Shown: in pieces, positions 1 through 15,652 of the stretch | Layout of the letters: the number at the start of each line of letters is the position of its first letter | Numbering within the stretch: position 1 is the first letter of the stretch | Source of the DNA: an uncultured bacterium | GTDB taxonomy: Bacteria; Nitrospirota; Thermodesulfovibrionia; Thermodesulfovibrionales; JdFR-86 | Length of the DNA: 15,652 bases | Reading direction: 5' to 3' | Assembly: GCA_965372535.1 (NCBI GenBank) | Contig: CBDVCR010000071.1 | Coordinates: forward strand, 1-15,652 | Translations under genes and position numbers: made by a program | Notes under the pieces: generated by a model | The model's database searches: none | What the model was told of the DNA's origin: nothing | What the model saw: the letters and a program-made list of their open reading frames with translations, nothing else

Positions 1-1064
1 AGGAAGTCCGCCGGGCCGTTCATGGTGTCCATGTACTGGTGGATGACCCTCCACATGTGGCCGCACTCGCCGCCGAGTATCCACTTGACGCCGAGGCGTT
101 TGGCCTCGTGGTACATCTTGGCGTTGAGTTTCTTCATCATCTCGTTGGAGGTGAAGAGGCCGAAGTTTCCGCCCTCCGACGCATAGGTGCTCATGGTATA
201 GTTCAGCCCTATGTGCTCGAAAAGCAGTATGTAGCCCATCATCGTGTAAATCCCCGGCATGGCGAAGGCGTCCGCCGAGGGGGTGATGAAGAGCACGTCG
301 GCCCCCTTCTTGTTGAAGGGCACATCTATCCGCACGCCGGTTACGTCCTCGATGTCGTCGCAGAGGGATTCGACGCTGTTAACAAAGGCGTGGGGCTGGA
401 GGCCAAGATGGTTGCCGGTCCGGTTGCAGTTGGCGGCGGGCTCCAGTATCCAGTTGATGTTCACGCCCACCAGCTGCATGAGTTCCCTGGCCATCATAGT
501 GACCTCGGCGGTGTCTATGCCGTAGGGGCAGAAGGCCGAGCAGCGGCGGCACTCCGTGCACTGGTAAAAGTACATGAACCATTCCTTGAGGACGTTGACC
601 GTGAGCTTCCGGCCTCCGGCCAGCCTCCCCAGTATCTTCCCGGCGGTCTTGAACTCGCCCCGGTAGATGGACCTCATGAGTTCGGCCCTCAAAACGGGCA
701 TGTTCTTGGGGTCGCCGCCGCCCAGGAAGAAATGGCATTTGTCGGCGCAGGCCCCGCACCGCACGCAGATGTCCATGAACACCTTGAAGGAGCGGAACCG
801 TTTGAGCCTGTCTCGGAACCCCTCGAGGATGGTCTCTTCCCAGTTTTCGGGAAGCTTCCAGTCCTCCTCGGCGGGGGACCATTCCCTTGCGTTGGGAAAC
901 CCGTGGTACTCCACAATCTTGGCTTTCCCGGCATAGCAGAAATTGCCCGGCTTGAACTCCACGGGAATGTCCGTCCACTTTTTCTCCGGCACGTCACCCC
1001 TCAGCAAGTTGGGGGTGTTCAGCAGATTGTCTACCAGTTCCTGTGGTTTCGGTACCTTAGCCAT
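1..1064 (-). CDS. dsrK: DsrK-like iron-sulfur protein of the DsrMKJOP complex (HdrD-like), 3' end truncated by window start
   Basis: Minus-strand reading from ATG at 1064: MAKVPKPQELVDNLLNTPNLLRGDVPEKKWTDIPVEFKPGNFCYAGKAKIVEYHGFPNAREW..., with ferredoxin-type motifs CVRCGACADKCHFF and CTECRRCSAFCPYG. Located immediately downstream of dsrM (3-nt gap). Confidence 0.9.
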   Translation of the reverse strand, partial: MAKVPKPQELVDNLLNTPNLLRGDVPEKKWTDIPVEFKPGNFCYAGKAKIVEYHGFPNAREWSPAEEDWKLPENWEETILEGFRDRLKRFRSFKVFMDICVRCGACADKCHFFLGGGDPKNMPVLRAELMRSIYRGEFKTAGKILGRLAGGRKLTVNVLKEWFMYFYQCTECRRCSAFCPYGIDTAEVTMMARELMQLVGVNINWILEPAANCNRTGNHLGLQPHAFVNSVESLCDDIEDVTGVRIDVPFNKKGADVLFITPSADAFAMPGIYTMMGYILLFEHIGLNYTMSTYASEGGNFGLFTSNEMMKKLNAKMYHEAKRLGVKWILGGECGHMWRVIHQYMDTMNGPADF

Positions 1065-1067
1065 AAC

Positions 1068-2072
1068 CTATTCTTCCTCTTCGTCTTTCTCAAGTGGCAA
1101 TCCGACGGACTTCATCGTCTTCCTGAAATCGTCCTCATACTCTTCATATGTATGGAACTTGACGTCGGGATTCCACGGGTTAATGTGCCTTTTCTTGCGG
1201 CTGTTGTTTATCATGTTTCTGGTCGGACTCATAAAGACCCCTCCCATGTGCATGAGCTTGCTGAAGGGGAAGTAGATGAGGAGCACGCTGACCAGCAACA
1301 GGTGCATGTAGAATAAGTAGCCTATCCCCTCCGGTGCCGCGGGGGTGAAAGAAAACAGCCCGTTTATCAGCTCCTTGACCTTGGGCACGTCCACCTTGCT
1401 TATGTACCTCATCAGGACCCCGGTGACGGCTATGCCAAGGATGAGGAACAGGGGGAAGTAGTCCGCGGGGAGGGAGATTACCTTCAGCTGCGGGATGACC
1501 ACCCTGCGGAGGAAGAGGTACGTCACGGCTATTACGATAACCGCGTCGGTCATATAGAACGTGGGAAGGGTCAGCTGTAAAAACCCGTCAAGCCCCTCGA
1601 CCCAGTGGACGAAGAACGGCACCGGATCGACGAAAAGCCTGAAGTGCCTGACCACTATGAAAAGAAACGACCAGTGGAAGGCCAACCCCGCCATCCACAG
1701 CCATTTGCTCGAGCCGTAGACGAGCCTCGGCCCTTCCATCGCGTCCGCCTTGGTGTTTTTGAACAGCGAACGGAACAGGAACACCTCCAGGAGCATCCTG
1801 CCGATGACGCCCAGGGCACTTGAAGGGTTGTCGAGCTTGTTCTGCTTTATCCACGGCAGCGACTCCTGCTGGCCGCTGGTCGTGGGGATGCGGAAGGGAA
1901 CGGGCACGCGGGCCCACTGAACAAGGCGATACGCAAAGCCCAGCACAAAGACGGCAACCGCCGCATACGGCACGACGATGCCTAATAAGTATTGCAGGCC
2001 TGCGTTCTCCCCTCCGACGTAAGCGAGCGCAACAAGCACAATCACCATTATAAGGGAAAACATCATACCCAT
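1068..2072 (-). CDS. dsrM: DsrM-like membrane cytochrome b subunit (respiratory nitrate reductase gamma-like)
   Basis: 334-aa ORF with multiple hydrophobic helices, His-containing TM segments, C-terminal HKKRHINPWNPDVKFHTYEEYEDDFRKTMKSVGLP; directly upstream of dsrK. Confidence 0.87.
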   Translation of the reverse strand: MGMMFSLIMVIVLVALAYVGGENAGLQYLLGIVVPYAAVAVFVLGFAYRLVQWARVPVPFRIPTTSGQQESLPWIKQNKLDNPSSALGVIGRMLLEVFLFRSLFKNTKADAMEGPRLVYGSSKWLWMAGLAFHWSFLFIVVRHFRLFVDPVPFFVHWVEGLDGFLQLTLPTFYMTDAVIVIAVTYLFLRRVVIPQLKVISLPADYFPLFLILGIAVTGVLMRYISKVDVPKVKELINGLFSFTPAAPEGIGYLFYMHLLLVSVLLIYFPFSKLMHMGGVFMSPTRNMINNSRKKRHINPWNPDVKFHTYEEYEDDFRKTMKSVGLPLEKDEEEE

Positions 2073-2126
2073 CAGATTCTACCTCGCTTCATGCGTTGCG
2101 TTAAATGCTTCATAGCCCCAGGAACC

Positions 2127-2642
2127 CTATCCATGGCTCTCCTCCCGTCTGTCGAGCAAGTTGGCCTTTCTGAGCAGCATGTAAAGGTTCCGCTTCATCT
2201 CATCTTCCTTGACCCTGTTGATGGCCTCGCGGCACTCCGTATAGATGTCAAAGGAGACGAGAGCCATCTCCTCGACGATGGAATCCAGCCGTTCGAGCGC
2301 CCCGGCGTTTCCGACTGACCCCTCTTCGTACACCTCTTTTACGGCCTTTTTAAGAAGGAACGCGAATGACACGGCCCGGGAGGGAGGGAAGTCCTGTACA
2401 GCCCGCATCCTGACGAAAGGCTTAAGGCAGGCCGAGAGCCGCTCCGGGTCGGCCCCATCCTGGAGATCCCCAAGCACGGAATCCACCATTTCGGAAATGG
2501 CGTACCCAATTGGATTGGCGAAACGGTCTTTCTTTTTCCTGAGAAACGCTTCGGAGTCTGCGGGATAAGTCTCTACAATCAATTGATGCCATTTCCGGCG
2601 GATTTCCTCTTTGTTCAGGACTAAAAACTCTTTAAATTCCAA
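2127..2642 (-). CDS. RsbRD N-terminal domain-like small protein encoded between dsrC and dsrM
   Basis: 171-aa ORF MEFKEFLVLNKEEIRRKWHQLIVETYPADSEAFLRKKKDRFANPIGYAISE...; the pattern KEEIRRKWxxLIxETYP...FLxxxKDRFANPVGYxI resembles the RsbRD_N family commonly seen near dsrMK genes. Confidence 0.65.
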   Translation of the reverse strand: MEFKEFLVLNKEEIRRKWHQLIVETYPADSEAFLRKKKDRFANPIGYAISEMVDSVLGDLQDGADPERLSACLKPFVRMRAVQDFPPSRAVSFAFLLKKAVKEVYEEGSVGNAGALERLDSIVEEMALVSFDIYTECREAINRVKEDEMKRNLYMLLRKANLLDRREESHG

Positions 2643-2693
2643 TATCGAAACTCCTCCCCTTACCTTTTTCGAGCCGCGCGACCGCCAACGTAA

Positions 2694-2734
2694 GGCCGCG
2701 GATAAAGGCCGCGGTACGTCCTTTATCCGCGGCC
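2694..2734 (-). other. Perfect 15-bp inverted repeat (RNA hairpin) in the dsrC - RsbRD-like intergenic region
   Basis: GGCCGCGGATAAAGG (2694-2708) / CCTTTATCCGCGGCC (2720-2734), 11-nt loop, directly downstream of the dsrC stop; no following U-tract in the minus direction. Confidence 0.85.
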
Positions 2735-2750
2735 GTCAGTGCCCTGTGTC

Positions 2751-3086
2751 TTATACGCAACCCGTGGGCTTCGGAAGTCCCGCATACCTGCAGGCCTGCT
2801 TCGCAGGGCCGCCGGGATAGAGCTCGTAGAGGTACTTGGTGTTGCCCTTTTCGGGGCCCATCACCTTGCCTATCTCCTTGACGAGTATCTTGATCATCGG
2901 GGCAATCTGGTACTTCTCGTAGTATTCCCTGAGGAAGTTGATGACCTCCCAGTGGGCATCGGTCAGGCTAATGCTGTCCTCGTTGGCAAGCTCCTGGGCA
3001 AGTTCCTTGCTCCAGTCATCGAGGTCTACCAGATACCCGTCGTCATCGACTTCAATCTGCTTTCCCTGAAAATCCATTGTCGGCAT
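2751..3086 (-). CDS. dsrC: DsrC / TusE-family sulfur carrier protein with both conserved C-terminal cysteines
   Basis: 111-aa ORF ending ...GGPAKQACRYAGLPKPTGCV; C-x10-C-V C-terminal arm diagnostic of DsrC. AGGAGG-type SD upstream (cctcct at ~3093-3098 on + strand). Confidence 0.96.
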   Translation of the reverse strand: MPTMDFQGKQIEVDDDGYLVDLDDWSKELAQELANEDSISLTDAHWEVINFLREYYEKYQIAPMIKILVKEIGKVMGPEKGNTKYLYELYPGGPAKQACRYAGLPKPTGCV

Positions 3087-3308
3087 GTTGCGTCTCCTCC
3101 TTTTTATTTAATTGCCTTTGCCACGTGCGGAAATTCCTTCCCACGCACCCACCTACACTAATCCATCCCCTCCCTGAAATGTCAAGTCTGCGGTCATAAA
3201 AAGTAATACAGAGTGATAGCCGGGGTCAAATAAAAAATACTTATCAGCCTATCTATTTTAGTTAATATTCCTTTAATTTTCTTTTTCACGCACCTCTCGG
3301 AAACAGAC

Positions 3309-3340
3309 AAAAAAGCCGCCCGCGCAAGTGAAACCGCGGG
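3309..3340 (-). terminator. Probable Rho-independent terminator
   Basis: Minus-strand RNA: CCCGCG-gtttcacttg-CGCGGG-cggc-TTTTTT; a flanking GCCG (3352-3355) can additionally pair with the CGGC. Confidence 0.6.
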
Positions 3341-3346
3341 TTGACA

Positions 3347-3412
3347 TTAAACGGCAAAAGAGGCGCCCCCGGTATTCCCGCCTCTGAACCTCTTTGGAAA
3401 ATCGAAAACCAT
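3347..3412 (-). CDS. Candidate small ORF, 21 aa (MVFDFPKRFRGGNTGGASFAV)
   Basis: AGAGGAGGT Shine-Dalgarno about 9 nt upstream of ATG, followed by stop and the terminator-like hairpin at 3309-3340; lies downstream of the ggt-like gene in an otherwise unassigned gap. Confidence 0.35.
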   Translation of the reverse strand: MVFDFPKRFRGGNTGGASFAV

Positions 3413-3438
3413 ATGAAGTTTACCTCCTCTATAAACCT

Positions 3439-3460
3439 CCCTGCGGCAGAGACCGCAGGG
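3439..3460 (-). other. Hairpin upstream of the candidate small ORF
   Basis: Perfect CCCTGCGG-cagaga-CCGCAGGG inverted repeat (8-bp arms, 6-nt loop). Confidence 0.7.
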
Positions 3461-3523
3461 TATCCTGAAAAGGCAAGGAGTTGGCAACCCCGCGGCAAGA
3501 CCACGGGGAATGCACTGGTGCAT

Positions 3524-4942
3524 TCAATCGACCCTCATGAAATAGCCGCCCCTCCGGGTATCCCCCCACCCCTTGAGGTCCCCTGTCACGGCATGCACCC
3601 CGCCGAAGTAAACCTCTTTTTCCCGCCACGGGTTAAGAGGGTATTTCCCCCGGACAGCGCGCAGGGCGTCCTCGCCGAAGCCCGGCTCCAACTGCAGCAC
3701 CCCCTCGTCGTCCAGGTGCATCCTCGGGGCCTCGACCGCACGGGCCGCGTCCATCCCCCTGTCCAGGAGGTTATGGATAACCTGAAGCATCGCTGTCTTA
3801 ATCCTCTTGCTCCCGCCGCTTCCGAGCACCGAGTGGATTTCCCCGTCCTTCTTTATAATTGTGGGAGACATCATGGAGCCCACCCTCGCCCCAGGCACGG
3901 TGGTGAAGAACCCGTGGGGGAAGAGGTCGTCCTCGCCCATCATGTTGTTGAGCATGACACCCGTATCCCCGAGAAAATGCCCGGAGTTCGAGCCGTTTGA
4001 CGAGGTCATTGAGACGGCGTTCCCCGCCCCGTCCACCACGCTCACATGCGTGGTGCCCGCGGCCCCCTGCCTTTCCCTGTTCATCCTCGCCATGGTTTCC
4101 GCCAGCAGCAGGCAGGCCTCCGCCTCGTCCATCCGCTCAATCTCCTCATTTTTAAGAAGCGAGAAGGCCGTCTCAAGCAACGCGCCGCCGAAGGAGGGAG
4201 GGGGATTAAAAAGCATCTCAAACCCCCTGTACGCGCACGAAAGCGGCCTTCTCTTTCTCACTTCGTACTCCCGCAGGTCCCTTGCCGTAACGCGCCCGCC
4301 GCCAGGTCTTAACTGCTCCTCAAGCCGGTGGGCGCCGCTTCCGTAAAACGCGTCAATCCACGCATCGGGCGACCTCAAGCCCAGGAACTCACCAAACAGG
4401 GGGTTATAGAGCCTCCCGCCGCTTTCCTTGCCGCCGAAAATCTCCTTTCCATAGCCGGTAACCGTGAGGATGGGCAAGAGGATTTTAATGAGATAGCTCT
4501 GAAGCCCGTCTAACTCGACCCCCTGCTCAAGGTACCTGAGGGCCGGCCGTATGATGTCCCGGATGTCCATGGAGGCGAGCTCCCGGTGAAACCTTAAAAG
4601 CCCCTTGAGCATTCCAGGCGCCGCCACGGAGGCCGTGCCGATATGGAAGACCTGTACGGTGGACTTAAACCGTATCTCCACGGGTTCGAGCACGGGTGTT
4701 TCCGAAAAAGACGCCCCCCTGCCCGGTGCGTCCACGAAGAAATCATAGACCACGTCCTCGCCCCGGTCGGCGACATGGGCCATGAGAAACCCCCCGCCCC
4801 CGAGGCTTGAGAGGACGGGCTCCGCCACCACGGAGGCGAATCCCGCCGCAACAGCCGCGTCGAAGGCGTTTCCGCCCCTCCTGAACATCTCGCACGCCGC
4901 CCCGGTGGTAAGGGGATGCCCGGAAGCCGCCGCCCCTTTCAT
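3524..4942 (-). CDS. ggt: Gamma-glutamyltransferase family protein
   Basis: 472-aa ORF; GNAFDAAVAAGFASVVAEPVLSSLGGGGFL N-terminal signature, putative catalytic Thr in GTTHVSVVDGAGNAVSMTSSNG, GS..GGSKRIKTAMLQVI near the C terminus. Confidence 0.88.
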   Translation of the reverse strand: MKGAAASGHPLTTGAACEMFRRGGNAFDAAVAAGFASVVAEPVLSSLGGGGFLMAHVADRGEDVVYDFFVDAPGRGASFSETPVLEPVEIRFKSTVQVFHIGTASVAAPGMLKGLLRFHRELASMDIRDIIRPALRYLEQGVELDGLQSYLIKILLPILTVTGYGKEIFGGKESGGRLYNPLFGEFLGLRSPDAWIDAFYGSGAHRLEEQLRPGGGRVTARDLREYEVRKRRPLSCAYRGFEMLFNPPPSFGGALLETAFSLLKNEEIERMDEAEACLLLAETMARMNRERQGAAGTTHVSVVDGAGNAVSMTSSNGSNSGHFLGDTGVMLNNMMGEDDLFPHGFFTTVPGARVGSMMSPTIIKKDGEIHSVLGSGGSKRIKTAMLQVIHNLLDRGMDAARAVEAPRMHLDDEGVLQLEPGFGEDALRAVRGKYPLNPWREKEVYFGGVHAVTGDLKGWGDTRRGGYFMRVD

Positions 4943-5040
4943 CTACCGGCCGGTTAGTTTCTCAGCAGACATTGAATCCTTCCAAAGCCCCCTGCACTGG
5001 GATTCCGAGGCATTTACATGTCTGCTTGCCGGCGGTCCCG

Positions 5041-6153
5041 TCAGCAAGCGTAAAACCCCTCCCGGACGCAGGCTATCATGGACTTGAAATCCCTTTCCTC
5101 CCTGTATAGCCTTTGTTGGGCGTGAGCCCCGGTGCCGTTTTCAAGTATTTCCCCTATTGCACCCATGTACCCGAGCCCCCCGAGTTCTCCGGACTGCCGC
5201 TCTACCAGGTGTAAGAGTTCCTGTACCGCCTCCCGGATGGGGACCCTTTTTGCGGTCACGGGGTTTACGAATATCCCGTCAAGGCCGTAGCGCGCCGCCT
5301 GCCACTTGTTGGACCTCAATATCTGCATCTGCACCCTTGCCTCGGGGTGAAACTGCACGTTTGAAAGCGTGACCACAAGGGCCTGGATAAGCGCGGTAAG
5401 AGCCAGAATCTCGGCGTAACGGCAGGGCATATCACATACCCGTACCTCTACGGTGCCGAACTCCGGGTGCGGACGCACGTCCCACCAGAGGTCCTTTACG
5501 GACTCTATTATCCCTCCCATCTGAAGCAGCGAGGCCATGCGACAGAACTCGTCCCAGTTTTCGAGGGAATCCGGCAGGCCCGCAAGCGGCAGGGCCTCAA
5601 AGAGCTTTGTCCTGTAGGAGTAAAGCCCCGTGTCCTCGCCCAGGTAGAAAGGAGAGGAGGTGGAAACGGCAAGCAGGAGGGGCAGGTACATCCGGATAGT
5701 GTTGTTTATCCTTATTGCCCGCTCCGGAGAGTTGACCCCTATGTGCACATGCAAGCCCTGGCTTATAAACCTTCTGCCCACAAGCTGAAGGTCGTCCATA
5801 ACCCTGACGTATCGCGGGCTGCTGGTGACGTTTTCCGCCGAGCCCCCCTCGAAGGGGTGGAGGCTTGCGGAGTAGAAGACCGCGCCGAAGTTTTTTAATA
5901 GTCCCTCAAGGTAGGAGAGCGTACTCCGCAGGTCGGCGTCCACCTCCTTGACGTCGGCGCAGATACGGGTGTTTACCTCTATCATGGAACGGATGAACTC
6001 TTCCTTTATGCGGTCCGTATAGGCGGGGTCCATTGAAGACAGCACCTCGGGCGCGATGTTCTTAAACCAAAGAGTTCCGGCGTCCAGGAGCTGAAGCTCG
6101 AGTTCCACCCCGATGGTGGGCTCGGGGCTTGAGTTAAACCTTAACTCGGGCAC
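5041..6153 (-). CDS. ybdK: Carboxylate-amine ligase / glutamate-cysteine ligase type 2 (YbdK, GCS2 family); GTG start
   Basis: 370-aa ORF: TIGVELELQLLDAGTL, SLHPF, GLHVHIGV, FEVRVCDMPC-like segment (HPEFGTVEVRVCDMPC), C-terminal NKWQAARYGLDGI. Confidence 0.88.
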   Translation of the reverse strand: MPELRFNSSPEPTIGVELELQLLDAGTLWFKNIAPEVLSSMDPAYTDRIKEEFIRSMIEVNTRICADVKEVDADLRSTLSYLEGLLKNFGAVFYSASLHPFEGGSAENVTSSPRYVRVMDDLQLVGRRFISQGLHVHIGVNSPERAIRINNTIRMYLPLLLAVSTSSPFYLGEDTGLYSYRTKLFEALPLAGLPDSLENWDEFCRMASLLQMGGIIESVKDLWWDVRPHPEFGTVEVRVCDMPCRYAEILALTALIQALVVTLSNVQFHPEARVQMQILRSNKWQAARYGLDGIFVNPVTAKRVPIREAVQELLHLVERQSGELGGLGYMGAIGEILENGTGAHAQQRLYREERDFKSMIACVREGFYAC

Positions 6154-7330
6154 GTTTTTCCTTCAGGCTTTCGACGGCCCTCCTTACGGCGGCGTCGAAA
6201 AAGGCCGCACCGACGCGTATCACGTCCTCATCGAAGTTGAAGTTCGAGCTGTGGGCCGTGGCGGACTCCCCGCCCCTGCCCACTGCGCCGAAGCGTACGA
6301 AACAGCCGGGCACTTCCTTAAGATAGTAGGCGAAATCCTCCCCTCCCATGCTGGGCTTTACCAGGTTGATGAACTTCTCCCTGCCGAGCAGTCCCTCCGC
6401 CGCTTCCCGTGCGAGCAGGTAGCATTCGGGATGGTTAACCACCGGAGGGTAACCCTCGAAAATATTCACCTCAATCCTTGCGTCATGGAGCGATGCCATC
6501 CCCTCGGCGGTCTTCTGAATTCTTTTGAGCACGTCTTTTCTGGTCTTTCCATCGGTATTGCGTACTGTGCCCTTGAGGACGGCCTCGTCGGCCACCGCGT
6601 TGTAAACAGTGCCGGCATGGAGGCTCCCGACGGTTATCACCGTGGGGTTCAGGGGGTTGATGCTCCTTGAGATGATGTTCTGAAGGGCCATCACAAAAAG
6701 GCTCGCCACCACGACTGCGTCCACGGTTTCGTGGGGCCGGGCGGCGTGCCCCCCCCGTCCGAGTATCCTTATCTCGATGGCGTCGGTATAGGAGGAGTCC
6801 ACGTCCGTCCGTATGGCGATTTCTCCCAGTTTGAACGCGCCGTCGATATGTCCGCCGAATATCATGTCCACGCCGTCGAGCGCGCCCGCCTCTATCATGG
6901 AGCGTGCGCCTCCGCTTCCCTCCTCGGCGGGCTGAAAGAGCAGTACCACGTTGCCGGGCGGCGGGGATTTCCTGAGAAGCTCCGCGGCGCCGAGCACGAT
7001 GGCCACATGGCCGTCATGCCCGCAGGCGTGCATGTAGCCTTTTACCCTGGAGGCGTAGGGGAGACCTGTCTTCTCCTCGATGGGCAGGGCGTCCATGTCC
7101 GCCCTTAGGGCCACGGTGGGCGCCGGGGGACCGTGGTTGTCGATGCGGGCCACTATGCCGGTCTTTGCGATGCCGCGCCTGTAGGGGATGGAAAGCCTCT
7201 CCAGATACCTGGCGATGGCCTCGCCGGTCTTTTTCTCCTTGAAGGCGGGCTCGGGCCAGCGGTGAATTCTCCTCCTGAGACTCACAAGGCGTTTAAACGT
7301 CCTGTCGTCCATCAAGCGCTTAAAGGGCAT
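6134..7330 (-). CDS. M20-family (M20D-like) amidohydrolase / metallopeptidase
   Basis: LRRRIHRWPEPAFKEKKTGEAIARYL, LRADMDALPIEEKTGLPYAS...GYMHACGHDGHVA, FQPAEEGSGGARSMIEAG, GGHAARPHETVDAV, MGGEDFAYY. Start uncertain: the ORF track extends to a GTG at 7369; ATG at 7330 or 7312 fits the family start better. 3' end overlaps the ybdK start by 20 nt. Confidence 0.87.
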   Translation of the reverse strand: MPFKRLMDDRTFKRLVSLRRRIHRWPEPAFKEKKTGEAIARYLERLSIPYRRGIAKTGIVARIDNHGPPAPTVALRADMDALPIEEKTGLPYASRVKGYMHACGHDGHVAIVLGAAELLRKSPPPGNVVLLFQPAEEGSGGARSMIEAGALDGVDMIFGGHIDGAFKLGEIAIRTDVDSSYTDAIEIRILGRGGHAARPHETVDAVVVASLFVMALQNIISRSINPLNPTVITVGSLHAGTVYNAVADEAVLKGTVRNTDGKTRKDVLKRIQKTAEGMASLHDARIEVNIFEGYPPVVNHPECYLLAREAAEGLLGREKFINLVKPSMGGEDFAYYLKEVPGCFVRFGAVGRGGESATAHSSNFNFDEDVIRVGAAFFDAAVRRAVESLKEKRARVKV

Positions 7331-7442
7331 AATAAATTTTAGCACATGCGGGGGGATTAAAAGAGGCACGCGCAGGTTTACCCGCAGCCGTCAATGCATT
7401 GCAAAAATACAAAATATTTGCCCGTAAACCGGTTGAATCATT

Positions 7443-7448
7443 TATAAT
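7443..7448 (+). promoter_or_regulatory. Possible -10 box (TATAAT) upstream of the rhodanese gene
   Basis: Exact TATAAT 23 nt before the TTG start codon; only a weak -35-like TTGCCC at 7418-7423 with a 19-nt spacer. Confidence 0.35.
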
Positions 7449-7470
7449 ATGATGATGGGGAGGTAGCCGG

Positions 7471-8299
7471 TTGGGCCTTTTCGACATATTCGGAAACATC
7501 AGGACCATCAGCGTTGAGGAGGCGCGCAAGAAGCTCGAAGCCTCGAATAACGGAGAAGTGGCCCTCCTCGACGTCCGGGAGCCCAAGGAATACGCCCAGG
7601 GCCACATCAAGGGCGCGCGGCTCATGCCCCTGAGCCAGCTGGTGCAAAGGACAGAGGAACTCGACCCCTCAAGGCCCGCCATCGTTTACTGCCGCGTGGG
7701 CAGGCGCAGCGGGCCCGCCGCCTCGATACTCGGAAATTCCGGCATGAGCTCCGCGATAAGCCTCGAAGGGGGCATCGAGGCATGGAACGGAAACACTTTC
7801 TCATGCGGCATGGAGCCGGGCGTGTTCCCGCTCGACGGGAAAGACCCCGTGGAGGAGTTGCTCTCCGTCGCCTGGGCGCTTGAGGGCGGCACGTGCGAGT
7901 TTTACGAAAACGTAAGGGAAACCCTCAAGGACAATGAGGCCGGAGTGGTCTTCGGCGCCCTTATAAACAGCGAGCGGAAGCATAAGGACACCCTTAATAG
8001 AGGCATACGGAAAATACTCGACAGACGCCGGCGAGAGCGCAATAAAGGAATCTTCCGGAGCGTTCCTCAAAAGCGGAGCAAACCTTGAGAAAGCCCTCGG
8101 ATGGCTCGGGGCGCCGGAAAGGACAGCCCTGGACATACTGGAACTCTGTCTCCAGCTTGAGGCGAACGCCCTTGACCTTTACATGAAAATCATCCGGCGC
8201 ATCGACGAACCGGCCACAAAAGACGCGCTCAACCAGGTGCTGGAGGAGGAAAAAACACACCTGATGAGCATCGGGAAACTCCTGCAGAGCGTGCTTTAG
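7471..8299 (+). pseudogene. Rhodanese domain fused to rubrerythrin/ferritin-like domain, interrupted by an apparent +1 frameshift near 7996; TTG start
   Basis: Frame 1 (7471..8088): rhodanese VALLDVREPKEYAQGHIKGARLMPL...IVYCRVGRRSG, then ALEGGTCEFYENVRETLKDNEAGVVFGALINSERKHKDTL. The conserved continuation is in another frame from 7997: IEAYGKYSTDAGESAIKESSGAFL...LCLQLEANALDLYMKIIRRIDEPATKDALNQVLEEEKTHLMSIGKLLQSVL, stop at 8297-8299. GGGAGG SD precedes TTG. Confidence 0.8.
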
Positions 8300-8311
8300 C
8301 CCGGCTTTCTC

Positions 8312-9481
8312 TTACCCCCCTTTTTCGGGCGCGTACCGAAACACCGCGGCCAGCGGCGCATCCACCGGCATTTTTTCGCGGGCAACAGCGTAAACAGTCC
8401 CGCGGTTTAGAAGCGTTCGGACCGCGGCCAGGTCCAGGAGGTCCTCCTTTTCAGGACCTTCTTCGGGTTCAAGGCTCACCGTGTCTGTTTCGGGGTCGTA
8501 TCTGCCCCACTCTTGCTCGCCAGAAGCGGCAAACAGCACATCTACACTTCCGGCGGAAGCGGCCGGGACAACGACGTTTATGTCCGTAGAAGCATGCCCG
8601 GTGCCCAGAAGCTCCCTGCAGCGCGCCGCAGCCTCCTCGCGGGCCTTGAGAAAAAGGGGCTCCACCACGGCCCATGCCTCCTTGTGCAGACGTTCCGCGC
8701 CCGCCCTTTCCGGGTTGCCCGCCACCCCCCTGTCAACGAGATAGGGGTATGTGTTCGCCTCCCGGTATATCGCGTTGATATACTCGACGCCCGCCAGGAC
8801 CAGGAACGAGTGTTCTTCCTTGAGAAGTTCGTGCAGGCCCCTGTCTACATGGCGGCAGAATCTCAGTACAGCGTCCTTTTCGTCATCCACGCCGACACCG
8901 TGGCCGTGGAACATGGCGGGCCGCTGCCGCATTCCCCCTCCCGTGCCCGTATGAAACTGGAGCTGTTTCTGAGGGTCGTCGTATTTCAGGGCGTCGGCAA
9001 GGCTTTTCGGTACGTCTTTAAGAGACGCCTCGGCCATGCTGTATCGGGAGCCCTGAAACAACCTGACCCCGTTCTGGCTTAGCGCAAGGAGATAGAATCG
9101 CCCGTCCCCGCTGAACAGGGGGAGCAGCGGCTTGAGGTGGAAACGCCGGCCCGGGACAAGCAGTTCTTCAAAGCTCATGGGAAGACGGTAACGGCGGAAT
9201 TCCCCGGCCGAGGCGAACACGGCCAGCCCATCGCTCCTGTGCTCCCAGAAATCCCTGTCGCCCAACAGCATGTGGCCGGGCCTCAGCATCTCTCCGGCCT
9301 CGGCGGAGCGGAGGCCGCCTTCCAGCAGAAGCCCTTCGGCCCGCGAGAGCAGATTTTTGAACCTTACCGGGTCCTGCTCCGCCCCGCCGCCCGTCCTGTG
9401 CGTGGGCATGTAAATCGATATGCATCGGCCGCCGCTTCCTCCCGCAAGCGCCCTCAGGTCATTGATTCCCAGCATATCCAT
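8312..9481 (-). CDS. Probable bacterial archaeo-eukaryotic release factor (baeRF, eRF1-like) family protein
   Basis: 389-aa ORF: CISIYMPTHRTGGGAEQDPVRFKNLLSRAEGLL, RPGHMLLGDRDFWEHRSDGLAVFASAGEFRRYRLP, VPGRRFHLKPLLPLFSGDGRFYLLALSQNGVRLFQGSRYSM, C-terminal LNRGTVYAVAREKMPVDAPLAAVFRY. Confidence 0.75.
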   Translation of the reverse strand: MDMLGINDLRALAGGSGGRCISIYMPTHRTGGGAEQDPVRFKNLLSRAEGLLLEGGLRSAEAGEMLRPGHMLLGDRDFWEHRSDGLAVFASAGEFRRYRLPMSFEELLVPGRRFHLKPLLPLFSGDGRFYLLALSQNGVRLFQGSRYSMAEASLKDVPKSLADALKYDDPQKQLQFHTGTGGGMRQRPAMFHGHGVGVDDEKDAVLRFCRHVDRGLHELLKEEHSFLVLAGVEYINAIYREANTYPYLVDRGVAGNPERAGAERLHKEAWAVVEPLFLKAREEAAARCRELLGTGHASTDINVVVPAASAGSVDVLFAASGEQEWGRYDPETDTVSLEPEEGPEKEDLLDLAAVRTLLNRGTVYAVAREKMPVDAPLAAVFRYAPEKGG

Positions 9482-9683
9482 AATCCGCCCGCCCTTCCGC
9501 TCGATAACAGCACTGTCTTTTCTAACTCTATCACCTTTTAAGCAACTTTATAAGCACCCGCCAGCAGCGGTGTCCTCCGGAGCAAATGCCACGCCAGACT
9601 CATAACCCGGATATTGCACGAGTCCGGTTTGCCTCGGACGCAAGGCGCGCGGGACGCGAAGGAGGACATCCATGATAAGTAAA

Positions 9684-9710
9684 CGAGCATCGCACCTTGC
9701 GCGGTGCTCG
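9684..9710. other. 10-bp hairpin in the divergent intergenic region upstream of the motor-like operon
   Basis: CGAGCATCGC-accttgc-GCGGTGCTCG, fully paired with one G-U wobble. Confidence 0.65.
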
Positions 9711-9719
9711 TCTTCGCGG

Positions 9720-9757
9720 GCGGGGCATCTCTGTCAATCACTGCTTGAGCGCCCCGC
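9720..9757. other. 7-bp G+C inverted repeat, 24-nt loop
   Basis: GCGGGGC (9720-9726) / GCCCCGC (9751-9757). Confidence 0.45.
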
Positions 9758-9848
9758 GCTCTGAGGCGACCTCTCACTGACGGAAAACGGCGCCGTCTCG
9801 ATGTTTGCTGCAGGGGGCCGAGGCATATTTTTTTTACCTCGATAGATT

Positions 9849-9857
9849 TGTTATACT
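9849..9857 (+). promoter_or_regulatory. Possible extended -10 promoter element for the motor-like operon
   Basis: TGtTATACT at 9849-9857, 26 nt before the ATG at 9884; no convincing -35, which is common for extended -10 promoters. Confidence 0.4.
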
Positions 9858-9883
9858 TATTCATCTTACTTAAGGAGTTTCGA

Positions 9884-11275
9884 ATGTCCCGGTTAAAACT
9901 CATAGGTTCAGCTCTGACGGTATGCGCTCTGGTGCTGATGCGGCCCGCTCCCGGTGCGGCGATAAGCGAAACGAGCGACGAATATTCCTTCAAAATCACT
10001 GTCGAAACCCACCTCGGGGAGCACCTCAAGTCCGTGCTCACGGACATCGCCGGCTCCGACGACATCATCGTCATAGTCAACGCGGAGGTGGAAACCGACA
10101 AGAAGAGCAAGAAGAAAAAGCGTAAAAAACCCCAGGGCCTCGTGCTTCCCGGCGTCCCGGTTAAGAAGGAAATCGGCAAGAGCGCGGACGAGGCAATGGC
10201 CATTGCAAGCATGGTGCGGAGGCTTGAGGTGGAAATCCTGGTGGACAACGACATTTCCGAGTCCCTCACCCAACTCGCCCACGACATCGCCATCTCCGTC
10301 ATCGGATACGACCCCGACCGGGGCGACAGGCTCACCATCAGGCGAATTGAGTTCGGAAACAAGGGATTTAAGTGGGCCTCGATGTTTTACCCGCCCCACC
10401 TGTACTGGCTTGTTACGCTTATAGCGGGCGGCTTCTTCCTGGTGTCGGCGGCCATGTTCTTCATGGACCCGTTCAAGAAACTGCCGCCCGCCGTGGGAAA
10501 CGTAAACTGGGACGTCATACTCAAGAACCCGGAGAATAAGATGTTCGGCGGAGGCCCGGCAGGCGCGCCGGCAGCGGCCCGGACAGCCAAGGCGGAAACC
10601 ATGGCCGGCAGCGGCGACCCGTTGCCCTTCGGGTTCATAAAAGACGGCCACGTCCCCGACCTGGCCTTCCTGCTTTCGGAAAGCCCTGCCGGGGACATCG
10701 CCATCGTGGCCAACTACCTGGAGCCGGACCTCTCCGCAGGGCTTCTTGAGTCCTTCCCCCCGGAGACCTATGCCGAGGTCGTACTCAAGCTTAAGGACAC
10801 CGCCGAGGCCGGCCCCGAAAGGGTGAAAGCCCTGGAGGAGTCCATCAGGGAGCGCCTGGACTACGTGGTGGGCGGCGACGACAAACTTGCTTCCGTCCTC
10901 AACCTTGCCGAGGGCGAGGTCAGGGACAAGGTGCTCCAAAAGCTCGAAGAGGAGGACCCGGAGGCCGTCGCCCGCCTGAGGCCGAAGATAAAGACCTTCG
11001 AGTCCATGCTGAGGTCCATGAAGCCCAATGTCCTTCAGGCCCTTTTCAGGCAGCTCGACACCACGGTGTTCGCCCGCGTCCTGAAGTCCTCCTCGGCCGA
11101 CATACAGACCAGGGTGCTGGAGTCGCTGAGCGAAGGGGCCGCCGAACTCCTGCGGGAGGAGATGGAACTGAGCCGTCCCCTGAGCGCCGCGCGCCTTAAG
11201 AAGGAAAAGCAGAACATCGCGGCCACCGTCATGCGGATGGCGAGTGTGGGCGTCATAGAGGAGGAAGACATCTGA
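9884..11275 (+). CDS. FliG-like protein with an N-terminal signal/TM and FliF-like periplasmic segment (FliF-FliG-type fusion)
   Basis: AAGGAG SD then ATG at 9884 (ORF track starts at an upstream TTG). Signal-like MSRLKLIGSALTVCALVLMRPAPGAA; FliF-like VRRLEVEILVDNDISESLTQLAHDIAISVIGYDPDRGDRLTIRRIEF; TM HLYWLVTLIAGGFFLVSAAMFF; C-terminal FliG-like LRSMKPNVLQALFRQLDTTVFARVLKSSSADIQTRVLESLSEGAAELLREEMELSRPLSAARLKKEKQNIAATVMRMASVGVI. Confidence 0.8.
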   Translation: MSRLKLIGSALTVCALVLMRPAPGAAISETSDEYSFKITVETHLGEHLKSVLTDIAGSDDIIVIVNAEVETDKKSKKKKRKKPQGLVLPGVPVKKEIGKSADEAMAIASMVRRLEVEILVDNDISESLTQLAHDIAISVIGYDPDRGDRLTIRRIEFGNKGFKWASMFYPPHLYWLVTLIAGGFFLVSAAMFFMDPFKKLPPAVGNVNWDVILKNPENKMFGGGPAGAPAAARTAKAETMAGSGDPLPFGFIKDGHVPDLAFLLSESPAGDIAIVANYLEPDLSAGLLESFPPETYAEVVLKLKDTAEAGPERVKALEESIRERLDYVVGGDDKLASVLNLAEGEVRDKVLQKLEEEDPEAVARLRPKIKTFESMLRSMKPNVLQALFRQLDTTVFARVLKSSSADIQTRVLESLSEGAAELLREEMELSRPLSAARLKKEKQNIAATVMRMASVGVIEEEDI

Positions 11276-11276
11276 G

Positions 11277-12059
11277 ATGGACTTTATGACCGTTTTCGGC
11301 CTTCTGATGGGCGGCGCGACCATGTTCTTCGTCATGGCCGAGGGGAATATCCTGAACATGATAATCAACCCCCTGGCTTTCATCCTGGTGTTCGGAGGCA
11401 CTTTCAGCGCCACGCTCATCTCCTATCCCTGGGACATCGTAAGGCGGATAATCCCTTCCCTGAAAACGATGTTCGTAAAAACCGGAAACGGCAGCGAGCA
11501 CCGGGAGGACCTCATAGAGCAGATTACCAGGCTGGCCGAGAAGGCCCGCCGCCAGAATATCGAGAGCCTTCAGGAGGACGTGGCTTCCATAAACGACGGT
11601 TTTCTGGCCTACGGCATCCAGATGGTGCTGGACGGCCTCGAGCACGAAGTCGTGAAGGACAACCTGGAAAAGGAGATACTTTTCACTCAGCGCTCCCGGC
11701 GCAAGGTCAGCGACGCGTTCCGCACCATGGCCACCTTAGCGCCCATTTTCGGGCTGCTGGGGACCCTCATCGGCGTGGTGCAGGTGCTCAGGAACCTCTC
11801 GGACCCCACCAGCATGGGCGAGGCCATGGCCATCGCCATAACCACCACCTTCTACGGCATTTTCGCGGCCAATTTTCTCTTTCTGCCCGCCGCCATAAAG
11901 CTCAACGAGAACAACGAAGACGAAGTGATGAACTGGCAGATTGCGGCCGAGGGCATATTGTCCATCCAGCAGGGCGACCTCCCGCTGATAGTGAGGAAAA
12001 AACTCAACGCTTTCCTGCTTAAAAGCCTCGGCCGCGAAGGTGGGACCCGAAAAGACTGA
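11277..12059 (+). CDS. motA: MotA-family stator / ion channel protein
   Basis: 260-aa ORF: NPLAFILVFGGTFSATLISYP, FRTMATLAPIFGLLGTLIGVVQVLRNLSDPTSMGEAMAIAITTTFYGIFAANFLFLPAAIKL, typical MotA TM3-TM4 signature with both prolines. Confidence 0.93.
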   Translation: MDFMTVFGLLMGGATMFFVMAEGNILNMIINPLAFILVFGGTFSATLISYPWDIVRRIIPSLKTMFVKTGNGSEHREDLIEQITRLAEKARRQNIESLQEDVASINDGFLAYGIQMVLDGLEHEVVKDNLEKEILFTQRSRRKVSDAFRTMATLAPIFGLLGTLIGVVQVLRNLSDPTSMGEAMAIAITTTFYGIFAANFLFLPAAIKLNENNEDEVMNWQIAAEGILSIQQGDLPLIVRKKLNAFLLKSLGREGGTRKD

Positions 12060-12724
12060 TGAAGCTGTTCATCCCGGAAAACAGGAGGCGTGGGGGCGCG
12101 CTTTGGCTTGTCATATTTTCCGACCTTTCGACGAACCTCATGCTCTTTTTCCTTATTCTCTTCGCCATGACCAGGATGAGTGCCGCCGAGCGCGAGACGG
12201 TGATAGAGGGCATGCAGCGGGCGACCTCCAACCAGGCCGCCCTTGAGGAGCGGGCTTTGAAAAAACAGAAGGAAAAAAACGCCATAAGGACGCTCGAGGA
12301 CACCATTGCCTACGGCAGGCTGAAGAAATACACGAACCTCTCCGTGGGCGACGATAAAATCAAGCTGACCATAGAACTGCCGTTTTTCTTCGCCACCGGG
12401 AGCGCGGAAATCAACGCCGCCGCCCGTCCGGCCCTCAAAAGCCTCGTGATCCCCATTAAAGAGTTCCCCAACGACATAATCATAGAGGGCCATACCGACA
12501 ACGTGCCCATGACTGCGGGCCACAGGTACGGCTCGAACTGGGAGCTCTCGGTGGCCCGCGCCGTCAGCGTTATAAACTTCTTCAAGGAAAAGGGGGTCAA
12601 CCCCGCAAAGCTGGTCTCGGGCGGCTACGGGGAGTACCACCCGGCGTTTCCGAACGACACCCCCCGGAACAGGGCGAAAAACAGGCGCATAGAAATCACC
12701 ATTCTCCGGCAACCTGCGGTGTAG
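12059..12724 (+). CDS. motB: MotB-like / OmpA-domain stator protein with conserved TM aspartate
   Basis: WLVIFSDLSTNLMLFFLILFAM TM with Asp; OmpA-like domain IIIEGHTDNVPMTAGHRYGSNWELSVARAVSVINFFKEKGVNPAKLVSGGYGEYHP...NRAKNRRIEITI. Start ATG overlaps the motA TGA. Confidence 0.9.
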   Translation: MKLFIPENRRRGGALWLVIFSDLSTNLMLFFLILFAMTRMSAAERETVIEGMQRATSNQAALEERALKKQKEKNAIRTLEDTIAYGRLKKYTNLSVGDDKIKLTIELPFFFATGSAEINAAARPALKSLVIPIKEFPNDIIIEGHTDNVPMTAGHRYGSNWELSVARAVSVINFFKEKGVNPAKLVSGGYGEYHPAFPNDTPRNRAKNRRIEITILRQPAV

Positions 12725-12730
12725 GGCAAA

Positions 12731-13381
12731 GTGGCGCTCCACCGAAAAGTACTCAACATCCTCGTAGGGGGAAGGCCGGAGCCCATGAGCTGGCTGCTCC
12801 CCCACAGCACCCTTATGCTCGTCCTGATGATACTGTTCGTGGCCCTGTTCAGTTACTCCTACCTGAACTCGGTCGAGTACGAGTCCGCCCTTGTAGACCT
12901 GGAGACGCCGAAGGCCGAGTTGAGCCCTTCCAAAAGGGAAATCCACCTCGCCAAGAGCATCAGGAAGTTCATCGAAGACATGGGCATGGAGGGCGTCGCC
13001 AGCGTTAACGTGACTCCCCACGCCATAAAGCTCAAGCTTTCAAGCCCCGTGATGTTCGAAAGCGGGAGCGCCGAGCTTACGCCCTTCATCATGCCCATGC
13101 TTGTGGAACTCCTCAGGCACCTGAGGGACATGGAAAACACCATAATCGTGGAGGGACACACCGACAACGTGCCCATACACAGCGCCCTTTACCGCTCCAA
13201 CTGGGAGCTCTCGGCCGCAAGGGCCTTCAGCATAATATATTTTTATATAAAGAGAGACATCGAGCCGGAACGCCTCATCGCCCACGGCTACGGAGAGCAC
13301 AGGCCGTTTTACTCCAACGAGAGCGAGTTCGGGCGCGCCATGAACCGGCGGATAGAGATAACAATCGTAAGGGGAGGATAA
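12731..13381 (+). CDS. Second MotB-like / OmpA-domain protein, apparently lacking the TM aspartate; GTG start
   Basis: WLLPHSTLMLVLMILFVALFSYSYLN TM; OmpA-like domain FESGSAELTPFIMPMLVELLRHLRDMENTIIVEGHTDNVPIHSALYRSNWELSAARAFSIIYFYIKRDIEPERLIAHGYGEHRPF...GRAMNRRIEITIVRGG. Confidence 0.88.
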   Translation: MALHRKVLNILVGGRPEPMSWLLPHSTLMLVLMILFVALFSYSYLNSVEYESALVDLETPKAELSPSKREIHLAKSIRKFIEDMGMEGVASVNVTPHAIKLKLSSPVMFESGSAELTPFIMPMLVELLRHLRDMENTIIVEGHTDNVPIHSALYRSNWELSAARAFSIIYFYIKRDIEPERLIAHGYGEHRPFYSNESEFGRAMNRRIEITIVRGG

Positions 13382-13382
13382 A

Positions 13383-14684
13383 GTGAAGGCAGCACTTGCA
13401 GCCGTATTAACAATGCTCCTGCTTTCCTGGGCGGCGCCGGCCGCCACGGCCCGGGAGACAGGGGGAAAAGCCGGGAAGGCGCGGGACATGGCCGTGAGCC
13501 TCTTCAACCAGGGCAAATACGAGGAGGCCCTTCCACTGTTGAAAGAGATTCTCTCGGAAAACCCCGACGACAAGGTCGCACAGAGGTACCTGCTTATTTA
13601 CAATCAGCAGGTCGTCGAGCCCTACTGCAGGCAGGCGGCCCAGTCCTACTTTGCCGGAGACTACCCTTCCGCGGTCACCCAGTGGGAGAAAATCCTCCGG
13701 ATAAACCCCAACGACATGCGCGTCCGGAAGCTCCTGGACAGGACGATTACCGTCTCCAACCAGGAAGCCCTGGACTCCCTCTACTCCAACGTGACCACGC
13801 TTATGAAGGACAGTAGATACGCCCTGGCAGCGGGCGAACTCGAAAAAATCCTCCAGATAAGGCCCCTTGAGCAGCGGGCGCATGAACTGCTGTCCATAGT
13901 GCGCCGCACCCTTACGGACAGCGCCGTTAAAGAGCTATACGAAAAAGCCAACCAGTATTTCGAGCAGAAGGAATACGACCTCGCCATCGAGCAGTGGCGG
14001 AAGATACTGGAGGTAGACCCGGGCCAGGACCTGGCCTCCCGGCAGATTGCCACCGTGCACCGCCGAAAGCTCGACAAGATGTACACCACAGCCGAACGGC
14101 TCTACCTCGAAGGCGACCTCGCCGCCTCCCGCGACCTCTACAGCAATATTCTTTCCGAAAACCCCACCGACCTTTCCATTAAAAAAACCATAGACCGCCT
14201 CAACGGGACGATAAACATCGTGCCCAGGCTTACTGAGGAGGGGAAGGTCTGGGACGTGCTCAGAAAGGGCGTCGCCCACCACGTCTCGGAGGACGGAAAC
14301 CCCAGGGTGGCCGTTGCCGCCGCCTGGTATGCCGTGCAGCTTGAGCCGGAAAACGCCACGATACTGGCGCTCATGGACCACATGGAGCGGGAAAACTTCG
14401 CCGTCGTCCGCACAATGGCGCCCCCGGTGGACGAGATGAACGTCGTGGACCAGTACCTTTTCACCGCCCTCAACAACATCTACGAGGGCCGCTACGACCT
14501 GGCCGTCCAGGAGTGCGGGATTGTGCTCGAACTCGAGCCGGAAAACATCCTGGCCATGAAGCGCCTGGGCTCGGCCTACTACGCCCTCGGCAGAGCGGGC
14601 AAGGCCAAGAAAGCCTGGCAGAAGGCGCTCAGGCTCTCGCCCAACGACAGCGAACTCAAGGGCTTCATAAAACAGCTCCGGTAA
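13383..14684 (+). CDS. Exported TPR-repeat protein; GTG start
   Basis: Signal-like MKAALAAVLTMLLLSWAAPAATA; repeated TPR units (FNQGKYEEALPLLKEILSENPDD, YFAGDYPSAVTQWEKILRINPND, YFEQKEYDLAIEQWRKILEVDPG, IYEGRYDLAVQECGIVLELEPENILAMKRLGSAYYALGRAGKAKKAWQKALRLSPND). GGAGG SD. Confidence 0.88.
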   Translation: MKAALAAVLTMLLLSWAAPAATARETGGKAGKARDMAVSLFNQGKYEEALPLLKEILSENPDDKVAQRYLLIYNQQVVEPYCRQAAQSYFAGDYPSAVTQWEKILRINPNDMRVRKLLDRTITVSNQEALDSLYSNVTTLMKDSRYALAAGELEKILQIRPLEQRAHELLSIVRRTLTDSAVKELYEKANQYFEQKEYDLAIEQWRKILEVDPGQDLASRQIATVHRRKLDKMYTTAERLYLEGDLAASRDLYSNILSENPTDLSIKKTIDRLNGTINIVPRLTEEGKVWDVLRKGVAHHVSEDGNPRVAVAAAWYAVQLEPENATILALMDHMERENFAVVRTMAPPVDEMNVVDQYLFTALNNIYEGRYDLAVQECGIVLELEPENILAMKRLGSAYYALGRAGKAKKAWQKALRLSPNDSELKGFIKQLR

Positions 14685-14874
14685 GGGGCTCGCCGCCCAG
14701 GAGGTCGATTTCCGCGACGCCGATTTCAAGGAGGGTTTCAGCGAGCTTTTCAAAATCCCCGATTTCGATATCCGCATGTGCCTCTACTCCCCGGGTAAAG
14801 CAGAAACCGCACGCCCGGTCGCAGCGCAGGGTGGGGTAGAGCTGGACGAAACGGGGCCTGCCGGGCGTTGTCAT
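14685..14874 (-). pseudogene. Truncated N-terminal fragment of a radical SAM protein
   Basis: Minus-strand MTTPGRPRFVQLYPTLRCDRACGFCFTRGVEAHADIEIGDFEKLAETLLEIGVAEIDLLGGEP: CxxxCxxC cluster motif and GGEP motif, then reading frame runs into the end of the TPR gene and stops at 14665; rest of the protein is absent. Confidence 0.72.
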
Positions 14875-14899
14875 GTGTTATTATCGTGAAAGGCATCGC

Positions 14900-14935
14900 A
14901 AAAAGTAAAAGGGTTGCGGGAGCAACCCGCAACCC
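14900..14935 (-). terminator. Strong stem-loop with T-rich tail (Rho-independent terminator, minus direction)
   Basis: GGGTTGCGGG (14911-14920) agcaa CCCGCAACCC (14926-14935), perfect 10-bp stem; on the minus strand followed by TTTTACTTTTT. Confidence 0.7.
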
Positions 14936-14946
14936 CTTGATATCTT

Positions 14947-15060
14947 ATGGTGGCGCTGAGCGGGCTCAAGGAACTCTTGAACCACAAGACGCTGAATATG
15001 ACTCTCTGATATGCTTATCCGGCTCCGAGCCACAAGGTCAAGTGTGGGGGTGCTGAATTA
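14947..15060 (+). pseudogene. Remnant of a tyrosine recombinase / phage integrase C-terminus
   Basis: Plus-frame reading: MVALSGLKELLNHKTLNMTL*YAYPAPSHKVKCGGAEL, resembling the family box xLLGHKTLxMTLRYAHLxPxHK with the Arg codon as TGA; upstream frame is closed. Confidence 0.72.
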
Positions 15061-15073
15061 TGTATAATTTTAC

Positions 15074-15652
15074 ATGAAGGAAATTACTCTATATGGTCCA
15101 TATTCAATTGTAAGTTCTGATCATGACATACTTTCTGATTGCCCATACTCTCAAAAGGCGGGGATATATTTGTGGGCTGTGAAAATGTTTTCAAATTATT
15201 TCAGAGTAACATACATCGGAGAGACCGGTACTTCATTTTATAAAAGAACCAAAGAGCATGTAATTCAAACGTTGGGGGGTAATTATCAAATATGTGATCC
15301 CGATGCAATGCAAAGAGGTGAATCTATAGTTGTATGGAATGGTTTATGGAGAAAAGGTTATAGGGACAAGTTTCCTGAGTTTTTGAGAAGATATGAGGGT
15401 ATTGCTACAGTGATAAAAGGTGCTCTCAGTGTCCAAAATATCTTTGTAGCTCCTATGGATGTGGATTCAAGGACACGTAAGCGTATCGAAGGTGCTTTAG
15501 CCTTTGCTGTAAGAAATAATAAAGATGCATCGTCTTTGCTTCCCAAAGACATTCGATACTTCAAGAATAAAGAAGATGAGAGTCCAATCGCTATAAGCAT
15601 CGAAGCACAATCGAAAATTGAAGGGCTGCCAAGGCAAATAATATGTGTGTAA
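15074..15652 (+). CDS. GIY-YIG domain protein
   Basis: 192-aa complete ORF: QKAGIYLWAVKMFSNYFRVTYIGETGTSFYKRTKEHVIQTLGGNY; GIY ... YIG spacing and downstream SFYKRxKEH typical of the GIY-YIG fold. Markedly lower GC than the rest of the window. TATAAT at 15063-15068 lies only 5 nt before the ATG. Confidence 0.75.
   Translation: MKEITLYGPYSIVSSDHDILSDCPYSQKAGIYLWAVKMFSNYFRVTYIGETGTSFYKRTKEHVIQTLGGNYQICDPDAMQRGESIVVWNGLWRKGYRDKFPEFLRRYEGIATVIKGALSVQNIFVAPMDVDSRTRKRIEGALAFAVRNNKDASSLLPKDIRYFKNKEDESPIAISIEAQSKIEGLPRQIICV

Follow-up and report, generated by a model that had tools for sequence, protein, structure and literature searches.

A naturally occurring fusion of the flagellar proteins FliF and FliG is already known from the Chlamydiaceae, in which a shortened FliF periplasmic region, a transmembrane (TM) helix and a FliG-like cytoplasmic domain are joined in organisms with no flagella (Bergeron, 2016; PMC4768692). 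That protein, of ~330 aa, contains RBM2 and another RBM, only a FliG-M-like region and no MotAB partner, and a possible interaction with the injectisome component SctQ has been proposed for it (PMC4768692). For the flagellar motor itself, PMC7564593 gives two rotor-stator charge pairings, MotA R90 with FliG D289 and MotA E98 with FliG R281, both of which are also given by PMC12505986. The non-flagellar 5:2 motors (Tol-Pal, ExbBD-TonB, AglRQS-Glt, GldLM/PorLM, ZorAB) are described as using a channel of the compact type called “generic” (GIT) and as lacking a FliG/FliF rotor (PMC12505986).

In the window (the whole 15,652-nt stretch of DNA analysed), five plus-strand ORFs occupy positions 9884-14684 in the order G1-G2-G3-G4-G5. 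With a probability of roughly 0.6, we read them as a self-contained, flagellum-independent rotor-stator machine made from flagellar motor parts, its ring, rotation, torque, direction, G3:G4 relationship and output being inferred. No published description of the cassette was found in the literature, and what it encodes is probably an ion-driven machine of the envelope that has yet to be described. The compact five-gene operon proposed in the first-pass annotation is borne out by both ORFs and junctions, and the five genes are translationally coupled. The TGA of G1 (11273-11275) is followed by a single G and then the ATG of G2 at 11277; the A of the G2 stop TGA is also the A of the G3 ATG (12059); the G3 stop (12724) and the GTG of G4 (12731) are spaced by 6 nt, and the G4 stop (13381) and the GTG of G5 (13383) by 1 nt. 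Purine-rich, RBS-like stretches precede the starts of G1 (GGAG), G2 (GAGGAGG) and G5 (GGGGAGGA). A possible extended -10 promoter element, TGTTATACT (9849..9857, plus strand), lies 27 nt upstream of the G1 start; it is weak and was picked by eye, and a consensus scan reported no sigma-70-type site upstream of G1. Some 225 nt downstream of G5, a GC-rich hairpin with a 13-bp stem (14908..14938, no strand assigned), with a T-run on the minus strand, is a possible operon boundary or terminator. The remaining ORFs of the window encode DsrMK-like, RsbRD_N, GGT, GCS2, M20 peptidase, rhodanese and baeRF proteins and one unknown protein, the cassette being flanked by housekeeping genes; none is flagellar, as the annotation had also stated for these 15.6 kb.

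G1 (463 aa; 9884..11275, plus strand, as are all features below) spans the membrane once, its TM helix linking a periplasmic ring domain like FliF RBM3 to the M and C (torque) domains of FliG, and is hence a putative rotor ring subunit. Pfam matches it to YscJ_FliF_C (1.7e-7), FliG_M (1e-9) and FliG_C (6e-18), and a profile of its family finds T. maritima FliG-MC (E=1.5e-35) and Salmonella FliF (3e-5) in the PDB. The AF2 monomer model (mean pLDDT 75.6, pTM 0.35) has an RBM fold, a TM helix and the FliG-MC helices, and with it Foldseek retrieves FliG-MC (1e-9) and FliF RBM3/S-ring structures (~1e-4). Residues 30-176 and 261-458 are, moreover, colinear with the 3' third of fliF plus fliG M+C at canonical fliF-fliG-fliH-fliI loci. 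The fusion suspected at first reading is thus real, and the finding that would have refuted it, a first gene with no FliG/FliF homology, did not materialize, both homologies being recovered by profile and by Foldseek. By Pfam and alignment, FliG_N, FliF RBM1/2 and a full FliM-binding motif are absent.

The N-terminus of G1 (aa 1-27, 9884..9964; MSRLKLIGSALTVCALVLMRPAPGAA), judged by inspection and an AF2 helix at 2-18, resembles a signal peptide or N-terminal anchor, its cleavage being undetermined. The ring-building-motif domain (aa 31-155, 9974..10348) is homologous to FliF RBM3 and has an alpha-beta-beta-alpha-beta order in the AF2 model (H31-56, E61-71, E109-121, H126-140, E149-155); it aligns with positions 235-290 of TIGR00206 (fliF), its RGD motif aligns with FliF 426-452, and tblastn relates it to the 3' third of fliF at E ~6e-6. 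Between the first two strands lies an insertion (aa 72-108, 10097..10207) with the family hallmark LPGVP, in which P89 is invariant, G90 is present in 124 of the 127 family members and P92 in 115; this segment is disordered in the monomer model, and we infer that it sits at the position of the FliF beta-collar. The TM helix (aa 172-194, 10397..10465) coincides with an AF2 helix and the hydrophobic stretch LYWLVTLIAGGFFLVSAAMFF. The FliG middle domain (aa 247-328, 10622..10867), placed by Pfam and by alignment with T. maritima FliG, begins at a PFxF motif and retains the FliM-binding motif EHPQR only in part (SESPAG; canonical FliGs have EHPQT). In the C-terminal torque domain (aa 353-459, 10940..11260), defined by Pfam, alignments and columns over 127 members, K401 corresponds to E. 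coli FliG K264, the invariant G418 to R281, and E425/E426 to D288/D289.

The putative stator is likewise of flagellar type. G2 (260 aa, 11277..12059) was identified from PDB profile, Pfam, NCBIfam and ortholog alignments; it carries MotA_N and MotA_ExbB (1.9e-24) and aligns over its full length with solved MotA (6.8e-46) and PomA (2e-37), in agreement with the original MotA call. It scores ~170 bits against the NCBIfam MotA/PomA/MotP models, under their cut-offs. The TM3 and TM4 prolines are retained, and R91 and Q99 occupy the columns of E. coli MotA R90 and E98. G3 (221 aa, 12059..12724) is a MotB with a TM/plug region (MotB_plug, 1e-10) and an OmpA-like peptidoglycan-binding domain (9e-18); its channel Asp22 (codon 12122-12124) is invariant in all orthologs, and FSDLSTNLM aligns with FSDTITLLL of C. 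sporogenes MotB. G4 (216 aa, 12731..13381) is a MotB paralog with a TM helix and an OmpA-like domain (7e-17), its MotB_plug match (7.6e-6) being just above cut-off; Thr27 stands at the channel-Asp column, and the gene is under purifying selection (dN/dS 0.04-0.15). Of the complete MotAB channel and two MotB-like proteins first described, G2 and G3 are complete, and G4 lacks the channel Asp in the present lineage.

The two published charge pairings fare differently here. Every cassette MotA has R/K at the column of MotA R90, and 109 of 127 G1 family members have Glu at that of FliG D289. The MotA E98 column, Glu in solved MotA/PomA, is Q/A/S in 13/13 Nitrospirota and in five aligned Elusimicrobiota-type loci; the FliG R281 column, Arg in canonical FliGs, is Gly in 112/127 G1 family members and Arg in 0. 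Judged from these columns, the R90/D289 pair is retained and the E98/R281 pair lost on both partners across the family, and we count this apparent co-adaptation of the interface among the evidence for a rotor-stator machine.

G5 (433 aa, 13383..14684) matches many Pfam TPR families (best-quoted TPR_2, 7e-28) behind a signal-peptide-like N-terminus (MKAALAAVLTMLLLSWAAPAATA), as expected of the exported TPR protein first proposed. Its C-terminal ~200 aa (14067-14678) form a family-specific TPR module that matches partner proteins of distant lineages (blastp 1e-30 to 1e-14), and distant homologs of this module (1e-30) bear an N-terminal FadL/UPF0164-like barrel-type domain.

The cassette recurs in numerous uncultured Nitrospirota and Elusimicrobiota. 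Among the Nitrospirota, 15 GTDB species keep the five-gene order while the flanking genes vary; the order is also found in metagenome loci, and every related locus with enough sequence has an identical cassette gene order, an arrangement far beyond chance. The same order is found in L020, L023, L024 and L025 (two of them in clusters or groups named Elusimicrobiota or Endomicrobiales, the taxon of L024 being undetermined), where G1 is ~25-30% identical. In L021 the genes are rearranged and still adjacent. The lineages of L019 and L022 have a G1-like gene together with the TPR partner but lack MotAB in the surrounding 8 kb, so the ring may have a role independent of adjacent stators. In an exhaustive profile search, the best 150 cluster representatives were all G1-like. 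The cassette always includes an additional MotB paralog and a TPR protein of its own. With dN/dS at 0.04-0.17 over all five genes (six genome pairs) and the order conserved over Nitrospirota and Elusimicrobiota loci, its status as an autonomous unit is well supported. The neighbours that hint at an output differ by lineage: in Nitrospirota they are multihaem cytochromes and RCC1/Lcl_C proteins, beside Elusimicrobiota loci giant (surface) proteins and FecR-domain proteins, and none of them is present in this window.

Direct observation covers domain identities, topology elements, key residues, conservation, synteny and selection; that a ring forms, that stators dock on it and that it rotates are inferences from homology only. 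In the machine we propose, G1 would oligomerize via its RBM3-like periplasmic domain into a membrane ring, whose cytoplasmic face would display FliG M and C torque domains that are covalently joined rather than docked via FliG_N. G2 and G3 would form MotA5MotB2-type ion channels anchored to peptidoglycan by the OmpA-like domain; ions passing G3 Asp22 would turn the MotA pentamer, with MotA R91 contacting the acidic pair E425/E426 of the G1 torque helix and so driving the ring. In the absence of a FliM/FliN switch, and with the motif for FliM binding degraded, rotation would probably be unidirectional. G4, on this view an old MotB paralog that can do without the channel Asp, would either pair with G3 as the second chain of a heterodimer or serve as a scaffold anchored to peptidoglycan. 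Periplasmic G5 would link ring and stators to the outer membrane. The most likely route of output would run from the conserved LPGVP collar via the TPR partner to some process in the envelope or at the cell surface, which may be the moving or deploying of large surface proteins. MotA, MotB and G1 all fall under NCBIfam equivalog cut-offs, so function may have drifted.

A force transducer akin to Tol-Pal or ExbBD-TonB, with stators pulling on or remodelling the envelope and the G1 ring serving as a docking platform that does not turn, is an unlikely reading that still merits thought. The gene content does resemble tolQ-tolR-...-pal-cpoB, in that a channel of the MotA/TolQ family is combined with OmpA-like proteins that bind peptidoglycan and, as the last gene product, with a TPR protein. 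This TPR protein matches YbgF/CpoB weakly (35 bits against a cut-off of 90), and its counterpart in other lineages is fused to an outer-membrane-barrel-like domain. Against this, TolQ scores only 15.9 bits (cut-off 221), which upholds the early statement that the locus is not Tol-Pal; TolA, TolB and TonB were not found; G2 bears a large flagellar-type cytoplasmic domain; and G1 keeps the FliG torque helix, with an acidic pair to match MotA R91, which a static platform would not need.

We think it improbable, too, that the cassette is an accessory or alternative rotor-stator set for a true flagellum encoded elsewhere, for instance as a second kind of motor, or as an additional ring within a complex motor whose scaffolds resemble MotX/MotY or PflA/PflB. 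G2 is a typical flagellar-type MotA and G3 a typical MotB, and TPR/Sel1 and OmpA-like scaffolds are indeed parts of complex flagellar motors (Vibrio MotX/MotY, Campylobacter PflA/PflB). G1, however, has neither FliG_N nor a full EHPQR and, without RBM1/RBM2, has no room for an export gate. The gene tables and ORFs around the loci examined contained no genes for flagellar export, rod, hook or C-ring, the screen covering +/-8-10 kb wherever a gene table existed. The family is also abundant among the Elusimicrobiota, a group described as non-motile in its cultured members. The non-flagellar inference of the first-pass annotation is supported by G1 architecture and the local context of ~25 loci and not by whole genomes, which are unscreened; hosts may carry complete flagella elsewhere, and the cassette may cooperate with them.

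An anti-phage or conflict system of Zorya type, with effectors linked to a sensor resembling MotAB, has very little in its favour. G3 and G4 match ZorB models (up to 7.5e-23), and a baeRF-family gene, of a kind often assigned to conflict systems, lies divergently upstream in the window; yet the ZorB matches reflect generic MotB/OmpA similarity, G2 reaches only 13.8 bits against ZorA and is without the long tail of that protein, effector genes, ZorC/D/E-like or other, were not found, and baeRF is not conserved beside the cassette elsewhere. This agrees with the annotation, which set the locus apart from Zorya by composition. A decaying, functionless remnant of a lost flagellum, suggested by the small flagellar gene subset and the channel Asp lost in G4, can be dismissed, being contradicted by five intact genes under strong purifying selection, by an architecture kept to ~25% identity in two phyla with family-specific invariant motifs, and by the uniformly G1-like best 150 representatives.

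How, then, does the proposed rotor-stator machine stand beside known systems? With the flagellar motor core (FliF MS-ring, FliG, MotA5MotB2) it shares homologous RBM3 and FliG M and C domains, the Gly-Gly hinge and torque helix, a FIT/TGI-bearing flagellar-type MotA, a MotB with plug, channel Asp and OmpA-like domain, and the R90-D289-type pair. It differs in that FliF and FliG are one polypeptide without RBM1/RBM2 or FliG_N, the beta-collar is cut to ~37 aa, EHPQR is degraded, and neither partner keeps its half of the E98-R281 pair. In addition, the neighbourhood of the cassette loci contains no gene for FliM/N, export gate, rod, hook or filament, and the cassette itself adds a further MotB paralog and its own TPR protein.

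Judged by domain make-up rather than by direct sequence comparison, G1 is, like the chlamydial protein, a natural FliF-FliG fusion with a shortened FliF periplasmic part; it differs in containing RBM3 alone and FliG M as well as C, and in coming with a stator operon of its own. Engineered Salmonella and Vibrio FliF-FliG fusions (e.g. PDB 8z4d; PMC11481574) demonstrate that a covalent chain can assemble into MS/S-rings, and 8z4d is matched by both the G1 family profile and the G1 model. Those are laboratory constructs of full-length FliF and FliG, whereas G1 is natural, far shorter, and without the FliF tail or FliG_N.

The stator scaffolds of complex motors (the Vibrio T-ring MotX/MotY, Campylobacter PflA/PflB) likewise place a TPR/Sel1 periplasmic protein and an OmpA-like binder beside the stator, and by analogy G5 and G4 could fill such roles; unlike soluble MotY, however, G4 is a TM-anchored MotB paralog, and the C-terminal module of G5 is family-specific. 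Gliding systems are also accompanied by TPR proteins, outer-membrane barrels and giant adhesins, to which the giant proteins adjoining Elusimicrobiota-type loci may be likened. With the non-flagellar 5:2 motors the cassette would share an ion-driven MotA/ExbB-family channel and a non-swimming envelope task; it leaves their TolQ and ZorA models unmatched, and its channel is instead of the flagellar type, partnered with a FliG-bearing ring.

The first of the five plus-strand genes (G1, 9884-11275) had been read by the first-pass annotation as a FliF-FliG-type fusion, an assignment borne out by Pfam, profile matches to the PDB, an AF2 model, Foldseek and colinear matches to canonical loci. Across its 463 residues Pfam places YscJ_FliF_C at aa 97-157, FliG_M at 262-328 and FliG_C at 353-459, while NCBIfam finds fliG at 1.2e-20 (TIGR00207, 74 bits vs a cut-off of 226.7) and fliF at 1e-6, both far under their equivalog cut-offs. 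A profile built from 38 members of the G1 family matches T. maritima FliG-MC at 1.5e-35, Salmonella FliF 406-521 at 3e-5, a FliF chain from a Vibrio S-ring at 6e-5 and, at 0.02, SpoIIIAG. In the AF2 model (mean pLDDT 75.6) one sees, in order, an N-terminal hydrophobic helix, an RBM at aa 31-155, a TM helix at 172-194, a disordered linker and the FliG M+C helices; the RBM is alpha-beta-beta-alpha-beta, with 37 inserted residues, disordered in this monomer model, between beta1 and beta2. Foldseek with the model retrieves FliG-MC at 1e-9 and FliF RBM3/collar/S-ring structures at 4e-5 to 7e-4 (target TM ~0.6). Canonical fliF-fliG-fliH-fliI loci, the main yield of a metagenome scan with alignment A4 as query, supplied the colinearity test: G1 aa 30-176 match the 3' third of fliF (E ~6e-6) and, colinear with this, aa 261-458 match fliG M+C (1e-15 to 1e-23). 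From the Pfam, PDB, Foldseek and colinear-locus matches, G1 therefore corresponds to a chain in which FliF, from RBM3 through TM2, runs on into the M and C domains of FliG.

Much of the parent proteins is missing from this fusion. By Pfam, NCBIfam, PDB and Foldseek, the FliF matches of G1 are confined to the RBM3/S-ring part; RBM1, RBM2 and the long beta-collar are absent, leaving a single RBM with its 37-aa insertion, and the FliF cytoplasmic tail and FliG_N are absent as well, the M and C domains following the TM helix and disordered linker. The FliM-binding EHPQR motif reads SESPAG in G1 vs SEHPQT in T. maritima and canonical FliGs, and only its E and P recur in the family. Such partial retention, together with the lack of FliM and FliN genes nearby, argues against a switch complex. 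The family has hallmarks of its own to which no role is assigned, namely LPGVP in the RBM insertion (P89 invariant), RGD, which is common to FliF, PFxF and a Gly-Gly hinge. Some variants of ~700-730 aa (P0140, P0202 at 10001-12190 of locus L025, P0150 and others) have, beyond a proline-rich linker, a further copy of the helical bundle that ends FliG, so that each subunit bears two torque-helix domains. Other variants (P0085, P0097, P0168) end in cytoplasmic TPR. This C-terminal TPR was considered as topology evidence by comparison with the TPR protein G5 and set aside, the similarity being weak (1e-4 to 1e-7).

The presumptive drive partner, G2 (11277-12059, 260 aa), aligns over aa 1-248 with solved flagellar MotA and PomA, full length, at 6.8e-46 to 1.5e-19, and the NCBIfam MotA/PomA/MotP models score ~170 bits over the full length, under equivalog cut-offs; its best matches are flagellar MotA/PomA throughout. 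In the framework that divides flagellar-type from ExbB/TolQ-type stators (PMC12505986), this full-length alignment places G2 among the flagellar-type stators with an expanded cytoplasmic domain and not with the ExbB/TolQ type. The published charge pairings are MotA R90-FliG D289 and MotA E98-FliG R281 (PMC7564593; PMC12505986). In cassette MotA proteins the R90 column is observed to hold Arg, or Lys then Arg (R91 in G2), and the E98 column, Glu in solved MotA/PomA, holds Gln, Ala or Ser in 13/13 Nitrospirota and 5/5 aligned loci of other lineages (Q99 in G2). Across a diverse set of 127 G1-like proteins, Gly occupies the R281 column 112 times and Arg never, with the D289 column Glu in 109 and the K264 column Lys or Arg in 97; K264, D288 and D289 of E. 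coli FliG correspond to K401, E425 and E426 of G1. The R297 column holds Ser, Thr or Pro, with an Arg three residues downstream, and canonical FliGs from the same searches retain EHPQT, MSxRAA and GPVR. One charge pair kept and the other gone in both partners is the pattern expected if the G2-G1 contact uses a simplified torque interface. In 7/8 aligned lineages the cassette MotA has an acidic residue three places ahead of the E98 column that was lost (IESLQ; G2 aa 96), and the Arg three positions past the lost R297 column is found in many G1 proteins (G1 aa 437); these two could be a shifted replacement charge pair.

The earlier claim of a MotA with two MotB-like proteins stands for the flagellar-type G2 and for G3 (12059-12724), a MotB with a plug (MotB_plug, 41.5 bits), the channel Asp22 and an OmpA-like peptidoglycan-binding domain (OmpA, 64.8 bits), but G4 (12731-13381), a MotB paralog of G3-like layout, lacks the channel Asp and has Thr27 in that column. 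Two MotB paralog types, with the motifs SD..TNLMLFF and PYAD, can be told apart, and both are old. The first always keeps the Asp; the second has Asp in four lineages (L020, L021, L024, L025), Asn in L023 and Thr in Nitrospirota, and because the residue so varies, the Asp of the second type is dispensable. Its loss in G4 was also considered as a system-defining feature and rejected, given the Asp of the paralog at the first four of these loci and the Asn at L023. This dispensability suggests that the second type either pairs with the first as a heterodimer or acts as a scaffold, and it argues against a second independent channel; the G3:G4 arrangement itself is inferred.

All five open reading frames were found on the plus strand at 9884-14684, and their tight packing, also claimed earlier, holds: one nucleotide separates the G1 stop from the G2 ATG, the TGA of G2 and ATG of G3 have one A in common, and the G3-G4 and G4-G5 spacings are 6 nt and 1 nt. 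Purine runs resembling ribosome-binding sites precede three of the five starts (G1, G2, G5), and the ATG at 9884, with GGAG in front, is the likely start of G1 over the TTG at 9848. Cassette GC (0.57-0.61) is the same as that of the flanks; a promoter scan found no sigma-70-type site 5' of G1, and tRNA and Rfam scans of the window gave no matches. Long antisense frames within the cassette (e.g., 9908-11419, minus strand) were rejected as coding-frame shadows in GC-rich DNA.

On the minus strand, what looks like a DsrMK/HmeCD-type module is made up of a gene for an HdrD/DsrK-like Fe-S/CCG protein (~1-1065, off the left edge), one for a NarI/DsrM-like membrane cytochrome b (1068-2072) and one for a protein with an RsbRD_N domain (2127-2642); a plus-strand frame at 39-1316 is probably a shadow of the first. 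A run of three further minus-strand genes looks like a gamma-glutamyl/glutathione-type cluster: one for gamma-glutamyltranspeptidase (3524-4942), one for a GCS2 carboxylate-amine ligase (5041-6153) and, sharing 20 nt with the ligase gene, one for an M20 peptidase (6134-7369). An intergenic region of 400 bp separates the cassette from a divergently oriented minus-strand gene for a baeRF (bacterial archaeo-eukaryotic release factor-like, family 7; 8312-9481), which is not kept beside the cassette at other loci. The contig stops ~1 kb past G5, and over 14700-15652 the GC falls from ~0.59 to 0.49; this segment holds a hairpin with a 13-bp stem (14908-14938, from a window scan) and a frame running from 15074 to the window end (192+ aa) without Pfam or PADLOC match, and may be foreign DNA or the boundary at which related loci have cytochrome genes.

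G5 (13383-14684) is a TPR protein with a signal-peptide-like N-terminus, and its C-terminal ~200 aa form a family-specific module 26-47% identical to partner proteins of other lineages. At three of the loci from other lineages (L019, L021, L022) this module comes after a ~310-aa N-terminal domain with FadL/UPF0164 outer-membrane-barrel similarity, weak and under threshold, which suggests a role for the partner in tethering the ring of the inner membrane to the outer one. At the most divergent Nitrospirota-type locus (L018, 10592-12505) the G5 homolog is 637 aa long and has FecR and DUF7354/MtxA_N domains, which are separate genes at Elusimicrobiota-type loci.

The first-pass annotation had proposed a search for the five-gene synteny across genomes, and the pattern is observed: with one genome taken per species, a scan located 15 loci, every one of them in a Nitrospirota MAG, and the order G1-G2-G3-G4-G5 recurs at every locus with enough sequence. 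The same order, with a shorter TPR protein and a G1 ~25-30% identical to that of the window, is found at L020, L023, L024 and L025; at L021 the TPR partner and G1 adjoin a convergent MotA-MotB-MotB'. L019 and L022 belong to a lineage in which type IX secretion markers occur; there G1 carries an additional C-terminal TPR and lies 3' of the partner gene, with no MotAB within 8 kb. Cassette genes are frameshifted on three long-read-derived contigs (L003, L015, L017), and the neighbours in L003 are fragmented too, probably through assembly error and not pseudogenisation. A profile search run exhaustively over 1.84 billion cluster representatives returned 285 matches at E<=1e-30, the best 150 of which are nearly all single-stretch, full-length G1-like proteins of 430-734 aa, and the family has >120 full-length representatives at 50% identity. 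Member names put several subfamilies in Elusimicrobia, Elusimicrobiota and Endomicrobiales, and NCBI labels them "hypothetical" or "FliG C-terminal domain-containing protein". Word-index searches with alignments A2 and A3 gave mostly close relatives and few new names, and neither a metagenome scan with a single protein as query nor exact look-ups of window proteins on contigs gave any match.

Cassette flanks vary among sublineages, being housekeeping genes in the window and its closest usable relative (L026). Multihaem cytochromes neighbour the cassette at 12/15 Nitrospirota loci. Immediately downstream of G5 comes a protein with 19 haems, and the others are two c7-like proteins of 6 haems each and MtrC-like proteins of 13 and 8. 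These cytochromes are very large, with 19, 13, 8 and 2x6 CXXCH motifs and an MtrC/MtrF-like domain (L004-L017; e.g., L007 4839-7501 and 14859-18044), and in L005 they are placed on the opposite side of the cassette. An RCC1/Lcl_C protein gene lies divergent and upstream at most Nitrospirota loci, and a sigma-54 two-component pair is also nearby in most of the Nitrospirota relatives (L004-L017). At Elusimicrobiota-type loci the cassette instead adjoins giant proteins (2,300 to 17,141 aa; fn3, BNR, DUF2341 and FlgD_ig domains; L021 1-6330, L022 1-5241, L023 1-5379, L024 17261-17500, L025 19898-22190), usually accompanied by a FecR-domain protein, a ~640-aa unknown protein and a CARDB-type protein. 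None of these neighbours occurs in the window, where the contig ends ~1 kb past G5. Multihaem cytochromes were rejected as core parts, being absent from the window, L026 and the Elusimicrobiota-type loci, and the lineage-varying neighbours are treated as lineage-specific cargo or partners. As hints, the cytochromes and giant surface proteins point to an unrecognised envelope or surface function.

The boldest reading compatible with these results, with a probability of only about 0.3, is a free-standing rotary motor whose FliF/FliG ring would be driven by flagellar-type stators and linked, via a periplasmic TPR/outer-membrane module, to large surface proteins. In the mechanism judged most likely, G1 is inferred to form a membrane ring via its RBM3-like domain, as FliF and SpoIIIAG do. 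Ion flow through Asp22 of peptidoglycan-anchored G2/G3 stators would set the MotA pentamer turning against the torque helix of G1, with G2 R91 predicted to meet G1 E425/E426 at the drive contact; this rotation is an inference, as is its direction, the lack of a switch complex implying a ring that turns one way. G4 and G5 might serve as a scaffold for the stators or as a connection between ring and outer membrane, and the work output, also inferred, may pass via a periplasmic collar; what the analysis establishes directly are the domain identities, the residues, the synteny and the selection.

The chief rival to such a motor is a Tol-Pal-like force transducer with a static ring, to which the gene content is loosely similar. 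The models are not met, however (TolQ 15.9 bits vs a cut-off of 221; G5 against YbgF/CpoB 35 bits, cut-off 90), and there are no TolA or TolB domains, in keeping with the earlier exclusion of a Tol-Pal composition; the torque interface, being conserved, speaks for a ring that is driven. With respect to ExbBD-TonB, AglRQS-Glt and GldLM, which pair a compact ExbB/TolQ-type or GldL channel with a TonB-, GltG/J- or GldM-type periplasmic partner, the best G2 matches are all flagellar MotA/PomA, and no TonB- or GldM-like domain is among the cassette Pfam matches. That the cassette is part of a true flagellum is unlikely, as the architecture of G1 and the local contexts speak against it (whole genomes being outside the scope): the window has no export apparatus, rod, hook or C-ring gene, as first claimed, and none lies within 8-10 kb at the loci with gene tables. 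Zorya-like defence, which the first-pass annotation had also set apart on composition, is not supported, for ZorA scores 13.8 bits (E=0.005), G2 at 260 aa has no counterpart of the long ZorA C-terminal tail, effector genes such as ZorC/D or ZorE are lacking and the ZorB matches are generic MotB similarity. A decaying relic is contradicted by the breadth of the family and by selection (dN/dS 0.04-0.17 over six genome pairs for all five genes, the Asp-less G4 included).

If the rotary reading is true, the cassette would be a new kind of surface-motility or surface-protein-handling machine, and would either survive as a relative of the rotor-stator module that preceded flagella or represent its clean exaptation. 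Flagellar-type stators form a flagellum-specific clade in a recent survey (PMC12505986). The FliG-MotA torque interface has hitherto been regarded as flagella-only, and a conserved, selected cassette of rotor ring, torque helix and stator only would show that the module can work alone. It would also give structural and single-molecule studies, and those on the origin of flagellar rotation, a minimal rotor-stator pair that occurs in nature (~5 proteins vs >25), and would inform the question of how the secretion-derived core of flagella came to be coupled to rotation. The large G1 family sits in poorly known phyla (Nitrospirota, Elusimicrobiota).

No paper describing the cassette was found in a literature search that omitted most subscription journals. 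We rate it as flagellar rotor-stator parts used outside the flagellum, and it could well be a machine of a distinct kind. Its closest counterpart among known systems is the flagellar motor core, from which the cassette differs in having no RBM1/2, FliG_N, intact EHPQR, R281/E98 pair or accompanying flagellar genes nearby. Engineered FliF-FliG fusions demonstrate that such chains are able to form rings. The nearest described protein is the FliF-FliG fusion of Chlamydiaceae, which at ~330 aa has an RBM2-like domain and a second RBM, a TM helix and only a FliG-M-like domain, with no stator (PMC4768692), whereas G1, compared by architecture alone, has 463 aa, a FliG_C domain and an adjacent MotAB.

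Follow-up and report, generated by a model that had tools for sequence, protein, structure and literature searches.

The flagellar motor is the textbook rotary machine, and how its rotor, its stator and its type III export apparatus came together is a standing question. The window analysed here, a stretch of 15,652 nucleotides from an uncultured Nitrospirota bacterium, carries a gene which a preliminary description, made from the letters alone, took for a FliG domain covalently tethered to a FliF-like membrane segment, i.e. a stripped-down hybrid of MS-ring and C-ring. The question raised by this locus is whether the protein is a true rotor subunit and, if so, what would turn it and what it would turn in its own right.

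Domain composition of the fusion protein

The open reading frame of the fusion spans 9848-11275 on the plus strand, with its real start at the ATG at 9884. The gene and its parts are as follows:

9872-9877, plus strand: ribosome-binding site AAGGAG, 6 nt before the ATG at 9884 (direct sequence reading)
9884-11275, plus strand: FliF(RBM3)-TM-FliG(M+C) fusion gene, 463 aa (ORF, Pfam, AlphaFold, Foldseek)
9884-9964, plus strand: N-terminal hydrophobic segment, aa 1-27 (hydropathy; predicted helix 2-18)
9974-10096, plus strand: first half of RBM3, helix aa 31-56 and strand aa 61-71 (NCBIfam fliF model positions 235-290; pLDDT 95-97)
10097-10207, plus strand: loop aa 72-108 at the position of the FliF beta-collar (pLDDT 55-63)
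10208-10348, plus strand: second half of RBM3, strand aa 109-121, helix aa 126-140 and strand aa 149-155 (Pfam YscJ_FliF_C model positions 83-147)
10397-10465, plus strand: transmembrane (TM) helix aa 172-194, the equivalent of FliF TM2 (hydropathy, AlphaFold helix, family profile)
10466-10621, plus strand: cytoplasmic linker aa 195-246, partly disordered (pLDDT <50 at aa 214-241)
10622-10873, plus strand: FliG middle domain (Pfam FliG_M; T. maritima FliG alignment; E. coli FliG residue mapping)
10940-11260, plus strand: FliG C-terminal domain (Pfam FliG_C, E 6e-18)

The gene encodes a natural single-chain rotor subunit, consisting of a periplasmic RBM3-type domain, one TM helix and the cytoplasmic middle and C-terminal domains of FliG. 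The joining of FliF and FliG in one gene, as proposed in the preliminary description, is borne out by the HMM comparison, in which Pfam YscJ_FliF_C, FliG_M and FliG_C all pass their cut-offs; the AlphaFold monomer model (pLDDT 85) and Foldseek agree. The signal-like N terminus is recovered as the hydrophobic segment of aa 1-27, which is present in all fusion homologs, usually ends in Ala-x-Ala/Glu, and may be either a Sec signal peptide or a FliF-like first TM helix. A long antisense ORF (9908-11419, minus strand) was discarded as a by-product of the coding strand in GC-rich DNA.

The FliF-like periplasmic segment is the RBM3 ring-building motif (alpha-beta / beta-alpha-beta). Pfam YscJ_FliF_C matches aa 97-157 with 32.2 bits against a cut-off of 23.8 (E 1.7e-7), and the stretch singled out earlier as FliF-like, at about 10214-10355, is aligned as VRRLEVEILVDN...DRGDRLTIRRIEF (nt 10214-10354) to E. 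coli FliF 373-433 (VQRLSVAVVV...KRGDSLNVVNSPF), KRGD included; the RGD motif of the fusion occupies aa 146-148, inside the second half of RBM3. The family HMM aligns aa ~31-75 to E. coli FliF 235-279. When compared to FliF chains, the family profile matches that of Salmonella with E 3e-5 and another with 6e-5, spanning Salmonella FliF 406-521, TM2 included, and Foldseek matches to FliF RBM3 rings range from 7e-5 to 1e-3 with a TM-score to the target of about 0.55. The ring-building fold and, after it, the TM2 equivalent, also foreseen as a TM behind the FliF segment, are both found by Pfam, Foldseek and profile.

The split alignment to E. coli FliF 235-279 and 373-433 shows replacement of the FliF collar by a loop, since ~36-37 aa stand between the same two aligned blocks in place of the ~93-aa beta-collar (E. 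coli FliF 280-372). Neither RBM1 and RBM2 nor the beta-collar of FliF is found in the fusion, where only the RBM3 halves align; the FliF C-terminal peptide is also missing, and NCBIfam TIGR00206 (FliF) gives the whole fusion 28 bits, below its cut-off of 129.75. The Lys/Arg-rich insert, noted earlier at about 10105-10140 as unusual for a periplasmic segment, holds its position (TDKKSKKKKRKKPQG, aa 71-85, nt 10094-10138). However, it falls in a variable, low-confidence loop and its lysines are not conserved, the conserved element being LPG(V/I)P directly after it (LVLPGVP in the fusion, aa 86-92, nt 10139-10159, within the collar-replacing loop). P89 is kept in 166/167 family members, G90 in 162/167 and P92 in 153/167. 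Together with the ring-building motif, this periplasmic LPGVP loop makes up the best-conserved regions of the fusion among the 167 members.

On the cytoplasmic side, the expected FliG-type armadillo repeats are present as the FliG middle and C-terminal domains. Pfam FliG_M matches aa 262-328 (39 bits, cut-off 25) and FliG_C aa 353-459 (65.5 bits, cut-off 23.3, E 6e-18); the same two domains of T. maritima FliG align end to end, with E 5e-23 for the single sequence and 1.5e-35 for the profile. Foldseek matches the fusion to the FliG middle and C-terminal domains with 2.5e-10, and its FliG_C is superposed on the MotAB-bound FliG_C chain 8ucs_H at 1.6 Å. NCBIfam TIGR00207 (FliG) reaches 74.2 bits, below the equivalog cut-off of 226.7, only model positions 126-329 being matched. 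The middle domain opens with a PFGF motif (PFSF in most homologs). Upstream of it, no Pfam match to FliG_N was obtained in the fusion, which has the TM helix and the disordered linker instead; aa 195-246 of this linker, varying in length and sequence among homologs, take the place of the FliF C-terminal peptide and FliG_N. An MgtE_N or generic helical repeat was rejected as an explanation of the C-terminal half, as MgtE_N is weaker and overlaps FliG_C, FliG_C and FliG_M being stronger; the Pfam search hence returned more than generic repeats, and FliF similarity besides.

The FliM-binding EHPQR motif is not kept. The fusion has ESPA at E. coli FliG 125-128 and Lys at 160; in 167 fusions His126 lies outside the six commonest residues of its column, and position 160 is variable. 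The mapping of the MotA-facing charges of FliG_C, suggested in the preliminary description, gave a divided result. In the torque helix region (torque helix ~aa 416-429, nt 11129-11170) the window fusion has Lys at E. coli K264, Gly at R281, Glu/Glu at D288/D289 and Ser at R297. Across the family, most members have Lys or Arg at K264, and 148/167 have Glu at D289; at R281, 151/167 have Gly and none has Arg, and R297 is replaced by Ser, Pro or Thr.

Stator genes and the periplasmic partner

The fusion opens a tight set of five genes (fusion, MotA, MotB1, MotB2, periplasmic TPR protein) with gaps or overlaps of 1-7 nt between genes, and is predicted to form one operon with the four genes that follow:

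11277-12059, plus strand: MotA/PomA-type stator A subunit, 260 aa, 1 nt past the fusion stop (Pfam MotA_ExbB and MotA_N)
12059-12724, plus strand: MotB1, 221 aa (Pfam MotB_plug and OmpA)
12731-13381, plus strand: MotB2, a MotB paralog, 216 aa (Pfam MotB_plug, 25.9 bits against a cut-off of 24, and OmpA)
13383-14684, plus strand: periplasmic TPR protein, 433 aa (Pfam TPR families)
14908-14938, no strand given: perfect hairpin with a 13-bp stem, between the TPR gene and the next ORF (terminator scan)

The strongest evidence, unused in the preliminary description, lies in the identity of these neighbours: a MotA, a pair of MotB paralogs and a TPR protein of the periplasm. The operon likely ends at the hairpin; the scan assigned this to the minus strand, and a role as plus-strand terminator is presumed. 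Upstream of the operon, neither a sigma-70 consensus promoter nor, by eye, a convincing sigma-54 or sigma-28 motif was found.

The cassette MotA matches the NCBIfam MotA/PomA/MotP models with E ~1e-50, below the equivalog cut-offs (MotA 173.5 against 340; PomA 171 against 341), and a solved MotA in the PDB with 7e-46. As compared to these values, the non-flagellar A subunits TolQ and ZorA give 0.009 and 0.005, and this difference indicates that the MotA is of the flagellar type and not of the TolQ/ExbB type. It displays four hydrophobic segments by hydropathy and a cytoplasmic torque-generating domain. A Zorya or other defence system was considered and rejected, PADLOC yielding generic MotB-like ZorB matches, ZorA at E 0.005 and no other Zorya proteins.

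The window MotA keeps R90, E150, P173 and P222, with Gln in place of E98. Among the matches listed, the P173 and P222 sites are Pro in 120/120 cassette-type MotAs, the R90 site is Arg in 109 and Lys in 9 of the 120, and the E98 site is Gln in 80, Ala in 23 and Glu in 5. FliG R281 and MotA E98 are a known contact pair (stator survey). The MotA R90 / FliG D289 pair is retained; the MotA E98 / FliG R281 pair is lost on both sides. MotB1 is built of a plug, a TM helix carrying the channel Asp (FSDLSTNLMLFF) and an OmpA-like domain for peptidoglycan binding, the Asp32 equivalent being Asp in all aligned homologs. At the same site MotB2 has Thr in the window and in the aligned Nitrospirota members and Asp in L019 and L023, two loci outside the phylum. 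The stator of the Nitrospirota cassettes, with a MotB2 devoid of the channel Asp, may be unconventional, and could be a MotB1/MotB2 heterodimer with a single Asp.

The loss of one canonical charge pair and the missing Asp of MotB2 could both mean weaker torque, and bring into view a static docking platform, on which a membrane-anchored FliG domain would capture MotAB and either open or regulate its ion channels (ion-motive-force sensing, controlled leak, signalling) or sequester the stators. In stator units, plug opening and peptidoglycan binding occur only once FliG has been engaged, a dependence in keeping with such a dock, as are the CheY-like REC genes nearby in relatives. However, the ring-building motif and the LPGVP loop, the most conserved parts of the protein, would be needless for a simple cytoplasmic dock, and the conservation of P173 and P222 in MotA and of the Asp and plug in MotB1 is as expected of a working motor. 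A static platform is unlikely in our estimate.

The fifth gene extends the cassette into the periplasm. Its TPR protein has a signal peptide and no lipobox, and signal peptides occur in all inspected homologs. Over its C-terminal ~200 aa it shares homology (35% identity, E 2e-30) with the TPR tail of an outer-membrane protein of the PorV family, which adjoins distant fusions. The periplasmic location of the TPR partner in all inspected homologs, the fusion of its homolog in distant relatives to an outer-membrane barrel of the PorV/PorQ family (132 bits with NCBIfam, cut-off 90) and the two peptidoglycan-binding MotB paralogs would also suit a Tol-Pal/TonB-like trans-envelope force transducer, in which the stator works intermittently on a ring and TPR assembly tied to the outer membrane. 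The receiver of energy here is, however, the cytoplasmic FliG torque helix and not a periplasmic TolA- or TonB-like partner, and the MotA is of the flagellar and not the TolQ/ExbB type. This improbable alternative overlaps with a motor, the main difference being the continuity of rotation.

Distribution and genomic neighbourhood

The fusion family is widespread in uncultured bacteria. Its profile retrieves about 285 clusters (50% identity) at E<=1e-30, of 2,977 at E<=1e-10; nearly all of the best 150 of the ~285 clusters match the full profile length, with the motifs conserved. Family members are currently annotated 'FliG' or 'hypothetical'.

The genes fliF and fliG are adjacent in E. coli, as in many other flagellar operons, and a trivial read-through fusion is conceivable. 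That the gene is a decaying pseudogene, or a fliF–fliG junction produced by a frameshift or by mis-assembly, is nevertheless refuted by the conservation data, i.e. by the about 285 clusters at E<=1e-30 and the shared motifs of nearly full-profile matches among the best 150. Furthermore, the fusion lacks about 400 residues expected in a read-through product, and its ribosome-binding site, operon structure and uniform GC are intact, leaving an artefact with a negligible probability.

The five genes keep their order in all usable Nitrospirota loci. Outside Nitrospirota, the five-gene cassette occurs in the same order in two loci, L019 (an Elusimicrobiota-type MAG) and L023, and the TPR gene accompanies the fusion in the Nitrospirota loci and in both of these; the genes flanking the cassette differ. 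Two complete or near-complete chromosomes, CP070669.1 (2.29 Mb) and CAWFSF010000006 (2.35 Mb), are among its carriers. MotAB was not found within 8-10 kb of the distant fusions L020, L021, L022, L028 and L029. When 34 E. coli flagellar proteins were searched against 27 loci (441 kb), matches were confined to MotA, MotB, REC/che genes and the FliG domain; within about 10 kb, none of the 27 loci has a gene for flagellar export, rod, hook or switch, and neither fliM nor fliN is near any of them. The unconserved EHPQ/R160 residues, the absence of FliG_N and the lack of nearby fliM and fliN in the 27 loci support the earlier expectation that the protein would work free of FliM/FliN-dependent switching.

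A CheY-like single REC gene adjoins the cassette in L019 and L023, a che operon adjoins the distant fusions in L020 and L028, and FlbD–MotA follows the distant fusion in L027; these neighbours are motor-like regulation in relatives. A horizontal-transfer island was rejected (GC uniform at 54-62%, no tRNA genes), as was a phage origin, with no PHROG match for the fusion or the two flanking ORFs tested.

The order Thermodesulfovibrionales includes flagellated species, and the cassette could belong to the flagella of its hosts, if these are flagellated. In flagellated Nitrospirota it would then serve a genuine flagellum as an accessory or alternative component, e.g. a second rotor ring or a membrane-anchored FliG paralog recruiting a second stator set. 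Such a role agrees with the flagellar type of the MotA, whose closest solved relatives are flagellar stators and some of whose named relatives come from Thermodesulfovibrionales, and with the FlbD–MotA beside one distant fusion. The 27 loci, however, are free of any other flagellar gene within about 10 kb. The fusion is also without RBM1, RBM2 and the collar, which in the MS-ring house the export gate and hold the rod, and without FliG_N and the FliM-binding motif. Type-A cassettes always carry dedicated stator genes and a TPR partner, and the same cassette is present in the Elusimicrobiota-type MAG. Taken together, a part in a host flagellum appears quite unlikely.

Proposed mechanism, precedents and significance

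An axle-less, unswitched rotor–stator motor is, as judged from these sequences, the most likely reading of the cassette and on balance a probable one. Ring formation, MotA–FliG contact and rotation are inferred from homology. The RBM3 domains would oligomerise into an inner-membrane ring, as SpoIIIAG does and as FliF RBM3 does in a ring of about 33-34 subunits, and one FliG middle and C-terminal module per subunit would lie below the membrane, replacing the non-covalent joint of the FliF C-terminus and FliG_N. MotA5B2-type stators, with the OmpA-like domains of MotB1 and MotB2 as their peptidoglycan anchors, would let ions pass the MotB1 Asp, and the cytoplasmic domain of MotA would push the FliG torque helix via the retained Arg90 / Glu(289) contact, turning the ring. 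Without a FliM/FliN switch, export gate, rod or filament, the machine would be axle-less and unswitched. Its output would be periplasmic, the most plausible route being the near-invariant LPG(V/I)P loop, in the place of the beta-collar, together with the TPR protein conserved alongside; alternatively or additionally, the latter may hold the stators, like the PflA TPR domain and PflB in Helicobacter. Counting against a motor are the loss of one of the two canonical charge pairs, the low confidence of the LPGVP loop in the monomer model (pLDDT 55-63), the Thr in place of the channel Asp in MotB2 of the Nitrospirota clade, and the several distant fusions that have no MotAB within 8-10 kb.

As compared to the flagellar rotor–stator core, the cassette keeps, on the ring side, an RBM3 fold with its RGD motif and the counterpart of FliF TM2, and, on the FliG side, the middle and C-terminal domains with the torque helix; it also has a flagellar-type MotA with R90, E150, P173 and P222, and a MotB with plug, channel Asp and OmpA-like domain. 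Unlike that core, it has rotor and torque ring in one polypeptide, in which neither RBM1 and RBM2 nor the beta-collar, the C-terminal peptide of FliF or FliG_N is present and the FliM-binding motif is not retained. Genes for FliM/FliN, the export apparatus, rod, hook or filament do not occur nearby, the R281/E98 charge pair has disappeared from both partners, and two MotB paralogs, of which one has no Asp, are accompanied by a gene for a dedicated periplasmic TPR protein.

A description of this family was not found in the literature searched, which yielded only a Chlamydia fusion and engineered fusions. The nearest precedent is the FliF–FliG fusion of Chlamydiaceae; a natural fusion of the two proteins, which the preliminary description called normally separate in flagella, is not unprecedented. 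In the Chlamydiaceae protein, from an organism described as non-flagellated, a FliG-like cytoplasmic domain is attached to a shortened FliF, with a signal sequence, two TM segments and a periplasmic region of reduced size (Bergeron 2016, PMC4768692). It is ~330 aa long, with an RBM2-like domain, one further RBM-like region and only FliG_M; the Chlamydia flagellar genes given are only fliF, fliL and flhA, no stator genes are described with the fusion, and a link to the injectisome component SctQ is proposed (PMC4768692). Going by that published description, the window fusion is set apart by having RBM3 only, both FliG_M and FliG_C, and stator genes in its operon.

The engineered Salmonella and Vibrio FliF–FliG fusions (PDB 8z4d/8z4g) have the same covalent 1:1 link, and their rings and motors still assemble; they are, however, laboratory constructs of full-length FliF and full-length FliG inside complete flagella. 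The SpoIIIAG sporulation ring (PDB 5wc3), to which the fusion gives weak profile (E 0.02) and Foldseek matches, resembles it in its single RBM, in the insertion between the first two strands and in the large homo-oligomeric ring, but has neither FliG domain nor stator, and its insertion is a large beta-triangle as against the short LPGVP loop. TolQR, ExbBD, AglRQS (which has two B-type subunits), GldLM and ZorAB are likewise MotAB-like ion-driven 5:2 units not turning a flagellar filament. Unlike the cassette MotA, their A subunits do not act on FliG, and they are without the flagellar torque-generating interface (stator survey). In Helicobacter/Campylobacter, the PflA TPR domain and PflB bind periplasmic MotB, and a motor without PflA or PflB is without stators (PMC12054838). 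PflA/PflB resemble the cassette in placing a periplasmic TPR-domain protein beside stators, but are part of complete flagella, and the TPR matches of the cassette protein are generic.

The cassette looks like an undescribed, stripped-down ion-driven rotary machine without an attached flagellum. A wider proposal makes it a free-standing, axle-less ion-driven motor, in which flagellar-type stators of the cassette itself spin a membrane ring of single-chain RBM3/FliG subunits, and neither a secretion apparatus nor a filament takes part. Present in Nitrospirota, Elusimicrobiota, Ca. Firestonebacteria and other phyla, mostly uncultured, it would be either a surviving sister or relic of a pre-flagellar rotor or a stripped-down flagellar motor reused for envelope torque via a periplasmic TPR/outer-membrane partner; we regard this as a serious possibility, somewhat short of probable.

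Flagellar-type stator features are treated in a recent survey as specific to flagellar motility, and the cassette pairs a flagellar-type stator with a minimal FliF/FliG ring and no other flagellar part, a pairing conserved beyond a single phylum. Should it rotate, no smaller natural rotor–stator pair would be known than these five genes with their 1:1 ring, which would be attractive for structural and single-molecule study of switch-free torque generation and would test in nature whether torque needs both canonical charge pairs or only one. It would also provide a data point on a rotor and a stator existing independently of the export apparatus, and a function for a large family now labelled 'FliG' or 'hypothetical'.

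Domain composition and predicted fold of the fusion

The fusion gene is contained in an open reading frame at 9848..11275 (+), and its start is most likely the ATG at 9884, giving 463 aa; this codon is preceded by an AAGGAG ribosome-binding site at 9872-9877. In the comparison with FliF and FliG profiles, three Pfam domains passed their curated cut-offs: YscJ_FliF_C at aa 97-157 (32.2 bits; cut-off 23.8), FliG_M at aa 262-328 (39 bits; cut-off 25) and FliG_C at aa 353-459 (65.5 bits; cut-off 23.3; E 6e-18). The NCBIfam fliG model is matched at its positions 126-329 only and the fliF model at positions 235-290, both far under the equivalog cut-offs; the protein is neither FliF nor FliG, though it holds parts of both. 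A C-terminus of MgtE_N-like or generic repeats alone, with no FliF similarity at the N-terminus, is not what was found, since MgtE_N gave merely a weaker Pfam match overlapping the stronger FliG_C. Pfam, NCBIfam, profiles, AlphaFold and Foldseek thus agree with the preliminary description, which had read a FliF-like segment, a transmembrane (TM) helix and FliG-type repeats in one protein. On sequence conservation, a fusion artefact is excluded. A 503-aa ORF antisense to the entire gene, 9908-11419 (-), has no independent support and is probably spurious, its apparent conservation in related loci mirroring the coding strand.

The two AlphaFold monomer models, built from 38 sequences (pLDDT 75.6) and 145 sequences (pLDDT 85.2), display an identical layout.

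Predicted layout of the fusion protein (AlphaFold)
aa 2-18, N-terminal hydrophobic helix
aa 31-56, helix, RBM3 first half
aa 61-71, strand, RBM3 first half
aa 72-108, low-confidence loop
aa 109-121, strand, RBM3 second half
aa 126-140, helix, RBM3 second half
aa 149-155, strand, RBM3 second half
aa 172-194, TM helix
aa ~214-241, disordered linker
aa 254-455, helical FliG middle and C-terminal domains (pLDDT 93-98)

Within these models, a ring-building motif is recognised in the alpha-beta / beta-alpha-beta unit. Foldseek against the PDB returned FliG middle and C-terminal domain structures as the best matches (2.5e-10), followed by FliF RBM3/S-ring structures (7e-5 to 1e-3; TM-score to target ~0.55), with SpoIIIAG as a weak match. 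The N-terminal family HMM aligns with two stretches of E. coli FliF, 235-279 and 373-433, that are 93 residues apart in E. coli FliF (the beta-collar) as compared to ~36 in the family; therefore, the periplasmic part is an RBM3 with a short loop in place of the collar, RBM1 and RBM2 being absent. The family profile alignment spans Salmonella FliF 406-521, TM2 included. The Lys/Arg-rich insert, earlier pointed out as unusual for a periplasmic segment, is present at aa 71-85 in the collar-position loop, and it is variable among homologs; the conserved element of the loop is LPG(V/I)P, just after this stretch (Pro89, Gly90 and Pro92 in 166, 162 and 153 of the 167 family members, respectively). 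The predicted FliG middle and C-terminal domains are closer to clockwise Salmonella FliG (8wiw, 8umx, 8vib; rmsd ~6 Å) than to counter-clockwise structures (8umd, 9n49, 8wo5; rmsd ~14 Å), a fit that may reflect prediction bias and is no guide to rotation sense.

Operon, distribution and gene neighbourhood

The four genes after the fusion lie on the same strand with gaps of 1-7 nt or overlaps.

Genes and hairpin downstream of the fusion
11277-12059 (+), MotA type (Pfam MotA_N, MotA_ExbB)
12059-12724 (+), MotB1: plug, TM helix with channel Asp, OmpA-like domain
12731-13381 (+), MotB2: MotB1 architecture, Thr at the Asp32 position
13383-14684 (+), TPR protein, 433 aa, signal peptide
14908-14938, perfect hairpin 3' of the TPR gene

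The MotA matches NCBIfam MotA/PomA/MotP models at ~1e-50, under their cut-offs, and a solved MotA at 7e-46. Thr at the Asp32 position of MotB2 is common to the window and the aligned Nitrospirota homologs; both MotB paralogs carry Asp in L019 (Elusimicrobiota-type) and L023, two related loci outside the Nitrospirota clade. Conservation of the Asp-less MotB2 within that clade (~50% identity) suggests either that MotB1 and MotB2 pair as a heterodimer, leaving the stator one Asp, or that MotB2 is structural and does not conduct. The ORF running off the window end, 15074-15652 (+), matched nothing in Pfam, NCBIfam, PHROGs or PADLOC, and is probably unrelated to the cassette because ~390 nt and a strong hairpin separate it from the operon.

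A word-based search yielded ~40 full-length fusion relatives (35-85% identity), the named ones being Nitrospirae/Nitrospirota MAGs. Scanning one genome per species gave 15 loci, 14 titled Nitrospirota, Nitrospirae or Nitrospiria and one 'uncultured bacterium'. The five genes keep a constant order in every locus with enough sequence, in flanks unlike those of the window. An exhaustive profile search of 1.84 billion cluster representatives gave 285 matches at E<=1e-30; nearly all of the best 150 span the profile from ~10 to 470 and represent this one fusion, with lengths of 430-735 aa. An Elusimicrobiota MAG and a Ca. Firestonebacteria MAG are among the named members, and L019 and L023 carry the identical five-gene cassette. 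Upstream of it in these two loci lies a divergent CheY-like single-REC gene (L019 7502-7894 (-); L023 7536-7910 (-), E. coli CheY tblastn 2e-17), and none stands beside the window cassette.

In a second arrangement, type B (L020, L021, L022, L027, L028, L029), the fusion continues past FliG_C into a cytoplasmic TPR region, and a gene for a coiled-coil protein rich in Glu and Lys (830-1,600 aa) invariably follows. On the upstream side there is either an outer-membrane barrel of the PorV/PorQ family carrying a fused TPR domain, itself homologous to the TPR protein of the window (35% identity, E 2e-30), or an AAA_22 ATPase accompanied by a che operon in divergent orientation (cheW-cheY-cheA-mcp-cheC). 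FlbD–MotA follows the coiled-coil gene in L027; L022 adjoins a gene encoding a 17,141-aa protein.

In the main Nitrospirota clade, the cassette has genes for multihaem c-type cytochromes on its flanks (domains Paired_CXXCH, cytochrome c7, MtrC/MtrF-like). Such regions lie at 14859-18041 and 4839-7501 of L007, one immediately following the TPR gene in the same orientation, and a small Paired_CXXCH ORF (L001 14833-15129) overlaps the TPR stop codon; none occurs in the window. These flanks could reflect shared ancestry of close genomes or a functional tie to extracellular electron transfer. In most Nitrospirota loci, a divergent gene just upstream of the fusion encodes a ~550-aa RCC1-repeat and Lcl_C-domain protein (L007 7951-9618 (-), with counterparts in 13 of 17 loci). 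Its place in the window is occupied by 8312-9481 (-), a bacterial archaeo-eukaryotic release-factor-like protein of baeRF family 7 (E 1e-48), which also scores below threshold against the NCBIfam entry 'AOC03_06830 family ribosome hibernation factor' (130 bits; cut-off 330). Among the competing ORFs on both strands at 7320-8136, the true gene is probably the plus-strand 7471-8088 (rhodanese domain, weak rubrerythrin-like match); no family is matched by the minus-strand 7320-7682 or 7801-8136. A 425-aa ORF without Pfam match, 39-1316 (+), overlaps 1068-2072 (-), an ORF with a nitrate-reductase-gamma-like membrane cytochrome b domain, by ~250 nt, and one start or end assignment must be wrong.

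Rotor–stator contact residues and flagellar genes

The fusion, from PF(G/S)F onwards to its C-terminal end, aligns with the middle and C-terminal domains of T. maritima FliG, and its residues were mapped onto E. coli FliG.

FliG residues (E. coli numbering) in the window and among 167 family members
EHPQ 125-128 and R160 (FliM binding): window ESPA and Lys; not conserved, His126 outside the six commonest residues
K264: window Lys; family Lys 106, Arg 30
R281: window Gly418; family Gly 151, Arg 0
D288: window Glu; family Gln 85, Glu 81
D289: window Glu426; family Glu 148
R297: window Ser; family Ser, Pro or Thr

The MotA-facing charges, proposed earlier for inspection in homologs, are partly kept (K264 as Lys or Arg in most members, D289 mostly as Glu) and partly replaced (R281, R297). 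The Gly281/Glu289 signature extends across Nitrospirota loci, L019/L023 and type B fusions. The window MotA retains R90, E150, P173 and P222, and E98 is replaced by Gln, position 98 being Gln in 80, Ala in 23 and Glu in 5 of 120 cassette-type MotAs. Two rotor–stator charge contacts are documented, MotA E98–FliG R281 and MotA R90–FliG D288/D289 (2025 MotAB evolution survey). In the residue counts of both partners, one pair (R90–D288/D289) is therefore kept and the other (E98–R281) reciprocally lost, the pattern to be expected if fusion and cassette MotA truly touch.

An accessory of a real flagellum is one of the main alternatives to a rotary function. When 34 E. coli proteins of the flagellar export apparatus, rod, hook, rings and switch, distant from the cassette hosts, were searched by tblastn against 441 kb comprising the window and 26 related loci, matches were confined to MotA, MotB, REC/che genes and the FliG domain, with no other flagellar protein; FlhA, FliI and FliP, if present, would be expected to be detected, since they are sufficiently conserved. 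The missing FliM/FliN matches in these 27 loci, and the unconserved EHPQ/R160 site, accord with the earlier proposal of a motor without FliM/FliN-dependent switching.

Known counterparts and proposed function

Engineered Salmonella/Vibrio FliF–FliG fusions, which assemble into rings, are a laboratory-made counterpart. The Chlamydiaceae fusion (Bergeron 2016, PMC4768692), the only other natural one in the full-text literature searched, differs in being ~330 aa long, in pairing an RBM2-like domain with a single additional RBM, and in having FliG_M as its sole FliG domain; it is proposed to work with the injectisome (PMC4768692). That literature, with most subscription journals outside its coverage, contains no account of the present family, so a prior description is possible; Pfam and NCBIfam have no curated model specific to it. 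In the 2025 survey of MotAB evolution, the features of flagellar-type stators count as specific to flagella, and no cassette of this kind appears.

What is established is the identity of the domains, the existence of the operon and its conservation outside the Nitrospirota clade as well, and the reciprocal contact pattern. Beyond this, we lean slightly towards a rotary reading over its main alternatives, which besides the flagellar accessory are a static stator dock or sensor and a Tol/Ton-like force transducer. In the rotary reading, RBM3 would form a ring in the inner membrane, the covalent link substituting for the FliF C-terminus/FliG_N joint, and peptidoglycan-anchored MotA/MotB units would turn it via the R90/Glu289 contact. 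The motor would be unswitched because FliM/FliN are missing, and its output would lie in the periplasm, via the LPGVP loop and the TPR partner. By analogy, the TPR protein could alternatively be a stator scaffold: the Helicobacter PflA TPR domain and PflB bind periplasmic MotB, and without them stators are absent from the motor (PMC12054838). The overall reading of the preliminary description is supported, and the wider cassette makes a stronger picture than the sequence alone had given: it is a minimal rotor–stator set of five genes, both conserved and widespread, of flagellar ancestry and without a flagellum.

Follow-up and report, generated by a model that had tools for sequence, protein, structure and literature searches.

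A conserved five-gene cassette in Nitrospirota encodes a FliF/FliG fusion, one MotA and two MotB paralogues, of which the second lacks the channel aspartate

Two tandem motB genes from an uncultured Nitrospirota bacterium encode paralogous stator B subunits of which only the first, MotB-1 (B1), retains the ion-conducting aspartate, and the loss of this residue from the second, MotB-2 (B2), is conserved among its homologues. The genes lie in a window of 15,652 nucleotides (contig CBDVCR010000071.1 of assembly GCA_965372535.1; the whole stretch of DNA analysed here), where the pair is part of a five-gene cassette that can be described as a "mini rotor plus stator".

Organization of the cassette

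All five genes are read from the forward strand, in the order FliF(S-ring)-TM-FliG(middle plus C-terminal) fusion, MotA, MotB-1, MotB-2 and periplasmic TPR protein. The fusion protein (hereafter, FG) is a rotor-like protein of 463 amino acids encoded at positions 9884..11275, with an alternative TTG start at 9848; it was assigned from Pfam, hydropathy, an AF2 model and Foldseek. Next come a flagellar-type stator A subunit of 260 amino acids with matches to Pfam MotA_N and MotA_ExbB (11277..12059), MotB-1 (221 amino acids, 12059..12724) and MotB-2 (216 amino acids, 12731..13381). Both B proteins were assigned from Pfam matches to MotB_plug and OmpA and from PDB alignments, with a homologue table in addition for MotB-2. 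The last gene (13383..14684) encodes a protein of 433 amino acids that matches Pfam TPR families and carries a signal peptide, assigned from its N-terminal hydrophobic segment. The stop and start codons of motA, motB-1 and motB-2 overlap or nearly abut: the ATG of MotB-1 overlaps the motA stop at 12059, and MotB-2 starts 6 nt after MotB-1. The GTG start of MotB-2 at 12731 is backed by the N-termini of homologues, and an alternative ATG at 12785 keeps the whole transmembrane (TM) helix.

The same gene order was found in approximately 20 Nitrospirota loci and four Elusimicrobiota-type loci, in which FG is always the first gene and the TPR protein always the fifth (about 433 amino acids in Nitrospirota and about 290 in Elusimicrobiota). 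The linkage of one motA to both motB genes is borne out in the window and in the compared loci, where the single motA and the two motB genes always occur together and in the same order. The flanks of the cassette differ between loci. Beyond the five genes there are no shared neighbours common to the window, and the only recurrent neighbours are subclade-specific blocks: genes for an RCC1-repeat protein and multihaem-like genes lie beside the cassette in part of the Nitrospirota, Elusimicrobiota have a FecR/CARDB/giant-protein block, and the window contains neither. Flagellar genes were absent within 7–10 kb in the window and in loci L001, L002, L004 and L025–L027, and an ordinary flagellar motAB locus is ruled out by the conserved cassette together with the non-flagellar flanks. 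A promoter scan upstream of the cassette gave no signal above that of shuffled sequences. A cassette with an Asp-less MotB paralogue is undescribed as far as our searches show, the literature searched (including PMC12505986, PMC9389320, PMC12704724 and PMC12199754) giving no account of the cassette or of an Asp-less, TM-anchored MotB paralogue.

MotA has four TM helices, a MotA_ExbB domain, a conserved proline in both TM3 and TM4, and a charged cytoplasmic loop. It scores 160 bits against Paenibacillus MotA1 and 132 bits against PomA, but only 15.9 bits against TolQ. The LAPIFG, FLP and AEKARR motifs are conserved and the equivalents of P173, P222 and R90 are kept, while the equivalent of E98 is variable. 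The NCBIfam score of 173 bits lies below the cut-off of 340.

Domains and aspartate column of the MotB paralogues

The first-pass annotation described tandem MotB paralogues that both keep a full OmpA-like domain and of which only the first carries the aspartate, and this description stands in every part. Both open reading frames are present and their products share 34% identity. Each has a single hydrophobic segment by hydropathy and a complete OmpA-like domain with EGHTDNVP and NRRIEITI, and the SNWELS.ARA motif likewise occurs in both. Pfam scores for MotB-1 and MotB-2 are 41.5 and 25.9 bits for MotB_plug (cutoff 24) and 64.8 and 61.9 bits for OmpA. Alignment to 6ysf and 6ysl identifies Asp22 of MotB-1 (W16+6; codon 12122..12124) as the counterpart of D32 in E. 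coli MotB and puts Thr27 of MotB-2 (W21+6; codon 12809..12811) in the same column, that of the catalytic Asp; the MotB-2 helix contains neither Asp nor Glu. When aligned by phmmer with stator B subunits of known structure, the segment WLVIFSD of MotB-1 falls on WLATFSD of C. sporogenes and WLVPYAD of B. subtilis, Asp on Asp, and WLLPHST of MotB-2 falls on the same columns with Thr on Asp. The best NCBIfam match of both proteins is MotD (PRK09038), at 132 bits for MotB-1 and 142 bits for MotB-2 against a cutoff of 283, and neither reaches the equivalog scores for MotB, MotD, MotS or PomB.

Conservation of the aspartate loss

An alignment of homologues, the check proposed with the first description of the pair, revealed that the loss is conserved. 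Among 120 homologues of MotB-2 the column holds Thr in 111, Ala in 6, Asn in 2 and Asp in 1, the last being P0016, the single Asp-bearing homologue in the Nitrospirota clade. The homologues span 47–97% identity and come from independent samples, and the Thr state is seen in 18 of 19 readable loci, a recurrence far beyond chance. These counts rule out an isolated mutation. In the same light there is a negligible likelihood that MotB-2 is a pseudogene or that the loss arose in assembly: P0016 and all Elusimicrobiota orthologues do carry Asp, but the MotB-2 reading frame is intact, its domains are conserved and Thr recurs across independent samples and loci. As the invariant Asp is missing from MotB-2 and from 119 of 120 homologues in its clade, the protein is best kept apart from the canonical MotB proteins.

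Elsewhere in the helix, Asp or Glu occurs in only 5 of 117 members of the MotB-2 clade, where it sits at W+21, towards the periplasm. One turn of the helix above the lost Asp, the polar residue at W+9 has become Leu in 100 of the 117, and the pair at W+5/W+6 is Ser-Thr (S 91%, T 92%). So highly conserved a pair could conceivably point to conduction by other chemistry, for example coordination of Na+ or of a water wire by the hydroxyls of Ser26 and Thr27, and in PomA Thr residues do contribute to the coordination of Na+. We nevertheless consider such chemistry very improbable, given the tolerance of Ala and Asn at W+6, the replacement of the polar residue above by Leu and the lack of any acidic residue in the MotB-2 helix; moreover, we know of no member of the MotB/ExbD/TolR family that works without a carboxylate.

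Nowhere is MotB-2 more conserved than in the ten residues surrounding the lost Asp. This N-terminal half of the TM helix (WLLPHSTLML, 12791..12820; family consensus WMLPYSTLML) has a mean column entropy of 0.40 bits; the linker stands at 1.91 and the tail at 2.63, and the peptidoglycan-binding motifs, at 0.38–0.42 bits, are comparable to it. A plug-like segment, S-V-E-Y-E-x-A, is still present. The cytoplasmic tails of the two proteins differ in charge within Nitrospirota, being acidic in B2 (mean -3.1, n = 114) and neutral to basic in B1 (+0.6, n = 18); this asymmetry is inconsistent among the few Elusimicrobiota sequences.

Origin and evolution of MotB-2

The Asp of MotB-1 is present in all readable sequences from the 19 Nitrospirota loci, of which L019 has a frameshift at this point, as well as in the Elusimicrobiota-type loci L023, L025, L026 and L027. 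The Elusimicrobiota orthologues of MotB-2 also carry Asp, in 120 of 120 sequences, within a canonical PYADLM channel motif. Asp-bearing homologues of the second protein, which the first-pass annotation had equated with an isolated mutation, thus exist; the equation itself fails, the loss being fixed in the sampled Nitrospirota. In the tree, the B1/B2 duplication is older than the divergence between the Nitrospirota and Elusimicrobiota cassettes. Since both Elusimicrobiota paralogues carry Asp, the loss is derived in Nitrospirota, and B2 goes back to a B subunit that did form a channel.

Within the clade, B2 sequences share 49% identity and B1 sequences 50%; across the phyla the figures are 38% and 36%, respectively. 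With identities so similar to those of B1, a conserved N-terminal half of the helix and a retained plug, MotB-2 has not decayed since the Asp was lost. The changes in its helix are coordinated (W+5 from Ala to Ser, W+6 from Asp to Thr, and W+9 from Ser or Thr to Leu), the other helix positions are kept, and W+6 takes the neutral residues T, A and N with no compensating acidic residue. Comparison of the MotA channel helices, phylum against phylum, revealed no change that tracks the loss in B2, as expected if MotA still serves the Asp-bearing B1.

This conservation bears on the possibility that MotB-2 stands outside any MotA pentamer and serves, anchored in the membrane, as a clamp on peptidoglycan or as a scaffold comparable in function to MotY or PflA/PflB; with the TPR protein as its partner it would hold the stator in place or secure the FliF-like ring. 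A complete OmpA-like domain with peptidoglycan-binding motifs and a periplasmic TPR protein that is always co-encoded would suit such a role, as would the accessory peptidoglycan-binding stator partners of Vibrio, where MotY matches MotB-2 weakly. A passive anchor helix should vary, however, and the N-terminal half of the MotB-2 helix is the part most conserved; the MotB plug signature persists, the Elusimicrobiota orthologues have a canonical channel motif, and a protein fixed to peptidoglycan cannot ride a rotating ring. We regard a scaffold as improbable, and the "clamp only" version suggested for MotB-2 from the first is weakened by the conserved half-helix and the plug-like segment. MotY, unlike MotB-2, has no TM helix or plug. 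Vibrio MotX/MotY and Campylobacter PflA/PflB resemble the cassette in placing extra peptidoglycan-binding or TPR proteins around a stator, but the cassette TPR protein has only the general similarity common to TPR proteins, with nothing that ties it to PflA/PflB in particular, and its matches in the PDB were confined to designed or generic TPR structures.

The FliF/FliG fusion protein

FG comprises a signal/anchor helix, a periplasmic domain resembling FliF RBM3/collar (residues ~31–155), a TM helix (residues 172–195) and, after a disordered linker, the middle and C-terminal domains of FliG. Pfam matches are to YscJ_FliF_C, FliG_M (39 bits) and FliG_C (65.5 bits), and the TIGR00207 score of 74 bits is below the cutoff of 226.7. 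The AF2 model (mean pLDDT 75.6) was used to search for structural homologues with Foldseek, which returned FliG MC (E 1e-9) and the FliF RBM3/collar structures 6sd1, 8z5v and 8z4d (E 4e-5 to 7e-4, target TM-score ~0.6). In the model the periplasmic fold is alpha-beta-beta-alpha-beta, with a low-confidence insertion between beta1 and beta2. FG has no match to FliG_N, in place of which the FliF-like domain and TM helix are fused directly. RBM1 and RBM2 are absent, the periplasmic part of ~145 residues holding one RBM-like unit. Also absent is the EHPQR motif for FliM binding: FG reads ESPAG at the position of EHPQ- in T. maritima FliG, and the segment is unconserved in the family consensus.

In the torque helix the equivalent of D289 is a Glu, at a position that is conserved as acidic, and the equivalent of R281 is always Gly. 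The canonical charge pair between MotA E98 and FliG R281 is lost on both sides, while the AEKARR segment of MotA and the acidic position of FG are kept. The FG family includes 285 clusters at 50% identity with E<=1e-30, and the organism labels recovered for the wider family are Nitrospirota, Elusimicrobiota/Endomicrobiales and one doubtful archaeal entry. The long-form relatives L028 and L029 have no adjacent motAB, and are thus uninformative on B2. As far as the searched literature shows, this family of fusion proteins is undescribed.

Two B subunits in one stator

Our preferred reading, held tentatively and at a little less than an even chance, is that MotB-1 and MotB-2 are non-identical B subunits of one ion-driven stator formed with the cassette's single MotA, in which MotA5 encloses B1:B2 and there is a single protonatable site; a heterodimer of this kind was one of the two mechanisms raised in the first-pass annotation. 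The MotA pentamer would surround one B1 helix and one B2 helix in a 5:1:1 stoichiometry. Asp22 of B1 would be the sole protonatable site, and B2 would supply a helix that is always neutral, along with a plug and another domain for binding peptidoglycan, acting in effect as a built-in mimic of protonation. Ion flow through B1 would turn MotA5, which in turn would push the FliG-like torque helix of FG. In favour of this reading are the constant grouping of one motA with two motB genes, the ancestry of B2, its undiminished constraint, the coordinated changes around W+6, the unaltered channel helices of MotA, the charged positions kept in MotA and FG, and the contrasting tail charges of B2 and B1 in Nitrospirota. 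It is possible, although we think it rather doubtful, that the cassette as a whole forms a stand-alone, flagellum-independent rotary machine in which an FG ring is driven by the B1:B2 stator towards an output other than a filament, perhaps an envelope or surface-protein function. The 5:1:1 stoichiometry, rotation, ring formation by FG and independence from the flagellum are all features that we infer.

A different arrangement of the same proteins would have two complexes on one MotA, an active MotA5:B1₂ and a non-conducting, non-rotating MotA5:B2₂; the inert unit would still dock on peptidoglycan and on the rotor-like protein as a brake, placeholder or structural spacer. The ancestral presence of Asp in both paralogues fits alternative stators that share one A subunit, and for AglRQ and AglRS, too, separate channels are considered possible (PMC9389320). 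The conserved helix and plug of B2 would also be expected if B2 must fit MotA, so that helix conservation is equally expected of a MotA5:B2₂ complex and in this respect counts against the heterodimer. On the other hand, a dedicated inert unit, tightly coupled in translation to the active one, seems less economical; the evolution of B2 is not relaxed after the supposed loss of its catalytic role; and the loss is confined to two residues of the helix, the Asp and the polar one above, which looks like the tuning of a shared site and not like inactivation. Separate complexes are on balance unlikely.

Other observations weigh against the heterodimer. E. coli MotB D32 mutants are dominant-negative, a behaviour at least consistent with a canonical stator in which mixed dimers do not function. 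The Asp of P0016 was also counted against it, as was the uneven tail-charge pattern among the few Elusimicrobiota sequences. According to some 5:2 models, a site locked in the neutral state could stall the rotor instead of freeing it (PMC9389320).

Comparison with known systems

The cassette resembles the flagellar stators MotA5MotB2 and PomA5PomB2 (6ykm, 6ysf, 6ysl, 8brd/8bri) in its flagellar-type MotA, in B proteins with an N-terminal TM helix, plug and OmpA-like domain, and in the Asp of B1 at W+6. It differs from them in having two B genes per A gene, with B2 lacking Asp, in a partner that is a FliF/FliG fusion and not a C-ring, in the absence of nearby flagellar genes, and in that its proteins all fall below the NCBIfam equivalog cut-offs. 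The gliding motor AglR-AglQ-AglS of Myxococcus xanthus likewise combines one A-type subunit with two paralogous B-type subunits in a non-flagellar setting, and whether AglQ and AglS form homo- or heterodimers is undecided in the literature (PMC9389320). AglQ and AglS, however, are TolR-like and both carry Asp, whereas the cassette B proteins are of MotB/OmpA type, B2 of Nitrospirota has no Asp, and a FliG-like partner is co-encoded.

Engineered FliF-FliG fusions of Salmonella and Vibrio (8z4d/8z4g; PMC10941966, PMC11481574) similarly unite the FliF S-ring region and FliG in one polypeptide, and the periplasmic domain of FG matches their S-ring structures; FG is natural and much smaller, with one RBM3/collar-like domain, one TM helix and the middle and C-terminal FliG domains. 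The neutral residue in the Asp column also recalls the MotB D32N and C. jejuni MotB D22N mutants, the Asn of which is a classical protonation mimic (PMC9389320) and a natural variant of B2. In those laboratory mutants both chains of the homodimer are changed and function is abolished, whereas in the cassette the neutral state is natural, conserved and limited to one of two paralogues.

Implications

If the cassette does encode a stator that pairs an Asp-bearing with a neutral B subunit, it offers a test, provided by nature, of whether motors of this class require two ion sites. Current models of 5:2 ion-driven motors take as given two equivalent Asp sites and the passage of ten ions per turn. 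Because the sister lineages keep Asp in both B subunits, they offer matched constructs for asking whether one site is enough and what role the second helix plays.

Tandem MotB paralogues with and without the ion-conducting aspartate

Two adjacent open reading frames on the forward strand, MotB-1 (12059–12724, 221 aa) and MotB-2 (12731–13381, 216 aa, GTG start), both match the Pfam families MotB_plug and OmpA. The OmpA-like domain and the EGHTDNVP and NRRIEITI motifs, which the first-pass annotation had ascribed to both proteins, are borne out by Pfam and by the sequences themselves. The two paralogues share 34% identity. In phmmer alignments with solved stator B subunits, MotB-1 'WLVIFSD' is aligned on 'WLATFSD' of C. 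sporogenes and 'WLVPYAD' of B. subtilis, and MotB-2 'WLLPHST' falls in the same columns. The column of E. coli MotB D32 is occupied by Asp22 in MotB-1 (codon 12122–12124, forward strand) and by Thr27 in MotB-2 (12809–12811, forward strand), as the first reading of the tandem pair had it. MotB-2 lacks the Asp that defines MotB membership and is best called an Asp-less paralogue derived from MotB.

The start of MotB-2 is ambiguous. Translation from the GTG at 12731 gives a cytoplasmic tail of 20 aa, in alignment with the N-termini of homologues, and an alternative in-frame ATG at 12785 leaves the transmembrane helix whole; the database entry of at least one homologue (P0001, 198 aa) begins at the position of this ATG. 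The exact 216-aa sequence was absent from the protein collection searched.

Conservation of the Asp loss in Nitrospirota

Relatives of MotB-2 were sought among 5.8 billion proteins, and the best 120 (47–97% identity) were aligned with MAFFT. The named close relatives derive from Nitrospirota/Thermodesulfovibrionales MAGs. Within these best 120, the Asp column holds Thr in 111, Ala in six, Asn in two and Asp in one. Across 117 clade members no acidic residue occurs elsewhere in the helix save for D/E at the periplasmic end in five sequences. Asp loss in MotB-2 is a trait of the family. Among MotB-1 orthologues the Asp is present wherever the sequence can be read, within the motif WL[IV]IF[SA]D[LMI][ST]TNLMLFFL.

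The sole Asp-bearing MotB-2 of the Nitrospirota clade, P0016 ('WLLPYSDFMT'; L005, 11–670), lies on a contig of just 770 bp. It alone also has Thr at W+9 (the ninth residue after the conserved Trp), and it is nested within the Thr clade of a neighbour-joining tree. Its Asp may represent retention or reversion.

A conserved five-gene cassette

The motA gene is preceded by a gene for a FliF/FliG fusion protein (9884–11275, forward strand; YscJ_FliF_C, FliG_M and FliG_C domains), and MotB-2 is followed on the same strand by a gene for a 433-aa TPR protein with a signal peptide (13383–14684). Genomic contexts were collected from MotB-2 homologues on long contigs and with the pattern WMLP[YF]S[TA]LM, which returned 17 loci from 185,579 species genomes, all in Nitrospirota MAGs bar one labelled 'bacterium'. 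The order fusion protein, MotA, MotB-1, MotB-2, TPR was found in each locus with enough flank, with genes that overlap or almost abut, and the flanks vary from locus to locus. No flagellar gene was seen within 7–10 kb of the cassette in the window and the long-contig loci examined; on this and the conserved gene order, assignment to a flagellar locus was rejected. All five proteins score below the curated NCBIfam equivalog cut-offs.

The fusion protein and the periplasmic TPR protein are always co-encoded with the two B paralogues, a richer context than the first-pass annotation saw. It had named separate complexes with different MotA proteins as evidence that would tell against its reading; just one MotA is linked to both MotB genes in the cassette loci, where two ancient B paralogues accompany one A subunit. 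Its interpretation is upheld in part: the Asp loss is conserved and a single MotA goes with both B genes, while the stator mechanisms it put forward are hypothetical.

Several neighbouring features were recorded. In one Nitrospirota subclade an RCC1-repeat/Lcl_C protein precedes the cassette and multihaem-cytochrome-like genes follow it (L001 5279–6859; L004 5018–6658 and 12027–15194; L002 1–4132); both are absent from the window. In the cassettes of two MAGs (L014 and L019) several genes have split tblastn matches and shifted frames, which most likely reflect assembly indels and not pseudogenization. Upstream of the window cassette lies a divergent gene for a baeRF (bacterial archaeo-eukaryotic release factor, family 7) protein (8312–9481, reverse strand), which also matches, below cutoff, the AOC03_06830-type ribosome hibernation factor model. 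Three genes in a row at 3524–7369 (reverse strand), for gamma-glutamyltranspeptidase, a GCS2/YbdK carboxylate-amine ligase and an M20 amidohydrolase, may form a gamma-glutamyl peptide metabolism cluster. A 69-aa reading frame ('MTTPGRPRFVQLYPTLRCDRACGFCFTRG...', 14665–14874, reverse strand) shares 20 nt with the 3' end of the TPR gene; it resembles a radical-SAM N-terminus (CxxxCxxC), goes no further than 69 aa and probably represents the relic of a gene. Beside it are a promoter-like site (14909–14880, minus strand) and a 13-bp GC hairpin (14908–14938).

MotA and the FliF/FliG fusion protein

The window MotA is of the flagellar type: its match to Paenibacillus MotA1 scores 160 bits and that to PomA 132 bits, against just 15.9 bits for TolQ. 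It has residues corresponding to P173, P222 and R90 ('AEKARR') of E. coli, and the E98 equivalent is variable.

As modelled by AlphaFold2 (mean pLDDT 75.6), the fusion protein comprises a periplasmic domain of alpha-beta-beta-alpha-beta fold, whose insertion is modelled with low confidence and bears an invariant LPGVP motif, followed by one transmembrane helix, a disordered linker and the middle and C-terminal regions of FliG, which are predicted well. Foldseek matched the FliG part to FliG MC structures (E about 1e-9) and the periplasmic part to the FliF RBM3/collar S-ring region (6sd1, 8z5v, 8z4d; E 4e-5 to 7e-4, target TM-score about 0.6). Residues 72–108 (window 10097–10207), a Lys-rich low-complexity run (KKSKKKKRKKPQG) preceding the family-invariant L-P-G-V-P, occupy the site of the FliF RBM3 beta-collar insertion in a low-confidence part of the model. 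The protein lacks FliG_N, FliF RBM1/RBM2 and the EHPQR FliM-binding motif.

The torque helix reads SL[ST]xGAAERL[KQ][EQ]EM, with an invariable Gly at the position of R281 and an invariable Glu at that of D289. Of the two canonical rotor–stator charge pairs, MotA R90/FliG D289 is retained on both partners and E98/R281 is gone on both, a pattern that fits contact between MotA and the fusion protein as a putative real interface.

Evolutionary history across two phyla

An exhaustive profile search returned 285 cluster representatives (50% identity) of the fusion-protein family at E<=1e-30, and the top 150 are all full-length matches. The same cassette surrounds the distant members at L023 and L027. 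A search seeded with the second MotB of L023 yielded 120 relatives, the named ones all from Elusimicrobiota, and 120/120 have the Asp in 'WM[VI]PYADLM'; the complete cassettes of the long Elusimicrobiota-type contigs L025, L026 and L027 have Asp in both B genes. The first-pass annotation had held that Asp in homologues of the second protein would make the Thr an isolated mutation. Such homologues do exist, in these relatives and P0016; the isolated mutation is contradicted by Thr in 111 of the best 120.

In the neighbour-joining tree, MotB-1 of Nitrospirota pairs with MotB-1 of Elusimicrobiota and MotB-2 with MotB-2, a grouping that places the duplication before the phylum split and marks the Thr state of Nitrospirota MotB-2 as derived. 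The MotA channel helices do not differ between the phyla. In a coordinated loss of the ion site, MotB-2 changed from Ala to Ser at W+5, from Asp to Thr at W+6 and from Ser/Thr (117/117) to Leu (100/117) at W+9. This Leu, together with the Ala variants in the Asp column, disfavours an alternative ion chemistry in MotB-2, which we consider highly improbable. Identities within the clade (MotB-2 49%, MotB-1 50%) and across phyla (38% and 36%) show that MotB-2 evolved no faster after the Asp loss. In MotB-1, an in-helix Asn at Asp+4 (SD[LMI][ST]TN; Asn26, window 12134–12136) is conserved in both phyla, where the solved MotB sequences aligned (C. sporogenes, B. subtilis) have Leu.

The Elusimicrobiota-type cassettes have a common convergent downstream block (L025 11937–20660, L026 11551–20645, L027 12798–17500; identities 32–58% over the three loci) encoding a ~640-aa unknown protein, a FecR-domain protein, a CARDB-like protein and a giant (>5000 aa) fn3/beta-helix/Kelch protein. 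It is absent from the Nitrospirota loci and may be a functional partner or merely synteny. Long-form fusion relatives (L028 8001–10019, 672 aa; L029 2813–5017, 734 aa) have no adjoining motA/motB; that of L028 adjoins a TPR gene, a Roadblock/LC7 gene and type-IX-secretion-type genes. A family member labelled 'Thermoprotei archaeon' (P0430, in the cluster of P0271) lies on a 4.9-kb contig that is probably mis-binned bacterial sequence.

A proposed stator with a single protonatable site

Conservation of MotB-2 is highest over ten residues that span the site of the missing Asp (consensus WMLPYSTLML), where mean column entropy is 0.40 bits, on a par with the peptidoglycan-binding motifs (0.38–0.42) and well under the linker (1.91) and the cytoplasmic tail (2.63 bits). 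The ion site is dismantled, yet the helix, plug and peptidoglycan-binding domain are strongly constrained. Conservation of helix and plug, like the Asp-bearing MotB-2 orthologues, disfavours a scaffold role outside MotA, which is accordingly rated improbable. Helix conservation does not discriminate a MotB-1/MotB-2 heterodimer from the main rival, a separate, inert docking unit of a MotA pentamer with two MotB-2 copies, which we regard as rather unlikely.

Our tentative preference is for the heterodimer, in which MotA5 would enclose one MotB-1 and one MotB-2 helix, with Asp22 of MotB-1 as the sole protonatable site and MotB-2 as a permanently neutral partner. Thr, Ala and Asn, which the MotB-2 Asp column tolerates, carry no charge, and Asn is the classical protonation mimic (PMC9389320). 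In the Santiveri model, as cited in PMC9389320, a hydrophobic patch on MotA bars the way to a charged site; the neutral helix would therefore leave rotation unobstructed, and 5 ions rather than 10 would pass per turn.

Comparison with known systems

The flagellar MotA5B2 stator has the same parts, but its B subunit is homodimeric with two Asp. The Myxococcus AglR-AglQ-AglS motor, like the cassette, combines one A with two B paralogues, although both of these have Asp; they may pair as hetero- or homodimers (PMC9389320). Engineered FliF-FliG fusions are also among the closest systems. The literature searched contained no account of an Asp-less MotB paralogue of this kind or of the five-gene cassette. 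According to a recent survey, 11% of non-motile species have rotor proteins but no filament, and its authors ask what purpose these proteins serve (PMC12199754). A cassette with an Asp-less MotB-2 would surprise stator specialists, and the Asp/Asp (Elusimicrobiota) and Asp/Thr (Nitrospirota) versions offer matched natural constructs for probing the two-site assumption of 5:2 motors.
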